From the IMG/VR virus record IMGVR_UViG_3300037493_003260, positions 20,089 to 84,088 of that record: DNA of 64,000 bases; one strand, written 5' to 3'. This stretch comes from a virus. This document shows positions 1 through 64,000 of this stretch, in pieces. The position numbers were made by a program, and so were the translations under genes. Under the pieces are notes generated by a model. It saw nothing but the letters and a program-made list of their open reading frames with translations, made no database searches and had not been told where the DNA came from. Positions within the stretch are counted from its first letter, which is position 1. Each line of letters begins with the position of its first letter.

Positions 1-615
<615 letters not shown>

Positions 616-628
616 TTATAGCCCCTTT

Positions 629-1756
629 TTAAACCTGTTTTTTATTAAGCCAATCTAATTCTGTGCGTTCAGGATGAAGTGCATACCAACCAGTAACTTT
701 ATCCATATGTAAATTATGAAGCATGTTAAAGTACTCGTTATACATCAAGGCTATACGCTCTTTTGAATGGTTCTGTTCTGCCCACTCACGGCAATCAGAG
801 GGTTTGATATTGCCAATGTTTTTGGCAGCCCATACGAATTGCTCCAGCGTTCTGCAACGATAGCCCACTTTGCCGTGTGGCACAATTTCAGGGAAAGCCC
901 CAAAGTCTGTAGTAATCACAGGGGTCCCAGACAATAAAGATTCCATCACTGTACTTCCGAAAGGTTCTACATAAAGTGATGGAATAAACGTTGCCTTTGC
1001 TCGACTCATCCATTTGGCCCGTTCCTCAATGCTGATAGCACCAATATGGGTCATGCACGGACTGGTAAACGGGGGTGTCCCCTGGCCAGCAACTACCAGT
1101 TTGGCACCGAGTGCCTCACAAGTTTTAATGGCCACTTCCAATCCTTTTAAAGGAGTAGGCCGAGCGATAAAGAAAAAGAAGTTCTCTTTTTTGTCATTGT
1201 AAATAAAGTCGTTTAAATCATAGTATGCAGGAATCACACAGTCATATATAGAAGGGGCCAAATCTTTGCCCTCGGACCCGTAATTCAAATGCATCCATGC
1301 ATAGCTTTCAAATATTCTGAACGGTGCAAACGAATGTTTGTAGCCAATCCCTAGCTCCGTAACGATAAGTGGCTTTACTCCATCGGCAATCGGCTTATGC
1401 TGAATTCCAAAACTGCACAGCAAAAAGTCCCCAGGCTGTTTTCTTTTATTTATTTCGACGATAGCCCTCCTGACAAATTCTCTATCAGAGGCCGTGTTAT
1501 GGTCAGTTATAAATCCATCTTTTTTCCAGTCATAGCATCCATGCACACTATCAAAGGTTTCGTTACTGAGGACCTCAACGTTCTCCGTACAAACAGGGTC
1601 GGAGCCTTCAGTACCATAATGATATACAGAATGCCCTTGTTCTACAAGTAATTTACAGAGAACTCTGACTTTCTGTGTAAAGGCCTCGCAACTGTATTCT
1701 TTTGTTGTTTTTGCGTGTGAAAGTCCTAATATGTGAAACCTGAATTTCTTTTCCAT
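629..1756 (-). CDS. Glycosyltransferase, GT-B fold (GT4-like)
   Basis: C-terminal motifs ARPTPLKG, PSLYVEPFG..MESLLSGTPVITTDFGAFPEIV. Confidence 0.9.
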   Translation of the reverse strand: MEKKFRFHILGLSHAKTTKEYSCEAFTQKVRVLCKLLVEQGHSVYHYGTEGSDPVCTENVEVLSNETFDSVHGCYDWKKDGFITDHNTASDREFVRRAIVEINKRKQPGDFLLCSFGIQHKPIADGVKPLIVTELGIGYKHSFAPFRIFESYAWMHLNYGSEGKDLAPSIYDCVIPAYYDLNDFIYNDKKENFFFFIARPTPLKGLEVAIKTCEALGAKLVVAGQGTPPFTSPCMTHIGAISIEERAKWMSRAKATFIPSLYVEPFGSTVMESLLSGTPVITTDFGAFPEIVPHGKVGYRCRTLEQFVWAAKNIGNIKPSDCREWAEQNHSKERIALMYNEYFNMLHNLHMDKVTGWYALHPERTELDWLNKKQV

Positions 1757-1780
1757 GCATACCTCCCGAAGGTATTGTGA

Positions 1781-1812
1781 TGGAGCAGGAGAGTTTTAGC
1801 TCTCCTGCTCCA
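1781..1812. terminator. Perfect 13-bp stem hairpin (terminator or RNA stability element)
   Basis: tggagcaggagag-ttttag-ctctcctgctcca between fibre and GT genes; no clear U-tract on the minus strand. Confidence 0.5.
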
Positions 1813-1829
1813 GTAAATCTTTTAGCTAC

Positions 1830-2945
<1,116 letters not shown>

Positions 2946-2978
2946 TTGTTTCTCACTTCCTTTTAAAAGAATTTTGTT

Positions 2979-3227
2979 TTAGCTGCGTTGATATGTCATC
3001 AGCACAATATCAGAGTCGGTTCCCCCCAGAGGGGGATTAGCAAATTGAATTGTACGATTATCTATTTCAGTATAATCTTCTGGGCCAGATAGCTCCAACC
3101 CGTTTAAATAAACTGCAAGAGTTCCTGCTATGAAAGGGTAGGTTGAACGAAATGTGACGTTAATACCGTTGATTATCCCCAAGGCTGGTTCTTTTTGTAA
3201 AACAAGGCCCCCACGTAATACTGCCAT
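2979..3227 (-). CDS. Small virion protein, stand-alone paralog of the fibre C-terminal domain
   Basis: GIINGIN..F...LAVYLNGL....DYT.....I.F...P resembles the C-terminus of 1830..2945. Confidence 0.7.
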   Translation of the reverse strand: MAVLRGGLVLQKEPALGIINGINVTFRSTYPFIAGTLAVYLNGLELSGPEDYTEIDNRTIQFANPPLGGTDSDIVLMTYQRS

Positions 3228-3237
3228 TGTTGACTCC

Positions 3238-4074
3238 TTAGACCCTTATCCGTCGATAGGAAGCCAATGCCATCTTGGCTCCTTCTTGATAAGCTTTAAT
3301 ATGGCCTGCGTATGGCTGGTCTCCGTAGGACCGAGGAATTTGACCCAGTGTCAACGAGGTAGCCCCAGCTCCCATAAATTGTCCTTTGGTAGCCAAAACT
3401 GCTGCAGCTACAAACTGTGCGCAAGCACTCCGAATTTCTTGTGGAAGAGCCACTTGACTGGCATATCCATAATCGTAGGAGATTTCAATATTGCCGTAGC
3501 CTCGAAGCCATGTGTAATTCCAGAACGGAATCCCTTGATTTTCAAGATAAAGGATTCGTGGAGGAATCGACAGAATACCCAATCGACAATTGACAAATAA
3601 ATCAGATGATTCGTATTGTGTAGCACTTGCACTGAAAGTTCCTGTGGGAGTCACTCCAATTAAATCTGCGGGAACAGGTGACCCCGCTGCAAAAGTATAC
3701 GGGGGCAAAGAACTTGGGGTGAGCGGGGATACCCCACCGTATTCGCCCATTTTATTGCCAGTCTGGTCTATGTTATTGATATGAAACCAGCGTTTAAATT
3801 CAAACCACTGCATGGACGGAATGATACGCAAAACACATTTACGCACAAAGGAAATAGGTCGGTGATTCAAAATGAGTTCAACCGCACCAGAACCATCTAG
3901 ATGCTCGGTGACAGTTGTTGAGTCCAGGTTTTCGCCAATGTACGTATCCACTTGGCGTTTAGCCCACGGAATGTAATTTTGCTCAATCATAAGGTCCAGG
4001 GACGGAGGCATGTCACTAACGTCCATACCCGCGAGCCACTGGAATACTTCATTTTTTGTACAGTATTGAAACAT
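3238..4074 (-). CDS. Head-tail adaptor/connector protein
   Basis: Directly downstream of capsid gene; YCT..EV, VDTYIG, DG.G, YDYGY....LP.EIR.AC motifs typical of adaptors. Confidence 0.7.
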   Translation of the reverse strand: MFQYCTKNEVFQWLAGMDVSDMPPSLDLMIEQNYIPWAKRQVDTYIGENLDSTTVTEHLDGSGAVELILNHRPISFVRKCVLRIIPSMQWFEFKRWFHINNIDQTGNKMGEYGGVSPLTPSSLPPYTFAAGSPVPADLIGVTPTGTFSASATQYESSDLFVNCRLGILSIPPRILYLENQGIPFWNYTWLRGYGNIEISYDYGYASQVALPQEIRSACAQFVAAAVLATKGQFMGAGATSLTLGQIPRSYGDQPYAGHIKAYQEGAKMALASYRRIRV

Positions 4075-4127
4075 AGAATTGGGGGTCCTTAAACTTGGGT
4101 CTTTGGGATTATCTTACCTGATATACT

Positions 4128-4157
4128 ATTATAGCACGAATGGTAGGGGTTTGACAA
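4128..4157 (-). promoter_or_regulatory. Sigma70-type promoter
   Basis: TTGTCA-18 bp-TATAAT with TG extension. Confidence 0.7.
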
Positions 4158-4161
4158 CAGT

Positions 4162-4212
4162 AAAAAGTTGACTAGGTGCCCAAAGATTCCTACTTTGGGC
4201 ACCATTGTCAAT
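4162..4212 (-). terminator. Rho-independent terminator after major capsid gene
   Basis: ggtgcccaaag/ctttgggcacc stem, extended by ttgac/gtcaa, followed by a T-run on the minus strand. Confidence 0.75.
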
Positions 4213-4239
4213 TTTTGGACGATTACGATACCACAGCGG

Positions 4240-6426
4240 TTAGGCTGCGATATTGATAATCCTGCCTTGGAACGCTTCGCAGGTCATTTGAAGTACCGAG
4301 AATTCGGCAATCAAAGTCCTGTAAGCAGACTGAAGCAACGCAAGGTCGATAGCTGACAACGGCATGAGGTCAACCATCTGCACTGCGTTACCGTCTTCCA
4401 ACACTGTTTTGTCGTCGATGACGAGGGCAAAAGAATCACCATGAACGTCTTCCACAATATAGCGAGAGCCGATAATATCGACCAAGCCAAACGGGGAAAG
4501 CCATTTGGTAATACTGATACCAGCGGGAATATCCGCCATCGTACCAGCTCCTGCCTGGAACAGCTTGTAATAGCTGGACATCACCAGTTCGGAAATCTTC
4601 TGCAACTCACGATAACCAACAACAACAGCTTGAGGCTTCCCACCCTTGTTCACGATTTTCTTGCAAACTGCAGTTAAATCGGAAAGAGCTAAGGGCTGAT
4701 TAACGCCGCCAACTTTGCAGTCTTGAACGTTCGTCACAATCTGTTTGTTAAGACCATCGAACTGAAGCGGAGAGACCGAAGAATCGCCGTTGATAATGGC
4801 CCATTCTTCAATCAACGCTACGTTCAACATCTTGGTCTTAATTTGGTGCTTCTTAATATCCGTGTACGTCCCGCCAGCCATTTGTTCAAAGAACGAAACG
4901 GTAGCAAGGTCGCCCACACTGACATAAGGAGCCGATTTGTAAACGTAAGACGGCTGAGTAGCAGTCGGAAGCCCACCTTTGGCAAAAAAAGCATCCTCAG
5001 GGGCAGTTCCACCAAGGAACAGATGACCAGCAGACTGTGCGCCTGCGGAAATGGTCGGAATTAGCTGGTACCAAGCATGCACTAATGTTACGCAATCTTT
5101 CGATTGGGATTGCTATTTCTAGCAACCTCTCATAGTTACCTATGAGGTCGGACTATATCATCACTATACTAGTGTTCGGCGTGTAGTCTCTACGGATTCT
5201 ACTAGGTATTCTTAGTAGCCTTTCCTCGGTATTGTCCTTTGCAGGAGGTTCACCGATATAGCCAAATTTTACAAGGCCCATTGTGTTAAGCCTTGCCGTT
5301 CCCTTGAATCCGATTGAGTCGGTTTCGGAGCGGAGTGTCCGTTGGTGCCATAATCGCCCAAATAAGATTTCTCTTATGGGATTGTTACACTGTAAATTAG
5401 CCAGCGGTTAGGGCATTTCTGCCTAACTCTGCATGTCACCATGCAGTTCGGACTATATCTTCAATTTAAGATTCGTCATGCACTAGGTTTGCGAATGTTG
5501 TTAATTTGATTACTATATCCGCTAAGCCTTCTTAAATGTGTGGCGTTGAGTCTCTGAGGGAGTAAGTTGATACATTCATCTAAACGGTCTGATTTTCGTT
5601 TGATTGAAAATCGACACCCAGCTCTAATGAAAGAAGCTACGTTGAACCTGTAGTGGACAACTGGCTTAATACTACCTGCAAAGCCACCCTTACAGATTAA
5701 CGGTTTGGGCCAAACTGAAACTCCAAGGGAAGTTAAAAGCTTGTTGTATTGAGCAAGTAAATCTGTGTCTGTTGAACAATAGCCTATTTGATGTCTATAG
5801 GTATCAAAGTGCTTCTGTTTAGACTTGCTAATATAACCGTCTCCATCTATAAAGCCAGTGATTAACTTATGCTTTACAATTGGAAGTGCTTCCCAGGTTT
5901 CGTCTGGTAAAGATGACCCATTTTTCGTTGCCAGCAGTACCCATCGGCAGAGTTCGTCACACCGTACAAAAACGTTGTAAAGGAGCTTTCTAGTGCCCCG
6001 TTGCTGTTCAGAAATAGTAACCTTTCTGCCCAGTAATTTTTGTAAAGTAATTGCGACGGACTCAGCAAAGTCTTTATCGGTAACAGATAAACAAAATCTA
6101 TAACAGTTATCTTGTGTAAGATTAATGCATCCATCACTGAAATAAACACCTATGAGATATGCTGTGTTTGAGTCAAGTTTAAATTGTATCATTTTACCTT
6201 TCCTGCTGATTGTCTTCTATACTCTATTATACCATATTTTTACACTTTGGTAATGGTATATTTATCAGAAGATGTTCCAGCAAATAGCCACATTATGAGA
6301 CAGCGATTAACCTATCTCAGCTTGGAGGTCCTCACGAACCAACATCAAGCCGTCAACTGGAGTGGAACTAATAGCCTTCTGAATATCTTGAAGTGCTTGT
6401 TCTACGAGTTGAGCATTGTATGACAT
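4240..6426 (-). CDS. Major capsid protein (Twort/SPO1-like), three exons: 6314-6426, 5289-5358, 4240-5079; 340 aa spliced
   Basis: RBS aaggag upstream of ATG 6426. Joined frame MSYNAQ...VREDLQAEM-AIMAPTDTPLRNRLNRIQGNGKA-HAWYQL...; EEWAIINGD and FDGLNK motifs; follows protease/scaffold. Confidence 0.9.
5080..5288 (-). mobile_element. Group I intron 2 in capsid gene (209 nt, ORF-less)
   Basis: 5' exon CAAGGCU pairs with IGS GGCCUUG (terminal U.G); intron ends in G; core elements AGAGACUAC and GAUAUAGUC. Confidence 0.9.
5359..6313 (-). mobile_element. Group I intron 1 in capsid gene (955 nt) carrying a LAGLIDADG endonuclease
   Basis: P1 UGAGAU/GUCUCA; P10 UAAUCGCU/GGCGAUUA; terminal G; core elements UGCUGGAA, AAUCAGCAG, AGAGACUCAAC, AAGAUAUAGUC. 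Confidence 0.9.
5476..6192 (-). CDS. Intron-encoded double-motif LAGLIDADG homing endonuclease
   Basis: YLIGVYFSDG and LITGFIDGDG motifs; TGGTATAAT just upstream (6226-6234). Confidence 0.9.
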   Translation of the reverse strand: MIQFKLDSNTAYLIGVYFSDGCINLTQDNCYRFCLSVTDKDFAESVAITLQKLLGRKVTISEQQRGTRKLLYNVFVRCDELCRWVLLATKNGSSLPDETWEALPIVKHKLITGFIDGDGYISKSKQKHFDTYRHQIGYCSTDTDLLAQYNKLLTSLGVSVWPKPLICKGGFAGSIKPVVHYRFNVASFIRAGCRFSIKRKSDRLDECINLLPQRLNATHLRRLSGYSNQINNIRKPSA

Positions 6427-6464
6427 GTAAATAATCTCCTTTCTTTTAGTATTTTTTGGAGCAC

Positions 6465-7355
6465 TTACAGTGCTTTACCGAATTTTGAGTCCATGCTCTT
6501 ATTCAGAACATCTTCACGAACCTTCTCCTGCTCGGCAGTTAAAGGTTTGCCTGACTGCACCCACTTTAGCACTTCTGCTCGTTGATTCTGGAATTGGGAA
6601 TCATCGTTGTCGGTACTGTCCGCATTCTTCTCGATTATGCGCTTTCTAGGCATCGGCTTTTTCAAAAGCTCTGTTACCGCGTCGAAACGTTTTCTCAACG
6701 TCTCCAATTCATTCGTGACCTTTGTTAAGGATTCTTTTTCTTCCTTAGCATCAGCCAATTTCTTTGCTTCTAATTCAGCAAGTTCTCTTTTCTTCTTTTC
6801 TTCTTCTGTTTCAACGACTTCTTCTTTAGATTCAGCTGCTTCTTTAGCAGGTGTTTCAACAGCTTCCTCTTTTGGGTCTTCCTTCTTGGCCTCAATTGCA
6901 GCAGCCAATTCAGCAGGAATAGCCTTGACAACCTCGGTTGCTTCATGTGTCTTAGCCTCTGGCATCACTTCTGCAACAGCCTTTGGTGCTTCAGGAGCAC
7001 TCGGAGCAACAGCAGCAGCCTCTACGGGATTACTTGTAGCAGGTAGCACTGTTCCTGTTGGTGCTTCAGGCTGAATGCTTCCAACGCTTACTACAGGAGA
7101 TGCAACTACAGCAGATGCCTCAACAGCGGACGGCTTAACTTCTGGCGCATCAGTAATATTACCTGTTGCAGCCCCTGCCATGGCTTTTTCGGTAGAGCTT
7201 TCACCCAGCGCGGGTGTTGCACTTGCGTTCTCTGGAGTTGCTTTAGCCCCTGGAACAGGCCTATAAGCACCTTCAAAAGCTTTTTCAAGAGCTTCGACCT
7301 TCTTCACCAAAGTCTCGATTACTGCACTAAATTTAATCATATCTTCCGTCGTCAT
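6465..7355 (-). CDS. Nested in-frame scaffold protein (internal start)
   Basis: gaggagg RBS at ~7366-7372 upstream of in-frame ATG 7355 (MTTEDMIK). Confidence 0.65.
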   Translation of the reverse strand: MTTEDMIKFSAVIETLVKKVEALEKAFEGAYRPVPGAKATPENASATPALGESSTEKAMAGAATGNITDAPEVKPSAVEASAVVASPVVSVGSIQPEAPTGTVLPATSNPVEAAAVAPSAPEAPKAVAEVMPEAKTHEATEVVKAIPAELAAAIEAKKEDPKEEAVETPAKEAAESKEEVVETEEEKKKRELAELEAKKLADAKEEKESLTKVTNELETLRKRFDAVTELLKKPMPRKRIIEKNADSTDNDDSQFQNQRAEVLKWVQSGKPLTAEQEKVREDVLNKSMDSKFGKAL

Positions 7356-8207
7356 TTCGTTTATTCCTCCTCGGTTTGAAACGTTATGAGTTTGATAAGC
7401 AGTGCCAAGTATAGCTTGCGCCTTCTTGTGAACAGCCTCAACTTCATCTGGAGTTAAGTTATATTTCTCCATTATTGCCAGTGCCGTTACGGCATGGACC
7501 TTATCGGACATAGGAAGCAGACGCTCTTTGATAAGCATGTCGTCTTTCTTGTACTTGCGAATGACCCCATAGCTGGAGTCTGCAAGCTGGTCAAGTTCTT
7601 CCCTGTCCAAAACTTTTCTGGTTAAAGAATCCACTTTATCACGGTGGCTATGAATCTCAGCCATTAGCGGGTCCTCAGCCTCTGTAATAACAAGCCTATT
7701 AGAGTCCTCGACGATTGCCGTTTGAAACGGTACTCCGTCAATGGACTTAACCAACTCAAAAGAGCATCCAGCGTTTGCTGGATTGTCTACAAGGGACAAC
7801 TCATTCAAGCGGTATTTTGTGATACGGGTAACAGTGCGAGAACCGCCTGTTGCCAAGTCCTTTACAATCTGGACATTCTTGTGAACAGTCTGCCCACCAA
7901 TAGAAAATCCAGTCAGTGTTCCATCCTTGACTTTCTGCCAGGTGTCTTCTGCGCCCTTGGAAATGTAAGCTTCGACCCACATCTTTTTGCTGTCATCATC
8001 AGGAATAATTTCCACAGCTTTGCCAACGGCTTTGGGTTCATGCATCTCTCGGATGTTTTTGCCCCAATTGGAAAAAGCTTCCTTACTGCCAGCATAGTCA
8101 ACTATCTCGCCCTGCTTGTCCACAGATTCCGTGGTCGCCCATCCCGCCACAGTGCGCTTTTCCTCGTTTATTTTTGAAATCGGACAGTACAAATTAAAAT
8201 CATTCAT
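6465..8207 (-). CDS. Prohead maturation protease (HK97/S78-type) fused to scaffold
   Basis: RBS gaggagg before ATG 8207; VAGWA, REMH, GFSIGG, ELSLVDNPAN motifs; Ala/Glu/Pro-rich C-terminal half. Confidence 0.9.
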   Translation of the reverse strand: MNDFNLYCPISKINEEKRTVAGWATTESVDKQGEIVDYAGSKEAFSNWGKNIREMHEPKAVGKAVEIIPDDDSKKMWVEAYISKGAEDTWQKVKDGTLTGFSIGGQTVHKNVQIVKDLATGGSRTVTRITKYRLNELSLVDNPANAGCSFELVKSIDGVPFQTAIVEDSNRLVITEAEDPLMAEIHSHRDKVDSLTRKVLDREELDQLADSSYGVIRKYKKDDMLIKERLLPMSDKVHAVTALAIMEKYNLTPDEVEAVHKKAQAILGTAYQTHNVSNRGGINEMTTEDMIKFSAVIETLVKKVEALEKAFEGAYRPVPGAKATPENASATPALGESSTEKAMAGAATGNITDAPEVKPSAVEASAVVASPVVSVGSIQPEAPTGTVLPATSNPVEAAAVAPSAPEAPKAVAEVMPEAKTHEATEVVKAIPAELAAAIEAKKEDPKEEAVETPAKEAAESKEEVVETEEEKKKRELAELEAKKLADAKEEKESLTKVTNELETLRKRFDAVTELLKKPMPRKRIIEKNADSTDNDDSQFQNQRAEVLKWVQSGKPLTAEQEKVREDVLNKSMDSKFGKAL

Positions 8208-8241
8208 GCTAAGTTTCCTCCTCGGAATCTTTGTTTTATTT

Positions 8242-8523
8242 TTATTTACATCTACTGCAAAGCCATTTGCCATTTTGGTAAGTGGCCTTTGAAACTTGTT
8301 GATTGCATTTGTTACAGATGAGTGCTTTTTTCTCACCGATACCTGAGAAACCTGTAAGCCTCTCACCGTTATTCTTCAAATTTTTAAAGGCGTTGAACTT
8401 ACGAGAATCGTCAATTTTACAAGTAAACGCATCCCCGCTTTCGTGTTCAACAACAAATTCGTGAGAACCTGTTCGGGTCATGCTCTTGACTGTATGCCCG
8501 TCGTCTACTTTCTTTTTAGTCAT
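8242..8523 (-). CDS. Hypothetical protein with C-terminal zinc ribbon
   Basis: CNKC...CSRC. Confidence 0.55.
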   Translation of the reverse strand: MTKKKVDDGHTVKSMTRTGSHEFVVEHESGDAFTCKIDDSRKFNAFKNLKNNGERLTGFSGIGEKKALICNKCNQQVSKATYQNGKWLCSRCK

Positions 8524-8535
8524 TATCCGTTTCTC

Positions 8536-9432
8536 CTAGGGTGCTACAATCTGGTCGCCATAGCGTAAATCACAACGACATCTCGAAAGACAATTTTGAT
8601 TTCCGTACTCAGCTAAAAATTCATCTAGCGTAAACCATTTGCCTGAGTTTGCCTCGCAACCGTCGCAAACTTCGCCACCCTTTCCTTCGTCTGGGTGTAT
8701 GCTCCAAATGCCACCTTTAATTACTCTGTGCCCCTCGGAGGGCTTTGCTTCTTTTAGTGCTCCAATTGTTCCTGCCACTGCAGCTCCAACAATGGCTGCT
8801 GCATACATGAGTGCTCGGCTAAGCTTTGGAGTCTTGACACTGTTGTCGATTGCTTCCATGAGTGCATCATGGGTAGGATACTCTTGGTCTAAAACTTCAT
8901 CCAGTCCATCGTTAATGTCATTTCCAAAGCCAGTAAGATACTCAGCGTTATCACTCAACAAGTCTTCGACTTCGGCATCGTTTTCAGGAGTAGTATCCGA
9001 ATCGACCTCTTGCCCACTGATGACCTGCCCCCGCATTTTACCAGTTTCATAAGCGGCATAATACGGTTTCTCGGCTGCGTCAGCCAACGAAACCAGCAAA
9101 CCTGCTACGGCCCCGTGAACTTTGCTTTTTTGTTCATCAGAGGCTTTGTAAGTTTCCTCTTTAGCAATATCTTGCAAGGCTTCTTTGACATCCTTAAAAG
9201 ACCGATTCCAAACCCGTGTAATTTTTCGTTCGTACGCTGCAATGATTTTGTTGAGTTTCCTAGTTACTTTTGGTTCAATAGCATCCCGTTTAAAAATAAG
9301 TTTAGGGTCACCATTAAACTCGACTGCCGAAACTTTAGGGTACGATTCAGGAGACGTAATAAAAGTCACGCTATCATTATAGTGCAATCTGGCTTCCTTA
9401 ATATCCATCGGCTTATCGAATTTAAGAATCAT
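8536..9432 (-). CDS. MuF/SPP1 gp7-like minor head protein
   Basis: C-terminal VCDGC...G.WF...CLSRCRC motif; lies between portal and protease. Confidence 0.65.
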   Translation of the reverse strand: MILKFDKPMDIKEARLHYNDSVTFITSPESYPKVSAVEFNGDPKLIFKRDAIEPKVTRKLNKIIAAYERKITRVWNRSFKDVKEALQDIAKEETYKASDEQKSKVHGAVAGLLVSLADAAEKPYYAAYETGKMRGQVISGQEVDSDTTPENDAEVEDLLSDNAEYLTGFGNDINDGLDEVLDQEYPTHDALMEAIDNSVKTPKLSRALMYAAAIVGAAVAGTIGALKEAKPSEGHRVIKGGIWSIHPDEGKGGEVCDGCEANSGKWFTLDEFLAEYGNQNCLSRCRCDLRYGDQIVAP

Positions 9433-9436
9433 TAAG

Positions 9437-10147
9437 TTACACCTCAATGCTTTGCGTACTACCGTCTAGTTGCAAGCAATTATTTAGTTTTCCTGCAATC
9501 CATGCAGGAGAATTTACAGTTTGTCCGTGTCTCATATTACCAGAACTGTCGCTTACAGCGATTCCTGTAGCTTCATTTAAATGGTACTGTAAGTATGCGG
9601 GTCCAAATAAAGTTTCTGTTCCCGCGCCTGCAGCATATCTTTGAGCTACTTCTGAAGCAGTTAAAACTCTAGGATATATGATTACCTCGTCAATCCGTCC
9701 TGGTAAGTTACCAGCCCCATACGATGTCCCAATACGCAGCTTTTCTGAATTTTGTATTGTGGCAGTCAGATTGTCCCCCACAACTGAGAGAGTTTTTACT
9801 GCGCCATTTACATAACCTTTAATACCACTAGCTAGGCTACTTCCATTGTAAGTAAAAATAATGTGTACCCAGGTATTAAACGCAAATATGCCAGAAGCAG
9901 TACGGCAATTTATAAAATTGTTTGCTCCATTATCGGAACATAGCGATAATCCGATATTACGTCCTGTCCATGTTTGAAGTAGCCACCCACGAAGTAGGGG
10001 GCTAGGTCCCATATGATTAACCAAACCACAAGCTTTCATGGAGGTTTGATAAAACCAACATTCCACGCTAAACGGAACATTGCGCTCAAAGTTCCCTATA
10101 ATTTCTGGGGCCAAACTACTATACGTTTTTATTCCTAAAGCGTGCAT
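9437..10147 (-). CDS. LamG/concanavalin-A-like domain virion protein
   Basis: FSVECWF, WVHIIFTYNGS, YVNG, GRIDEVIIYPRVLTASEV. Confidence 0.85.
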   Translation of the reverse strand: MHALGIKTYSSLAPEIIGNFERNVPFSVECWFYQTSMKACGLVNHMGPSPLLRGWLLQTWTGRNIGLSLCSDNGANNFINCRTASGIFAFNTWVHIIFTYNGSSLASGIKGYVNGAVKTLSVVGDNLTATIQNSEKLRIGTSYGAGNLPGRIDEVIIYPRVLTASEVAQRYAAGAGTETLFGPAYLQYHLNEATGIAVSDSSGNMRHGQTVNSPAWIAGKLNNCLQLDGSTQSIEV

Positions 10148-10174
10148 ATGGGTTTCTCCTTGTATGCATTTTTA

Positions 10175-11752
<1,578 letters not shown>

Positions 11753-11769
11753 TTAATTTAATTCTCCTT

Positions 11770-12000
11770 TTAGTTTACAACTTTTATGGAGGCGGTACCG
11801 TCTCCATTATCCTCGGCTGCAAGGGGAAGGTAGCCTGTGATTTGGCCGCCAGCATCCACAATCGCAATCATCGGGACATAAGTGCTTTTCATATTCTCGT
11901 CATAGGGAATCGCAGGGACTGGCTGTTGCACAGCTGCCATCTGGACATCCTGAGGACGAGTTGTTAATCGTTGAAAAATTTTCTTTAAAAAAGTAAACAT
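11770..12000 (-). CDS. Small protein paralogous to the N-terminal anchor of 10175..11752
   Basis: Shared PYD.N.KS...[15 protein letters not shown]. Confidence 0.7.
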   Translation of the reverse strand: MFTFLKKIFQRLTTRPQDVQMAAVQQPVPAIPYDENMKSTYVPMIAIVDAGGQITGYLPLAAEDNGDGTASIKVVN

Positions 12001-12278
12001 TAAGACTCCTTTTTGTGCTGAGAAAGCCATCGTTTAAGACTAGCCCTTATTTTTAATTTTGTTTCCTTAGTTAATGTTGCACCACCTGGGACTGCTTCTA
12101 AAACTAGCATTTCTGGGTATAGCTGCTGCTTTCTTAAAAGCCTTACCCAACGATGTTTGTAAGTATCAGTTACAACAGTATGGCAATGGGCATAAAGTCT
12201 CTGTTCTAAATTGGCAGTCTGTCCAACGTATCGTACTTCTTTTGTAACTGGATGGCGTAACACATAAATATAAATCAT
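12000..12278 (-). pseudogene. Degenerate GIY-YIG endonuclease (internal deletion)
   Basis: IYVL...RYVGQT...QRLY.H present, but the Glu helix and Asn motif that normally precede GG are missing. Confidence 0.6.
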
Positions 12279-14122
12279 TACTTTTCTTTAGAAGACTCGT
12301 TATCAAAAAATCCGATACGGAGCGTGGCGTTAATTCCTTGTTTTTTCAAGGTATCAATAGTTTTGTCCAGCTGCTCGTATTGTTTTTTGGTTTTCTGTGA
12401 CCGATTTACTTTTATGTTTAAATTACCTTCGTTTTGTTTTTGCTCATGGATAGTAGGCCGCCCTGCGTCGCCATTAACTTGTGGCTCAGGTTTCGGTCCA
12501 GGAGTATCACCTGGAATAGAGGCATCTTCCATGCCTGGTTCTGTGGGCATTCCTGGCATCGGAGGCATCCCTGGGGCAACGCCCATTCCAGGAATTGCTG
12601 CGGTCGGGTCAATCTTTTGTTCGTCAAGTTTATCCAAGTCACTCACGGGCAGCATTCCGACGGCACCCTTAATAGTGTACTCGTCGCCGCCTTCAATTGG
12701 CTTGAGGCCGAGTTTCGTTCGACGTTCATTAATAGAAATCACGCCCGTATCAATGTCGATTTTGTCAATCTGGGCACCCTGGATATTTTCTTTTGCGTCT
12801 TCAGTGTTCCAGGCAAATTTTACGTCGGTAAACTTAAATTCAGTCTTTACAATCTCTTCGTTAAAATACGACTGTAGCAAATTTAGTAGATTATTAACCC
12901 CGCGTGCTTTTGAGAGTTCAACCTGGGATTCCAGATTGGCTTTTCCGAAATCTAGAGTAAACCCAATATCCTGTGGACAAAGCCCATAGCAAGCACATTT
13001 AACAGAGGTGGTCCACTTAAGGTATTCCATCATCTGCATGTCCTGATTTGTTTGGACTCGCATTGGAATAAACTGCATCTTGTCAGAGCCTGACGCAAAC
13101 ACAATCTTGTGTGCTCCGCCACGACCAAGGACTTCGTTCTCCCACATCTTTTGGAAGATAGCCCGTTGGTCTTCAGTAACACTCTCTCCCAGATTTAAAA
13201 CGCCTGGGGGCACATTGGAATGCTTAAAATATTCGATGTTGTATTCATCAGCGTACAGACTGGCCGTAATAATATAAGCTGCAACTTCAAGTGGACTAAG
13301 ACCGTATCCTGTGTGCTGGGGATTCTGGGTAATATATAGAAGCTCGTCATTGGCGAACTCAGCTCTGAGAACACCTTTGTCTTCCCAGGCATAGGCTGCC
13401 TCTGGGGACGCAGGGGCGGTGCCATCTTCGTTTCGGTACAGTTTAACTTCTTGGCCAGGGACTGTGTAAAGCTCTGCAAGGTCTCCATGGTAATTATAGT
13501 TCTTTACCAAAGCCCCTGCATCAAAAATAAGGATGTCTTCCAATAGTAATTCAAGCAAAATCCTAAAGGAGGAGTCTGTGTCACTGGGATGCTCAAAGAT
13601 ATTCTTGACTTTGTATTTGTGTGACTCGGCAGTATCTCGCACTTTCCGAATCATAATTTTAAAAACCCAGCGAATGCGGTCACGTCTTTGGCTATCGTTG
13701 ATACCTGTATCATCCAAAATCACGTCTACCTTATGCTGAACTTCCTCTTTCAAATCCTTGCTTAGAATCTCGGATTCAAAATCAGGGGTATCAAATTCGT
13801 AGGGATTGATGTAGGCTAAAAGCAGATTTTCCCAACGGTCAAGTTCAGCCTCAACAGCGTCGGTATCGGGCACAATATCCCATGCCACGTTGCTGATGTA
13901 GCCTTTTAGAGTACGCCGAATCGCCCAGGCAATTGGGTCAGTATTCGCCAGTCTCTTGAGGGTTTCACTATTCAAAACAAAAGTCTTCTGTTGTTTCTTG
14001 TTTAGAATAGTATTGCTAAAAGCAAATAACCCTTTGCGAGGCATCGGGTTTTCACGCCCAGGGGCGGGCCTGAATGCTTTGTTTAAATTGTTTGTTAAAC
14101 TTTTGAAGAAGTCGTTAGCCAT
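12278..14122 (-). CDS. Portal protein (HK97-type)
   Basis: GYGLSPLE, YFKHSNVPPGVL, CACYGLCPQDIG, ISINERR..LGL.PIEGGD. Confidence 0.9.
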   Translation of the reverse strand: MANDFFKSLTNNLNKAFRPAPGRENPMPRKGLFAFSNTILNKKQQKTFVLNSETLKRLANTDPIAWAIRRTLKGYISNVAWDIVPDTDAVEAELDRWENLLLAYINPYEFDTPDFESEILSKDLKEEVQHKVDVILDDTGINDSQRRDRIRWVFKIMIRKVRDTAESHKYKVKNIFEHPSDTDSSFRILLELLLEDILIFDAGALVKNYNYHGDLAELYTVPGQEVKLYRNEDGTAPASPEAAYAWEDKGVLRAEFANDELLYITQNPQHTGYGLSPLEVAAYIITASLYADEYNIEYFKHSNVPPGVLNLGESVTEDQRAIFQKMWENEVLGRGGAHKIVFASGSDKMQFIPMRVQTNQDMQMMEYLKWTTSVKCACYGLCPQDIGFTLDFGKANLESQVELSKARGVNNLLNLLQSYFNEEIVKTEFKFTDVKFAWNTEDAKENIQGAQIDKIDIDTGVISINERRTKLGLKPIEGGDEYTIKGAVGMLPVSDLDKLDEQKIDPTAAIPGMGVAPGMPPMPGMPTEPGMEDASIPGDTPGPKPEPQVNGDAGRPTIHEQKQNEGNLNIKVNRSQKTKKQYEQLDKTIDTLKKQGINATLRIGFFDNESSKEK

Positions 14123-14124
14123 GT

Positions 14125-14547
14125 TTATATCCTTTTGGAAGAACTATAATCTGCATTTTTCTCTAGAGCCTTTACTAGGGCAATGATAATTTCATGTTCT
14201 AATTTTTCGATTTGAATAGTGTAAACAGCCCGTGCTTTTTTATCAGCTATATGCTTTGAAAGAATGTCATCCACAAGAGAAAGAAGCCGATTTAAACGAA
14301 CGTGCAAAAGTTCATGTATGATTGTATTATCAATTTCGTTTGGGTCTTTTTTCAGAATGCGCTTGTTTAAAAACATTGCTGCAGAACGGGTTTCTTCATC
14401 AGTGCTTACGTATCCAAAAGTATCATAATCCGCAGACCCTTGCTTTTTCTTTCCAACCACTAAGCTAATGCTGTAGTCGCTAACCCCTAGCATATTTGCG
14501 AATTTGACGAGTCGTTGTTTTAAGTCTTTTTCAAAAGAACGTATCAT
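14125..14547 (-). CDS. Zincin-like metallopeptidase
   Basis: IIHELLH (HEXXH) with downstream EHE. Confidence 0.65.
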   Translation of the reverse strand: MIRSFEKDLKQRLVKFANMLGVSDYSISLVVGKKKQGSADYDTFGYVSTDEETRSAAMFLNKRILKKDPNEIDNTIIHELLHVRLNRLLSLVDDILSKHIADKKARAVYTIQIEKLEHEIIIALVKALEKNADYSSSKRI

Positions 14548-14786
14548 TACTTGGGTACCCGACGATACTTCGTGTCATTCTGCTTTCTAGCGTTTTGCCG
14601 CTTGATATTTGCGTTGTACTTTTTTAGTGCAAAATGGAAATCTAGAATATCGTCCCAAGAGATAGCGGCTTGCCCTGAAGCTATCTTTTCGGCAATCTCA
14701 TTGAATTCCTCTGGGTATTTGGGTTTTTCAAAATAATTAGTCATGGGAAAAGAACCTAAGTACAAAAATTTACAAAATCTTTAAAA

Positions 14787-15080
14787 CTATTGGTTAGGTC
14801 CAGCTTGATAGTACGACCCAACATTTGGTGAATCGCTGCATGTTCCCATACCCACAGGGGGTGTAATTTTATTCGAGTTCACTGGCTGTTTTTGCTTTTG
14901 ACCATGAGCCATGTGCCGATTCTTGCTGCCAGCTAAATCTTCACGAACCAGCTCAAGGCCAACCACGGGTGTAGCTGAAGTTTCCTTCGACAGCACCGAA
15001 AGCTGACCGCAAAGGTCACGCAATTTTTCTAGAAGCCTCAGCCGAGCAATGCTATCCACAGTCTTAAAATACCTTTGCAA
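14787..15080 (-). CDS. Small protein carrying a copy of the capsid N-arm peptide
   Basis: KETSATPVVGLELVREDL versus capsid KAISSTPVDGLMLVREDL; true start may be GTG ~15059. Confidence 0.6.
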   Translation of the reverse strand: MQRYFKTVDSIARLRLLEKLRDLCGQLSVLSKETSATPVVGLELVREDLAGSKNRHMAHGQKQKQPVNSNKITPPVGMGTCSDSPNVGSYYQAGPNQ

Positions 15081-15390
15081 CTTTCAAAATTTGGATAACA
15101 GTCCAGGTCACAGCTGCAAGGGCTGTGGCAACTTTTACAACACTTGATAAAAACTCAGATACACCTGTAGATTTCATAAACTTTGTTTCAACGGGTTGCA
15201 AACGAGCTTCTATGTGTGCGTGTTGTTCTTTGTTGTTTTCATCGAAGGTTGTCAGGGCTACCTTAATATCCTCTAAAGCGTGAGGCAGATGATTAGTCAC
15301 CTGGGTCTTGATGGAAGCAACGTCAGATTTCAAGTCCGACACTTCGGCCTTTACTGCATTTACTTCATCGTGCATTTCCTTGTATCCCAT
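15064..15390 (-). CDS. Coiled-coil protein with C-terminal TM helix (holin/haemolysin-like)
   Basis: Heptad N-terminus and hydrophobic C-terminal segment. Confidence 0.5.
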   Translation of the reverse strand: MGYKEMHDEVNAVKAEVSDLKSDVASIKTQVTNHLPHALEDIKVALTTFDENNKEQHAHIEARLQPVETKFMKSTGVSEFLSSVVKVATALAAVTWTVIQILKVAKVF

Positions 15391-15399
15391 AAGGTTCCT

Positions 15400-15735
15400 T
15401 TATCGTAAGTTATTTAACGAATATTTGTTGGCCTCTAATACAGAAGCCCAATCACTAAATTTACATACTGAATGGTCAATAGCTAAATCAAATCGTGGTT
15501 TATTGCAAAGAATGTTGTTATAAGGAATTTTATTTTTTTGAAGCCATACCTCTGTTGATGGGCCAAGACTTGCATCCCGACAGGTATAAATTAAGATGCG
15601 GTGTCCCAGGCTGGCCATTTTGTCTATGGCTTCCTTTGCGCCTGGAATTAGCGTGCAATATTCTACTTCTGAAAGAGCCATGTAATTTGGCAACGGCGTG
15701 CTAATTACGTTATCGACTTCGATAGCGATAATCAT
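15400..15735 (-). CDS. HAD-superfamily phosphatase-like protein, degenerate motif I
   Basis: IIAIEVDNVI, IYTCR, KP...IDH. Confidence 0.6.
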   Translation of the reverse strand: MIIAIEVDNVISTPLPNYMALSEVEYCTLIPGAKEAIDKMASLGHRILIYTCRDASLGPSTEVWLQKNKIPYNNILCNKPRFDLAIDHSVCKFSDWASVLEANKYSLNNLR

Positions 15736-16082
15736 TTTTTGTTAATAGCTGTCCGTTTTACAAACGCCTTGAGCAGCCCTCTTTCGATGAGTTCGTCGTT
15801 GTAAGATGTGTCTTTTCCAGAAAGATAAAGGAACGCAAGATATGTTCCAGATTTCTCGGACTTTAAAGACTTGACGGTTACCTCTTTGTTAAGAAGTTTT
15901 TCGGTCAGTGTTTTCTTTATAAGCGTTGCCTTTTCAGGATTTTTATTTCCACGAAATTCCAAAAAGTCTATTCCTGCAAGCCGAAACTCTTGGTTTTTTA
16001 ATACTCCGAAACCCAGGTCAACAGTAAGGATAAGGCATTCCTCGCTGATAATTTCTGTTACAAGTGCCAGATATTTATGCAT
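15732..16082 (-). CDS. Thermonuclease (SNase)-like protein, degenerate active site
   Basis: VDLGFG....FRLAGID..E, .YLA.LY, NDELIERG. Confidence 0.65.
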   Translation of the reverse strand: MHKYLALVTEIISEECLILTVDLGFGVLKNQEFRLAGIDFLEFRGNKNPEKATLIKKTLTEKLLNKEVTVKSLKSEKSGTYLAFLYLSGKDTSYNDELIERGLLKAFVKRTAINKK

Positions 16083-18543
16083 GTAAATCTTCCTTTATTG
16101 CATCTATTGCGGCTTTCGCATCAACCAATCCCACGCCGCATTCATCAGCGGTAAAGGCTAGCGGTTTTGCGGTTGTCTTAAGAAGGTGCTTCACTGCAGC
16201 ACACCGTTCTTTATAATCTTTGGTCCAACTTGGAGCCGCCTCAAGAATTAGTGCACAAATTCCTGCAACCACTGGGGTTGCCATAGAAGTTCCACTCATG
16301 CGTTGGTAGGGCACAGCATCTGATTGAACAGAACAATTATTCATGGGGGTATCGGCACTTTTTACCGATGTAACCCCATTTTCGTAATAGCAACCACCAT
16401 AAGAAGCTTTAGTGCCACCGCCTGGGGCTACAAGGTCAGGCTTGGTTAAATTCACACCGTTGAAAATCACAGGGCCACGGGAACTGTAGCGTGTAATCTT
16501 GTTGTCCCTGTCTACTGCACCGACAGTAATTACTTTTGCAGCACAACTAGGGGACCCAATTGTATTTGCTCCAGGGCCTTCATTTCCTGCGGCCACAACT
16601 ACAACAATGCCTTCAGAAGCCAGTGCATCTGCTTCCCGTGAGATGGCATCATCAGGAGTTCCTTCGCCACCAAGACTCATGGAGATAATATCGGCTCCTT
16701 GGTCGGCAGCCCACGACATTCCCTTAATCACGGTATCGTTTGACCCGTGCCCGCTGTCGTTTAAAACCCGTGCATCTATAAGAACAACTTTTGGGGCAAC
16801 GCCACGATAAAGTTTTCCACCGCCAGCGATTACGCCAGCACAATGCGTGTTATGAGCAATAAAGCCATTTGCTGTATAGTTATGGTTTTTAGTGACTGTA
16901 AAATCATAGAGAGTGGTGTTCGTATCTTGTATTGAAATATTACAAATCTTGTCAGCAACTCGACGATGGCAGTTTGGATTCTTTAGCTTTTTAAAGTGTA
17001 AAAATTTGCCGAGTTCCGTGTTACAAGAGAGGCCTACAGCGTAGCACATATTTTTATTTCCGAAGGTACTCTTATTAGAGCTGTGTTTACAAATCCAAGA
17101 ACGAATACCTAAGGCCTTAAGTAGGGAACAAAGTCCATCGGCAAATTGTTTGCTTCCAGTAATAATTCTAGCTTTGCTATTAATACAGCCATCTCCATCA
17201 ATGGCCCCAGCCAAAAAAGAAAAAATAACACTTCGAGGAGACTTAGAAATAACGTAAGGTAACGTGACAGTTAGTGATTTGTTTCCAATAGGAATTCCAA
17301 GCTTATTAAATAAAAATACCAATTCTTTGTTATAGACGGAAACCCTATACGTATTGCGTTGCCTAAGGTCTTTCTTTACTTTCGGGGCATAATCAAATAA
17401 CTCCTTAAAACCGTCGCAAAAATTTTGAACCAATTCAAGTGAATTACTAGTAAATTCGATTCTGGCGTTGCATCCAGCCTTCTCTTTTTTTAAATAGGAC
17501 AAGTGACCGTCAGTTAATACTAGACCTACTAGGTACGCTAACTTTTCATTAACAGGCAAATTACTACCTCTAAATGGCACATAATGGTAATCATTTATAT
17601 CTAACGAAGAATCTGTAAGTTTGATGCACTCACCGACTTGGAGTTCATCAGCCCGTTTTTCTTTAATTGTCAATTCATGGCCCCTTGTTGAGGTAACCAC
17701 AAAAACCTTGTGCCACGGCGTTAGGGCTAAACTACCACCTCTTGTGGTAATAGTGTACAACTTTCCAGTGTAAGGAATTTTATGTACAAATTCCATTTGG
17801 TCTGGCTCACATATTCCCTGAAGATTACAAGAAATGGTTTTAATGTTAAATCGTTTAATGTCTTTAACAGTAGAGCCATCCGTTAACTGGTAGGATTCTC
17901 CTGGAGATTTTTCGTATACAGTTTCGATTGTTTGCAATCCGCACAACGATGTGTACACTTTGGTATTGGCAGTTATACAGCCATGACCAACGCCATCCAG
18001 TTTTGCAATCTTGGGTGTTTTGGGGCGATTCCAAAACCATTTGCCAAAATAATCAGGCTGTGAAAAATCATACCGAGCAACTACTTTTCCTGCCAGGTCG
18101 GGGTGTCTGTCATTGATTCCTGTATCGACGACAGCGACTTTAATTCCCTTTCCTTCGTACCCTGTTGTGGCTCTCAGTACAGAAACTTCTGTCTGAACTG
18201 CTGCCCTATCCATATAAGCTCTGACTTGTTTCACAGGTTCAATGTCTACGTGGAGTTTCTCCTTGAGCCATTCCATTTGCTCAGAGGTTAACGCTGATTG
18301 AAATTCAACAACCATGGCGTTAATACGCCGATGGAGTTGAATTAGTTTTCCGCCAAATTTTGCAATATCCTGAAGTTTTACGCCTGCCCGATTAAGAACT
18401 AGAAGAGCCGTAAGAAATGCGACTCCTGCAAGAAGGGGGTGCTTTGTAAAAACAGATTTAATGATTTTGCCAGCTTTAAGATATAAGAAATATCTCGGCA
18501 AAACATTTTCTTGACGTTGTAAATTTGTGATTTCTAAACTCAT
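16075..18543 (-). CDS. Subtilisin-like S8 serine protease with N-terminal hydrophobic segment and intein
   Basis: VAVVDTG, HG|TH, AAGNEG, KPDLVAPG, SGTSMATP. Confidence 0.92.
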   Translation of the reverse strand: MSLEITNLQRQENVLPRYFLYLKAGKIIKSVFTKHPLLAGVAFLTALLVLNRAGVKLQDIAKFGGKLIQLHRRINAMVVEFQSALTSEQMEWLKEKLHVDIEPVKQVRAYMDRAAVQTEVSVLRATTGYEGKGIKVAVVDTGINDRHPDLAGKVVARYDFSQPDYFGKWFWNRPKTPKIAKLDGVGHGCITANTKVYTSLCGLQTIETVYEKSPGESYQLTDGSTVKDIKRFNIKTISCNLQGICEPDQMEFVHKIPYTGKLYTITTRGGSLALTPWHKVFVVTSTRGHELTIKEKRADELQVGECIKLTDSSLDINDYHYVPFRGSNLPVNEKLAYLVGLVLTDGHLSYLKKEKAGCNARIEFTSNSLELVQNFCDGFKELFDYAPKVKKDLRQRNTYRVSVYNKELVFLFNKLGIPIGNKSLTVTLPYVISKSPRSVIFSFLAGAIDGDGCINSKARIITGSKQFADGLCSLLKALGIRSWICKHSSNKSTFGNKNMCYAVGLSCNTELGKFLHFKKLKNPNCHRRVADKICNISIQDTNTTLYDFTVTKNHNYTANGFIAHNTHCAGVIAGGGKLYRGVAPKVVLIDARVLNDSGHGSNDTVIKGMSWAADQGADIISMSLGGEGTPDDAISREADALASEGIVVVVAAGNEGPGANTIGSPSCAAKVITVGAVDRDNKITRYSSRGPVIFNGVNLTKPDLVAPGGGTKASYGGCYYENGVTSVKSADTPMNNCSVQSDAVPYQRMSGTSMATPVVAGICALILEAAPSWTKDYKERCAAVKHLLKTTAKPLAFTADECGVGLVDAKAAIDAIKEDLHA
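16849..17979 (-). mobile_element. Intein (377 aa) with LAGLIDADG endonuclease in the subtilase
   Basis: Starts CITANT; LTPWH block B; LVGLVLTDG and FLAGAIDGDG; ends IAHN followed by Thr. Confidence 0.92.
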
Positions 18544-18728
18544 ACTGTTTTGTCCTTATTGCCACGAACTGCGCCTTCGGCTGCACCACGAGCAATCGCC
18601 TCAGCTAGCAAAAGCAAAAATGCCCTTTTCTGTTCAGGGGTCATGTCTGCTAAGGCACTTCCTACCAGAGGAATAAGTCTAAGCAGAAAATTTTCAATTG
18701 TTTCTTGGACATTCTTTGGGTCTGCCAT
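18540..18728 (-). CDS. Small hypothetical protein
   Basis: ATGA overlap with subtilase start. Confidence 0.5.
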   Translation of the reverse strand: MADPKNVQETIENFLLRLIPLVGSALADMTPEQKRAFLLLLAEAIARGAAEGAVRGNKDKTV

Positions 18729-18801
18729 AAAAGAGTTTCTTTCTTCATCAGAAATACAGGGGGGTATAATCTTGGAAGCTACCCCCCAGGGGCTTCAATA
18801 G

Positions 18802-20031
18802 TTATTTCTTTTCTTCAGGTTCTTTTTTGATATCGTCTTTTGTTGCCTCACATTTATTAGCACCCTGCCTAGCAACGGCAGCTTGCCCAATCGGAGAAGC
18901 AACGGCTACGGCATCGTCAAAAGCATCTTTCTTTACTGGTTCTTTTACAGAAAGTTCTTGCCATGCAGATTTTGCCATGGCGACAATTTCTTCTTCGCTC
19001 AAATCTGTAATTTCTTTGAGCGTGTCAACTACGCCACGTATAAATTCTTCAGGAGCTTCCGCAGGAAGCGGCTCACCAGCATGGGCTGCGCTCACTTCAG
19101 TGGCAGCTGCTTCAGGAGCCTTAACTTCTGCAGGAATAACAGGAGCGTCAGCGGATTTATTGGTTACAATATTACCAGCTTCCGCAGGTCCAGAACTAGG
19201 GACCTTGGGAATTTTCGGTTTCTTTGGCTTGGGAAGCAGGTCCGATAGTTGCGTGCCAAGCATATTAGCAGCAACATCAGAAACAAACGCCCCGATACCT
19301 TTTTCCGTTTTCTCGTCTTTTTGAAAACTTTTTACAGCTTTCAAAAGTTCGACATTGGACTGGTTCACATGTTCAAATCTGCCGTCAGACCACTTAACCA
19401 TCAAACCAACCTGGCCTGATTTCGTCTGATACACTTTGAGTACATGCCCAACAACTTTGCTGCCATTTGACAAAGTTTTTACAACGATGTCCTGGGTCTT
19501 GATGGAGTCATCGTAATTGGCGTGTTCGGTCATGCGACCCACGCGGTCCTCTTCGTAGTTCTCCTGCGTATGCTTTTTCTCGTCAGCGTCGGCCCATTCC
19601 TCTTTGGTTTTGTCACCGTAGGGCTTGCCTTCGGTCTTTTCTGAAGGAACGGCTTCTTCTTTTTTGTCCGTAATAGCAGCGTCCTTAACAGGAGGAACAA
19701 CAGCAGCATTGTCTGTTGCACCTTCTTTGCGTTCAGAAACATCCGCTTTGGAATCATACCCGCCTTCTTTTCCACGATTCTGTGCAGGGACCCCCTCGGT
19801 TGCTTTGTCCGTTGACGGAGCTTTTGGAAGCTCTGGACTCGCAGCTGATTTTCGGATGGCATCACCTGTAGTACTTGTTACTGTTTTGCTAACACATTTT
19901 TTAGCATCTAACAATTTGTTAAGCGATTCGTTAACTAACTTCTCTTCCTCGTTAGTTAAGGGAATGCAATTCCTGCGCTTTTCGATGATTGCTTCGAGGC
20001 TTTTGCTAGTTTCTGATTTTTCCATTGTCAC
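18802..20031 (-). CDS. Low-complexity acidic protein, putative internal head protein
   Basis: Ala/Glu/Lys/Pro-rich with many K-S/K-A sites; small beta domain (VVGHV...MVKWSDG). Confidence 0.6.
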   Translation of the reverse strand: MTMEKSETSKSLEAIIEKRRNCIPLTNEEEKLVNESLNKLLDAKKCVSKTVTSTTGDAIRKSAASPELPKAPSTDKATEGVPAQNRGKEGGYDSKADVSERKEGATDNAAVVPPVKDAAITDKKEEAVPSEKTEGKPYGDKTKEEWADADEKKHTQENYEEDRVGRMTEHANYDDSIKTQDIVVKTLSNGSKVVGHVLKVYQTKSGQVGLMVKWSDGRFEHVNQSNVELLKAVKSFQKDEKTEKGIGAFVSDVAANMLGTQLSDLLPKPKKPKIPKVPSSGPAEAGNIVTNKSADAPVIPAEVKAPEAAATEVSAAHAGEPLPAEAPEEFIRGVVDTLKEITDLSEEEIVAMAKSAWQELSVKEPVKKDAFDDAVAVASPIGQAAVARQGANKCEATKDDIKKEPEEKK

Positions 20032-20040
20032 TCACCTTTT

Positions 20041-22842
20041 CTATTTAGTTTCTGCCCATACTCTAACGAGTCGAGCTAATTTGATTTTTTTGCTTAACTG
20101 GTCAATGCGTGCCATTTGAAAACTACGCTTAAGTGCATCTTTTAGTCCAGCTTTTCCCAGTGCTGCCATAGCACCAACATTTGTAGATGAACCAGATAAA
20201 TACCGAAATAAAACAATACCTGCAACAGTGCCAAACGCTTGCCAACCAATGTCGGCGATTGTGTCACCTGCAGCACGAGCTAAGCTGCGTCCCGCACGTC
20301 CCGCCGTCTGCACTGCTATATCCTTCACAGCTCTGGGCAGAACTAAAGCGGCCTCTGATACCTGGCTGTGTGGTTTCTCTGTTGGCTTTTGTGCACCGCC
20401 AGGTTTCTGTGCTCCCGTAGGTTTTGGCCTGCCTCCAAGAGGAACACCCTCGCCAGCCCAACGTTCACGGGCGGCTTCTGCATGACCCTGTGGGTCACCA
20501 CGCCAGCCACGCTGGCCTGACCCACCAATGCCAAAAAAACCCTTGTTGATGTCCTGGACTGTATCCGCTTTTTCTGAAAAAGTCGAAGCTGGCTCAGTCA
20601 GTTCTCTTTCGGCTGTTCCTGTACCAGGCGTACGTTCAGGCCCTTGTGGTTTCTTTCGCTGACGCTGCGGGTCATCCGTAGAAGTTTGGTCTTCTGGTAA
20701 CTCATCGTCAGTTTCTACAGCCTCAGCTTCAGAATCATCGGCAGCCTCCGTGGGTTGCTCGGCTTCTGGAGATTGTGCTGTGTCACCTTGCAGAGTGGAC
20801 AACAATTCTTCTACTTTTGCTTGAAGAGGTTGAATGATTGCTTGCATCTCATCTTCACTTAAAAGCTGCTGGTCTCTTGCAAGTAATTCCAAATCTTTGA
20901 GTGCTCCATGCAGGGCAACCAAGGAATCATCGACAGACTGGACTTGTGCAATGGATTCCTGGGTGTTTGCTTGGGCTAAATCTTCCGTGGGTTTCTCGAC
21001 ACGGTACACTTTTGCTAAGCCACGAGAAACGACCAAAGCAGCTGCTTTAGAAAAAGTGCATAATGCCTTCTTATATAGAATGTCCTTCCCCGCCTTTAAA
21101 TGGTCTTCTACAATTTGATTGATAGCTTCATCCGTAAGGTCAGGATGTTCAGCCCGTTCGACGTTAAACATGGCCGTGCGATTTGGAATCATGTCTACGT
21201 CTACGATTTCGTTTTCCTCAGGTTTTTCTGATGTTTTCATAAGGTCTTCCGCTTTCATTCCTTTAGCGTATTCTTTTCGCCACTCGCCTAAAGTTTTTTC
21301 ACTTGATAAATTTCTGAACGGTTCTTTAACGCCAAATACCAGGTCGTCTGGAAAATTTTTATTTCGCAAAATGGAATCAAAAGTATCAGCATAATTTCTG
21401 GAAGCCGACCCTTTTGCGTGTTCCATTTCTGTAGACCAATTCCAAAGATTAAGTTTTCCTGGCCCGCTAAGTGTAGGGCTATATGTCATCCGTGCCCAGC
21501 GGGTGTCCATGTCTCCCTGAACCTTTGCTCCATAGTAGTCCACTAGTTGAACAAAAATATCAGAATGTTCTCTGCTAGCAGCACCAACACCGTAGTAGCC
21601 GTTTGTACGATTATAAAGAATTGCCATTTGGCCAGGAGTAGCCCCCCGTCTAGTGGCATCCCCAACTTCTTTTAGAACGTCTAATCCAAACCCCTCGTCG
21701 TGCAGAGCTGGCTTCCAACTGTGTGGAGCATATTCGTACCGTTCTCGTACTGTGTCAACAAATTTTGCTTGCCCAATCGTGGACGCATTAACAGGAATGT
21801 CTTTGCCAGCCACGCTATCGTAAATTGCAAGTTGCTTATGCTTTTCTGCAGCCAGTAGGGCTTGATAACGATTGTTATGGGGAACCGATATGTCTAAATG
21901 AACCTTGCCCGTTTCTTTATTATGCCAGGTTCCGAGATAATTTCCTGGTTGTGCCAGGGTTGCTTTATTCTGCTTGATGTAACCATCCACACTGTGTGCA
22001 GTAAAGTTTTTTATAGGTATAACTTTTTCCTGTGCTTTAAACGGAGAAAACATGTATCGTGCCACGGGGACTTCGCCTGCCATGGAAACCGTGTGGCCAC
22101 CATTTGCAAGCGTAGTAGCGTAAGCAGAACGTCCTACGCCGCTGGCTGGAAACCGTGCAGTCACATTTTTGGCAGCGTTTGCTATCAATCCCCTGACAGC
22201 TGTACTTCTTAAAGCAGCGATTCCACCAGCGGCAATTGCCACGATGGCCGCCGTCTTGACAGCGGTTTTTAAACCGTCATGCAAATCTGTTTTGGAACGA
22301 GGAGCTGCTGGTTCATCGACTTCAGGGCCAGGACTGTCACCACGTAATGCGGCTGCTCTGGCGTGTCCTTCAGGGTCACCAAACCAAGCCTTTGCTAAAT
22401 TTTTTGCAACCTGGTTACCTTCAAGATATTCAAGCATTCTTCGCTGGGTTTGAATGCCTTCTCTGGTATCAGATTCTCCAACTTTACGATTATCACCAGT
22501 GTACAGCACCCACTTGTCACCTTCAGTGCGAATCCAATTGCCTCCAGCATCCCGACGTTTCTTTTCAACTTCTTCTTTAGGGGCTTTGGTATCTAGGCCA
22601 CGTTCGTCTGACATGATAACTGGCACATCTGTGTGCCCAAGTTCTTTTAAAGCAAAAAACCGATGGTGTCCATCGGTTATCATCTTCCCTGGTTTTCCGT
22701 CGTTGTCTACTTCTGAGTAGACTATCGGGTAAACTTTGCCTGTTCGCTGGATTTCGGCTTTGATGTGGGAAACCTTTACAGGGTCGATGTCCCTGTTGTA
22801 AGGATTAGTGAGAAGGTCTTCTATTTTGCAAGTTTCAGTCAT
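20041..22842 (-). CDS. 933-aa multidomain protein with N-terminal ParB/Srx domain; putative virion polyprotein
   Basis: PIV...ITDGHHRF.AL..LG...VPV; internal repeat W.GDP.GHA.AA x2; VE..EH......A...I..DHL motif. Confidence 0.7.
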   Translation of the reverse strand: MTETCKIEDLLTNPYNRDIDPVKVSHIKAEIQRTGKVYPIVYSEVDNDGKPGKMITDGHHRFFALKELGHTDVPVIMSDERGLDTKAPKEEVEKKRRDAGGNWIRTEGDKWVLYTGDNRKVGESDTREGIQTQRRMLEYLEGNQVAKNLAKAWFGDPEGHARAAALRGDSPGPEVDEPAAPRSKTDLHDGLKTAVKTAAIVAIAAGGIAALRSTAVRGLIANAAKNVTARFPASGVGRSAYATTLANGGHTVSMAGEVPVARYMFSPFKAQEKVIPIKNFTAHSVDGYIKQNKATLAQPGNYLGTWHNKETGKVHLDISVPHNNRYQALLAAEKHKQLAIYDSVAGKDIPVNASTIGQAKFVDTVRERYEYAPHSWKPALHDEGFGLDVLKEVGDATRRGATPGQMAILYNRTNGYYGVGAASREHSDIFVQLVDYYGAKVQGDMDTRWARMTYSPTLSGPGKLNLWNWSTEMEHAKGSASRNYADTFDSILRNKNFPDDLVFGVKEPFRNLSSEKTLGEWRKEYAKGMKAEDLMKTSEKPEENEIVDVDMIPNRTAMFNVERAEHPDLTDEAINQIVEDHLKAGKDILYKKALCTFSKAAALVVSRGLAKVYRVEKPTEDLAQANTQESIAQVQSVDDSLVALHGALKDLELLARDQQLLSEDEMQAIIQPLQAKVEELLSTLQGDTAQSPEAEQPTEAADDSEAEAVETDDELPEDQTSTDDPQRQRKKPQGPERTPGTGTAERELTEPASTFSEKADTVQDINKGFFGIGGSGQRGWRGDPQGHAEAARERWAGEGVPLGGRPKPTGAQKPGGAQKPTEKPHSQVSEAALVLPRAVKDIAVQTAGRAGRSLARAAGDTIADIGWQAFGTVAGIVLFRYLSGSSTNVGAMAALGKAGLKDALKRSFQMARIDQLSKKIKLARLVRVWAETK

Positions 22843-22862
22843 GGGATTTTGTCTTCTAAAAA

Positions 22863-23296
22863 TTAGGCTAACGGGATAGCGGACCCGCTGGTATTTCCAG
22901 ACATATTAATTCGTTGCTTGCCCTCGCCATGGAGACCAGAGAGACACTCTGGATAAGTATACACAACGGGATTTGGCGCAAGGCCCTTGTACGGTGGTGA
23001 AAGCAAATTATTGATGGTCACTACGTTTGCAGCGGTAGGATTTTTATGCCGATTTAAAAGGCCCATTAGATTTCTTAAAGCGTCAATTTTGTTCATAAAG
23101 TTGTTTGAACCTGTCCGATAATATTTTGTTTTGTAACTTTGTCCTGGATTGTAGAAAATTGGTAGCCCGACCGTGTTTGATTACAAACAGGGGCGATAAG
23201 AAGAAACCCTTCTTTATCTGAGCCACTGATTTTTCCAATCTTGGTAATGCCCCCAGCTGTGTAACGCACGACCTTGCCAATGGCCAGCGGTGACAC
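22863..23296 (-). CDS. Two small overlapping hypothetical genes (22863-23096, 23093-23296)
   Basis: ATGA-type coupling; no recognised motif. Confidence 0.45.
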
Positions 23297-23463
23297 TACT
23301 TCAGGGGCCTTGGTTCCGAGTACTTTGCGGCATTCGTCGTCTGTTATTGGTATCCAATTTCCAGGAGTTCCTAAATATTTTTGTCCGATGGGAAGTTACC
23401 TAGCACTTTCTAAAGAATTTAATTTATAAAAACAAATCCTGCAAGAGTAGTATGTATAAAATA

Positions 23464-23649
23464 TTATATTCTCTTAGCAGGACGTTTGGCCCTCTCCACG
23501 TGGATTTTTGTAGTAGGCCCTTTGTAATATTCGGTCTCGGTTTTTCTTAAACAATGCCCACAGTATTCCACAAGAATCTCATGGCCGTCGCTTGTCAGAC
23601 GGATAGTTGTTTGCACTGAGTATGTTATCCCGCACCAATCACACCACAT
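23464..23649 (-). CDS. Small zinc-ribbon protein
   Basis: CDWC...CGHC. Confidence 0.45.
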   Translation of the reverse strand: MWCDWCGITYSVQTTIRLTSDGHEILVEYCGHCLRKTETEYYKGPTTKIHVERAKRPAKRI

Positions 23650-23665
23650 AGGAGTTAGACCCTCT

Positions 23666-24193
23666 CTATTGAAATTTATTGTATTTTTGATGATTTAAAA
23701 TTGCAGGAATAATTTGCAAATTCCATGGAACATGCAAACCGCAAACAAGGCTATTTTTAAGCGGGACGATATGGTCCACGTGATGCAAAATTCCTGTACT
23801 TTTAGTCATTTCTTTACAACGAAGGTAAACAGCTTTTAATTCGTCACTGTTAACCCAGAAAGGTTTGGCGTGCCGTTTGGCAGCTCGGCGACTTGCATGA
23901 TGAGCATTCATAATGCCCAAGTTAGCTTTTCGCCAAGCTTTATTATAGGCTAAAACTTTGCCTTTATTGGCCAAATAGTGCTTGTGCACTTTTGCACGAC
24001 CTTGTTCTGGATGTGTTTTAGAATAATGAGAAACAACTAACTTGTAATGCTCAGAATTTTTAGACTGCCAGGGTCGTACATATTTAGAACTGTGACAGCT
24101 TTTGCAATGCGAATAAAGTCCGTCTTTTGCTCTACTGTCTTTATAAAAGTCGAGTTTGCTGAAGAAACTCTTGCAAGTTGCACACTGCTTCAT
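23666..24193 (-). CDS. Free-standing HNH homing endonuclease
   Basis: HVDHIVPL...VCGLHVPWNLQII....N..K.N. Confidence 0.88.
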   Translation of the reverse strand: MKQCATCKSFFSKLDFYKDSRAKDGLYSHCKSCHSSKYVRPWQSKNSEHYKLVVSHYSKTHPEQGRAKVHKHYLANKGKVLAYNKAWRKANLGIMNAHHASRRAAKRHAKPFWVNSDELKAVYLRCKEMTKSTGILHHVDHIVPLKNSLVCGLHVPWNLQIIPAILNHQKYNKFQ

Positions 24194-26877
24194 ACTTTTT
24201 TACCATAGAATGTTAAGTGGCTTTTTTCATCATCATCAGGCCTACGAAAGCCGTTGCTGTTTGCTAACCGTGTGGTTCCTGCAACCCCTGCGCTAAACTG
24301 TGCTTTGGCATTTTTGATGCACAAATTGACAACAGCGGCAACTGCATCTGCAAGGTCCTTGCTTCCTTCTTTGCGACCTTCTTCAAGTGACCTTCGATAA
24401 GACATCTCTGGATGGTCCACTTTGCCGTTTGGTTTTCGGATGAGTTCTTCGCACTCGCGAATGAAAACTGGGTGGTGATAAATGTCAAGCAAACCTTTGT
24501 AGATTTGTTCTTTCAAGGTGTCGTAGGCTTCGGTACTTCTGTCAACTGATTGTACCTCGGCAGGGATACCTTGCTTAATTAAAAGCTGCACGCTGTCAAC
24601 AGAGTTGTGAACAAAGATACCAGCAGACAAAGCAAAATTATGTGTGGCTGGAACTTCGATGTCGTATACGTCTTCATACCCAGCAAACTCAACAGAGACA
24701 ACTTTATGGTTGTTGGCACCGCACTTAGTTTTGCTAATTTTATCCTTGGTTTCTTGGCTTCGTTTTTTGCCCGTCCAATAACCAGGATTGCCCTTGTGAG
24801 CATCAGACATCTTCTTGGCATACACGGGGTCTTGCCAAAGTTTTTTAATGCTAGCACTAATCTTTTTTGCATTGGCAGCATCGGGCGGCTTTAACAGTGC
24901 TGGGAGATTAAACTTTTTGTTTCTCTCAGCCATCAACTGTGCTTGCCGTTTGCGTTCACCAGGAATGGCCCAACGTTTTTCACTAAGGGCTTTGTGTAGT
25001 GCTACGTGTTTCTTTACGTGAATATAGACCAAGTTTTCTGGGCTATTGTTTAAAGGGTTAAAATCTTTATGATGAACAACAAAATCTTTTGGCTTAGGAC
25101 CATAGCAGGTAGCAGCAACTACGTTATGCGTAAAATCCCAGGTTTTAGTCTCAGCATTATAAATCTGTTCATACTGTCGGACAGAGCCATCCTTACGCTT
25201 GTAAGGCTTCACGTATTTTGTATACAAAGGCATTAAACTGTCACCAGGCTGTAAAAACTGCACCTGTCTGTAGGTGCCATCACGCATGAGTATCGGGTGG
25301 TCTGGAGTAAATTCAACAGTCTCGCCGCTATCCAAAGTTACACGGTATACGGGAACTTTGGTACCAGTTTTTCTTACAGGCTTACAAAGTGCTGGAACAA
25401 TGCATCCAGCCTTTAAATCGTAAGAATATATCCACGTTTCCTTGGTAAGTTCGTCTATTCGTAAGTCGTTACCATTCAACAACTTAACCTTGTTGCTTCC
25501 TAAAGTACATTGCCAGCCATCATACGTAACCATTTTAATATTAAAGCCACTTTTATAAAGACCTTGTATAAACTGACGAAATTCATCAAAAATAATCTCT
25601 TGTCCAGGACGTGCTCGGACCTGCATCATAAAATCAATGACTGCAGCAGGCTGCTTCTGTGTACTAATATTTGCAGTTGAAAGTCCCTCAGCTTTAGTCA
25701 ATTCTTTTATGTAGTCGTCGCTGAGATTGATACTCTTATTACGAGTAAAGTGCCCCATGGCAATGCCCGAATAGTCACCAGATTCTTTGCCTTTGGCCAA
25801 GTCAATGTGTATAAAATAAGGCTGATTCTTAATCGGTCTAAAGAAATCCTTGAATTTCAATTTTAAAATGTCGTTTGTCCAAATGGCATCTCCTTCAACA
25901 GGAGACACACGATTGGGGTTTATGATGTCCTTGATGCGAGATTTGTATTTAAAATAGCCCTCAGCGGCTGTTGAACCCTCACACTCGTAGATACGCTTTG
26001 CGTCTTCAGGACTCTTTAAATAGTCATCTGCGAAGTCAGCCTTGGTACGTTTAACATTCCAAACCCACGTTGGGGCTTTCACGCGAAAGGTCTTTGCTTC
26101 CTTCTCTGCCTGCTGATAACGAATCATCATAAAATCGTTGTCGTCACGTTTGTATGATATCAACATCGTTTTACGATTAGAACCAAAGCGCGTTTTTTGA
26201 GTGGAGACAAGGGCTGTGTAGAGCTTGTCGGCCTTGCCTGGGTCAAAACCCCCCACTTCGTCGAAGATGGCCAGAAGAATATTTAAGCCTTCGCCAGTGT
26301 ACTCTTCGCTATCCAGTGAATAAGCCGTGATAGCCTTCGGAAATTTGATTTCACGCGTTTGAATGTCTGCTTTAAGGTCAAGACCGTGTTCCTCAAACCA
26401 GTTCTTTTTGGTTTTTGGATTTCTGCAAACGCGAATCATAGCAATAAGATTTTTAAAGAACACGTCTTTGGCAAGTCGTGCGTTTAGAGAAACGTTAGCT
26501 AAGTCGATTGCGGACTCAGGGGCATCCTCGGAGTTGTTATTGATGCCTAGCATTTTCTGCGGATTTCTCATGCACAGCAATTTATACACACAGTAAAGAA
26601 AGACCTTACAAATCGTTCGGTCCTTCCCACCCCCCTTGCCCACCAATGCAATACCCTCGTCATATGTGGCATCCCATATCAGTGGGTCAGTGCCAAGCAT
26701 GGCCTCCACGAATTTCTGCTGCTCTGGATAACAAGGCTCGTGCAAAAACTTTTCAAAGAAGACCGAAGGTGAAACTGGAATCTCTTCCCAAGTGTCATCA
26801 GTGCGGCGCAATGATTTGCTAGCAGCTGACGCTGCATTTTTTACCAGTTCAAAATCACTATTGTCCTGGAGTGACAT
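24190..26877 (-). CDS. terL: Terminase large subunit with intein
   Basis: GKGGGKD Walker A, IFDE Walker B, HIDLA nuclease motif, TYDGWQ|S, GSKDLADA. Confidence 0.9.
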   Translation of the reverse strand: MSLQDNSDFELVKNAASAASKSLRRTDDTWEEIPVSPSVFFEKFLHEPCYPEQQKFVEAMLGTDPLIWDATYDEGIALVGKGGGKDRTICKVFLYCVYKLLCMRNPQKMLGINNNSEDAPESAIDLANVSLNARLAKDVFFKNLIAMIRVCRNPKTKKNWFEEHGLDLKADIQTREIKFPKAITAYSLDSEEYTGEGLNILLAIFDEVGGFDPGKADKLYTALVSTQKTRFGSNRKTMLISYKRDDNDFMMIRYQQAEKEAKTFRVKAPTWVWNVKRTKADFADDYLKSPEDAKRIYECEGSTAAEGYFKYKSRIKDIINPNRVSPVEGDAIWTNDILKLKFKDFFRPIKNQPYFIHIDLAKGKESGDYSGIAMGHFTRNKSINLSDDYIKELTKAEGLSTANISTQKQPAAVIDFMMQVRARPGQEIIFDEFRQFIQGLYKSGFNIKMVTYDGWQCTLGSNKVKLLNGNDLRIDELTKETWIYSYDLKAGCIVPALCKPVRKTGTKVPVYRVTLDSGETVEFTPDHPILMRDGTYRQVQFLQPGDSLMPLYTKYVKPYKRKDGSVRQYEQIYNAETKTWDFTHNVVAATCYGPKPKDFVVHHKDFNPLNNSPENLVYIHVKKHVALHKALSEKRWAIPGERKRQAQLMAERNKKFNLPALLKPPDAANAKKISASIKKLWQDPVYAKKMSDAHKGNPGYWTGKKRSQETKDKISKTKCGANNHKVVSVEFAGYEDVYDIEVPATHNFALSAGIFVHNSVDSVQLLIKQGIPAEVQSVDRSTEAYDTLKEQIYKGLLDIYHHPVFIRECEELIRKPNGKVDHPEMSYRRSLEEGRKEGSKDLADAVAAVVNLCIKNAKAQFSAGVAGTTRLANSNGFRRPDDDEKSHLTFYGKKV
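24604..25509 (-). mobile_element. Intein (302 aa) with HNH endonuclease and NUMOD3-like motifs in terminase
   Basis: Starts CTLGSN; FTPDHP; VVHHKDFNPLNNSPENL; VYDIEV..THNF...FVHN followed by Ser. Confidence 0.92.
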
Positions 26878-27481
26878 CTTTTAGCTCTGGTAATTGCAAA
26901 TTTTCCAAATCGTCGGCAATCCGATTAAGCAGGTCCCCATCCTGAATATGCTTTTTAAGTATGTTGTTTATTTGTGTAACGTAAAGTACAAATACGTTGT
27001 TAGTAATTTGTGTCTTTGGAGTACTTCGACTATCTAACTTGGCTTTTATTTCTAGCATCTTTGCCAGAGCATCGGTAAACTTCTTTAGGTCAGCTGGATT
27101 GGGAAGTTTATGCTCTTGGTCATTGCACGTTTTCATGTAACGATAAAAAACAGACCGCAGCATCGTAATTTCGTTATCGACAATTGCGATAGAAGATGGG
27201 TCTGATTCAACAATAGTTTCAAGCCGTTTAAGAATATCGTTTTCGTCAAACTCTGTTGGAGAAAAAGCAATCCGTGGCCTACCTAAACTTGCACCGCCGT
27301 GTTCACGACAACGCCCTGTTCCAATGTGGTCAGTGCCCTCGCCCGCAGGCCGAACGCAATAGCCATCTTTATAGCGAAGCCGTGCATTGCACAATTGGCC
27401 AGGCTCTTTTTTGACAGGGAGTAATTTACCAGTCTCGGTTACGTCTATTTTGAGGCGTGATTTTTTAGAGTGGGTAGTCAT
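26858..27481 (-). CDS. Putative terminase small subunit
   Basis: CNA...GYC..PAG.GTDH.G.GRC..HGG motif; overlaps terL start; likely ATG 27481. Confidence 0.6.
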   Translation of the reverse strand: MTTHSKKSRLKIDVTETGKLLPVKKEPGQLCNARLRYKDGYCVRPAGEGTDHIGTGRCREHGGASLGRPRIAFSPTEFDENDILKRLETIVESDPSSIAIVDNEITMLRSVFYRYMKTCNDQEHKLPNPADLKKFTDALAKMLEIKAKLDSRSTPKTQITNNVFVLYVTQINNILKKHIQDGDLLNRIADDLENLQLPELKDVTPGQ

Positions 27482-27587
27482 AGGGAGTGTGCCAAAAGGA
27501 TACAGTGTAGAGGGGAGAGGCAAAAAAGACGAGAATAGTCCTTCCATGTATAGTAGTACCAAACAGGCTAAAAAACAAGTAGCAGCA

Positions 27588-28019
27588 TTAAAATAGTTTG
27601 TCTTTCCTGTAGGAAACGACTCGTTTACAGTGCTGTAAAAACTGTTCGGTAGTCAAACTAGCCTTTGCTATATTGCATGTACGGCAGCAAGACCTGCAGT
27701 TTTCTGGAGTGTATCCTAGGGTGCTATCAATTCTATCTATGCCATAGTTGTCATTAGGAGTACCACAATAGCTGCAAGGTTGGCTTCCTATGGATATGAA
27801 CTGTACTTTTGTGAGTAACCAGGTGAGCTTTCTACTGGTAGCCCCTGATTTCACACGACCGTAACGCTGGTTTTGCTGCGGGGTCAGGGGCATCGGAAGG
27901 CCTAGTAGCGCATTGCGAACACAGTGTTTGCATGTTTTAGGATTGCTGTTCTGATACTGTTCCGAAATGGGGTAATATCCACTGCAAGTTTTACAGCGAA
28001 ATCTAGCACTATTGGGCAT
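27588..28019 (-). CDS. HNH-type endonuclease
   Basis: CSYCG...GIDRIDS..GYT.EN...CC..CN..K. Confidence 0.8.
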   Translation of the reverse strand: MPNSARFRCKTCSGYYPISEQYQNSNPKTCKHCVRNALLGLPMPLTPQQNQRYGRVKSGATSRKLTWLLTKVQFISIGSQPCSYCGTPNDNYGIDRIDSTLGYTPENCRSCCRTCNIAKASLTTEQFLQHCKRVVSYRKDKLF

Positions 28020-28022
28020 AGT

Positions 28023-28400
28023 CTAAGGTTTAGGAGTTTTTTTCGCTGAAAAAAGTTGCTTCTGGATAGCCTTGATTGCCCTGGTCTTTAAATCGTGAAC
28101 TCCTTGCTGTGTAATACTAAATTTTTCAGCAATTTGCAGTTCTGTAGATGGCTCGTCATCCCCAAGACCAAATGTCATTGAAAGGACTTGCTGCTGCCGT
28201 GGAGTAAGTTTTTCTATAGCTTCATATACGCTGTCAAGCGCATCGAGTTGATAGGGACTCAGGTTTGACTCTGATGAATTGCTTAGAGAACACATCTTGT
28301 CAACCAATTCTTTTTCAAAGGCGTTTAAAGATTTGTAGCCCCCCGCCCTGCGTTCAAGCGAGTTAAAATCGACTGAATAAATTTTAGACTTTCGTGCCAT
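28023..28400 (-). CDS. Sigma70 region-4 HTH protein (possible late regulator)
   Basis: IEKLTPRQQQVL...FGL......IAEKFSITQQGV......AIK. Confidence 0.7.
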   Translation of the reverse strand: MARKSKIYSVDFNSLERRAGGYKSLNAFEKELVDKMCSLSNSSESNLSPYQLDALDSVYEAIEKLTPRQQQVLSMTFGLGDDEPSTELQIAEKFSITQQGVHDLKTRAIKAIQKQLFSAKKTPKP

Positions 28401-28929
28401 TGCCCGTGTCTCCCTTTCTCCAGGTATCTGTCTTGTGCTCTTCCTGCTTGTCCCAGCCGTCCAATACCCAAAGGCTGGAGCAGAGCGAGCAAATTTCAAG
28501 AAAGCTTTCCTCTGCAATGTTGACTCTCAAATCCATCAGCAGTTCATATATTCGTGCCAGGTACCCCTCACGCTCACATCCCCGTACGGATTCCTCGTTG
28601 TACCTCCGCAGTTTTTCAACGAAGACTGGAAAAAACTCTGTCTTGGTTGCCACGGTTGTGCATTTCATTTCAGCGGTACCCCCTGGGCTAAGGTGATAGC
28701 CCCGCTTCAGCCAGTTGATGTACTGGTAGCAGCCAATTTTCAATAAGTCTTTTTCGAGGGTCATATTACGGTATCGCTTCACGTACTTTGCTTGTGTGCC
28801 AATCAGCCAATTCCAACCGAAGTCTTCCACCAGTTCGTCAGTGGCTTCCTTCCCTGCATTCGTGGAAGCATACTTCACGCCGCCGTACTCAAATTGATTT
28901 CTAAGTAAATCAATAAACGTAACACTCAT
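28384..28929 (-). CDS. DUF3310/MazG-like all-alpha protein
   Basis: G...KYVKRY....EKDLLKI..Y motif. Confidence 0.45.
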   Translation of the reverse strand: MSVTFIDLLRNQFEYGGVKYASTNAGKEATDELVEDFGWNWLIGTQAKYVKRYRNMTLEKDLLKIGCYQYINWLKRGYHLSPGGTAEMKCTTVATKTEFFPVFVEKLRRYNEESVRGCEREGYLARIYELLMDLRVNIAEESFLEICSLCSSLWVLDGWDKQEEHKTDTWRKGDTGNGTKV

Positions 28930-29453
28930 TTTGGAACTCCTCTATGGTTTAATTTGTGCATTTTATCCTTTAATCGTAATTTAAATTTACCAAGCTGCTT
29001 GTGTTTAATAGACTTCATTCCCCACAGTTTTCCTTGCAATAAGAGTTGTTCATAATCGAATAAAACAGCCACCTGAGCTTTTTTAATTACAAGATACGGA
29101 TAAATAGCCTTAGCAAGGAACAGGGCCTGCTGGTATTGAATTTCCAAATGGTAAATTGTTTTTCTAAACTTGTAATTAAATCCAGGCCCTTCGTAGTATT
29201 TACGAACTGTGTTTTTTGATAAATTATGCTTATTAATGTATCCCCCGAATATCTTGTGCAAGAGTTTGATTATCTTTAGATTTGTATTCGTTACTACAAT
29301 AAGAGGCACCACAGCTACATGCCGTTTGCCAGAACTCCCTAAAGAACTCTTTTTTGTCAACGTGATGCATCCGTCACCATCAATAAAACCCGCAGTATAT
29401 GCTAGAAAATTATCGGAGACCCCATGCGTTCTATCAATAAAAGTTTTTGTCAT
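28926..29453 (-). CDS. Free-standing single-motif LAGLIDADG endonuclease
   Basis: LAYTAGFIDGDG, YPYLVIKK.Q. Confidence 0.85.
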   Translation of the reverse strand: MTKTFIDRTHGVSDNFLAYTAGFIDGDGCITLTKKSSLGSSGKRHVAVVPLIVVTNTNLKIIKLLHKIFGGYINKHNLSKNTVRKYYEGPGFNYKFRKTIYHLEIQYQQALFLAKAIYPYLVIKKAQVAVLFDYEQLLLQGKLWGMKSIKHKQLGKFKLRLKDKMHKLNHRGVPK

Positions 29454-29464
29454 GCAGTTTCTCC

Positions 29465-30784
29465 TTAATCGAAATCGTCAGGCCCCAACGGGTTGGAGTC
29501 CTGGTTAGGTGCTAGAAATCCCAGCACTGGTTCTATTTTTTTATTACGTACTTTTTCGATGTTGTTGTAAAAATATTCGGGCTTTAAAATTAGCAACCCC
29601 TCACTTGTCAGGGACTTTTCGTCAATGGCGGTAATTGCAGCCGTGACCACAAGTTCTTTCATGTGTGCGCCAGTATATTTGTCCGTTTTTTGAGCAATGT
29701 CTTCTAGATTCACGCCATCCATTTTGTAGGTTTTTGTGTACAGTGCCAGCATCCGCAATCTGCCCTCGACACTAGGAAGGCCAATATCCAGGATACGGTC
29801 GAAACGCCCAGGGCGATTTCGCAAGGCGGTTTCTACGTTGTCTACCTGGTTGGTAGTCGCAATCACAATGATAAAATGATTTTCAACAAGGCCGTCCAAC
29901 TGGTTCATTAGTTCCCCAAGCAATGAGGCATTCCTAACAGATTGTCTGTCTTCACTGTAGAGGTCAATGTCTTCGAGAAACAGAATTGACGGGGACAACT
30001 CACGGGCCATGTCACAAACTACTTTGACATGCTGGCTGCGCTCTAAAAATCTAGGAGTGACCCACAGAAACGTGCAGTTCGTTGAATTGCAGATAATCTT
30101 TCCAATGAGAGTTTTCCCAGTCCCTGGGGGACCTTGAAGGATTATACCCCTTTTAAATTTGATGTTGTTTTTCCTGTAGACTTCGATATTGCTAATCATT
30201 CCGTCGATATTCAGTTGCAGTTCCGTTTTTACTCTCGTAGGAATAACAACGTCATCCCAGGTATAGTTACTGGTTGGAATAAACGACAGGCTAGCATCAA
30301 TTTTGGCATTACGAAGATAGTTATGTTCTTTGGCAAAAGCTTCCAGGTCCTTTAAAAAGGACTTTGCGCAATCTTCGGCAGTGTCTTGATAGAAAACGGT
30401 TACCCACCAACCCTCGTTATGGTAGCTGTTTTGGAATTCCAAAATAAACCGCGTGTTTTCTTTTTCAAGGAAAAAGCAACCTTCAGTAAGGCAGCTCTTA
30501 TAGGTCTTGGGGGCAACCTCAATGTCCTCTTTTTTGGGTGTTTGAAATCCGTTACTGCCGATACTTTTCTGGGCCAGCTTGACAAAGCGGTTTGTTTCAA
30601 GAAAAGCGTCTAAAGAAGTAACAATGATATTACGGAAATATCGTCCAACATACTCCTCGTATACCCGAAAGATGCGGTCTGCTGGGCAGCCAAGAAAGAC
30701 TTGGGCTTCATGCAGCATGTAATCATTATGCCAAGCACCCAAACGGATAGCCTGAGCGAGTCCCTCAATAGTTTCTTTTCGCAT
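29465..30784 (-). CDS. AAA+ ATPase (FtsH/Cdc48-like module)
   Basis: GPPGTGKT, LFLEDID, ATTN, ALRNRPGRFD. Confidence 0.9.
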   Translation of the reverse strand: MRKETIEGLAQAIRLGAWHNDYMLHEAQVFLGCPADRIFRVYEEYVGRYFRNIIVTSLDAFLETNRFVKLAQKSIGSNGFQTPKKEDIEVAPKTYKSCLTEGCFFLEKENTRFILEFQNSYHNEGWWVTVFYQDTAEDCAKSFLKDLEAFAKEHNYLRNAKIDASLSFIPTSNYTWDDVVIPTRVKTELQLNIDGMISNIEVYRKNNIKFKRGIILQGPPGTGKTLIGKIICNSTNCTFLWVTPRFLERSQHVKVVCDMARELSPSILFLEDIDLYSEDRQSVRNASLLGELMNQLDGLVENHFIIVIATTNQVDNVETALRNRPGRFDRILDIGLPSVEGRLRMLALYTKTYKMDGVNLEDIAQKTDKYTGAHMKELVVTAAITAIDEKSLTSEGLLILKPEYFYNNIEKVRNKKIEPVLGFLAPNQDSNPLGPDDFD

Positions 30785-30786
30785 GA

Positions 30787-31298
30787 TTATTTCTTTCTGT
30801 TAGAGATTTTGTGTCGCAACCATCGGTAGAATTTATTATTGTATGCCATCAAACTGTCAATAGCAGTAAACGTAAAACCCATGTCCACCAATAAAATGAG
30901 TGCAATGATTACTGTTAGGAGATGCTCTGACCATCCCTGAAGCAAGAGAGCAATCAGCACCAACGGTGGAAGCCATTTTACAAAGCCCCGTTGCGGAGGC
31001 TTCCGCGCCTTTAACATACTTTTTTCTTTCGTTTTGTAGTGAATTTCCGTAACACCCAGGTCCGCAGTTTGTTGTTCACTTCTATCAGCCTGTCCAGAGC
31101 TGAAAATTCAAACCCAATCTCAAACATCAGAATGACCACGATGAAGGCTTCTAAAAGTTGCATGGGACACAGATAAAGAAGTCCTGTCACTCCAATAAGA
31201 TGCAGCCATTTTAATGAGTTACGGACAACACGCTTAGTCCGTTTGCCCAGCCGTGCCAAAGAAATCTGGAGAGAAGCAAGCACTTGTTGTATGTTCAT
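30787..31298 (-). CDS. Two tandem paralogous small membrane proteins (30787-31017, 31011-31298)
   Basis: Shared GF.F.A.D.L...NNK...W motif after hydrophobic helices. Confidence 0.6.
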
Positions 31299-31461
31299 TT
31301 TGGGTAGATTACTCGCTTTCTGCGTACCACGATTATTCTGTCGCCTTTAATCAAGTGGTAGGCACGGCCTCCTGTAACAAGAATGCGCCCTAAGAACTTT
31401 GAGCCATCAATTATCTCAAGGCTTTTTACGGGAATGGCTACCCGTACAATACTCATCTTTC

Positions 31462-32034
31462 TCATTTTGTTGCCTCAGTCTCTGGCTTCTTTGAAGCCTT
31501 CTCTACATCAAACCCTGCCCCGAATTTCTGAATGTGCTCTTTGTATTCTTCGCTCAGAAAATCCGTCAACTGTTTGAAGTTGTGAAAGATTTTTCCGCCA
31601 TTCTTAAAGTTATCTCGTAGCAACGAAAGAATCCAGTCATTGAATTCTGTCACGGCTTGGTAACTCACAGTGTAGATGGGAATGCCCTTTTGCCATGCCT
31701 CCACAATTTCGTGAACAGTTCCGCCATACTTTTTCGCAGGGTCATACAAAAGAATCAGAAACTTTGATGTATTGACGCAAGTTAAATCCGAGCGACGAAT
31801 ATCTGCTAATACCCTATCCCAGATTAGCCATTCTCCACCACGTTTCAGATTCTCCAGTTTCTTTTTTTGTTCTTCCATGGTTGTAGCCAAACTGTGGTTG
31901 CACTCTGACTTGCATGGGTCTAAAACAATGAACCCATCATCGGCCAAAGTTTTCGTGAGTTTTTCACGCCAACCGATGCCCCCATCAGCAGCATCCTGGA
32001 TACTTCCAACTAAATATGTGCTGTATCTTAACAT
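31462..32034 (-). CDS. Nucleoside 2-deoxyribosyltransferase-like protein
   Basis: YLVGSI...WRE...VLDP...DL..V...GT..E...A. Confidence 0.65.
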   Translation of the reverse strand: MLRYSTYLVGSIQDAADGGIGWREKLTKTLADDGFIVLDPCKSECNHSLATTMEEQKKKLENLKRGGEWLIWDRVLADIRRSDLTCVNTSKFLILLYDPAKKYGGTVHEIVEAWQKGIPIYTVSYQAVTEFNDWILSLLRDNFKNGGKIFHNFKQLTDFLSEEYKEHIQKFGAGFDVEKASKKPETEATK

Positions 32035-32579
32035 GTTTGAATCCTATCCGTATGCCTTGCTATTTGCATACAATGCTCAATAAACTCCGAGCGAGAAGAA
32101 TCTACTTTCATCCAGTTACACAGTTTGCAACAAGAAACCAGATTCTCTAAAGTGTACCCTATGGTGTTATCTACACGGTCTAAGCCAATGGTATCAATGG
32201 AATTTCCACAATAGCTACAGGATTTATTCCAGAATTGCATAAACTCTGCAAAAGAAATATCGAAAGATACTGGCTTGGACCTTTTGGAAGCATTGCGTCT
32301 GTAGTTTCCAAAACACTGCCTGGGCGACATACGGTACTTTTCCTTGTTTTTGATTTTGTTCTTTCTTTTGTAACCCGCAACAGCTTCTGGATGAGTTGCC
32401 TGCCAAGTGGCTACCCGTGTCAGTGCAGCATTGGTATGTTTTATATAGTAGGCAGCCTGCTCAAGTTTTATGCATTCTTTACAGAGACACGTAAGTCCGC
32501 TTTTTGTAGATTTGTTATTATAAAACTGCCTTGAAGTTTTAAACTTTTTACAGCAAGGGCACAGTCGGTAACTTCTCAT
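32028..32579 (-). CDS. HNH-type endonuclease
   Basis: CSYCG...IGLDRVDNTIGYTLENLVSCCKLCN. Confidence 0.8.
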   Translation of the reverse strand: MRSYRLCPCCKKFKTSRQFYNNKSTKSGLTCLCKECIKLEQAAYYIKHTNAALTRVATWQATHPEAVAGYKRKNKIKNKEKYRMSPRQCFGNYRRNASKRSKPVSFDISFAEFMQFWNKSCSYCGNSIDTIGLDRVDNTIGYTLENLVSCCKLCNWMKVDSSRSEFIEHCMQIARHTDRIQTC

Positions 32580-33556
32580 GCTGTGTATAGCTTTCCGTTA
32601 ACAAGAAGCTTTCCCTTGATAATTCGTCTGATACTGGGAAAAAAACTTCCATCAGGCAGATAGTCTACCTCACAAAAAGCGTGGTCCCAGCTATTAGGCT
32701 TACCATGCTGCCATTCAGGGTTTTTATCGCAAAGACAACCAATGGATGCTGACCAAAATGCTAGTTCCCGTGCAGGTGTCGGCATTGTAAAGACTTGTAT
32801 TTGATGGGTATGTCCAAAAATTACGTTTTCGCAATACACACGAGCGTGCTGCATAGCATGGTGAGTACCATAGTAAAAGCCATGTGTGTAATTTAGCTTA
32901 CCCAACTTAATCTTATCGTTGTATTTTATGACTATCCAGCCACGCTTAGCGAGACTGAGACGTTCCCGAATATCAATGTGCTTTTTCCAGTAATCGCCAT
33001 CAGGTTTGGCAATAATTTTATCTGCACGGTCTTCGTGATTCCCAAGCAAAAAATACTTTACACACCCTGCAGGAAGAACTTTTTCGACGCTAGAAAGAAT
33101 TTTGTTAGCCTCTAGAAATTCTAAGTCTAGTGACTTTAGTTCTTCGGTAGTTAAATTGATTTGACGCTGTTTTTCTTTCCCAAGCAGAGCCGTGTAGTCC
33201 ATAAAATCCCCAAAAATCACAGTATGTGTAGGCTGGTAATCCTTGCAACGTTGCAATGCAATGCTAATCGCCTGCTGATTATGGTACGGAATTTGGCAAT
33301 CACTCCAGCAGAACACCCTCTCCAATTTACCAAGGGAAGGAATCTGAGCCTTCTTCAAGGCAGCAGCCGATGGCGTAACCACCAAGGGCTGGTACTCCAA
33401 AAGGGTCTTTCTGCGCTCAAAATCTGTGTCAATATCATACTTCCGACAGGCACGGCGTACACTACTCTCGTCGGTGCCAAGGGCTTCGGCAACATCAAGC
33501 TTAACATAGTTATGCTTCTTTAGCACTGCTAAAAGCTGAACTTTTGTAAGTTTCAT
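32576..33556 (-). CDS. Calcineurin-like metallophosphoesterase with N-terminal HTH
   Basis: SD.Q, GDFMD, GNHE, THG, GHTH; RBS ggaggag before ATG 33556. Confidence 0.85.
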   Translation of the reverse strand: MKLTKVQLLAVLKKHNYVKLDVAEALGTDESSVRRACRKYDIDTDFERRKTLLEYQPLVVTPSAAALKKAQIPSLGKLERVFCWSDCQIPYHNQQAISIALQRCKDYQPTHTVIFGDFMDYTALLGKEKQRQINLTTEELKSLDLEFLEANKILSSVEKVLPAGCVKYFLLGNHEDRADKIIAKPDGDYWKKHIDIRERLSLAKRGWIVIKYNDKIKLGKLNYTHGFYYGTHHAMQHARVYCENVIFGHTHQIQVFTMPTPARELAFWSASIGCLCDKNPEWQHGKPNSWDHAFCEVDYLPDGSFFPSIRRIIKGKLLVNGKLYTA

Positions 33557-33595
33557 ATTTTTATCTCCTCCCTTATTGTTATACCTTCTATTATC

Positions 33596-33625
33596 ATTAT
33601 ACCCTAAATTGGACCTGTTTGTCAA
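33596..33625 (-). promoter_or_regulatory. Sigma70-type promoter
   Basis: TTGACA-18 bp-TATAAT. Confidence 0.7.
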
Positions 33626-35297
33626 CCCCTGTAATACCGTTTTCTTTTTTAAGCTCTATCCTTTGCTTGAAACAATCCTTTACCTGGGTATGGGTAATTA
33701 CAAGGATATGCTTAAATTTTGCTTCCAGGTTAGCTAGGGTATTGAAGAAATTCACCTGGTTAAGCTCATCAAGGCTCCCAAGGCCCTCGTCTATAATGAG
33801 GGTTTCCACCTTAAAGTTGTTCCGTTTGGCTAATAGTTCTGAAAGGCCCAATCGAATAGCCAGGTCGATTAGGAGTTTCTCCCCGCCGCTGTAGTTAACG
33901 TACGGCTTGGTTTCCAGACCATCATTTAGGACAATTTCAAAGGTATCCACCATCTCCCCTTGGCGGCCCTCATGCTGGGTAATAATATCAATGGACAAAG
34001 GGAGGTCGGCCAGCAACTTCAAATTATTGTTAATTGCCACGGCTAACTCCTTAACCACGTTATCCACGACCAGAAGAGGAATGCCCTTAGGTCCGAACGC
34101 CTCTTGTAGGCATACGTAGACGGCTAGGTTTTTTTGTGCTTTTTCTAGCTGAGCTTGCAATTTTGCAAGGTCCATTTCTAATGTGCTAGAATTGGCAGCA
34201 ACTGCACCAAAAGCCTTAATCTCAGCATCCAACATAGTTGTTTGTTTTTCCAACTCCTTAGTGTCGGTCCGTTTAGAGTCCAACTTAAGTAACCGTAACT
34301 CCCCTTCCAGTGTAGCCATTTTAGTTGCGTTATCCACGAGTGAAAAATGGAGAGTTTGCTGCTCTTCTTTTAATGTCGCAATGCTAGCTTTCAGAGTCTC
34401 TTGTAGTTCCAAGAGAAAATCTTCAATCAGTTCCGTTTTGCAAAGAGGGCAATGTGCACCAGTATCATTCCCAAGAACCCGAAGTTGGTCTTCGATTTTT
34501 GTTATCTGAGCAGCTATAGTTGCAAACACAGCATCCTGGGAAGTTCTAAAAGATGACAATTGGGAAAGTTGCTCTAAAATAGTAACGTTCTGAGCTTCAG
34601 CTTTAGTAAGAGCTTCCACGGTTGCCTCATACTGGACCTGGGCAATTTTACGACTCTGTACCTTATCCTGGTAAAGCTGGTTGCTATTCCTATAGGTTTC
34701 TAATTGAGTTTCCAAAGAACTGATGTCTGTTTGAAAATGCCCAATGGAGGCTGCTAAGTTACTGGATTTTTCAGAAGCTAATTTTCGATACTGCCTATAT
34801 TTGTTAAGCTGAAGAATATCCAAAATAACATTGGCGGCTTCCGCAGGAGTTAGATTAGAAAAACTATTGGCCTGTCCTTGCTCGATACATGAACTATTTT
34901 TAAAAATCTCATACGACATACCAAGCAGATTGACGATAGCAGTTTGTGTGTCTTTTATTGTGGGTCCTGATAAGTCCTCCCAGCGGTCCAACTTCCAAGC
35001 ATGGAGTTCCAGTACAGTTTTTGAATCCCTAACACGTGCTCTTGTGACCTTCCAAAGATTTCCACTGACACGAAAAGTCACAGCGACTTCACAGAACGCC
35101 TGCCCTGTGGAAATCATAGCGTCCCCAGCACCGCTTACCCTGGCTTTTCCCCATAGGCCCCAAGTAATTGAGTCAGAAACGAGCGAAGACTTCCCTGCCC
35201 CATTAGGACCAAAAACACCAACCAGCCCTCCCGAAAGGCTAATGTTGGTGTTTCGGTGTGATAAAAAATTCGTGAGCTGAATGCTCGTTATATCCAT
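33597..35297 (-). CDS. sbcC: SbcC/Rad50-like ATPase
   Basis: GPNGAGKSS, CPLC zinc hook, SGGE signature, LIIDEG. Confidence 0.9.
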   Translation of the reverse strand: MDITSIQLTNFLSHRNTNISLSGGLVGVFGPNGAGKSSLVSDSITWGLWGKARVSGAGDAMISTGQAFCEVAVTFRVSGNLWKVTRARVRDSKTVLELHAWKLDRWEDLSGPTIKDTQTAIVNLLGMSYEIFKNSSCIEQGQANSFSNLTPAEAANVILDILQLNKYRQYRKLASEKSSNLAASIGHFQTDISSLETQLETYRNSNQLYQDKVQSRKIAQVQYEATVEALTKAEAQNVTILEQLSQLSSFRTSQDAVFATIAAQITKIEDQLRVLGNDTGAHCPLCKTELIEDFLLELQETLKASIATLKEEQQTLHFSLVDNATKMATLEGELRLLKLDSKRTDTKELEKQTTMLDAEIKAFGAVAANSSTLEMDLAKLQAQLEKAQKNLAVYVCLQEAFGPKGIPLLVVDNVVKELAVAINNNLKLLADLPLSIDIITQHEGRQGEMVDTFEIVLNDGLETKPYVNYSGGEKLLIDLAIRLGLSELLAKRNNFKVETLIIDEGLGSLDELNQVNFFNTLANLEAKFKHILVITHTQVKDCFKQRIELKKENGITGVDKQVQFRV

Positions 35298-35850
35298 TAT
35301 GGTTTTGGTTTCAGAAGCTTCGCTATCTCCTCAGCAACCAGCTTCCGTAATCCATCCTCGTTAGATTTGAGAACTTCTGTTGATTCAACGGCCTTAGCTA
35401 CCTCGTGAAACTTAGCTACATCTTTAATGGGGGGCAAGAACTGGCAGCTAAATTGCTTCTTGCTTGCGTCAAAGGTGCTAACAATACTTCGGAGTTCGTT
35501 GAGAACCTTACTTAAAAGATTCTGCATCTCGGTGTCATACTTTGATGCATCGTCAACTTTGACTTTGAACTCCAGCGGAATTATCCAAACCTTCTCTTGG
35601 TTTAGATTACTTGGGTTTTCTAACGGGTGTGTCATGGGTGTGTCTCCAGTACTTGTGGCGTTTCAGGCACCTTAGCCTGTTGACTTCCTTCTACTTGGGC
35701 ATAAATCAGAACCGTCCAAAAAGCAAGAATCGGCCCGTACAGAAAGAGCCACTCAGGGGCGTGAAACCTCAGCGTTAAATAAAGCGGAAGAATTACCGAG
35801 GTATATAAAGCTAAAAAAACAATCCAACGTACTGTTTGAACAACGTTCAT
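35297..35850 (-). CDS. Two hypothetical genes (35297-35635; 35632-35850 with two TM helices)
   Basis: Coupled ORFs. Confidence 0.5.
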
Positions 35851-36359
35851 GTTTGCTCCTTTGGGTACACGTCTATTTTGTTGTTGCAATCTTTGCAAAA
35901 AACCACGACGGTACCCTTTATTTCTCGTTCTTGAACATTCTTGCTGTTACAGAATGGGCATGATTCGTATTTAATTGGCATTGGAAACCCGCCTGCCCTT
36001 TCTAGGTGTAGCACCTTGCTTTTTATAGTGTCCTGAACAGGATAGGTACCTGGCGTATGCCTCGCCCGACATAGAAGGGACTGAGTTGAGGGCTGCATAG
36101 TTAATTGGTGTCCGTTTTTTAATGGGAAGCTTAGGAAGACCAACCAGCATCTCTTTTTTTGTTCTAAAGCCACCCCAGCGATTTTTAATTGACATAGCCA
36201 GTTCCTCCGCATGAAATGCAATCTTCATAATGACAGTCAGCCTCACCAGGCATGTATAAACGTCCTTCGCCACGGCAAATGTTACAGACAGCGGGTGTGC
36301 CGTTTTTTCTGCTAGGTGTAACCCGTGTCTTTGGATTAATGCCCCAGACGTGACGCACT

Positions 36360-37079
36360 TTAGGTGTTTTCGGTTTTCGGCTCATTCTGTATGTCCTCCA
36401 TAAGTTTTGGAAACGTTGCGGGCGTGAGGCATTCATTATGCCCGTACTCTATGACTCGATTATAAAGACGTAGGTAATCATAGGGTTGCCAGGTAGGCTT
36501 AACACGGTCTTCGGGATGGTAGTCTCTGATGATACCCCAGTAGCCCAAGTGGCCAAACGGGGGAACAGCAAGATACCGAACTACCGTATCATTGCGACTA
36601 GACCAAACCACACAGTACTGTGCTTGCTTGGACATTAGTAATTCATCCAGCCAGTTCTTCTGAATATGAGCAGAAATCACAGCACCAAATAAATGATAGC
36701 CCTCAATTTTTAAACTCCAGGGTCCCCTAGAATTATCTCGAAGAACTTCATGGGAAACCCAAGACCCGAATGAATGGGCAACAATATGCACTTTGTAGTC
36801 AGGATAATTACGGGCAGTTGCCGTAAGAAATGTTCTAAAAAGTTTGGCAGCAAACGGGGCTACAAATTTTGATAGTCCTACCCAAGCCATAGTGTTAATA
36901 ATAAACGCCCACACAGGGCCAATGATGCCATACGAGAACGGAAGATGCACTAACGTTTTTGATGTCATGTCAGCAGCATAGTTGGCTTTGAGCCACTTGT
37001 TAAAATCCATCTGCCATGCGTCACTAGCATCAATGTTAGAACAAATGCCATGTAGAGTAACGATTAATATTTTATCCAT
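36360..37079 (-). CDS. Alpha/beta hydrolase
   Basis: LHGI oxyanion motif, VAHSFG nucleophile elbow, D.VV, GH. Confidence 0.75.
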   Translation of the reverse strand: MDKILIVTLHGICSNIDASDAWQMDFNKWLKANYAADMTSKTLVHLPFSYGIIGPVWAFIINTMAWVGLSKFVAPFAAKLFRTFLTATARNYPDYKVHIVAHSFGSWVSHEVLRDNSRGPWSLKIEGYHLFGAVISAHIQKNWLDELLMSKQAQYCVVWSSRNDTVVRYLAVPPFGHLGYWGIIRDYHPEDRVKPTWQPYDYLRLYNRVIEYGHNECLTPATFPKLMEDIQNEPKTENT

Positions 37080-38028
37080 TCAAGGTCTCCTTGATGATTA
37101 GCAATCCCTGGGACACTAGAGTTTCTTTGTTCAGATGGTCTTTGAAGAATTCTTCTAGTGCCGCTTGCTCCGAAACTGATTCATTGATAACTTCGTTTCG
37201 TGGTACTGCTTTGTCCGTAATATCGAAAGCTATTTTCAAACTGTAAACGCCTCGTGAAGAAAGATACTGATGTAACTGGGCTGAGTCAACTGACTTTAAA
37301 GCTTCCCGTGTGCCAGAAAAAATAACTTTGACCATTGCCCCTGTAAGGTCAACGCCAGACCATGGAGGAACACTGAACTGTGTTTCTGTGACAAGCAGAT
37401 GGTATTGATACATGGGCCTTGTGGGTAAATCTATGCAAGATTCCAATTTTGAATCCGTAAAAACCCACAATCGCTTTTTATCCTTGTCCTCTGCAAACGT
37501 GACCTTATCCAGGCTACCAGCGTAGAATGCTAGGGGCTTCTCTTGCAATATTTGGGGTTTGTGAAGATGCCCAAATGCAAATGTATGACAATCAGGATTC
37601 TTTTGAATAATGTCAGAAAGAGCGTGGCCTTCTGTCATCTTGAATCCATTATCAGCCATGGCCCCAGATATTTGCACATGGTCAAAATAAAATCCATCAA
37701 GTTTAAACGGGGGGTGTACCACGGCAACTTGTGAGGTCGCCAAATCCTGTAAATAGGACAACGCTGAAATATCTCTATCCAGGTCATGGTTGCCTTCTAG
37801 TAGAATAATGCCTGTTCCGACACAATCACGCAAAGCGAGTAGCCAGCGGTTCAAAAGCCGCAACTCACGAGGTGACGGTCGGCGTTTGTCAAAGATGTCT
37901 CCCAGGGCTACAAAATAATCAGGATGAATACGGCCAACCTCTCCAAGAATGTGCTGGAGAAGATTGGCTGTATCAATGTAGCGTCTGTCCTCGTTAATGT
38001 GGAAGTCAGCGGAGACTACCAGCTTCAT
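37072..38028 (-). CDS. sbcD: SbcD/Mre11-like nuclease
   Basis: ADFH, GDIFD, GNHD, GHLH, YAGSL....F.E. Confidence 0.88.
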   Translation of the reverse strand: MKLVVSADFHINEDRRYIDTANLLQHILGEVGRIHPDYFVALGDIFDKRRPSPRELRLLNRWLLALRDCVGTGIILLEGNHDLDRDISALSYLQDLATSQVAVVHPPFKLDGFYFDHVQISGAMADNGFKMTEGHALSDIIQKNPDCHTFAFGHLHKPQILQEKPLAFYAGSLDKVTFAEDKDKKRLWVFTDSKLESCIDLPTRPMYQYHLLVTETQFSVPPWSGVDLTGAMVKVIFSGTREALKSVDSAQLHQYLSSRGVYSLKIAFDITDKAVPRNEVINESVSEQAALEEFFKDHLNKETLVSQGLLIIKETLNG

Positions 38029-38332
38029 GTTATTTCTTACTGCCAGGAACCCAGAGCTTATTTTGCTTGCCCTGTTTGGACTGTTCGACTAGCCCCGACA
38101 GATGCTTGACGACCGCTAATGCCGTCTCATCGTTTTCGTATGTCTTGAACACTCGACTTGTGACATACATGGCCAGAGGTCGTGTCAGGTTCTGAATATT
38201 CTGAACTTGAATTTCCTGGGTGTCAGGATGATAGGTAATAAGCATCTTGACCGCTTTGGTTTCTCTTGCTATGTCCTCAGGGGTGGATTCCTGGGGTTTC
38301 TCAGTTTCGTCAGCCATTGATTAATCTCCTTT

Positions 38333-38647
38333 TTATTTTAAGTGCAATTTTTTGACTTGCCCCACAAGGGCAATGTCGCCAAAGTCAATCATAAACATTG
38401 GCTCTTTACCTTCTTTTAAAGCCTCATTGTAAATCTTGAACAAGTCGGCACGGTTCAGTTTGTAGGATTGCTTTGCGGTCATCTTGTGCTCAAGCAAGTC
38501 GTTAGGGTAAGATATGTCCCCCTTTGAAAACGGGGTCGCCCCTGAATTGGGCGTTATCCGACCGCCAGTTTGCTCAGCGATTTTTTTTACTCGTTTATCG
38601 CTTTGTTCCCTGTAGCTTTCCTCGTTATTCATCCACTTTGGTTTCAC
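38333..38647 (-). CDS. PD-(D/E)XK Holliday-junction-resolvase-like nuclease
   Basis: NSGA....KGD......EHK.T. Confidence 0.6.
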   Translation of the reverse strand: MKPKWMNNEESYREQSDKRVKKIAEQTGGRITPNSGATPFSKGDISYPNDLLEHKMTAKQSYKLNRADLFKIYNEALKEGKEPMFMIDFGDIALVGQVKKLHLK

Positions 38648-39184
38648 GTTTGTTCTCCGTCATCAACCAAGCAGCAAGCATTGTGCACAGCTCGTTGTCA
38701 CGCTCAAACTCAGCGTAATCCGTGTAGTGTTGCCAGTTAGCTAAATTAGCTAAAAGGTCTGTGTACAGTTCGTTTGCAATCCCACTCGTGCGCCGTCTGA
38801 CCATATACGCCATAGCATCCTCCGTTAAATCAATTTTAATTTTATTCCAAGTTCTTTCCAAACCTGTTCGATTAAATCAAATTCTTTCAGCTTCTTATTC
38901 GTGGCTAGTATAATGGTATAGGTGCCACGGGTGTCATAAATTATGACCGTCTTATGAAAGACACGAGTATTGACTTCTACGAGAAGTTGCCAAGTAGTTT
39001 CGCTTACTCTAAACCAATGCTTAGTTGCTGTTATCGTCTTTTCCATCAGGTCCTTTGATACGCTCATTTAAAAAACGGTCAAGTGGGTCGTTAACCATTG
39101 GCTGATTGTTAGCGTGATATTTACAGAAAAATTCGACATGATTTTTCATAATAAAGCAACCGCAGGCGAGGCTCACTGTGTCGT

Positions 39185-40213
39185 TCATTTTTTAGCCTTT
39201 ACAAGAAGTTTAGCCACTATCTTTTTCTTTAAGTCGGCCACTACCGTAGGGTTTTCCCGCAGGTAAGCGATAGTCTTCTCTTTGCCGACTACTTCTTCTT
39301 TTCCAATTGTGTAAGTTGCTTTGTTTTGTTCGATAAATCCTGCAATGATACCATAGGCAAACACTTCACGAATATCATCAATCTGGCCTTTGGCGGGGCC
39401 ATCGGTATAAATATCAAACTCGCCACGCCGATAAGGCGGGAACGTCTTGTTTTTTACCGTTGTGAATTTTATGGTTTGGCCAATAACGGCTTTTTCGTTT
39501 TCAGCTGCAGATGCTTTAATCCAAGTTTTGTGAAAGTCAATGCGAATAGAAGCCGCATGACGCAGGCCCAGCCCACCTGGAGTTGTCTCAGGATTTCCAA
39601 ACATCACGCCAATCTTTTCACGAATCTGGTTGATAAAAATTACCAGGCAAGCGTTTGGTAGGCAGTCTTCTCCGACCTTCATGTTTAGGGCCGAGTGAAG
39701 TTTTCGGACTAGCCGATTTACCAGCTTAGCCCTGACACCCATCTGTTCAACGTGGTTCATTGCAGTATCAATGTCTTGAAGTGGCACCAGTGCGGCGGTA
39801 CTGTCCAGTACAAGGATTCCGCATTCCCCGCTACGAATAACAGCATCCATTACGTCACAAGCCAGTTCTCCTGTTTCAGGCCTTGACAGTTTCAGCTTCT
39901 TAAGGTCCACCCCTAGCAGGGTTGCCCAAACGGGGTCAAAGGAACCTTCGACATCAATCCACACGGCCAGCTTGCCAATTTTTTGAGCTTCGGCCACAGC
40001 CTTTAAAGCCATAAAAGTTTTACCTGCGGATTCTCTTCCGAATAATTCCACGACTCGGCCACACGGATAGCCCCCGCCAATTTCAATGTCAAGAGACAGA
40101 CTCCCAGTAGGGATGCGGTCTACTTCCATGGCCACAATTTCATCCCCTGAAATGATGGTGTTTTTTCCAAAGTCTTTATTTAACTGGCGTATAATATTGT
40201 CTAATTCCGACAT
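39185..40213 (-). CDS. recA: RecA recombinase
   Basis: IPTGSLSLD, GRESAGKT, LDS.AAL, FINQIREKIGVMFGNPETTPGG. Confidence 0.95.
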   Translation of the reverse strand: MSELDNIIRQLNKDFGKNTIISGDEIVAMEVDRIPTGSLSLDIEIGGGYPCGRVVELFGRESAGKTFMALKAVAEAQKIGKLAVWIDVEGSFDPVWATLLGVDLKKLKLSRPETGELACDVMDAVIRSGECGILVLDSTAALVPLQDIDTAMNHVEQMGVRAKLVNRLVRKLHSALNMKVGEDCLPNACLVIFINQIREKIGVMFGNPETTPGGLGLRHAASIRIDFHKTWIKASAAENEKAVIGQTIKFTTVKNKTFPPYRRGEFDIYTDGPAKGQIDDIREVFAYGIIAGFIEQNKATYTIGKEEVVGKEKTIAYLRENPTVVADLKKKIVAKLLVKAKK

Positions 40214-40281
40214 GTTATTTTCCCCTCTTTGAAATAACGACAGCAATTACACCACCGAGATTTCCGCACCTGCATGAAAAT

Positions 40282-40914
40282 TTATAAATTGTCTGACTCT
40301 GACTTTGGCTCATTAGGGTTTTTCCTTTTCTTTTCTTTTGGTAATGGCTTTGCAAAGTCACTGGGCGACGGTGGTTCTACGACTTCCATCGAATCCAGTG
40401 TTGGTTCCACTACAACTTCAGGGGGCCGAAAAGCCCCTGTTACTGCGTGATGATATGCGATTACAACTGCGTCGGCTGCATTATGGTCTTTCAAGCGTCC
40501 ACGCAATCCAAAGAACTGATTTACAGCGGTCACAATTTCTTCTTTCTTTGCTTTTCCGCTTAGGCCACCGAGCGACCGCCGTGCACTCATAGCCATATAA
40601 AACACGGCATCCATACGACGAAGTTTAAACCAGACTGATTGAATATGGCCTGCTAACCTGTTCAATTTTTTTAAGACTGTTGGGTCCTTGCTATAAAAGG
40701 TATCTTCTATTACAAGGCAGTCTGGTTTAAACAATCGTATAAGCATGTCAAACTGATGTGCAAAAACAAAGAACTTTTCAGACTCGGTGAGACCATCCAT
40801 AGGCTCAATCACTCCATAACGGAGCAATTGCGTCTGCTCTTTTGTAGGGCCAGAGCTTTCTAAGAGGCTCCAGCCCGATGCTACTGTTGAAAGGTCACAC
40901 CCAATTATTCTCAT
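40282..40914 (-). CDS. RuvC-like resolvase
   Basis: IIGCDLS...SGW, LVIED, A.K.EI, ADA. Confidence 0.8.
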   Translation of the reverse strand: MRIIGCDLSTVASGWSLLESSGPTKEQTQLLRYGVIEPMDGLTESEKFFVFAHQFDMLIRLFKPDCLVIEDTFYSKDPTVLKKLNRLAGHIQSVWFKLRRMDAVFYMAMSARRSLGGLSGKAKKEEIVTAVNQFFGLRGRLKDHNAADAVVIAYHHAVTGAFRPPEVVVEPTLDSMEVVEPPSPSDFAKPLPKEKKRKNPNEPKSESDNL

Positions 40915-40921
40915 GGTTATC

Positions 40922-41695
40922 CTAGAACGGAATGTCGTCCAAGTCAGGTAAGTCAAAACCACCTGGGTTCGGGGGCATTGGCGTTGTCGGCAATTGTGTT
41001 TCTTTATCCTGCTGAAATGGCGACGGTGCTTGTCCTGCAGCAGGGGCAGCCGCACGTGGCGGTGGAACACGGCCTGCAAGATAGGAGTTGATTTTGTCTA
41101 CGGGTGTGGCTTTAAAAATCGTAGCCAGCGTAAACAATTTCAATGCCTGTTCTTCTGCTGTTAAAGGCACCACAGCCATAGTCGGGGTAATGCGATATTC
41201 TGTATCATCCCGTTTAAGACCTTTGCGTGAAATCACAATGTCGTACCCATTCGGGTCGCCGTTGATTTCGGCAAACTTCATAATGTCCTCTTTCAGGGTA
41301 CGGCTGAACTGCCAAATTTTCATCTGGCCGTCCGTGCGGTCAATCACGTTTACCGCATATTTCAACCTGGGGTCGTAGGTGGAAAACGTCTTACGAAACA
41401 GGTCTCTTGCTTCTTCTTCCTTGCCGCCTTCTCTTAAGGCACGTGCCTGGTCCAGATATTTCTGCTTATCTGGGTGATGGCATACAGGGCAATCTTTGCC
41501 AGGGCAGTTTGCGGTACGTTTGATTTTGTTAAACCAATGCTCATAAAAGTGAAAATAGTGCCCACGAATACGGACACGTGTGTCACCTTCTGGAAGCTTC
41601 AGCCTAACAATTGCGGACCTACCTTCAGGTCCTGATTTCGTTACTGCGTCCTGCTCCTCTGGAGAATCCGCCCAGGGGTTGATTGAGTCTGTCAT
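40922..41695 (-). CDS. ssDNA-binding protein (gp32-like)
   Basis: L.EGDT.VR, H, C...CPVC zinc site, GYDI.I.R.G...TEY, acidic tail DLDDIPF. Confidence 0.75.
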   Translation of the reverse strand: MTDSINPWADSPEEQDAVTKSGPEGRSAIVRLKLPEGDTRVRIRGHYFHFYEHWFNKIKRTANCPGKDCPVCHHPDKQKYLDQARALREGGKEEEARDLFRKTFSTYDPRLKYAVNVIDRTDGQMKIWQFSRTLKEDIMKFAEINGDPNGYDIVISRKGLKRDDTEYRITPTMAVVPLTAEEQALKLFTLATIFKATPVDKINSYLAGRVPPPRAAAPAAGQAPSPFQQDKETQLPTTPMPPNPGGFDLPDLDDIPF

Positions 41696-42180
41696 TGTTT
41701 TTTACTCCTTTGTCTATTGGTTATTTTTAAACATTGAGACGTAAAGGCTGCTGCTGAGTAGCCCCTTTTCATAAAGTTGCACATCTTACAGCAAGAAACA
41801 ACATTATCAAAAGTATACCCAATCGTGTTGTCTACTCGGTCCAACCCGATTGTTTTTATAGGCTCCCCGCAGTAAGTGCATGGGGCCTTCCAAAATGTGT
41901 TAAACTGCTCAAAAGTGAGCGTAAAAATCCGTCCCAAACGTCTGGAGGATTTCTTGTAACAAATGTACTTTCCACGTGGTACGAAAGTCCGATAATACCT
42001 GTCGTCTGCTAGAATCTTTTCCTTGTTATTGTGTCTCCAGATGGCTTTAAATGCTAGGCTACAGGTTTTGCAATACACCGTTAGCTTGTCAAAGTTTCGA
42101 GTAGCCTTGTAAAACTCTGCTGGTGGCAGTACCCGTTGACACTTTGGACAATACTTGGCGTTACCAATCTTGCGGGGCAT
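41692..42180 (-). CDS. HNH-type endonuclease (close paralog of 32028..32579)
   Basis: CTYCG...TIGLDRVDNTIGYTFDNVVSCCKMCN. Confidence 0.8.
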   Translation of the reverse strand: MPRKIGNAKYCPKCQRVLPPAEFYKATRNFDKLTVYCKTCSLAFKAIWRHNNKEKILADDRYYRTFVPRGKYICYKKSSRRLGRIFTLTFEQFNTFWKAPCTYCGEPIKTIGLDRVDNTIGYTFDNVVSCCKMCNFMKRGYSAAAFTSQCLKITNRQRSKKQ

Positions 42181-42596
42181 TAGTTTTTATTTTTGCCCAT
42201 TTCAAGGGAAAGTACGTCCATAATTTTCTTGCATGTTAAGATGCCCTGTTCGGAAGCATCCTTGTAGGACTCAAGGACTTTTTCGACTTCAACCAGGTCA
42301 TTGACAGAGTTGCGTGCTTCTCGTTCACCAACTGCGCTAACAAACTTGTCGCCTGACACGTTGCTTTCCATCTTCAAGCTGATGTATTTGCTAACCTCGT
42401 TGTTATCCCGTGCTGCCTTTGATTCGCCGTAACGACATGAGAGGTACATAAAGTCCCCTGTCAAAACGTTAAGCTTTTCAATATACCAATCAACGGGCCT
42501 GAAGGTACTGTTACGCATAGCGAGTTCACGTAACTCTTTAGCGATTGCTCCCACACTCTCGAATACTTCTTTATCACTGGCGGTTATCAGGCTCAT
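42180..42596 (-). CDS. Helical protein, possible UvsY-like recombination mediator
   Basis: Size, helical character and position upstream of SSB/RecA. Confidence 0.35.
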   Translation of the reverse strand: MSLITASDKEVFESVGAIAKELRELAMRNSTFRPVDWYIEKLNVLTGDFMYLSCRYGESKAARDNNEVSKYISLKMESNVSGDKFVSAVGEREARNSVNDLVEVEKVLESYKDASEQGILTCKKIMDVLSLEMGKNKN

Positions 42597-42607
42597 CGGT
42601 TTTCTCC

Positions 42608-43015
42608 TTATTTCATTGTGTCGGTGAATTTGTGTTCTTTAAATTCTAGTTCCGACTCTTTAACAACATACTTATTGTACCAGTCCTGTTTGTAAACCTT
42701 AATCTTGTTTGGCACGTAGCGTACTTCTAGAGCCGAGAATTTCAAGTCCTGCCTTGCTAATGCAGGCTGGTCGTTAACAATTTTTCTAAGACCTTCGATA
42801 GCCTCTTCCTCGGTGGCAAATGATATTGGGATTCCCCTGATGCTACTCTTTTTTTGGTACACATGCGGAGACCCAATAGGAGTCCAGAAATACTGCAATG
42901 TTTTAGGAGAATCTGCGGCTACATTACCGTCCAGTTCCCCAGTAAAATCCCCTGAAATAGGCACTGGCCCTACTGCCCATTTTGTACAAATAATCCATCG
43001 TGTCGGTAATGTCAT
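42608..43015 (-). CDS. Hypothetical protein
   Basis: RBS aaagga and upstream promoter. Confidence 0.55.
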   Translation of the reverse strand: MTLPTRWIICTKWAVGPVPISGDFTGELDGNVAADSPKTLQYFWTPIGSPHVYQKKSSIRGIPISFATEEEAIEGLRKIVNDQPALARQDLKFSALEVRYVPNKIKVYKQDWYNKYVVKESELEFKEHKFTDTMK

Positions 43016-43046
43016 AAGTCTCCTTTGTTAATGTGCTATTAATAAT

Positions 43047-43075
43047 ATTATACCACAAAACGGCGTGTATGACAA
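43047..43075 (-). promoter_or_regulatory. Sigma70-type promoter
   Basis: TTGTCA-17 bp-TATAAT with TG extension. Confidence 0.75.
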
Positions 43076-43082
43076 CAGCTAT

Positions 43083-43670
43083 TTAATCCCGTAGTCCATT
43101 TGCCTTCTCTTCGCTCGGAGGAACGTTTTTTCTATTCCCGTCAGCTAGCAGGTACTCAATTTTACTCCCGTATCGGCACTCTCGTGCAACAGCATACACG
43201 AGGTCATCAAACTTTTGTTTGCCAGTTTCAAGTTTTTCAAAATTGTAATAGCTCCATACCTGTTTTTTGTTCTCCCTAAAAATTGTAACCACATGGCCAA
43301 TATTTCTGGTCTTACTGGAAACACCCAGTAAAAATACATCATGGATTCCCATACGCTTAAGGACCTCAAGGGTAAGGATGGCATAGTCTTCGCAATCCCC
43401 TGTACCATCGGTCAGAGTTGTGTGGGGTTCTTTCCACTCATCAGCGGGCGTGCGGTCTTCCTTATATCTGATATGGGTTGCCAGCCAGCGGGACAGTCCT
43501 TTGTAGTTACCTACCCCAACCTCATCTGCAATTTGCTGTAGTTGCACGTTCTCTACAGCGGTCTCCTCTGCAGTTTTCGTTTCAATAATATAAGCATTTG
43601 CCTTGACATTAAAATACAAGAAAAAGGCCACAAACAAACTCATTATGACACATATTGATTTTTTGTTCAT
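43083..43670 (-). CDS. Secreted transglutaminase-like cysteine protease (BTLCP/LapG-like)
   Basis: Signal peptide; Y..D....DEW..P..TL..G.GDCEDYA; GHVV. Confidence 0.75.
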   Translation of the reverse strand: MNKKSICVIMSLFVAFFLYFNVKANAYIIETKTAEETAVENVQLQQIADEVGVGNYKGLSRWLATHIRYKEDRTPADEWKEPHTTLTDGTGDCEDYAILTLEVLKRMGIHDVFLLGVSSKTRNIGHVVTIFRENKKQVWSYYNFEKLETGKQKFDDLVYAVARECRYGSKIEYLLADGNRKNVPPSEEKANGLRD

Positions 43671-44110
43671 TTTGCTCTCCGTTTTGCCTTATCAACTATT
43701 TTTGATTTTTCCTCAGGAGTTAATTTCCTGTCTTCCATGCCTGCCATCTGCAATTTAATGTAGCGGTCGGCTGAAGCGGCAATCGTTATTGACTGAAAAT
43801 CTATGTTCTGAAAATCCCTGACCATGAGAGTGTACTTGCGCTTCCAGTCTACCAGGTTCTTCATGTCGGTATCTTTGACATAAACGGGTTGCCATAAAGG
43901 CACCTGTGTTAAAAGCTCGGCGTTTGCGTAGTGTTCCATGTCCACTATATAGAAGGTGGCCCCGCCTGACTTGATAACATTTTTAAGATTATCGTCTACA
44001 ACAAAATCAGCAAATTTTAGGAACTCTCGTTCAGCTCTAATAATGTAACAGGTAAAACCTGTTAAAATGACGAGCCACGCCAGAACTAAGTAAGTGATAA
44101 ATTTATTCAT
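43667..44110 (-). CDS. Membrane-anchored hypothetical protein
   Basis: N-terminal TM helix; coupled to the protease gene. Confidence 0.6.
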   Translation of the reverse strand: MNKFITYLVLAWLVILTGFTCYIIRAEREFLKFADFVVDDNLKNVIKSGGATFYIVDMEHYANAELLTQVPLWQPVYVKDTDMKNLVDWKRKYTLMVRDFQNIDFQSITIAASADRYIKLQMAGMEDRKLTPEEKSKIVDKAKRRAK

Positions 44111-44636
44111 TCGTAGCTCCTATGGTCTTAATGTATACGTAGCCGTCACGCTGGAGGCTTACATAAGGCAGTTCACATACTGCTCTAGTATCGAACGGCC
44201 TGGTAATAAAATGCCAGCCATGCTGAGTTTCTATTTCCTCCAGTTTATGCTTATTAACCATGGCATCCAAGGCATCCAGCAATCCGATGTCTTTTGTGTC
44301 CACGTCAAGCATGAACTTCTTCTCCCCATAAATACACTCAGGCTGCAACAAAGCGGTTCTCCATAAGGAGTCTATGAAACCACGGCCCTCAGGGAAGTCG
44401 ATGAGCTTCTTTAAAAGCCACTTACGAGCTTTTTCTGTATCCCGCTTATTAACCGTTTTATGTATTCGCCACTTGCCCCCAAGATAAATACACCTTTGCT
44501 CAAGTATAAAAAGGTCTTCTTCTGGACGTTTGACAACCGCCCGCATGCAACGTGCAGGCTGTCCGTCCTTAGTCCGTGATAGGGCCAGGTACACATCGAC
44601 GGAATCGGCATAGTCTTTGGCTTCGTGGTTAGACAT
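44103..44636 (-). CDS. AEP/prim-pol-like small protein
   Basis: MLDVD and ETQHGWH motifs. Confidence 0.4.
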   Translation of the reverse strand: MSNHEAKDYADSVDVYLALSRTKDGQPARCMRAVVKRPEEDLFILEQRCIYLGGKWRIHKTVNKRDTEKARKWLLKKLIDFPEGRGFIDSLWRTALLQPECIYGEKKFMLDVDTKDIGLLDALDAMVNKHKLEEIETQHGWHFITRPFDTRAVCELPYVSLQRDGYVYIKTIGATNE

Positions 44637-45643
44637 CTTTTCTCGTGGCCTCACATTTGCAGCACTCTTTAATCCAGACAGCCCCGCCCAGTTTACCAAA
44701 ATGCACCAGGTTGGCAAGGTAGAGTTTCTCTACCCGCACAGGATGAAAGCAGTGCTTACAGTTCTTTTTAGATTTGGTAGTCATTATTGAGGCCGTGATT
44801 CTTTGTCAGGGTCTTCAGTGACTTCTTTGCGGGCTTCTTTAATCTTCCGCATATCATTGGCTGCGCTGCGCCGTATCTCGTTATAGAGGGCAGCATCCAC
44901 GTCGTCTAGACTGTCGCCTTCCTCTACTTCGGCTTCAGCAGAATTATCCAACTTGATTGAGTTAAAATTGCCAAGATTGATGGTGCGGGAAATAGCCTTA
45001 GTCCTCTTTGTTATTTTCATGGGTACCCTCCTGGTATTTTTTGACTAGTTGCACAACGACACTTGCCAGCCACTGTACGGAGTCAGTGAGACTTCCAAAC
45101 AGGTAGGTTTTGAATTCGTTCTCGACAATAATGAGAGTTAACAGGGCAGTGGTCCAAAACCCTGTCTCGGTGTAGACTCCATAGAGCAGGCCCCCGAACA
45201 GCAGGTAGCGGATGCTCTTCCCTACAATAATATTGGTCTTCCGTTGCTTCTCTGGGTTCATTTTTTCTTCCCTTTCTTGATATTATAGTTGGATGCTTCC
45301 TCCAGCATGGCAATTAATGTATCGGCCACGGGGGCACCCATCTTGGCAATTGCATCTATTTTCTTTGCGTATGCCCTAGCAGAAATGGTTTTACGGTGTG
45401 TCATTTTTTTGTTTTCTTTTCTTCTGCTGGCTCGTACAGCACCGTGGACTTTGCTTTTGTGCAGCCGCAGTGCGGGCAGACATAATAGTCCCCGCTGGTA
45501 AACGTGGGGTATGTACACACAGTGCCCTTGTCAAACACCCTGGTGCTTTTTGCAAAGCAATTATCGCATGTCATATTCATCGTGTATGTTTCCATGTAAA
45601 AGCCTTTCCTTTAAGTAACGTTATAGATTACCACCATGATAAG

Positions 45644-45673
45644 ATTATACCACAGAACGACCCCTGCTGTCAA
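45644..45673 (-). promoter_or_regulatory. Sigma70-type promoter
   Basis: TTGACA-18 bp-TATAAT with TG extension. Confidence 0.78.
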
Positions 45674-45726
45674 CAGCCTATTTTGCCTGTACCCCCGTCG
45701 CAAATCCTGCATACTTTTTACGACAG

Positions 45727-45852
45727 CATACCCTGCCAAAAGATTGAAACCATAACCAAGGGACTTCAAACCATACCCAGTACCCTCTTGCAGCCCCCAA
45801 TACCTCGAACCAAGACCATATAAAAGAGAAATGAAACCATACCCCAGTGCCC
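45727..45852. repeat. Cluster of short direct repeats (aaaccata-based) in non-coding DNA
   Basis: aaaccata at 45747, 45768, 45834 plus partial copies. Confidence 0.55.
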
Positions 45853-46076
45853 TACGACGTATTTATTACCCCCATCTAGACATACGGATAACTTAGGAAA
45901 CTTTTCCACTAGTTCCGAAAAACCAAAATAGTGAAAAATTTTTATTGAAAGCTGCCTTATGACCCTTTGTCTTTACGTCCAGTATCAATCAATCACGATT
46001 GCTTACCGCTAGGTATTGCATGTCTTTTGTTCCCTAGTATAAGGTGTTTACCCCAACGCTTCTTGAGTCCGTCGGT

Positions 46077-46847
46077 TTAGCCACGTTGTTCTTGTGGCAG
46101 GGCAGCTTGGCTCGGTTTAAAGTACTTACAAACCGTAGACATCTCGCAGCGGGCACAATGGCCAGTCTCAGGGTGGAAGTCTTCGTTGGTGATTCGTTTG
46201 GCAATGTCAACGTATTGGTCCAGTAACTGAATGTGGTCGGACTCGGTGCGTGTAGAAAGTTTGACTTGGGCTTTCCTGGGGTAGAATAAGCCAACCTTTG
46301 AGGCGGCAACACCCATGCCCTGCAGGACCCCCCAGTGGTATAGGGTAAGCTGTGGGGCTACAGCCAGGGCGTCGTCGGACATCATGGCCCAGCCTGTCTT
46401 AAAGTCCAGAATGACAAGGGACCCATCAGGCCACTCCAGTATCAAGTCGATGATGCCCTTGATTTTGAAGCCCATGTAGTCAACCTCGAAGACCCACTCT
46501 GTGGCCTTGGGCTTGCACAGGTACCCCTTTTCTTTGGCGAATTTGTAGAACTGGGCAATCAGGATGTACCCCTTGGCCAGCTCGTCTTCCCAGCCTTTGG
46601 TGGACTGGAAGGCAGAGGCCTCCTTTTCCATGGCCTCCATGAAGCAGCGTTTCCAGTTACGGCGCAGAAACTCGTACGAGTAATCGGCACCATTGTACAT
46701 TTTGTTCATCAGGTCATGGAACGCAACGCCTGTTACCAGCGGCCAGCGCATAGGGATGAACGGCTTCAGGTACAGCTTGTGCCTCAGGTAGTATTTCTGT
46801 GGGCAGTCCTGATACGTGCTGACTGCACTGTGTGACAGTTTAAGCAT
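46077..46847 (-). CDS. Cas4/RecB-like PD-(D/E)XK exonuclease
   Basis: LS.S....Y..CP, G...H, GIIDL, DFKTG, QL.LY, C-terminal C..C.....C. Confidence 0.85.
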   Translation of the reverse strand: MLKLSHSAVSTYQDCPQKYYLRHKLYLKPFIPMRWPLVTGVAFHDLMNKMYNGADYSYEFLRRNWKRCFMEAMEKEASAFQSTKGWEDELAKGYILIAQFYKFAKEKGYLCKPKATEWVFEVDYMGFKIKGIIDLILEWPDGSLVILDFKTGWAMMSDDALAVAPQLTLYHWGVLQGMGVAASKVGLFYPRKAQVKLSTRTESDHIQLLDQYVDIAKRITNEDFHPETGHCARCEMSTVCKYFKPSQAALPQEQRG

Positions 46848-47284
46848 CGTCTGACTCCAGGGAACTTAGATTTATGCCTAGGCCATCATGGAATATGCCA
46901 GTATATTTTTTCACAAATTCCTCGGCTGACATATTGGACGGGCGTTCTTTGACCATAAAAATATCTACTATCAAATGGACGAGCAGGGTGTCAAAGATAC
47001 CTCGATAGTTGGGGTTCTTTTCCAGCAGAACGGCCAGGTGTCTCTGGACAGTTTGCTTGGCGGAATCCCAATCGGATATTGACATGCCTCCGTAGTCATC
47101 AGGCATTATTTCTTCCTCTCAGGAAAGAAGTAACACAGGACCAGTATCACTATTGCAATTGGACCACAGGCCGCCAAACAGGAATAATATGCCGTTATAG
47201 CAGTCTTTAGGTAATCCAAAGCTATCAAAACCATTGAATCTGTGCAGTAATCCATGTTTTTCACTCCTTTAGCAGTAAATTATA

Positions 47285-47562
47285 GGCGGTCTGGACTAAT
47301 GATTTCACCAGTACCCTCTTTAAGCACGGGATTATAGTGCACCATCAGTAACGGCTGGTCAGCCACTCGCCACCCACCGATTTCTCTGATGCCTGATACA
47401 GGCCGTTCAGGTACTTTCGCCTAAGCCTTGTCCGCTGTACCGTTACCATAAAAAGGACCTGACTACTATGGCATCTGTTCGTCAGGTATCAGGGGGTATT
47501 CTCACACTGCTGTAGCGCAGTGAATATTGATGCCACCCACAAGGCAATCACTTAACTCCGCT
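47285..47562 (-). ncRNA. Putative structured non-coding RNA of unrecognised family
   Basis: ORF-free gap with many complementary segments forming nested stems and two pseudoknots (see findings); strand assumed from neighbours. Confidence 0.6.
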
Positions 47563-47579
47563 ATTTCCCGAAATGTGGT

Positions 47580-49156
47580 TTAAAGTGATTTCCGTTTACG
47601 ACTCTTGCGTTCTTGTTCAGCTCGGTCAGCGTCAGCCGCCCGCCAGCTGCCTATCAGGACCACGAATGCCAGCACAAAAAACACTACTGCAAGCAATAGT
47701 GCCTGTGGGTCCACTTTATACGAATAAGCAAACAGTCCACATAGTCCAAGGCAGCCTACGTATGTGATGAATCTGACTATGGTCGAGATTGTGTGTTGCA
47801 TTCTGGGTCTCCTATGATAGTCGGTGGGACATCAGGCGGTGGATTGCCCGTTCCCTTGTTAATGTCTTGTGGTTTGATAGGGCCGACATAGCCATATCCA
47901 GGACCAGAATCAGGGATGCCAAAATCCCAAAGTGTTCCAGACCCACCACAAGTACGGCATTTCTCAGGCTCTAACGAACCACTGAAAGCCCCAAACGTGT
48001 AAAATCCTGCAGGGACGTGGCCCCTGCCTAAACAAACTGGACACAAATGCGGTTTAGCCACAGTATGGTTCTCCTTCGTCTTCTTTATTTAGTGAATAGA
48101 ATGTAATCTCGACCAGAAACTTTGCACCACAATCAGGACACGTGACTATGACACCCGTGTCGTCACTGACTGGGGCTAAAATAAACTCGTCCATGTTACA
48201 TTCGCCATGCGTGTTAAAACATTTTGGACAGTAGACCTGTATCATTTTTTCACCTTTGTGTACTTCTCGCATGTGGTTACCAGTGAAAAATAAAGTTCAA
48301 ATGGTAATGTAAAATACGCTAGGTCAAGAACCTTGTTAATTTTTGAATACGAGGTTGCTTTCGTTGCTCGTTTAACTAGAAACTTGTTTGCCATGTTTGT
48401 CTACCCTTCCTAGTCCGTTACAGAACGGACAGTTTTCAGTGCTGCGACTTTTCCAAGTCGTATTCAATCCCGCTTTGTCGGGGTGCAGATGAATCTGTGT
48501 CACCTTGCCAGTGCCACTGCAGTTCTTGCAGTCTATGCCAAATGCAAGGATATAATTCCTGTCCCAATTTGCTTGGTTATACGGGCGGCGTTTGTCACCC
48601 TTGCCACCGTCACTCATCTTTGGGTTTCTCCATGGGTTTTTTGCAGTGCGGGCAAATCTTCCTATGAATCGGCATGTGGTCGTCGATTATTTTTTTAATG
48701 CTCTCATCGTCCCTCAGAATAAGCCAGCCAGCACAGTAATCCTCTGAATGTTCTTCCCAGATAGTGCATGCCTCTTCCACAGTAATGTTGTAGCCTATTT
48801 CTTTGGCCAAGTCTTTAATGCGTACGCAATCCATGAAATAGTTTTCAAGATGGTCAAACATTAGTGTCACCCCTTCTTTTTCGGAATTTCATATCGTTCT
48901 TCCAGAACGCTCCCGTTTCATTGTGCCGCCTATTTATTTCTGCTAAATGAAACTTGTAAACAGTCTCAATGGTATCCAGGTCAGTCGGAGAATCATTGCA
49001 TTTAATACAATGAAAAGTTGTATCGTACTCGCATCTATGCTGTGCCCCCACTGGCATAAGCTCTTTTTCAAATTCCATGCCGTCCTCCGCATTGGGACAT
49101 TTGCAATTTAATTTGGTCATAGCTAACAGGGGTATAATCCCAGCTGTCAACTCCAA
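47580..49156 (-). CDS. Run of small accessory genes, many with CxxC motifs (47580-47801 TM; 47777-48061; 48054-48272; 48372-48617; 48610-48870; 48854-49156)
   Basis: Overlapping start/stop coupling; CxxCxGxG DnaJ-like zinc motifs. Confidence 0.55.
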
Positions 49157-49619
49157 CGTCTATTGCTTTTAGAGAAAATGGCACCTGAAGTTTCCCATGA
49201 GAATGTCCAAAAAGGTGCCATGCACCGTATCCTTGATGAGGAAAAGCAAGGTGGCAGTAATGTGACAGCCAAATAAGTTGCTTGCCCTCTTTCAAACGTG
49301 TATCCTGCACTGTCAGCAGGTGCGTGTCTTTTACCCACTCAAAGAATGGTTCGATTGCATCCAGCGTTTTCTTTCGGTCGTGATTGCCCAGAATCAGATG
49401 CTTCTTACCCTGCAGCCGTCTGGCAATATTTGCAGCCTTGTCGGGTGGGCAGAAAGCAAAGTCTCCCAGATGGTAAATCTGGTCCTCTGGCTGGACCACA
49501 GCATTCCAATTTGAGATGAGAATTTCATTCATGTCATCTGCATTGCGAAATGGACGGTCGCAGTACTCTATAATCCGACTATGAAAAAAGTGAGTGTCAG
49601 CGACGAAGAATGTATTCAC
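49068..49619 (-). CDS. Calcineurin-like phosphoesterase
   Basis: ADTHF.H, LGDF, GNHD, SHY, GHSHG. Confidence 0.88.
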   Translation of the reverse strand: MNTFFVADTHFFHSRIIEYCDRPFRNADDMNEILISNWNAVVQPEDQIYHLGDFAFCPPDKAANIARRLQGKKHLILGNHDRKKTLDAIEPFFEWVKDTHLLTVQDTRLKEGKQLIWLSHYCHLAFPHQGYGAWHLFGHSHGKLQVPFSLKAIDVGVDSWDYTPVSYDQIKLQMSQCGGRHGI

Positions 49620-50071
49620 GAATTCCTCCTATTACGCATGTAGTCTCTATGACATACTCTACAAGCACGATGAGTCCTATGACGAGAATAACACGTATTC
49701 TCCGTGTTAAATTTGTGTCCCCGTTTACAGTGTGTCTTATATGACTGCCCAGGATGCTTTGTTCGGCCTTTGGCTACAGCATCTTTCATGTTATCGCTGT
49801 GTGTCCCTAAAAATAGGTGCTTTGGATTCACACATCGTGTATTATCACAATGATGACAAACACAGAGGCCTTTTGGAATTGGCCCATTAAAAATTATCCA
49901 AGATGCCCTATGAGCCATCATTCTAACTTTGTTTAACCAAAGAGACCCATACCCTGAGTTATTGGTTTTTGGTTGAAATTCCCAGCATCCTGAAATAACA
50001 ATTTTAATCTTGGCAAGTAATCTTTCTCTTGGAGACCCCTTGCATCCTTCGTGTACTCCCATTAGAAACAA
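49616..50071 (-). CDS. HNH homing endonuclease
   Basis: AHRASW....G.IP....VCHHCDN..CVNP.HL..GT..DN. Confidence 0.88.
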   Translation of the reverse strand: MFLMGVHEGCKGSPRERLLAKIKIVISGCWEFQPKTNNSGYGSLWLNKVRMMAHRASWIIFNGPIPKGLCVCHHCDNTRCVNPKHLFLGTHSDNMKDAVAKGRTKHPGQSYKTHCKRGHKFNTENTCYSRHRTHRACRVCHRDYMRNRRNS

Positions 50072-50146
50072 TCCAGTTCTGGAAGAGCCTTCAGTGCCTT
50101 GTCAGTCATAGGCTTTCCTTTACGAAGATTTCTCCGAATTTATTTT

Positions 50147-51019
50147 TCATGGTTTCTCCTTAATCCCATCCCATTCGGCAAGGGCGAGTTTGGCTTGGAT
50201 ATATTCTTCTTGTTCTTCCGCGTTCCAGAACCCTGCATCTCCGCTATCAGCAAGTTGCTTCTCGGCTTTCATCATCCCTTCTAAAGCCGATTTCAAATGC
50301 CCCGCAACATCCATGAGGTGGGAAAGACGATTCTCAAGGGCTAGAATATCTGGATGGTACTTGTGCAACTCACCAGATAAACGCTTACGGCTCTCAATCT
50401 CAGCCTCCGCTTGGGAAAGTCTTTTCTCTAGTCTGTCTTTGGCATCCCAAAGGTTCATGGCATTTCCCTTGATTGTTTCCTTATCAGCCTCCGCTTGGGA
50501 AAGTCTCGCCTTGAATTCAACAATCTCCTTGTCCCTCCAGAATATCCCGTTTAATGCTTTAGTGATAAGCTGAAGAAGATTTAACCCCTCAAGATTTTCT
50601 TTTAGGTCATCCAAGTGAAGAACCAATTCGTCTTTAGCCTCCACATTCTCAGCCTCCGCTTGGGAAAGTCTCTTCCGCACCTCAGTGTCGCAATCCGCAT
50701 AAGCCTTCAACTGCTTCTCGTGTCCATCACGAACTTCAGCGAGGCGTTTAATCTCGTCATTGGCTTCCTTACCATTCGTGTAATAGGGAACTTCATAGAG
50801 CATATCCCCATAAAGTTTGTGATAGCTTTCTCGCTCCTGTCGGCTTCCACGACCACTTGTGGCGGTGACAGTCGTAGTCCCGACATACTTCATGTAATCC
50901 GTAACATCGCATCTGCAATTCGGGCAGAACTGATGAACTGGTTGCGTGTAGAAGTAGCCGCCCAATGAACCAAACGCTCCACTTATCATTCTTATTCCTG
51001 CATCCTTTTCCTCACTCAT
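50147..51019 (-). CDS. Modular coiled-coil protein (MSEEK family)
   Basis: RLSQAEA x3 encoded by identical 23-bp repeats. Confidence 0.65.
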   Translation of the reverse strand: MSEEKDAGIRMISGAFGSLGGYFYTQPVHQFCPNCRCDVTDYMKYVGTTTVTATSGRGSRQERESYHKLYGDMLYEVPYYTNGKEANDEIKRLAEVRDGHEKQLKAYADCDTEVRKRLSQAEAENVEAKDELVLHLDDLKENLEGLNLLQLITKALNGIFWRDKEIVEFKARLSQAEADKETIKGNAMNLWDAKDRLEKRLSQAEAEIESRKRLSGELHKYHPDILALENRLSHLMDVAGHLKSALEGMMKAEKQLADSGDAGFWNAEEQEEYIQAKLALAEWDGIKEKP

Positions 51020-51591
51020 GTCCGTTCTCCTTTCACAGCCCTGAAGTCAGCGAGGGCTTTACGAGCGATATTCTCATATTCGTAGACGTAGCTTGTGCTT
51101 GCCTGACAGTCACCCATAGACCTGTCCTGTTCGATGCTTCTCAACGCCTTCTCCAAGCCTTCAGAAGCCTTCAGCAGAGTGGACAGACGCTCTTGTAATT
51201 TTAGTTTATCAGTCGTAAATATCTCAGCACTTTCACGATGAAAGGAAGATTCCTTCTCAACAGTGGACAGTCTGGATTCAGGTTCCTTTAGCTCATCACT
51301 CAAGTTCTGGTTGTAGCTTCTTTCAGCCTCAAGAGCGGATTCGGCTTCATTCAGTCTGGATTCCAAGTCCCTATTCTTCTCACGTGATAATTTAATGTCG
51401 TTCTTTAAAGAATCACACGCCTTCATCCATCCGTTGGCATCATCCCGAAAAGTGTTTTTGAATCCTTCCATTTCCGAAAGTCTGGATTCCAAGGACTTGT
51501 TCTCTTGACGCAACTTATCTATCTGCATTTCAGAAAGTTCAGACCATCGAACCTTCGCAATCTTATTAGCATCCTCCTTTTCCTCACTCAT
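51016..51591 (-). CDS. Modular coiled-coil protein (MSEEK family)
   Basis: Likely start 51591 (MSEEKEDA); ESRL x3. Confidence 0.6.
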   Translation of the reverse strand: MSEEKEDANKIAKVRWSELSEMQIDKLRQENKSLESRLSEMEGFKNTFRDDANGWMKACDSLKNDIKLSREKNRDLESRLNEAESALEAERSYNQNLSDELKEPESRLSTVEKESSFHRESAEIFTTDKLKLQERLSTLLKASEGLEKALRSIEQDRSMGDCQASTSYVYEYENIARKALADFRAVKGERT

Positions 51592-51722
51592 GTCTTCTCC
51601 CCGCAGAATGGGCAGTACGACCAGTCCTCGTCCATGTCCATTACACAAGTTATGCAGATGTGTCCGTTGACGGGTTTAATTTTATTCTCCCATTTCTTTC
51701 TGATATTCTTTTCCTCACTCAT
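51588..51722 (-). CDS. 44-aa zinc-ribbon protein (MSEEK family)
   Basis: Below ORF-track cutoff: MSEEKNIRKKW...CITC...YCPFCGEKT; ATGA overlap with next gene. Confidence 0.55.
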   Translation of the reverse strand: MSEEKNIRKKWENKIKPVNGHICITCVMDMDEDWSYCPFCGEKT

Positions 51723-51980
51723 GTCCTTCATAGAGCCACCTTTCCAGTTCCGCTACAAGCATGACATTGTTCCTGTTCGCCTGTGCAATTACACTCCTTA
51801 CCGATGTGGATATGACAAAACTCGGTATGTTCCGCATACCATCCATCACCGCCGCAATCCCTGCATTTCCTTTCTTTTTCTAGCTTCGGGTTCATTTTAT
51901 TTCCAAAGTCTCCATGTCATTATTCCAAACATAACTGTATTGATTACGTACAGCAATGTTAAGACAATTTTATAAACCAT

Positions 51981-52439
51981 TTAGCCACCGATTCTTTTGA
52001 TGACTGTTTTGATGAGTTCATCCAGGGTTTTTACCTGTTGAGCGTAGTACCTTGCACAAACCACATCCACATTACCCTTCCGCCAGTATCCATCAGGGCA
52101 ACATACCACCAGCTTGCCACTGCGGGCGTAAAGCCCAAGTTCAAGTAGGGTAACTGGAGACTTGGTACTTGGGTCAAAATACATGGCGATAACATCAGCC
52201 ATTTGCATAGCCGTTAGTTCCCAGTCAACTTGTTCTTTGAACTGAGTGTTGCCGATACTTTGGGTCCAAGAACTATCCCAGTCATCCCGACGAGGATTTA
52301 AAACCGTAACATTGAATGGGCCCAAGGCGGCGGTGACTTTCTCCTGCCACTTTTCAGCGGCCCCCATTTCGATACTTCCAGCCAGAAAAAGGTGCATTCG
52401 AGCGTTATCAATTGTGTTTGGTGCTTTAATTTCTTTCAT
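51981..52439 (-). CDS. Nucleoside 2-deoxyribosyltransferase-like protein
   Basis: FLAGSIEMG...WQ...LNPRR...QVDWEL...SPVTLLELG. Confidence 0.8.
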   Translation of the reverse strand: MKEIKAPNTIDNARMHLFLAGSIEMGAAEKWQEKVTAALGPFNVTVLNPRRDDWDSSWTQSIGNTQFKEQVDWELTAMQMADVIAMYFDPSTKSPVTLLELGLYARSGKLVVCCPDGYWRKGNVDVVCARYYAQQVKTLDELIKTVIKRIGG

Positions 52440-53265
52440 TAGTCTTCCTCTCCTGTGTAGATAACCTTGCATTGTATTTTTTCAACTAGTACTCGTCCGT
52501 CACTACTAATCTCTGGAGTTTCCCACCACGGTGCCATAGGCAGCTGATGTGCATGGTAATAAATTGGCCCACACGACTCATCAGCTATCCAGAAGGACTC
52601 ACATTTCGGGCAAATAATTACTTTTCTCACTCTGTTTAAGTCCTTTCCGTATAAGGTACATGTTAAGCATTCTTGTCCTCGATTTCTTCAATGAGGCATT
52701 TAATCTTTTCCACCTCAGCATCAGTTTCTGGTAATAGCCTCTCGGTAGCAACTTCCTCAGGGCCGTCCACGAATCGTTTCCGTGTAGGAATGTGCTGACA
52801 CCATGCATCATACTGATTAGGTCTTAGCGGATAAATCTTTCCACACTTAGGGCAATAAGCTACCCGCTGTTTAGGCATTTTTTAGGTATTCTGGAAAATC
52901 GGCACAGCACAGAATTTCTTTTCGTATGCAGGGCCATTTTCTTACAGCGTTTTTATAGGCCAATCTGTAAATGAATTTTTGGTATTTAAAAACAAGCATA
53001 TGAAACGGCCTAAAAATAGGAAATACCCAAAACCCATAGGGTTTATGCACCAGGCAATACCCAGGAAAAATCAAATCGTGCAAAGATTGACAATTTATAG
53101 AACAGTATACACGAACTGTTCCAAACTTTTCTTTGTACTGCCATACCTGAATTCGGCCCCACTTACGGCACAAATTTCCAATGTAAGACGCAGCATCGTC
53201 TAAGTCATCCCAAGCGTCAAAATCTTCATCCCCGTAACTATGCACTGTAACCTCCATTTAATTAG

Positions 53266-53295
53266 ATTATACCACAAAAACACTGTTATTGTCAA
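53266..53295 (-). promoter_or_regulatory. Sigma70-type promoter
   Basis: TTGACA-18 bp-TATAAT with TG extension. Confidence 0.78.
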
Positions 53296-53641
53296 CGAAA
53301 ACATTGTTCGTTCCTAGGTCTCCTCAGTCTTTCCAAACTAAAATGTGAAATCCAACTCCAAAAAGTATAACTCTAATAATTGGCTTATAAAACGTGTTCT
53401 CGCATACCAAAAATTGAAACAGCCAGTGCCATTTACAAGAAGCATATGTTCGGTCTTTCCAGGCGTTTAAAAATTCTAACTTCACAAGCCTGCTACCAGC
53501 ATGAAAAGTGCAGTGCCGAAAAATGCGGTGTAAAACGCAAAGATTAATCCCCTCATCCAACATTACGTCAAGAGCTGGCATCTTATTCGTACAATAAGCA
53601 CAATCTCTGCTAGCTACCAATTTTATTTTCATTTGTCCTCC

Positions 53642-54265
53642 TTAAAGGTCAATCACGACTGGTTTGTTCACCAATTCATAGTGTGCATTCAAAACTGAAC
53701 AGTTACTATATATAGTGTTATCTAGCGTTATGCTACCATACCCCTCGTGTATGTGTCCAAAAACAGCATGGTGTATCCGACGCTTCTGAATGGCCTGCCT
53801 TAAATCGTAGCATCCACAGGATTCATGGTGTTCATTTATGTCTAGAATGCCCTGTGGTGCCCCGTGCGTAATTAGCATGTCCGCCTCTTGGGGTATCATC
53901 TGCCATAGCTTTGCTATATCATTGCCGCGCTTTTTCATAAAGGCCCAGTGTCCAAAAAGAGGAGTATAAGGACTGCCCCAAAATGTCTTACCTTCAATGT
54001 AAACTCCACTATTCTCCAAGTAAATAGCATTAGATAAAAACTCCTGTGTCACTGAGGGTCCAACAGTACTTGCATACTGGTCGTGGTTGCCTGAAACGCA
54101 AATTTTGTATTTGTGTGGTTGCTTACCTAGCCAATAGTTAAACGCCACCAAATCATGGAACGTCCCTTGGGCAGAATAATCTCCGCAATGTACCAATGTA
54201 TCCCCATCGGGGAGTATCAGTTCATTTTCAGACCCATGTGTATCTGCAATCACTATGACCCGCAT
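53642..54265 (-). CDS. Metallophosphoesterase (MPPED-like)
   Basis: ADTH, HCGD, GNHD, LITHG.P, GHIHE. Confidence 0.88.
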   Translation of the reverse strand: MRVIVIADTHGSENELILPDGDTLVHCGDYSAQGTFHDLVAFNYWLGKQPHKYKICVSGNHDQYASTVGPSVTQEFLSNAIYLENSGVYIEGKTFWGSPYTPLFGHWAFMKKRGNDIAKLWQMIPQEADMLITHGAPQGILDINEHHESCGCYDLRQAIQKRRIHHAVFGHIHEGYGSITLDNTIYSNCSVLNAHYELVNKPVVIDL

Positions 54266-54718
54266 TTATTGCTTCCTACCCCAACGCTTGTGCACAACAG
54301 GTTTTGCCTGTTTCTTTACCCGTGGAGTTTCCAAAGAGATAATGCCCCACTTCTTGAATAATTCAAAAGTGGTCCTCGACAGCTCAGTTATCGGCGTGTT
54401 TTTGTACTTCTGGATACGCCATGCCTTGCGCTGTTCAAGTCCCTTGAGAAGTTTAAGCCCATCACGGGTCTTGTTTCTGTCATGGTGGTTCTCAAGAATG
54501 TATCGGTGACTGCTACCTCCACCGCCTTTGCTTACGACTGTGCTACTGCTACTAGATGCATGTTTCATTTTTAGTCCTCCTGTGTGAAAACGATGTTTCT
54601 GGTTTCATTGCTAAATTCTTGGGTGACAGATTTGGTCATATCAAAGCCAGCGTCAATCCACTGCTGTCTGACATACCGCCACCAATCCTTGTTGTACTCA
54701 AATTTTGCCCTGGTATCT

Positions 54719-55216
54719 TCAGAGATTTCTAAGCGTTTCATTGCTACCCTCCGTGTACTTCACGATTTTTGTGAAGCCTTCTTTTTTAGATGGTTCAACG
54801 TATACCTTGTTAAATCGGTCCCATACATCTCCCCAAACAGAAGCATCGGCATCACCATGATTTGATTGCATACGCCGTTTCACGCTTTCTGCTTTCGATA
54901 GTCTTGGCATAACAACAGCGGTTACCGTGTACCCTTTGTCTTTGATTACCGCAAAGTGTCGGCTCCGTATGAAGGTGCTAACGTTGGTTTCGTCAATTAC
55001 AATGTCGTTTCCAATATCAGACATTACCTGCAAAGCGTACCGTTCTATTTTAAAAATCTCTGGCTCCAGGTCCACATCAAACACATAAGACCCACCACCC
55101 ACCATATACCGCAGGGCATCTCGACTGATAACCACGTAGCCGTTCTTTACAAGGTCTTTTGTAACCGTGCTTTTTCCACTGCCGATATTGCCGACCAGCA
55201 TAATAAGGTTAGGCAT
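54719..55216 (-). CDS. P-loop polynucleotide-kinase-like protein
   Basis: MLVGNIGSGKST, ISRD.LR, VIDETN, P...EGF. Confidence 0.8.
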   Translation of the reverse strand: MPNLIMLVGNIGSGKSTVTKDLVKNGYVVISRDALRYMVGGGSYVFDVDLEPEIFKIERYALQVMSDIGNDIVIDETNVSTFIRSRHFAVIKDKGYTVTAVVMPRLSKAESVKRRMQSNHGDADASVWGDVWDRFNKVYVEPSKKEGFTKIVKYTEGSNETLRNL

Positions 55217-55447
55217 TGCTGACTGGTTCCTTCTGCTCACCGATAACTTTATCAAGCGGAACAGCGTAACACAGTATCGTTCCATTTGATTCGGTAGGAT
55301 AAGACCGAATAATAGCCCCGTCAATCTCAAAGATTTTATCCTTAAGACACCCTGATTTCGTAAATTTTATTTTATTTATCCCTGAGATAACCTTGTATTT
55401 TGCAATTAAAACTATCTTGTCATGCCATCTCGGATTCCAAATTTCAA

Positions 55448-58003
55448 TCATTTTGCCTCCCCATTTAGAAAATAATCTTTTGGCAGTTTTTCCATGGCAC
55501 CCAGTTTCTGTCCAACTGAAACATCTGCAGTAAGTAGAACCACGATTGGTCCAGGTCGTTCTGTCATCTTTGCGTGTACCATATGGATTACCTCGTCAAA
55601 TTCTTCGTCTTTTACTTCAAGAATCAAAGAGTCGTGGATGGTCATAATCAGGCGAGATTGTAAGCCACGCTTTAAAAGTTCCGATTTGACTTTAATGCTG
55701 GCCACTGACAAAATGTCGTGCGCCCCACCTTGAATGGGGGAATTCACAGCCTGACGGCGTGCCTCTGCCATCAGCACTTCCACGCCTGACCGAAACCCAC
55801 TCGCCAGCCTGCGCCTGCGCCCAGTCCAGCCAATTACTTCTCCTGTGGTTTCGGCACGTTTCTCTGTAGTTTTCATCCATGCCTTCATTACAGGGTAACG
55901 GGCGTAGATTGCATTAAAAGTTGCCTTTACCTGTTCAACGCTTAGCCCTGTATCTTTTGCAAGATTTTCCTCGCCCTTGCCGTAAATAACACTATAAACG
56001 ATTGTTTTTGCTTTTTCACGAAGTTCAAGAGTAACCTGCTCTGGAGTCATTTGGAACGCAATAGACGCAATCTTTCTATGAATATCCATCTTGACATCGT
56101 TTAAGTCAGCCAGCATGGTCGGGTCTTTGCTCTCGTTTGCTAATAGGCGGAATTCAATTTGTCCCAAGTCTGCCTCTATTAGTTTGAATCCTGGGGGCGC
56201 AATAATCCCCATGCGTAATTCCATGGCCATCCCAGGCTCTCTCTTTGGAATATTTTGTAAATTTGGATTGGAACTTGCAAGTCGTCCTGTAACTGTTGTG
56301 TGTTGCATATAGCTGGTATGCAACCGACCGTCTCCTCTGGCCAAATCAGGCATCGGTTTCACGTAAGTCGAATAAAACTTGCTTAACTTTCTATGCCGAA
56401 GTAGCAACTTTGGCAACGGATGTTCATAGGCCAGCCGTTCTAGGACCTCTTTGTCAGTTGATGGCTTGCTGGCGGCATTCGTTTTACGGCCCTTTGTTTT
56501 GGTCTGTTTGTACACGGGTAGCTTAAGCACGTCATAAAACAGAACCCGCATTTGGTCAGATGAATTAAAATTGACTGGCTTTCCCTGTTTCCGTTCTAGC
56601 CACTTCACATCTGGGTAACTGTACAGCTCGGCCTCCGTCTTTTTGATTTCCTCTTCGTATTTCAGGGCCAGCTTCTGGTAGTATTCTTTGTCTATCAAGA
56701 CCCCAGACATTTCCATGTCGGCCAGCACCACCGACAAGGGCAACATAATTTTTTGAAGTAACGGCAACAATCCCAGTTGCTTGACACGGGGTTGAAGCAC
56801 ACAGTACACACGCAGGGTTGCGTCCACGTCTTTGCAGGCGTACCGACAGAGTGTTTCTTGGGGTATCTTAATCATTGTGAACTGGTCGAACTTGGAGTAT
56901 TCAATCCCTAAGACTGAACACAGTTCTACAGAATAATCGCCCATGTCTGTAAACTTAAGAGCCAGATTCCCCAAGTCGTGCTGGCCTTTGGCGTTTTCAT
57001 CCAGCAGGTAATGCCCCAGCATGGTATCGAAAATAATACCCTTTGTTTTTATCCCGTAATATTTCAGGAATTGGTAATCGTATTTTATGTTCTGGCCAAT
57101 CTTTCGCTTATCAGGGTCTTCCAAAAATGTTTTCAGTCTAGACCAGATGTATTTCTCGTCCTCGTCGGACCAGAACTTTTCAGTCGGCTCTGTGAATTCG
57201 CTACCCGTATTATAAAAGGAAATGACAGACCCTGTGCCCACCTTTGTTGCAAACTGCACTGTAAGAATTTTACCTGTTAGAAAATCCCCAAACGTTTCTG
57301 TGTCCAGCGAGGCAACTTGGCTAGCGTTCAGTTCCACCATGAAGGCTTCAAATTGGTCCAGCGTCTTGATGTATTTGTATGATGTAGCCAGCTGGCCTGT
57401 GCTTCCTGTCTCACTGATTTTTTTGATGTAATCCAAGTCTCTCCTGAATTGCTCGGCTTCTTCTAGGCTTTCTGAATTGCGTATCAGAAAAGACGGATGC
57501 CAAGTTGGCACGCACCAGCATTTAAATTTGTCGCTCCACAACGGCTTGCCCCTGAATTTTGTGATGCCATCCAATCCAAGGACCTGTTTGAGTGCAACGG
57601 CCCCCATCAATCCAATGACGGTTGGCTTGACCAATCCAATTTCATAAGCCAGGTAGGGTTCGCACGCCCGCAGTTCCATCGGTTTGTGGACTTGGTTCAA
57701 TGGCGGTCGGCATTTCAAACTGTGGGTTACATACACGTTTTCCCGTTTAAGTCCAACACGGGTGAGATATTTGTCCAGTATGGCACCTGTATCACCCTGA
57801 AACGGAGCATCGGCCAAAATGTCTTGCTTCCCTGGAGATTCCCCGACTAGCAGAATCTTGGCGGTCAGATTTCCAGCACCCCATAAACACACAACTTCCT
57901 TTGTGTCAGCCTTGCTGGTTTTGCAAAGCTGGCATCTTCCGCAAGTCGGATTGCGTCCTGTGACGGCCTCGGTCATTGCCCGTTTCATGCTAATTCGTGC
58001 CAT
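55448..58003 (-). CDS. polA: Family A DNA polymerase with N-terminal family-4 uracil-DNA-glycosylase domain and 3'-5' exonuclease
   Basis: C..C.LC, GESPG, KCRPP, WHPS; LDTET, N.KYD, YA..D; TGRLASSNPNLQNIP, D..QIE.R, R..AK...Y...YG, IHD. Confidence 0.93.
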   Translation of the reverse strand: MARISMKRAMTEAVTGRNPTCGRCQLCKTSKADTKEVVCLWGAGNLTAKILLVGESPGKQDILADAPFQGDTGAILDKYLTRVGLKRENVYVTHSLKCRPPLNQVHKPMELRACEPYLAYEIGLVKPTVIGLMGAVALKQVLGLDGITKFRGKPLWSDKFKCWCVPTWHPSFLIRNSESLEEAEQFRRDLDYIKKISETGSTGQLATSYKYIKTLDQFEAFMVELNASQVASLDTETFGDFLTGKILTVQFATKVGTGSVISFYNTGSEFTEPTEKFWSDEDEKYIWSRLKTFLEDPDKRKIGQNIKYDYQFLKYYGIKTKGIIFDTMLGHYLLDENAKGQHDLGNLALKFTDMGDYSVELCSVLGIEYSKFDQFTMIKIPQETLCRYACKDVDATLRVYCVLQPRVKQLGLLPLLQKIMLPLSVVLADMEMSGVLIDKEYYQKLALKYEEEIKKTEAELYSYPDVKWLERKQGKPVNFNSSDQMRVLFYDVLKLPVYKQTKTKGRKTNAASKPSTDKEVLERLAYEHPLPKLLLRHRKLSKFYSTYVKPMPDLARGDGRLHTSYMQHTTVTGRLASSNPNLQNIPKREPGMAMELRMGIIAPPGFKLIEADLGQIEFRLLANESKDPTMLADLNDVKMDIHRKIASIAFQMTPEQVTLELREKAKTIVYSVIYGKGEENLAKDTGLSVEQVKATFNAIYARYPVMKAWMKTTEKRAETTGEVIGWTGRRRRLASGFRSGVEVLMAEARRQAVNSPIQGGAHDILSVASIKVKSELLKRGLQSRLIMTIHDSLILEVKDEEFDEVIHMVHAKMTERPGPIVVLLTADVSVGQKLGAMEKLPKDYFLNGEAK

Positions 58004-59280
58004 TACATTTTCCTCAGTTCTGTTTTGATAGATTGCTCACTGTAGCCCCACGTGAGGGCACATTGTGTAACATACTGTTCTTTTATGACAGATTCTGGCA
58101 TTTTCTTTATGCTGGTCAGACACTCGCTCAGCAGTGTCGTTTTCTCATGCCCTACGGAAAACTTACTGACGATATAATGCTCTAGGGCACTCTGGGACCG
58201 TGCAATAAAATGTGTCAAACCCTCTTTGCCATACTGTTTACAAAACGTATCGGGGTCTTCTTTGTCAGGCAGAATAGCTACCTTTACGTCTAGGCCCGTT
58301 TCGATTAATGGCAGAATTCCTTTATACAATGAATGCTGTCCTGCATCATCACCGTCTTGCATAAGAATAACCTGTGAAGTCAGGCTTTTTAAAAGCCGAC
58401 ATTGGCTGGTCGTTAGGGCAGTACCCAATTGGGCCAAACAATTAAATCCCATATTGACAAGCCGAACACAATCCAGATTCCCCTCCACCAAAATAATTGG
58501 CTCACTTAACCGCACGTTCTGCAAACCATACAAGAATAAACCCTTTTTATAATAGTCAGAGGTCGGAGTTGCCGTGTATTTTGGCTCCTGCCCCACATCC
58601 AGACTGCGACCAGAGAAGGCACTGATGTCTCCACGAACATTATAAATTGGAAACATCAATCGGTGCGAAAAGCGTTCACCATACGGAGTGAGAAACCCCA
58701 ATGCCGTTAGCTCGGCCTCGGAAGCCCCCGCCCGTATAGCGACATCTGCAAAGCCCGACTGAGGATAGTACCCCAATTCAAATTTGCTGACAGCTTCATC
58801 CGAAAATCCACGTTCCAATAGGTATTCTCTGGCTCTTGACTGTGCGTAAAATTTGGAAAAGGCCTGTGTTGCCCATCGGCTCAGTTTGTATAATCTGGGA
58901 TTTTCAATCAGCAGAGTATCCTTTTCAACGACTGAGACTTCTGTACGTAGCCACTTGCTCCGTAAATATTCCATACGGGAATCCTCGTTTATGTTATATC
59001 CGCAAATCCCAGACAGCTTGTTTGCTGCATCCTCAAACGGAATATTGTCCAAGTGCATCACTAACGTAATCGCATCCCCTTTTGCAGGGCACGACCAGCA
59101 ATGAAAATAAGTATCTGATTTCCGCATACAAAAGGAAGGGTTAGAGTCATTGTGATAGACACATTTTGCCTTTACCCAATCTCCTTGGTCCTCGATTTGC
59201 TCAAAATTATAAAAAGATAACAGCTTAGTAACATCAACCTGCTTTTTTAACTCCTCTGTATTAACATGTTTATTAATCAT
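58003..59280 (-). CDS. dnaG: DnaG-type DNA primase
   Basis: CVYH.D..PSF....FHCWSC, RL.FPI, F.GR, PKY, VEG..D, D.D.AG, DPD; RBS ggag before ATG 59280. Confidence 0.92.
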   Translation of the reverse strand: MINKHVNTEELKKQVDVTKLLSFYNFEQIEDQGDWVKAKCVYHNDSNPSFCMRKSDTYFHCWSCPAKGDAITLVMHLDNIPFEDAANKLSGICGYNINEDSRMEYLRSKWLRTEVSVVEKDTLLIENPRLYKLSRWATQAFSKFYAQSRAREYLLERGFSDEAVSKFELGYYPQSGFADVAIRAGASEAELTALGFLTPYGERFSHRLMFPIYNVRGDISAFSGRSLDVGQEPKYTATPTSDYYKKGLFLYGLQNVRLSEPIILVEGNLDCVRLVNMGFNCLAQLGTALTTSQCRLLKSLTSQVILMQDGDDAGQHSLYKGILPLIETGLDVKVAILPDKEDPDTFCKQYGKEGLTHFIARSQSALEHYIVSKFSVGHEKTTLLSECLTSIKKMPESVIKEQYVTQCALTWGYSEQSIKTELRKM

Positions 59281-59758
59281 TATAACTCCGTATTTTACAA
59301 GTTCCTTTACAATGTCTGCAATATCTGTGTGCAAGTTTACAGTTTTCTACATGCTCAATAAAACGGCAATTACTCAGTGTATAATTTTTATCTGGGTCTT
59401 TTCTGTCAATACTTGGCTTTTTCATTAAATAGGCTTGGTCACGATACCAAAGATATTTAATGTTATTAACGGTCAGTTTATTTTGGATTCCGCGTTTTCC
59501 ATACCACCGATATGATTTATCGGATTTTGTATTACAGCGGCTTCTAATAGAGGTAAAAGTCTTTACCCACGGAAATTGTCTCCGATATTTGGTATTATAG
59601 ACAGAGTGCTTTTTTGGATATTTGTGCCGATATTTAGTCGTATCAGCCATTTCACAGCGACTACACCAAGAACGTCTCCCATCAGGAACATTAGGACGTT
59701 TAAAAAACAATTCCACCGATTTCCGTATTCGGCATTTAGTACAAATTTTAGTGCTCAT
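59273..59758 (-). CDS. HNH-type endonuclease
   Basis: CTKC...CSRC; RC.....Y.WYG.RGI; PSIDR.D...NYT..NCRF. Confidence 0.75.
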   Translation of the reverse strand: MSTKICTKCRIRKSVELFFKRPNVPDGRRSWCSRCEMADTTKYRHKYPKKHSVYNTKYRRQFPWVKTFTSIRSRCNTKSDKSYRWYGKRGIQNKLTVNNIKYLWYRDQAYLMKKPSIDRKDPDKNYTLSNCRFIEHVENCKLAHRYCRHCKGTCKIRSYND

Positions 59759-60171
59759 TATATAAACTCCACAGTTTTGTACAGAATGTGGTACGGAATA
59801 TGTATTGTATTAAACGGGTGTGCCTGCACCATGTTTCCAGCTCCTGTAGGATTCATAGAATGAATGACACAGCTTGTCTCCTGATTAACGGTACCATGCA
59901 GGTGCGATATGACCATCAGGCCGTTATGGCCGTGCTTCAAATCGTACTCTGCGTGAGCCTCGTCATAAATAGAAGTTTCTTCCAAGTCATGGTCCAAGAA
60001 AAGGATGTCAAACTTAATCAGTCTGAGAATGCTGATAGCTTCCTTTACATCCTTGGTGATAAACAAAAAAGGCACGTCATGGAATTGTTTATTAAACCAA
60101 TCAATTCGCATCTGGTCATCTTCCAGCACAAAGACTGCCGTGAGAAGCTTTTTGTTTAGTTGAATTATCAT
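59758..60171 (-). CDS. Cyclic-phosphate-processing receiver-like domain protein
   Basis: VLEDD..R, LFLDHDL, IHSMNP.GA..M. Confidence 0.75.
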   Translation of the reverse strand: MIIQLNKKLLTAVFVLEDDQMRIDWFNKQFHDVPFLFITKDVKEAISILRLIKFDILFLDHDLEETSIYDEAHAEYDLKHGHNGLMVISHLHGTVNQETSCVIHSMNPTGAGNMVQAHPFNTIHIPYHILYKTVEFI

Positions 60172-60288
60172 TTTCTACCTTTTCGGGTTGTACCTTTTCG
60201 TGCTCGACTTCCGTTTCCGATGTTGACCAACCATTCTAAGTAACGACAATTTTCCAGTGTGTAGTGTTTATCAATCTCCAGTCTGTCA

Positions 60289-61662
60289 TTATAACTCTGG
60301 GTCAGGAATACATAAATTACCATCATCCGTGACAACCCCTTCTATAGGGTCCATTATGTGGCATGTATTTAAATCACAGGAAATAACGGCACTGGCTATC
60401 CTCCCATTTCTGCATTTTGGGACACAAAGTTTCATACTAGACGGGTTTGTCTTATCCCAAATGAGGCCTACTACGGTATGAGCAGGGTCTGCGATACGCC
60501 GACTGAGCGCAATATCTTCTAGCTCAAGGTCATCTTCGGCAGATTTCTTCATCCCATCCGTAGTAAGCTGGTGAGCTGACACGACAACTAGTTTCATATT
60601 CCTTGCCAGCTCCCGTAAGTCGTTAGAAATTGAAGCGTACACTTCCCAGCCTTGCTTGTTGGTTACGTAACCCTCTGGCTTCAGAAGGCCCAAGTAGTCC
60701 ACGACCACCACGTCAATTTTTATATTCTGTTGCAGTTGCCGTAGCTGGGCCTCAATGAACCCAACGCTACATTTTGAAATATCAACAATGTGAAATGCAG
60801 ACGTGCGGGTCGCAATCTCTTCCCGTAAAACTTTTTCTTGAAGGGCAATTTGCTCAACCGTCAAATTCTGGGTCTTCAAACTAAGGTATGGAATCCCAGA
60901 TTCAAGGCTCAGTTTCCGCAACCTAATCTCGACGTGTGACATTTCAAGTGTGACGTACACAACGTTGTAGCCACTTTTTTGAGCGAAGGTAGCCCAATTC
61001 AGTAGGCCGATTGACTTGCCCCCACCTGACTTGGCGATTAATAGCACGTATTCACCAGGATGAAAACCGCCTGTCAACTGGTCAAGCGTGGTTAAGCCCG
61101 TGCCAATTCCCAAATGCTTTTCAGGATTTTCCCGTATATCTCGTAGTAGGTCTATCAGGTCATCCACTTGGCGGTCGTCTTGCAGGACCAGACTATTGTT
61201 TTCGACTGTGTGCAATTTTAAATCGTACAGTTTCTTGTCCAAAACTTCAAATGCCCTTTGCCCGCCCTTGGCCTCTAAAGCCTGTGTGCCTGACGTGAGA
61301 ATATCGGACACACTGCTGGAAATAAACGCTCGGCGTAACGAAGTTAATGCAAAACCGAATTCGGCATTATTTACTTCTACCTTTGCTAGGTCGTCTATGG
61401 CTTTTAAATATGTCAGTCGAACATCCTGTGGGTATCCGTTCGCTTCCAGCACATTTGATAAAAAGTCATGGGTCAACAAAGACCCATAACGGGTGTACGC
61501 CTGTGTAGCAATCTTAAATAGATTTCTATACAGGGCCTCTGTAAAATACGTTGGATTGCAATTCAGCATTGCTTTGTCAATGTTGCCAACGTCTTTCAAT
61601 ACCCCTGCTAAGACGGCTCTTTCAGCGTCCACATCTTTTAGTTTCGTTTGATTACCTGTCAT
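60289..61662 (-). CDS. dnaB: DnaB-like replicative helicase
   Basis: AERAVL, TGL..LD..TGG, A.SGGGKS, TLEMS, VVDYL, HQL, K.RNG. Confidence 0.92.
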   Translation of the reverse strand: MTGNQTKLKDVDAERAVLAGVLKDVGNIDKAMLNCNPTYFTEALYRNLFKIATQAYTRYGSLLTHDFLSNVLEANGYPQDVRLTYLKAIDDLAKVEVNNAEFGFALTSLRRAFISSSVSDILTSGTQALEAKGGQRAFEVLDKKLYDLKLHTVENNSLVLQDDRQVDDLIDLLRDIRENPEKHLGIGTGLTTLDQLTGGFHPGEYVLLIAKSGGGKSIGLLNWATFAQKSGYNVVYVTLEMSHVEIRLRKLSLESGIPYLSLKTQNLTVEQIALQEKVLREEIATRTSAFHIVDISKCSVGFIEAQLRQLQQNIKIDVVVVDYLGLLKPEGYVTNKQGWEVYASISNDLRELARNMKLVVVSAHQLTTDGMKKSAEDDLELEDIALSRRIADPAHTVVGLIWDKTNPSSMKLCVPKCRNGRIASAVISCDLNTCHIMDPIEGVVTDDGNLCIPDPEL

Positions 61663-62271
61663 TTGTTTTCCCCTTCGGGTTTTTCAAATAAATGCAGGTC
61701 TATCCGCACGTTGTCAATGTCCTCTTGTGATATAGACCCCTGTATCTTTTTTATTTTCTGAATCTCAGCGTATTCGTTTCCCCCATAGCATTTAATATCG
61801 TTCATGTCCTCATCTGCTTTGATATACTGGGTCCAATAGGTAATAATGGTCAGCACATCGTTTAATCCCAACTCAAATTGTGTAGCCAAGGCTCCTGCGG
61901 TGGTGCCTGTCTTGACCAACTTGATGAAATCTATGCACGTCTGGTAAGGAATATAGCCATCCCTTGAATCGAAGCCCTCGTGTCCGTGGGCCTTCTTGTC
62001 AGCCTTCTTGGCTTTCTTTATGGATGCCTCATCCTTGAGCCACATCGTTAGGTTTGCTCCCTTCCAGAGTTTTTACTCGCAGGTCTAACGCTATAATTCG
62101 TTTGTGAAGACGTAGAATAACACGCCTGTCTTTTTTAAGTTGTGCTTCCATTGTACGGCAGTAGCGTGCCACGTCGCCTAAACAGGACAATTGTTTAAGC
62201 CAAGCGGCCTCGTCCGAAGAAAGTCTATTGTCTAGCTCAGCTGTTGTAGTTTTCTTGTCTTTTCGTTTCAT
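61659..62271 (-). CDS. Two hypothetical genes (61659-62045, 62029-62271)
   Basis: Coupled ORFs. Confidence 0.5.
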
Positions 62272-62272
62272 T

Positions 62273-63175
62273 TCACTGGTCCCTCAGTGAGTCCTTTAAT
62301 CGTTTCTTAAACATGTCCGCTGTACGTGAGCTGATTGCTTTCTTGGTATCAATATTCATTACAATCTCGCCAGCGGCTTCACGTTCAACATCTTCGAGCA
62401 TTGCAAAAATAACATCCCGTGTTTGCTCCACGTTAATTCCCTGTGGAAGCCTGCCCAAAACATGCCCCAAGCGCATTTCAGTGACATATTCAGTGGCTAT
62501 CTTTTTTGCGTCAGACATGACCTTCAGTTTGTCTGGTGAAACCTTTCGCACTGTCTCAGTTTCTCTAAACTCGTCCCGCTTATGCTTTGCAATGATACGT
62601 TCCCCGTTGTTCTTCCTCAGCTCAATTAACGGGCGCAGAACAATGCCCTCGCGCATGTGACCCTTACCCATACCATTTCGGACTGCCTGTACACTGTCTT
62701 TGTTCTTCTCTATATCCAGTGCTTCCAATGTGGTAGGGACCTGACTGTATGCTACAAAGTCTAAGCCAAACGCTCTGGCCACTGATTCGGCATCTGGCAC
62801 ATTGAGCCAGCAATATTCGCCCATTCGCACATCGAATGCAATAAACTTTAAATCAGGGCCGTACGTTTTTGACATACCCTGACACCTGCCCCCGTAGGCT
62901 TCCCCAAAAATGGTCATTTGATTAATGTCCATAGTCAGGAATTTCCGCTTCAATTCTTCGGCGTTAAACAGTTGCACAAACTTGTCGTACTGTTCACCAG
63001 AAAAGAAGCCAACAGTAGCGTCCAATGGCTTCTCTGCATCGGAAAGCGGGATTACGTCAATCAGTTTAAAACTGATGTGGGCACTCGTGCCGTGAATTTT
63101 TTCCATGGCATAGCACTCTTTAAACAGTAAAATATCCTGGCAAGCGTACAAGTTTTTAATGTGAAGATAGGCCAT
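62273..63175 (-). CDS. RNA ligase (Rnl2-like nucleotidyltransferase)
   Basis: EKIHGT, FGE..G, FIAFD, EGIVLRP, IAKHK. Confidence 0.82.
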   Translation of the reverse strand: MAYLHIKNLYACQDILLFKECYAMEKIHGTSAHISFKLIDVIPLSDAEKPLDATVGFFSGEQYDKFVQLFNAEELKRKFLTMDINQMTIFGEAYGGRCQGMSKTYGPDLKFIAFDVRMGEYCWLNVPDAESVARAFGLDFVAYSQVPTTLEALDIEKNKDSVQAVRNGMGKGHMREGIVLRPLIELRKNNGERIIAKHKRDEFRETETVRKVSPDKLKVMSDAKKIATEYVTEMRLGHVLGRLPQGINVEQTRDVIFAMLEDVEREAAGEIVMNIDTKKAISSRTADMFKKRLKDSLRDQ

Positions 63176-63477
63176 TTTATCCCCCCTTGACCTTTTTTAA
63201 ATGTACTGCTAGCTGGTCAATTGTATATATTCTAAAATCTGTTAGCATAGGCCGATTCAAACAGGCATATAGCCGATTCAATGCATCAATCAATGCCTGC
63301 TTCTCAACATCTGGTTTCAATATCTCGTCGCGGGTTACCAACTCTTTCTTTAACGTGCGTATTTGACGATTGAGCTGTAAGCGTTCAGGTGAATGCGGTT
63401 GTGTCTGGCGTTTCAGTTTCCGTAATGCCCGCAATTGCTTTTTGGTTTCCCGTTCTTGTGTCATAGCCAGCCTCCCC

Positions 63478-64000
63478 TTATCGTTTGTACATTTTTAGTT
63501 TAATGTGCGGATTAGCTACAATAATTTCCTGGCTAGAGTTACTGTATATAATCCCCGTTCCGTCTTTTGCAAAATTCTGCAAAGTGCCACCATGGAACCC
63601 CTGCAAAGTGCCACCACGGAAATTCTGCAAAGTGCCACCATAGAACCCCTGCAAAGTGCCACCATGGAACTCCTGCAAAGTGCCACCATAGAACCCCTGC
63701 AAAGTGCCACCATGGAACCTCTCCAAAGTGCCACCATGGAACTCCCGCAAAGTGCCACCAAGGAACTCCCGCAAAGTGCCACCAAAGAACTCCTGCAAAG
63801 TGCCACCATAGAACTCCACAACGATACCGCCAGTCCCAACAAACCAGCGTCCTGACGTAATATTATTGACGGTTCTGTTAATAACGAAGCGTTCTTTGAA
63901 TACGGTGGTAATTAGTTTCTTTACCTGTCTTTCAGCATCAGCCTCGTCAAACCATTCAGGTCTGTAATCTTGGTCAACTTGCAGTTTCCAGTTTTTTAGG
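63478..64000 (-). CDS. Repeat protein (5' end outside window)
   Basis: Frame is open from the window edge (LKNWKLQVDQDYRPEWFD...) into ten xFxGGTLx units. Confidence 0.75.
   Translation of the reverse strand, partial: LKNWKLQVDQDYRPEWFDEADAERQVKKLITTVFKERFVINRTVNNITSGRWFVGTGGIVVEFYGGTLQEFFGGTLREFLGGTLREFHGGTLERFHGGTLQGFYGGTLQEFHGGTLQGFYGGTLQNFRGGTLQGFHGGTLQNFAKDGTGIIYSNSSQEIIVANPHIKLKMYKR
63578..63817. repeat. 24-bp tandem repeat x10 (coding)
   Basis: caaagtgccacca core every 24 bp, no spacers. Confidence 0.9.

Follow-up and report, generated by a model that had tools for sequence, protein, structure and literature searches.

Two group I introns in the SU10-type major capsid gene of an uncultured sediment phage

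Work by Landthaler and Shub in 1999 is said to have found three group I introns in orf142 of the Staphylococcus phage Twort, with both self-splicing and exon skipping demonstrated. Twort would resemble the locus described here in having one late gene broken up by several small group I introns, with short exons between them, and would differ from it in host, in gene and, reportedly, in intron subgroup. In the cyanophage gene psbA, an ORF-less intron is reportedly mobilised by a free-standing endonuclease encoded next to the intron, an arrangement termed collaborative homing. An earlier note on the DNA analysed here had proposed a similar relationship, in which an ORF-less intron is mobilised by an adjacent endonuclease; unlike psbA, our locus has its candidate helper within a neighbouring intron, at a different site 70 nt away, and relatives of the locus show no such linkage.

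Introns within capsid genes have been described in both cultured and uncultured phages. In the mycobacteriophage LittleE an 819-bp intron interrupts the major capsid gene, and RT-PCR together with N-terminal sequencing demonstrated its splicing (Pope et al. 2013, PMC3706429). The portions of that paper on which we draw also cite Tuc2009 as another capsid intron case, and they describe several features that recur at our locus: a group I-type intron, a U at the end of the exon and a G at the end of the intron, a LAGLIDADG-like ORF, and a capsid protein that depends on efficient splicing, as would be expected here. LittleE as portrayed there has one intron, an ORF on the opposite strand and an unrelated capsid family, whereas our locus, known from sequence alone, has two introns 70 nt apart and a co-oriented ORF that overlaps the ribozyme core.

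The capsid genes of crAss-like Delta and Zeta phages also carry group I introns, one gene being divided into five fragments (Yutin et al. 2021, PMC7886860). In the sections of that report that we use, these phages are, like ours, uncultured and have a capsid ORF interrupted by multiple group I introns that carry endonuclease domains; they differ in being gut Bacteroidetes phages with another capsid family, and in that their introns were recognised by protein domains rather than by the mapping of splice junctions and ribozymes. The Jug jumbo phages of the gut (360-402 kb) are intron-dense, with introns of ~206 nt (PMC12880540). According to the available text of that study, ORF-less introns of this size stand beside endonuclease-bearing ones and fragment essential genes, as at our locus, and the genes named are terL, nrdD and that for DNA polymerase. 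An intron endonuclease has also been described, in the part of the work we cite, as aiding phage competition (PMC11620839). Our literature search returned no account of introns in SU10/DUF5309 capsid genes, and the supplements of PMC12880540 and PMC7886860 may list capsid introns. The earlier note held that phage group I introns mostly occupy DNA-metabolism genes; the premise this implies, that introns in capsid genes are unusual, is overtaken by the published LittleE and crAss-like cases (PMC3706429, PMC7886860) and by the frequency of such introns in the SU10-type gene family (see below). The mechanism considered here is canonical, and the arrangement is real but already familiar in environmental phages.

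The window, by which we mean the whole 64,000-nt stretch analysed, comprises bases 20089-84088 of an IMG/VR record of 84,088 nt that is estimated to be 80% complete. The record derives from an uncultured sediment phage with a single SU10-type major capsid gene. We conclude, with a probability of nearly nine in ten, that this one gene carries two independent mobile group I introns that belong to one compact ribozyme family lacking P2. The locus adds to growing evidence for capsid genes as favoured intron targets in uncultured phages.

Exons and junctions of the capsid gene

The capsid gene is encoded on the minus strand and follows a protease-scaffold gene (6465-8366; head maturation protease by PHROG); it consists of three exons. 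Exon 1 (6426-6314, 113 nt), which is preceded by a Shine-Dalgarno-like AAGGAG (6441-6436) on the same strand, starts with Met1 and ends after two bases of the Met38 codon; exon 2 (5358-5289, 70 nt) runs from the third base of that codon to Ala61; and exon 3 (5079-4240, 840 nt) runs from His62 to Ala340 and the stop codon. Joined in silico, the exons encode 340 amino acids with one terminal stop, the Met38 codon being split AT|G by intron 1. The spliced product is identical at 326 of 340 residues to P0003, an uninterrupted metagenomic homologue. Over the first 70 residues, which cover both junctions, the two proteins match at every position without a gap, and ten other full-length homologues have 54-69 identities over the same stretch. 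Uninterrupted homologues require precisely the junctions GAGAT|GGCG and AAGGCT|CATGCT. The earlier note had proposed a capsid gene of three exons with two group I introns 70 nt apart, and all of its coordinates and lengths hold; the 340-aa frame and the Met codon that it saw restored across the first junction are reproduced by the computed splice, and the alignment to intron-less capsid homologues that it suggested as a check recovers both junctions gaplessly in P0003.

Exon 3 alone matches the Pfam profile PF17236 (SU10_MCP, DUF5309) with 51.2 bits over profile positions 102-291, and because the match begins at position 102, about 100 N-terminal profile positions are absent from the ORF that gene callers report. 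The uninterrupted P0003 matches the same profile with 62.4 bits over positions 11-288 (residues 31-335), a stretch that spans both junction positions. A protein search with exon 3 found 151 relatives, and among the best 120 of these the length is mostly 328-345 aa. In the collection of solved structures the capsid profile matched one chain only, 9vel_C, and a tblastn search with exon 3 against 50,697 records of cultured phages gave no match. Searching the whole record, itself ~80% complete, with P0003 returned the three exon pieces only and no second capsid gene. As the earlier note had argued, two splicing events would therefore be needed for the capsid protein, since both group I introns must be removed from the only capsid gene of the record. 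The locus offers a clean example, with its junctions verified, of a phage whose most abundant virion protein would rely on two ribozymes.

Anatomy of the two ribozymes

Intron 1 (6313-5359, minus strand, 955 nt) contains a LAGLIDADG ORF, and the helices of its ribozyme fall on both sides of this ORF. Upstream, P1 pairs 6319-6314 with 6301-6296 (6 bp), the P10 guide pairs 6308-6302 with exon 2 at 5358-5352 (7 bp), and the 5' strand of P3 (6292-6287 with 5544-5539, 6 bp) is followed by both strands of P4 (6282-6278 with 6208-6204, 5 bp) and of an extended P5 (6273-6267 with 6218-6212). The downstream part holds P7 (about 5552-5549 with 5454-5451), P8 (5537-5530 with 5471-5464), P9 (5446-5429), P9.1 (5427-5407), an extra 3' hairpin (5378-5362) and the omega-G at 5359. 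The Rfam model RF00028 matches the 3' part of intron 1 with 44.6 bits (E 1e-9 to 1e-11), which in the native context is below the gathering score of 50; the score falls short because the model misplaces the 5' helices and cannot bridge a 640-nt ORF in L6. When the ORF-only part was deleted and the remainder added to an alignment of family members, intron 1 aligned colinearly with the family, and P3 and P4 paired perfectly. This puts the real P3, P4 and P5 at 6292-6204, ahead of the ORF, and P6' to P9.1 behind it. A placement of P1-P6 within the ORF, at 5701-5570, was suggested by Rfam and is ruled out by this colinear alignment as an artefact.

Because P3-P5 lie upstream of the ORF and P6' onward lies downstream, the ORF is located in L6. 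It encodes a predicted double-motif LAGLIDADG homing endonuclease of 238 aa (6192-5476, minus strand) and is preceded on that strand by a sequence resembling a ribosome-binding site, AGGAAAGG (6204-6197), that overlaps P4'. The last ~87 nt of the ORF (5562-5476) cross P6', J6/7, the 5' strand of P7, P3' and the 5' strand of P8, and its stop codon lies in the P8 loop. PF14528 matches the ORF with 52.3 bits (cut-off 22.5) in two stretches that correspond to two LAGLIDADG motifs in one chain, and in comparison with three homologues both motifs are invariant (S19-D20-G21 and F114 to I121). The ORF is 29-34% identical to the ORFs of introns at D33|L34 in related genes, which sit 13 nt upstream. A search of solved structures gave no sequence match for it.

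Intron 2 (5288-5080, minus strand, 209 nt) has no ORF and begins with an in-frame UAA. Its helices are P1 (5295-5289 with 5278-5272, 7 bp), P3 (5266-5261 with 5180-5175), P4 (about 5257-5252 with 5230-5225), P5 (5247-5234), P6/P6a (5225-5194), P7 (5188-5184 with 5155-5151), P8 (5174-5162), P9 (5146-5129), P9.1 (5126-5109) and P9.2 (5106-5093), with the omega-G at 5080. RF00028 matches the full length of its model here with 65.9 bits (E 1.7e-14 over the window as a whole), which exceeds the gathering score of 50, and at E <= 0.001 the two introns are the only matches in the 84-kb record. The minimum free energy fold of intron 2 contains P1, P3-P6a, P9, P9.1 and P9.2, and P7 and P8 pair as expected. 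In a blastn search of cultured phages intron 2 had three partial matches, covering 17-26% of the query, in N4-like Vibrio phages. These matches fall in an unannotated gap, and the same region has split RNA polymerase genes.

At both 5' splice sites a U.G pair is present in P1, and the last base of both introns is G. In intron 1 an in-frame UAA occurs two codons into the intron, after Ile and Gly codons. The earlier note had described one intron with a LAGLIDADG ORF whose 3' end reaches into the ribozyme core and one ORF-less intron of 209 nt; the mapped pairings agree with the former, with an overlap of ~87 nt, and the length, the lack of an ORF and the group I identity (65.9 bits) agree with the latter. 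Its further statement that P1 and P10 define the splice sites stands for P1 at both introns, and for P10 it is well supported in intron 1 (7 bp), whereas in intron 2 P10 has only 3 bp.

Comparison with related introns provides evidence for these folds. A 24-base motif from the core of intron 2 occurs in 27 of the viral contigs scanned, and an RNAalifold consensus was derived from intron 2 aligned with 12 relatives that lack an ORF (A4, n = 13). Compensatory two-sided changes preserve pairing in 25 of the 40 predicted pairs, mainly in P3, P8, P9 and P9.1. P4 and P5 are invariant in this alignment, P7 is uninformative for covariation because it too is invariant, and four of the 40 pairs (columns 123-133) belong to a spurious hairpin over J6/7 and P7. 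Between intron 2 and the introns of two related loci at the same site (L087 and L088), P3, P6 and P6a covary. All helices of the core from P3 to P9, including the P3/P7 pseudoknot, were located in both introns and pair in each.

Insertion sites, alleles and mobility

We collected 88 related loci, of which 58 are distinct: 31 are uninterrupted full genes, 15 are contig-end fragments in which no interruption is seen, and at least 12 are interrupted, this last class (n = 12) having been assigned by hand. Junction mapping places insertions at about 13 sites in the capsid family (residue numbering of the window). Four lie at the first window site or close to it: D33|L34 (L021, L004), within L34 (L077; in L064 the insertion is at or within this codon, with the exact border not fixed), E37/M38 (the window and L055) and A42|P43 (L077). 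Further along are G59|K60 (L061), A61|H62 (the window, L087 and L088), within W64 (L060, L077) and within Y65 (L081), followed by A129|G130 (L077), about M145 (L011), E153/W154 (L081), G291|N292 (L076) and within V297 (L076). A single gene can hold as many as six inserts, and the allele that does so has micro-exons of 17-25 nt. An Rfam search of 14 interrupted loci at E <= 0.01 yielded 19 matches, only one of which exceeded the gathering score. The ORFs within the introns of interrupted loci are of LAGLIDADG, HNH or DUF559 type.

These distributions invite a broader reading, which we put forward tentatively and consider improbable as a whole. According to it, both introns would belong to one compact family specialised in the major capsid genes of environmental phages, occupying ~13 sites of the SU10-type gene and present also in capsid genes from four or more unrelated PHROG families; group I introns of uncultured phages would have a principal home in capsid genes and not in DNA-metabolism genes; the endonucleases would serve as weapons against co-infecting relatives, whose capsid gene they would cut; and copies without an ORF, intron 2 among them, would be carried along by endonucleases encoded nearby.

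The two window introns, to judge from related alleles, are mutually independent. L055 begins inside an intron whose acceptor is that of the first window site, and it is without intron 2. L087 and L088 have an intron exactly at the second site and none at the first, and among the loci seen only the window has both introns together. In alignment A2, of three sequences, the L087/L088 intron matches the 5' half of intron 2 with a mean column identity of 81%; by blastn it is 68-70% identical to bases 9-109 of intron 2, with compensatory changes present. In L088 an ORF follows P3', and its N-terminus is 43% identical (36/84, in an 84-column alignment) to the HNH ORF of L061; it has no Pfam match because the contig end truncates it.

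DNA contigs provide intron-2-less alleles as well. In X4 a joint from 5080 to 5305 removes intron 2, with 15 replaced letters, a depth of 24 and a shorter side of 54 letters; in X2 a joint from 5079 to 5289 removes exactly 209 nt, with a shorter side of only 21 letters. The X2 contig designated record 14 matches intron 1 over its 3'-terminal 550 nt, at 94% identity, and then shows a 272-nt jump. By arithmetic (748-610-75) the jump leaves 63 letters between its sides, which equals the 13 + 50 nt expected of an intron-2-less allele; this contig probably retains intron 1 and lacks intron 2. Alleles that naturally have or lack introns, together with the pair of ORF-plus and ORF-less introns at one site, should be useful for studying the homing cycle.

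Alleles with and without introns also differ in the sequence that flanks the sites. Intron-bearing alleles have synonymous variants that fit the guide sequences (GAG AT|G GCG at the first site and AAG GCT| at the second), and the corresponding sequences in intron-less alleles are GAA AT|G GCT and AAA GCA or AAA GCG.

The earlier note had suggested that the mini-intron may spread by co-conversion with its neighbour's endonuclease, so that mobilisation of intron 2 would depend mainly on cleavage of intron-less alleles, 70 nt away, by the LAGLIDADG enzyme that intron 1 encodes. Co-conversion across 70 nt is mechanistically possible. Co-conversion tracts in phage crosses are long relative to this distance. 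The close spacing of the introns and the lack of an ORF in intron 2 favour such a process, and the synonymous flank variants travel with the introns, as co-conversion of the flanks would give. Against it, the pair occurs together only in the window, with L055 occupied at the first site only and L087 and L088 at the second only; the same-site relatives of intron 2 have their own ORF; and the X2 contig at 94% identity probably contains intron 1 without intron 2. Linkage of an ORF-less intron with an endonuclease-bearing neighbour was not seen among the relatives, in what is a small sample and a distributional test only. Reliance of the mini-intron on its neighbour is not supported, given the occupation of each site alone and the intron-2-less DNA alleles, and we regard co-conversion as an unlikely main route for intron 2.

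We favour instead a model in which the two independent introns splice and move by canonical means. After late transcription each ribozyme would fold and bind its own 5' splice site through P1 (UGAGAU/GUCUCA in intron 1 and CAAGGCU/GGCCUUG in intron 2), with a U.G pair at each cut. Two guanosine-dependent transesterifications, ending at the omega-G, would then release each intron, and ligation of the three exons would yield the mRNA for the 340-aa capsid protein. Phage introns use early in-frame stops against ribosome entry into the core, and the stops that lie just past each 5' splice site here, at which translation of an unspliced RNA would end, may likewise keep ribosomes off the ribozymes.

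Intron 1 has the parts of a complete homing unit. Its endonuclease presumably cuts the intron-less alleles of co-infecting relatives near AT|G, and the intron would be copied into the cut allele by repair. With the putative ribosome-binding site overlapping P4' and the tail of the ORF running through P6' to P8, any one RNA can probably either be translated into endonuclease or fold into the ribozyme, but not both. The same-site relatives of intron 2 have an ORF downstream of P3' that appears to be HNH endonuclease-like. Intron 2 is most likely a derivative of such an intron that has lost its ORF, or else a form of the ORF-free ancestor, a view that draws on three sequences. It may be maintained because precise splicing would render it nearly neutral.

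Integrity of the gene and its assembly

A gene so interrupted might be a dead, insertion-riddled pseudogene, or its functional product might be a 280-aa protein made without splicing from the GTG at 5082, and gene callers do predict only this 280-aa ORF (P0001); a search of sequencing runs for the stretch also yielded none of RNA. The GTG consists of the last three intron bases and is a predicted miscall, and no Shine-Dalgarno-like sequence precedes it. The N-terminal 61 residues that such a product would lack contain many invariant columns of the capsid family. Selection on the coding sequence argues in the same direction: compared with the intron-less L003 allele, exons 1 and 2 have 18 synonymous and one non-synonymous codon differences (21 of 183 nt), and codons 62-160 have 19 synonymous and four non-synonymous, showing that the capsid exons are under purifying selection. 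With the ribozyme cores and guide pairings intact in both introns, and with the record (~80% complete) offering no other capsid gene, we consider both versions of this alternative very improbable.

Least probable of all is that the inserts are chimeric joins of unrelated metagenomic DNA, since, although the intron core at 5365-5455 is multi-copy in these metagenomes (a depth peak with many loose ends) and such repeats can mis-join contigs, a 7467-nt Logan contig from X1 covers 4000-6700 with 0 differences (X1 may be the source sample, so that this contig is not independent), stretches within intron 1 and exon 1 recur unchanged in X3, which comes from a different sample and study, parts of intron 1 recur in X2 at 94-98% identity, and the inserts fall exactly at codon-restoring positions with matching guide sequences. 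Readings of the interruptions as an intein, a frameshift or a bypass were rejected, as the inserts have stops in all relevant frames and are ribozymes.

The genuine interruption of this gene has consequences for annotation. Public protein sets give the capsid protein wrongly, as a 280-aa truncation or as fragments, for this phage and at least a fifth of its relatives, and capsid phylogenies and virus detection are distorted as a result.

Past the end of the capsid gene a terminator scan made no call, and by eye a hairpin is seen at 4203-4175, with a T-run seven bases downstream.

A capsid gene with six inserts in a relative

The most heavily interrupted gene that we assembled is the capsid gene of a related locus, obtained by merging L077:2063-6189 with a second contig, L076, into one gene (the overlap is identical over 4014 nt). 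This gene comprises seven exons of 98, 25, 64, 197, 471, 17 and 133 nt, separated by six inserts of 686, 840, 223, 646, 711 and 687 nt. Joining the exons yields a 334-aa capsid protein with no internal stop that is identical to the window's capsid protein at 255 of 340 positions, and five of the six inserts contain LAGLIDADG or HNH ORFs.

With borders set by protein alignment, inserts 4 and 5 of this gene end in A rather than G, and the insert at L064:726-1630, in another related capsid locus, ends in A or T rather than G. For these three inserts we found no other border with a terminal G that restored the conserved residues.

Among the database relatives of exon 3, there are three proteins (P0081, of 466 aa, P0038 and P0097) in which either a capsid fragment is joined to an HNH domain or the capsid N-terminus, up to residue 65, gives way to unrelated sequence. 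These proteins are likely gene calls that run through additional introns.

The intron 2 core in other phages

The core of intron 2 recurs in other phages, on 27 viral contigs (L091-L117), and we tested 16 of these loci for the flanking gene, mostly with one flanking ORF each. A 'major head protein' flanks the core at seven of the 16, a count uncorrected for the favouring of capsid-bearing contigs by virus detection; these seven flanks fall into four PHROG families (10, 1357, 2522 and 1328). The flanking ORF belongs to phrog_13692, of unknown function, at two tested loci, is an HNH ORF at two, and had no match at five.

Matches to intron 2 in cultured phages are confined to the P7-P9 part (81-91% over 35-54 nt). 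They lie, as in Vibrio phage pVco-7 (L118, record 15306-15359), in an unannotated gap with hypothetical-protein genes on either side, in a region that also has RNA polymerase genes interrupted by an endonuclease VII gene. The gap is probably an unannotated intron.

Elements in and around the window's two introns

For intron 2, Rfam matched the first helix of its model to a hairpin in exon 2 (CCGA..UCGG, 5330-5306, minus strand); the real P1 lies at 5295-5272.

Within the P5 extension of intron 1, a sigma-70-like site (TTACCA, 16 nt, TATAAT with TG; 6253-6226, minus strand) lies 34 nt upstream of the start codon of the endonuclease ORF. Judged by its match to consensus (10/12) only, it may be that ORF's own promoter.

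Towards the 3' end of intron 1, metagenome contig depth peaks at 5365-5463, reaching 122 in sample X2, and the same interval contains numerous loose contig ends as well as joints to 5174-5180. This P7-P9.1 segment is common to many other introns of these sediment samples.

Follow-up and report, generated by a model that had tools for sequence, protein, structure and literature searches.

The stretch of DNA analyzed here (the window, 64,000 nucleotides) is part of an 84-kb virus record and encodes a protein of 90 amino acids that carries a near-copy of the N-terminal arm of the major capsid protein. The copied unit consists of a helix, an invariant lysine and the sequence G-L-x-L-V/T-R-E/Q-D-L. 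Judging by the alignments, this unit is common to the family of the small protein and to the capsid family, of which it is a hallmark. In related phages, the unit occurs on further proteins, and this portability, as read from their sequences, is the main new fact. We tentatively propose, at a chance that we put slightly below even, that the 90-aa protein bears a portable label for capsid targeting and processing, which stems from the capsid N-terminus.

The small protein and its resemblance to the capsid arm

The gene of the small protein occupies positions 14787..15059 (-), as defined by the open reading frame, the starts of its homologues and a comparison of codon sites. All genes of this region lie on the minus strand. 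The GTG start codon (15059-15057) is located 4 bases past the stop of the upstream gene (15064-15390), and the stop codon is at 14787-14789. The sequence-only reading had placed an ORF at 14787-15080. The gene is real, but it does not begin with the TTG at 15080. Among 14 database homologues (72-93 aa, 67-99% identity), 13 start at the position of the GTG at 15059, 12 of them with Met and one with Val, the remaining one is N-terminally truncated, and none starts upstream, so that the small protein comprises 90 residues counted from GTG 15059.

Residues 1-24 (14988..15059 (-)) form a leader with a conserved L..LRDL.G pattern, which is found in the alignment as well as by hhalign and is probably an amphipathic helix. 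The copy of the capsid arm follows at K25-L42 (14934..14987 (-)) and is made up of the lysine, eight residues and then G-L-x-L-V-R-E-D-L. The C-terminal tail (14790..14906 (-)), with the pattern H/Y-G-Q-K-x-x-Q-P ... I-T-x-P-x-G ... S-D-S-P, is conserved in the alignment and probably disordered. The small family has 26 members with overall identities of 35-88%, the lowest identity to the window's protein being 35%. K25, G34, R39, D41 and L42 of the arm copy are invariant in all 26, as are L13 of the leader and G53, Q54 and P68 of the tail region. E40 is replaced by Q in several members.

Of the 18 residues of K25-L42 in the small protein, 13 are identical in K17-L34 of the capsid protein, which confirms the near-copy that had been pointed out at about 14934-14987. 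The corresponding DNA segments agree at 32 of 54 bases. Four of the 13 identical residues share a codon and nine are encoded by different codons, and it was from such synonymous differences that selection on the peptide had been suspected. Comparison of the gene with its four closest homologues (L003, L006, L008 and L009) bears this out, with pS values of 0.76-0.84 and pN values of 0.15-0.18. The small protein is under strong purifying selection, and its synonymous sites are saturated.

The likelihood of a chance match was assessed by comparing the 39-residue peptide encoded by capsid exon 1 with all 1463 segments of 30 aa or longer from a six-frame translation of the 84-kb genome. The best match of this peptide, apart from itself, was the small ORF with a score of 60, and the runner-up scored 39. 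With 200 shuffled queries, the maximum scores had a mean of 37.9 (sd 3.3) and a top value of 52, and none of the 200 reached 60. Profile comparison by hhalign of 26 small-family with 57 capsid sequences gave a probability of 96.6% and an E-value of 4.7e-10 over 31 columns. These columns extend from the helix before the lysine to the end of R-E-D-L, and the leader pairs with capsid residues 5-16. In every related locus, the capsid N-termini were the next-best matches of the small-family HMM. By these alignments, the units of the small protein and of the capsid protein are homologous, and both are under selection.

The similarity does not extend to the capsid body or to the scaffold. The 90-aa protein gave no family match to SU10_MCP (PF17236), the N-terminal unit (31 columns) being all that it has in common with the capsid protein. 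The small-family HMM gave no significant match to the protease-scaffold protein described below; the copied part is the capsid N-terminus. In a hand count over eight genomes, the label matched its cognate capsid best, alone or in a tie, in five, a figure to be read against a capsid motif that hardly varies. A complex prediction for two P0052 capsid proteins and the small protein gave a score of 0.00, which, with no controls and an uncertain partner fold, counts neither way.

The family profile was also run against 1.84 billion cluster representatives and returned 17 proteins at E <= 0.001. One of them, P0029 (a tandem-repeat protein of 517 aa matching in eight stretches), was set aside as likely spurious. 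No Pfam (E <= 0.01), PHROG or ESM Atlas family was found for the 90-aa protein, and a search with the family HMM detected no paralogue in its own genome. A phage collection searched with the region (for near relatives) and with the ORF (at the protein level) yielded no relative, and neither did a scan of viral contigs for L-T-R-E-D-L variants. A scan of genome contigs returned a single contig of 3.3 kb, which is without a capsid gene.

The capsid gene and the neighbouring head genes

The sequence-only reading had assembled the capsid gene from two exons. This has to be revised: two Rfam group I intron matches, together with intronless orthologues, point to three exons and two group I introns. 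Exon 1 (6314..6426 (-), 37 codons and 2 nt, with a junction taken from the intronless orthologues) contains the N-arm motif K17-L34 at 6325-6378 (-). It is followed by intron 1 (5359..6313 (-)), which matches RF00028 with 44.6 bits (E 9.4e-9), under the family gathering score of 50, and harbours a LAGLIDADG homing endonuclease ORF at 5476-6192 (PF14528, E 6.9e-14). The boundaries of this intron are those suggested by comparison with intronless orthologues. Exon 2 (5289..5358 (-)) lies in the frame 5286-5384 and encodes A-I-M-A-P-T-D-T-P ... G-N-G-K-A, a peptide that is also present in intronless capsids. Intron 2 (5080..5288 (-)) matches RF00028 with 65.9 bits (E 3.7e-15) at 5129-5330, and its probable boundaries were derived from P0052. 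Exon 3 (4240..5079 (-)) encodes the HK97-fold body and belongs to the SU10_MCP family (PF17236, E 1.9e-13). The intronless orthologues are those of L005 and P0052, the latter being 95% identical to exon 3 and identical to exon 1 at its N-terminus.

Introns at these junctions seem to be recurrent in the capsid family. Among 120 listed capsid homologues, at least nine gene calls start at the exon-3 junction (H-A-W-Y-Q-L) or shortly before it, and at least four at the exon-2 peptide (M-A-P-T-D-T-P). In two of the homologues, P0126 and P0130, the capsid sequence is joined to an HNH domain.

Across 57 capsids, K17 and L29-V-R-E-D-L34 do not vary. L-V-R-E-D-L is present in all 92 of the homologues among the 120 listed that have their N-terminus, and the remaining 28 are gene calls whose start lies past this motif or, in a single instance, inside it. 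The spacing from the lysine to the glycine varies in distant capsids, so that the cut site is not pinned.

A capsid model calculated from 57 sequences has an HK97-type fold with a pLDDT of 75 (a smaller alignment of 11 sequences gave only 31.7), and its top Foldseek matches are the capsids of SPO1, SU10 and HK97. Residues 14-42, which hold the motif, have a pLDDT below 50, and the docking site of the arm is therefore not visible in the model. A helical leader had been postulated in front of both copies of the motif. The hhalign match covers the preceding helix, and the model contains a helix at capsid residues 4-15; its pLDDT is only 44-55, though, and the small protein is without a confident model.

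The gene for the prohead protease (6465..8366 (-); PF04586, E 1.4e-4; phrog_9427, head maturation protease, E 2.7e-39) is fused to a long scaffold-like tail. The C-terminal part of this tail is only 21-33% identical between clades. The protease-scaffold proteins of the window, L014, L005 and L024 have a K-A-I/L-P/G site in their variable linker. The portal protein is encoded at 12278..14122 (-) (PF04860, E 1.1e-28) by the third gene downstream of the small gene, in agreement with the distance of three genes given earlier. Directly upstream of the small gene, at 15064-15390 (-), a 108-aa coiled-coil protein with a C-terminal hydrophobic (TM) segment is encoded. The position of this gene is kept in L001 and L025, and the protein has only weak matches to coiled-coil families.

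Several other features of the neighbourhood deserve mention. Residues 24-44 of a 409-aa protein (18802-20031) share 11 of 21 residues with the end of the protease-scaffold protein (residues 608-628; pairwise E 0.007); the matching segments are at 19900-19962 (-) and 6483-6545 (-). The segment of the 409-aa protein may be a copy of the scaffold tail and may represent a complementary kind of label in the same phage. An 822-aa subtilisin-like protein (16075-18543 (-)) is interrupted by a long insert, which looks like an intein with endonuclease when the translation is read. Directly after the portal gene, there is a 92-aa ORF (12000-12278 (-)). By eye, its start resembles the motif of a GIY-YIG endonuclease, and the ORF may add another mobile endonuclease to the head module. 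Long collagen-like G-x-x repeats occur in three proteins (1-612, 1830-2945 and 10175-11752 (-)), which are presumably fibres. In L005 (12854-15873 and 9110-10174), a SAM-lyase domain forms the end of a MuF-like head protein, and a short motif H-P-R-D/G-x-x-G-K/R-F occurs at apparent domain boundaries in three proteins, among them the long homologue of the small protein.

A portable unit and its possible roles

The small-family profile was run on 15 other records that encode the capsid family. A non-capsid copy of the unit was found in nine of them. In the other six (G001, G002, G004, G007, G015 and G009), there was none at E <= 1, G009 having a weak tail-like match only. Seven records are rated at least 90% complete, and of these four have a non-capsid copy and three do not. 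The bearers are a 93-aa protein in G003, a 354-aa protein in G005 (described below), a 158-aa frame in G006, where the unit is terminal and at the end, a 76-aa frame in G008, a 404-aa frame in G010 (unit at residue 287, E 2.3e-4), a 695-aa frame with the unit near its end in G011, and an 830-aa frame in G012, G013 and G014, which form one lineage (unit at residue 517 of the 822 residues held in the locus). The unit can thus be N-terminal, internal or C-terminal in proteins of 76-830 aa. The bearers of G006, G008, G010, G011 and G012-G014 are encoded some 9-12 kb upstream of the capsid gene. Within the window's genome, only the capsid protein and the small protein bear the unit.

In L005, a relative of 105 kb, the 354-aa homologue consists of leader and motif, about 250 inserted residues and the conserved C-terminal tail. 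P0025-P0028 are long forms resembling it, with the insert between label and tail (long forms, 339-354 aa). In P0030, the unit is located behind a ParB_N domain, and in P0031 between ChaB on one side and ParB_N and a SAM lyase on the other, which is the architecture of a polyvalent protein. Lys and Arg are extremely abundant in the large bearers, for which Pfam gave no domain with a meaningful score. Outside the capsid protein, the copies of G006, G008, G010, G011 and G012-G014 have a basic stretch that begins within a few residues after R-E/Q-D-L. Most members of the small family have a Gly and a basic linker after the motif, where the capsid protein continues with Q-A-E-M-A-I. Across the relatives, one label is found on several unrelated proteins, as is the case for the T4-type CTS proteins.

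In G002, which lacks the small family, a Cys-rich protein of 214 aa is encoded ahead of the portal gene, on its upstream side (L035 2250-2894). It ends in a motif-like stretch (N-L-A-R-E-D-L, then a basic run). The family profile does not detect this protein, and it was not counted as a bearer.

For a homologous, near-invariant and movable unit that is found on cargo-like proteins, the best explanation is a role as an address and processing label. In the course of prohead assembly, this label would engage the usual receiver of the capsid N-terminal unit. Candidates for the receiver are the protease domain of the protease-scaffold fusion and the inner face of the capsid body. A conserved partner is most likely in view of the near-invariance of the label, and for the same reason we give lower weight to the poorly conserved C-terminal tail of the scaffold. 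The bearer of the label would thereby be built into the prohead. Once there, it would be cut by the prohead protease at or near the lysine, as presumed for the capsid protein. Cutting the window's protein in this way would leave a 65-residue peptide that begins with the N-arm-like strand and ends with the conserved tail.

HK97-type maturation involves a cut at a lysine, and by analogy cleavage would be expected at the invariant lysine of both families. The sequence-only reading had already marked this residue as the maturation site; its invariance agrees with that assignment, and cleavage there is the part that we infer. The K-A-I/L-P/G linker sites may hint weakly at a cut of the Lys-Ala type. 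A cut at the lysine would keep the label on the product, so that anchoring fits as well as targeting.

Partner binding and packaging would be expected for the label bearers. They look like virion cargo, given the polyvalent architecture of one of them, the richness of the large ones in Lys and Arg and the location of the small gene among head genes. Polyvalent proteins of phages are predicted to be packaged and injected (PMC5512222). The window's own 90-aa protein has no domain in Pfam or PHROGs and therefore does not itself class as a polyvalent protein. It also speaks against the label that the 'cargo' in the window is only a 65-residue peptide.

The sequence-only reading had offered three jobs for the copy, namely completing the portal vertex, regulating assembly, and acting as a decoy for capsid-sensing immunity. 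Its foundation has held, in that the copy is real and acts at the protein level, both copies are under purifying selection and the motif is conserved in homologous loci; none of the three jobs has evidence of its own.

As a structural mimic of the N-arm, the small protein could be a minor head protein whose strand docks into the capsid lattice, for example at empty sites around the portal or as cement, while its tail contacts the portal or DNA. We regard this as unlikely, though it accounts for several observations. The copied part is the stretch that would stay on the mature capsid after a cut at the lysine, the portal gene follows as the third gene downstream of the small gene, and a motif that hardly varies fits a conserved partner, for which the capsid body is an example. 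One would, however, expect a dedicated vertex part to be universal and of fixed form, and three of the seven near-complete relatives are without a non-capsid copy, while elsewhere the unit is carried at any position by proteins of widely varying size. Moreover, each capsid subunit has its own arm, which leaves few free docking sites. No PHROG structural family, as might be expected for decoration or cement proteins, matched the small protein. Given the portability of the unit and its absence from three of seven relatives, a cargo label fits better than a stoichiometric part of the portal vertex.

It is less probable still that the small protein is an assembly regulator that is not packaged and competes for the protease-scaffold protein or a chaperone, thereby timing or limiting assembly or the action of the protease. 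It is small, probably disordered and translationally coupled within a late block of head genes, and it has the presumed protease-recognition junction in common with the capsid. A regulatory or chaperone role has also been raised by the authors of a study on 80alpha for the N-terminal peptide common to its capsid and scaffold (PMC5744158). Such a role would leave unexplained why the unit is found on large basic proteins and on a polyvalent anti-defence protein, and why the C-terminal tail is separately conserved.

Capsid-sensing defences exist, and a copy of the arm might soak up a host sensor of the capsid N-terminus. The mimicry itself fits such a decoy, and nothing further does; we consider the idea very improbable. 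A decoy need not keep leader helix, lysine and tail, and would not account for internal or C-terminal copies on large basic proteins. In addition, the gene is late and located among head genes, and Pfam and PHROGs returned no match to a defence or anti-defence family.

A chance resemblance or a decaying, functionless partial duplicate is effectively refuted: although the match is short (18-31 residues) and all-against-all genome searches yield many short matches, the shuffled queries and the hhalign E-value argue against chance, the motif is invariant even in the most distant members of the family, the protein is kept while synonymous sites are saturated, and the ORF is intact in 14 of 14 homologues, so that neither the loss of the motif nor the disrupted frame by which the sequence-only reading proposed to recognize decay was seen.

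Comparison with known systems

Bearers of the T4 CTS are typically small, basic internal proteins. How tailed phages select the contents of their heads is known in detail for few systems, and the T4 CTS is one of them; it is described as bringing internal proteins, and GFP as well, into the prohead core ahead of the action of gp21 (PMC9958956). The unit described here would be analogous to the CTS of IPII and IPIII in being short and in directing unrelated proteins to the prohead core before the protease becomes active. It differs in several respects. The CTS has about 10 residues and is N-terminal, whereas the unit here has about 30-40, is a homologue of the N-terminus of the capsid protein itself and also occurs at internal or C-terminal positions. 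The protease belongs to another family, being S78-like and fused to the scaffold, and the label of the present phages is known from sequence.

In the case of 80alpha, the capsid protein, the scaffolding protein and ribosomal protein L27 have a common N-terminal motif, and one protease trims all of them (PMC5744158). Non-homologous proteins thus carry the N-terminal sequence of the capsid in this system as well. There, in contrast, the Prp protease is provided by the host, and the motif of 13-14 residues is removed, while in the phages studied here the conserved part is mostly downstream of the presumed cut.

CpmB of SaPI1 copies the C-terminal helix-and-hook of the 80alpha scaffold, which binds the helix of the capsid N-arm (PMC5644958). 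It resembles the small protein in mimicking one side of the capsid-scaffold contact in order to enter or steer procapsid assembly. CpmB copies the scaffold side and is encoded by a satellite, whereas the small protein copies the capsid side and is encoded by the phage itself. Ccm of SaPIbov5, which is related to the capsid protein and participates in assembly (PMC8569155), is a second capsid-related protein in this process. It is described as homologous to the whole capsid protein, unlike the small protein, which has the N-terminal unit only and no HK97 body.

The fold neighbours of the window's capsid include 'EncA bound to EncB targeting peptide'. Cargo-loading peptides of encapsulins are likewise short and attach their cargo to the inside of a shell with the HK97 fold. 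They differ in that they do not resemble the N-arm of the shell protein itself, and no protease step is involved.

Within the portions of the cited reports that were accessible, neither the T4 CTS nor the 80alpha motif nor CpmB is a case of the capsid's own N-terminal junction copied onto other proteins. A limited search, with most subscription journals and supplements outside its scope, found no description of a capsid-arm copy on other phage proteins.

The closest parallel comes from T4 itself. Residues 2-38 of gp61.1, a hypothetical protein of 54 aa, align with gp23 residues 57-93 with 17 identities among 37 residues (E 2e-9), and this segment of gp23 spans what we take to be the known gp21 cut. 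The gene of gp61.1 (NC_000866 18966-19130; gp23 from 104945) has homologues in 1487 phage records. Like the small protein of the window, gp61.1 copies the capsid protein across the maturation junction and into the mature N-terminus. It is unrelated in sequence, the capsid family and the protease are different, and its gene adjoins the primase gene rather than head genes. An unrelated and tractable phage thus seems to have this device as well; a limited literature search, relying in part on excerpts, found gp61.1 mentioned in genome papers only and no description of the device.

A broader proposition, which we consider possible and on balance doubtful, is that copies of the coat N-terminal junction form a general and repeatedly evolved addressing system of tailed phages. 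If this were true, cargo and small head peptides would enter proheads, and be trimmed there, by imitating the coat N-terminus, and the S78-type protease-scaffold family of the window and the T4 superfamily (gp61.1/gp23) would be independent examples. Virion cargo would then be predictable from sequence alone, and foreign proteins could be loaded into HK97-fold shells. The prediction would extend to packaged and injected proteins of uncultured phages, including anti-defence cargo such as the SAM lyase fusions, and widespread 'hypothetical' peptides such as T4 gp61.1 would acquire a function. Because T4 is tractable, this idea is open to a direct test in that phage.

Follow-up and report, generated by a model that had tools for sequence, protein, structure and literature searches.

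The locus studied here raises the question of what occupies an intergenic gap in a phage genome that encodes no protein, and whether the RNA read from it has a conserved structure. The window, i.e. the whole 64,000-nt stretch of DNA that we analysed, is part of an 84-kb IMG/VR virus record, which derives from a sediment metagenome and represents an uncultured phage. The genome encodes, among other phage proteins, a PolA fused to UDG, a primase, DnaB, RecA and a portal. The large ORFs of the window, including those flanking the gap, all lie on the minus strand. The limits of the gap (Table 1) assume that the next gene starts at the conserved ATG at 47255. The ORF lists hold no ORF of at least 45 aa in the gap on either strand, and stops are abundant in all three minus-strand frames, which bears out the absence of ORFs reported in the first-pass annotation. 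The gene that follows the gap, a small ORF beginning with MDYCTDS, encodes a membrane protein of 49–52 aa (49 aa in the window) with a hydrophobic C-terminal half. An 88-aa ORF and then a PD-(D/E)XK (Cas4-like) exonuclease gene are located 3′ of it, and several other neighbouring genes also encode small membrane proteins. Cultured phage DNA gave no match to 47100–47750 when 50,697 phage records were searched with blastn in distant mode.

The first-pass annotation had interpreted 278 nt of this gap as a single RNA containing two pseudoknots, a multi-way junction and a terminal helix, possibly a new class of ribozyme, decoy or RNP scaffold. Each of the complementary segments that it listed is found on the minus strand where it was placed, and several of the listed helices appear in the MFE structure. 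However, the complementarity itself is at the level of chance. With G-U pairs allowed and 300 dinucleotide shuffles as the control, the 278 nt contain 82 stems of at least 6 bp against 70.1 ± 9.2 in the shuffles (fraction of shuffles reaching the observed number, 0.10), 30 of at least 7 bp against 26.5 ± 5.7 (0.30) and nine of at least 8 bp against 10.1 ± 3.4 (0.67). Thus, complementarities of 7–8 bp between a loop and a distant segment are expected several times by chance, and those found by hand carry no weight without such controls. The folding energy leads to the same result, with an MFE of −88.3 kcal/mol against −84.45 ± 5.34 kcal/mol for the shuffles (z = −0.72; 48 of 200 at least as good).

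The gap shows no match to a known RNA family either, as had been proposed. A search of the whole window at the gathering threshold against Rfam 15, whose families include RNase P, tmRNA, group I and II introns, self-cleaving ribozymes, riboswitches, HEARO and ROOL/GOLLD, finds only Intron_gpI at 5129–5330, elsewhere in the genome. At E values up to 10, the region 47000–47900 shows only unrelated sub-threshold matches to BtsR1 (E = 0.29) and RefA5 (E = 6.9), both outside the hairpin described below, and at E values up to 5 the related loci L009 and L007 show none at the homologous place. This novelty is relative to Rfam, and the element may be present in the motif tables of a large IMG/VR survey (PMC10690425). 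A tRNA or tmRNA is not indicated by ARAGORN, which reports zero genes in the window. A group I intron is not supported, since RF00028 finds the 5129–5330 element and none at the gap, and the flanking ORFs are separate genes, each with its own stop, Shine–Dalgarno sequence and start, rather than exons joined in frame.

To compare the gap with its relatives, we used the downstream exonuclease, for which the protein collection lists 19 proteins, itself and 18 relatives. Fifteen of them were aligned (A1); this alignment led to three loci in IMG/VR and nine in JGI metagenomes, and three close loci carry sequence upstream of the exonuclease gene. L005, whose exonuclease is 74% identical to that of the window, has a Zn-finger protein gene followed by a 57-aa homologue of the upstream ORF and directly by a gene for a 187-aa HNH endonuclease; there is no gap, no MDYCTDS homologue and no similarity to the gap. 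L009 has its own 300-nt gap, then an HNH gene and then the small ORF, and only two stretches of its gap match ours above shuffles. In L007, which has no HNH gene there, the contig starts about 24 nt before the conserved 3′ block and similarity begins about 24 nt from that start, with the sequence further upstream outside the contig. The distant loci L002, L011 and L012 have other genes and no such gap. A further variant is provided by a Logan contig (X3 record 4; 1230 nt, depth 4.94, possibly with errors), which matches the window over 47187–47447 only and then continues unlike it. Over 47283–47378 this contig has two substitutions only (47355 and 47371), over 47379–47418 it is poorly aligned (14 listed substitutions, 9 nt omitted), and over 47419–47447 it has at most one unlisted difference. 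The X2 contigs cover only parts outside the gap. Exact and degenerate DNA patterns of the gap gave nothing in IMG/VR and GTDB genomes except two 17-mer matches (L014 and L015), which show no further similarity and were judged to be chance. In IMG/VR, the exonuclease as a single query gave no match, and the small-ORF alignment gave 58 pattern matches and zero relatives.

Table 1. Features of the gap and its borders, in window positions; L005, L007, L009 and X3 are the related sequences introduced in the text.
Feature	Position	Strand	Basis
ORF-free intergenic gap, ~320 nt	47256–47579	−	ORF lists, three-frame translation, conserved start downstream
Upstream membrane-protein ORF, 73 aa	47580–47801	−	ORF list; homologue in L005 present without the RNA unit
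Window-specific 5′ spacer, orphan sequence	47448–47579	−	Unlike L009, L005 and X3; folded alone, MFE z = −0.62
Conserved irregular hairpin (domain 1)	47347–47447	−	Separate folds, MAFFT alignment, RNAalifold, SCI, covariance model
Hairpin H1, 9-bp closing helix	47447–47439 with 47355–47347	−	Folds and comparison
Hairpin H2	47437–47434 with 47363–47360	−	Folds and comparison
Hairpin GCU/RGC helix	47426–47424 with 47371–47369	−	Folds and comparison
Hairpin inner helix, 3 bp	47419–47417 with 47380–47378	−	RNAalifold
Block B, nearly invariant	47283–47346	−	Alignments with L009 and L007; nhmmer; X3
Promoter-like GTGAAA-N18-TATAAT, just upstream of the Shine–Dalgarno sequence	47279–47308	−	Consensus scan, 10 of 12 matches
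Small ORF MDYCTDS..., with Shine–Dalgarno AAAGGAG (47270–47264) and ATG 47255	47106–47270	−	Sequence; homologues in L007 and L009

The 5′ part of the gap, about 131 nt, has no counterpart in L009, L005 or X3, where for L009 and L005 this means no similarity beyond shuffles. Homology of this part to L009 351–446 was rejected, as it scores 14 against a shuffle mean of 14.1. A decayed HNH gene in the gap was rejected as well, tblastn with the HNH proteins of L005 and L009 giving a best E of 0.11. Most of the proposed helices have strands in this unshared part. Located here are both strands of the first pseudoknot, two hairpins (UAUUC-ACUGC and CUGAC/GUCAG) and, for the terminal and GUCC/GGAC helices, the 5′ strand. 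The central junction helix CCUGAUAC/GUAUCAGG has a window-specific 5′ strand, and its 3′ strand is largely missing in the relatives; six of its eight nucleotides are absent from L009 (a gap at columns 52–59 of alignment A4), and in the X3 contig three are deleted and one is substituted. This helix also competes with a window-specific apex hairpin, GCCUG-UAU-CAGGC. Folded as a consensus, the whole gaps of the window and L009 reach only −19.65 kcal/mol (327 columns), and the main helices are all missing from this fold; L005 lacks the whole region. GCGG and CCGC do occur near both ends of the L009 gap as well; however, chance alone would place a GCGG of 4 nt in a stretch of this kind. Thus, the 278-nt architecture is not the conserved unit. 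Although its segments exist and lack an Rfam match, the single large RNA is largely refuted and keeps next to no probability, and no part of the analysis speaks for a ribozyme, decoy or RNP scaffold. The proposed RNA would have been notable, as a large pseudoknotted molecule of a new class; it fails both the chance controls and the comparison with relatives.

What the relatives share is smaller and lies 3′ of the spacer. Local alignment of the 5′ 200 nt of the gap with L009 220–430 yields one significant stretch, near CGGACRAGGCUWAGGC, which is also in X3 (score 29; none of 300 shuffles above 24). We folded the surrounding sequence of the window (47448–47346, from just before GGUAACGGU to just after GCCGUUACU) and, separately, the corresponding stretches of L009 (256–350) and the X3 variant; the X3 variant was rebuilt from the difference table of the single contig. 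All three folds follow one plan, with a 9-bp closing helix, a 1-nt bulge, a 4–5-bp helix with four unpaired nucleotides on its 3′ side, short helices and an apex of variable length, which in the window holds the extra small hairpin mentioned above. The closing helix is GUAACGGU/GCCGUUAC, the pairing that had been taken for the second pseudoknot. The pairing itself is backed by comparison, and it is the only helix of the first-pass annotation of which this can be said; it closes a simple hairpin of about 100 nt and is not a pseudoknot.

The alignment of the window and L009 domains (MAFFT, A4) is ungapped at both ends. The first 14 nt differ at ten positions, and the sequence is conserved from position 15 on. 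When our structure is placed on A4, 35 of 36 cells are paired and seven of 18 pairs have changed on both sides, compared with 20–56% paired cells and zero or one doubly changed pair in six slid controls. RNAalifold, run without a supplied structure, returns the same helices together with an inner 3-bp helix, giving 21 pairs, nine of them doubly changed, at −26.41 kcal/mol. The structure conservation index (SCI) of the window and L009 hairpins is 0.81. As further controls, 70 windows of 103 columns were taken from flanking coding DNA aligned with L009, L007 and L005. Their SCI averages 0.41, and one of the 70 reaches 0.8; their doubly changed pairs average 1.34 with a maximum of 5, although the controls are 69% identical against 46% for the domain and so leave less room for double changes, which limits this comparison and not the index. 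The two substitutions of X3, at 47355 and 47371, hit the G of the predicted pairs U10–G94 and U25–G78, and both turn a G-U into an A-U pair; L009 likewise has A in the second of these pairs.

The gene-sense strand folds better than the opposite strand, at −33.2 kcal/mol against −25.6 kcal/mol. The MFE z-scores of the domain are modest (−1.14 for the window and −1.76 for both the X3 variant and L009), and, when the whole 186-nt unit is folded, the window MFE pairs the 3′ strand of H1 differently from H1. A covariance model (R1) run on the window and 12 loci, the whole 84-kb record and the phage records G001 and G002 recovers only its two training sequences, those of the window and L009. The hairpin is thus single-copy in the genome and absent from these two more distant phage records; the block A 20-mer has no second copy in the window. 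Judged from two full sequences and one reconstructed variant, together with the partial L007 locus, the hairpin has been conserved through compensatory changes. The internal sequences CGGACRAGGCUWAGGC and GGUGGG are fixed, and the stems drift yet stay paired. The expectation of a structured phage RNA with covarying homologues therefore holds for a conserved element of about 100 nt in the 3′ part of the gap, on the gene-sense (minus) strand; it does not hold for the proposed size, junction, terminal helix and two pseudoknots, and the 278-nt architecture is not common to the relatives.

The hairpin is directly followed by block B, which is 64 nt long and nearly invariant in the window, X3, L009 and L007 (nhmmer E = 9.7e-18 for L007). 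Its core at 47343–47313, GGUGCACUAUMAUCCCGUGCUUAAAGAGGGU, is followed by about 20 variable nucleotides and then by ACCGCCUA (47290–47283). X3 shows zero differences from the window over 47283–47354 and seven over the adjacent 47222–47262. The block has a weak consensus fold (−10.7 kcal/mol) with no helpful covariation. It contains two TATAAT-like hexamers, one of them enclosed by the inverted repeat GCAC-N9-GUGC. The GCAC/GUGC hairpin drawn there in the first-pass annotation is present, and its invariance gives no information on pairing, so comparison neither backs nor opposes it. The promoter-like site at 47279–47308, in which the block ends, is weak, because the region has four such sites against 2.5 ± 1.3 in shuffles, and its −10 hexamer varies among the relatives. 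Two further readings of the block were rejected: allowing up to three mismatches, the core has no second copy in the window, which does not suit a repeated phage promoter or regulatory motif, and a micro-ORF after AAAGAGGG does not keep its frame among the window, L007 and L009. Block B may work as RNA, as DNA or as both, i.e. as a leader and/or a promoter–operator.

These properties bear on the explanation that the gap holds no functional RNA structure and is a neutral spacer with DNA signals, its stems being coincidence or a DNA palindrome. The signal might be a promoter, a regulator site made of GCAC-N9-GTGC over a TATAAT-like hexamer, or the homing target or co-conversion tract of the HNH endonuclease seen in relatives. 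Block B agrees with such an explanation, since it is conserved as sequence without covariation, carries the two hexamers and the promoter-like site, and in L009 has the HNH gene right after it; the weak thermodynamic z-scores and a sample of two or three sequences also agree with it. However, with nine doubly compensated pairs and an SCI of 0.81 the hairpin is far above both the slid controls and the 70 coding windows. Pairing within a single gene-sense strand, and not within duplex DNA, accommodates the G-U pairs and the changes from G-U to A-U in X3. Moreover, the stems differ while the interior is conserved, the opposite of protein-bound terminal inverted repeats. We therefore consider DNA signals alone a rather unlikely account of the gap.

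A single-stranded DNA hairpin acting at the DNA level, e.g. as a replication or recombination signal, would also fit a conserved hairpin that prefers one strand, and the neighbourhood encodes an exonuclease, RecA, a primase, DnaB and PolA. However, there are no iterons and no AT-rich unwinding stretch, the element is missing in L005 and in more distant relatives that keep the replication genes, and it is linked to a small accessory gene rather than to replication genes. This makes the explanation very improbable.

The linkage to the downstream gene is regular. The hairpin and/or block B precede the MDYCTDS ORF in all four sequences that have either of them (the window, L007, L009 and X3, of which X3 covers the 5′ part of the ORF), and L005 lacks the hairpin, block B and the ORF together. 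The upstream neighbour of the unit differs among the window, L009 and X3. A constant downstream ORF next to a changing upstream neighbour shows that the unit belongs with the downstream gene; by this comparison of gene order and sequence, hairpin, block B and small gene have been inherited together. A strict leader role fails in L009, where the HNH gene, inserted right after block B, and a second structured stretch of about 95 nt stand between the hairpin and the small ORF.

The HNH genes (Pfam PF01844; PHROGs HNH families) lie at 2917–3480 in L005 and at 520–867 in L009, at or beside the position of the gap, and are absent from this position in the window and L007, which makes it a presence/absence hot spot. 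In L009 a Shine–Dalgarno region is found on both sides of the HNH insert. The second structured stretch of L009 (351–446) is located between the hairpin and block B. In it, three small hairpins are closed by a helix of 7 bp, GACAGUG/CACUGUC; the MFE has z = −1.92, and nine of 200 shuffles fold equally well. L007 shares the 3′ part, and the window lacks the stretch. Free-standing homing endonuclease insertion sites occur in phage genomes, and the present locus resembles them in that HNH genes are found in L005 and L009 but not in the window or L007, and in that highly conserved sequence adjoins the insertion point. Insertion of this kind would account for the mosaicism and, perhaps, for what block B is; the compensatory changes of the hairpin would not follow from it.

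Our preferred reading, held with middling confidence, is that the gap is a mosaic and that the hairpin most likely belongs to a polycistronic mRNA, on which it acts in cis. The gap would consist of a phage-specific spacer of 131 nt, the irregular hairpin and the invariant block. All genes are co-oriented and the nearest strong promoter-like motifs are kilobases away, so the hairpin most likely lies inside a polycistronic mRNA; a TGTGGTATAAT-like motif, repeated at about 53.27, 45.65 and 43.05 kb, likewise places the gap probably inside a longer transcript. Transcribed in this way, the hairpin would act in cis on the mRNA that carries it, either as an RNase III-type site of processing or stability or, bound by a protein, as a leader setting downstream translation, and the invariant block would serve as leader and/or promoter–operator DNA. 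If the promoter-like site at 47308–47279 is a real start, the hairpin would be outside the own mRNA of the small gene. The hairpin is a single rod with 21 consensus pairs, a 1-nt bulge and small internal loops, in agreement with a stem of the RNase III type. An intrinsic terminator is not indicated, as no terminator-like site was found in 47256–47579 on either strand and the 3′ strand of H1 is followed by CUGAUGG.

The small ORF with its hydrophobic C-terminal half always accompanies the unit, which raises the possibility of a leader of the type I toxin–antitoxin kind, with the 49-aa hydrophobic protein as toxin and an antisense RNA from the plus strand, or of a trans-acting phage sRNA. In type I toxin–antitoxin mRNAs of the hok/sok kind, a long untranslated leader with structure precedes the gene for a very small hydrophobic peptide, and our locus is like them in having such a region before such a gene in a mobile genome. 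A plus-strand promoter-like site at 47160–47188, inside the ORF and pointing to its start, could supply the antisense RNA. However, this site has only nine of 12 matches, in a region that yields 2.5 ± 1.3 sites by chance; neither strand of the gap has a terminator-like site after it, and small membrane proteins are also encoded by several neighbouring genes. Unlike hok/sok-type leaders, the locus shows neither an antisense RNA gene nor 5′ and 3′ ends that pair by folding back. Against an sRNA stand the lack of an own promoter or terminator and the reading frames of X3, two of three of which are open over the 30 known upstream letters and stop inside the hairpin, so that an upstream ORF of X3 may enter the first bases of the hairpin. 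Both forms of this explanation appear decidedly improbable.

A related idea gives the hairpin and block B a more specific role, as a new class of sensing or protein-binding cis-regulatory RNA or as the leader of a phage-borne type I toxin-like peptide. Two observations bear on a riboswitch-type reading, the conserved internal sequences within drifting stems and the complementary segments UAGGC and GCCUA, invariant and without covariation. A sensing RNA would have its conserved internal loops held in place by the drifting stems, and UAGGC/GCCUA pairing with block B would form the alternative structure. If true, a clade of uncultured phages from sediment and groundwater would use it to switch expression of a small membrane protein; we regard it as unlikely, and the element would gain in interest only if its conserved internal loops bind a ligand or a phage protein. 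The two segments, UAGGC at 47424–47420 and GCCUA at 47287–47283, both on the minus strand, are complementary in the window and X3 and shortened to AGGC/GCCU in L009. They form a candidate alternative long-range pairing that is used in the MFE of the whole unit and that, being invariant, offers no covariation.

Among known systems, the preferred cis-acting reading can be compared with the early polycistronic precursor of T7, about 7000 nt long; a review (PMC3867540) describes five RNase III processing signals in it, and internal loops that shape cleavage. The phage hairpin is like those of T7 in being irregular, with about 20 pairs, bulges and small internal loops, and in lying between co-oriented phage genes; its stems also appear free to drift while pairing, and a processing role is here a prediction. 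Unlike the T7 sites, the hairpin is single-copy and not one of a series, and it has strongly conserved internal sequences and a variable apex, which are not stated features of RNase III sites. The survey of IMG/VR by Fremin, Bhatt and Kyrpides 2023 (PMC10690425) gives 10,006 candidate structured RNAs. Its cis-regulatory candidates resemble our element in having covarying structure consistently upstream of one gene family in uncultured phages, and differ in that the downstream gene here encodes a 49-aa membrane protein and not GP20 or GP32. The hairpin is thus without an Rfam family and yet a familiar kind of feature, a conserved hairpin in an intercistronic or leader region of a phage. The element is small and narrowly distributed, with covariation from very few sequences; it is useful for annotation, since it marks, at a hot spot of homing endonucleases, a control region linked to the gene of a small membrane protein.

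Elsewhere, the genome is rich in selfish elements, comprising an intron, an intein ORF and HNH genes. The group I intron at 5129–5330 (minus strand; RF00028, 65.9 bits, E = 1.7e-14) is located between the ORFs 4240–5082 and 5476–6192. An 895-aa ORF at 24190–26877 (minus strand) combines an intein splicing domain with HNH_3 and NUMOD3 motifs. The DNA polymerase A is encoded by an 851-aa ORF at 55448–58003 (minus strand) and carries the uracil-DNA glycosylase domain at its N-terminus. A motif of about 22 nt (family D14) occurs in three copies at 43039–43060, 45636–45657 and 53258–53279; it reads TTTTGTGGTATAAT... on the minus strand, is TGTGGTATAAT-like and resembles an extended −10 promoter repeated ahead of early-gene blocks. 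Lastly, long arrays of a 9-nt periodic repeat at 1–612, 1830–2945 and 11456–11512 code for collagen-like Gly-X-Y stretches in several structural genes.
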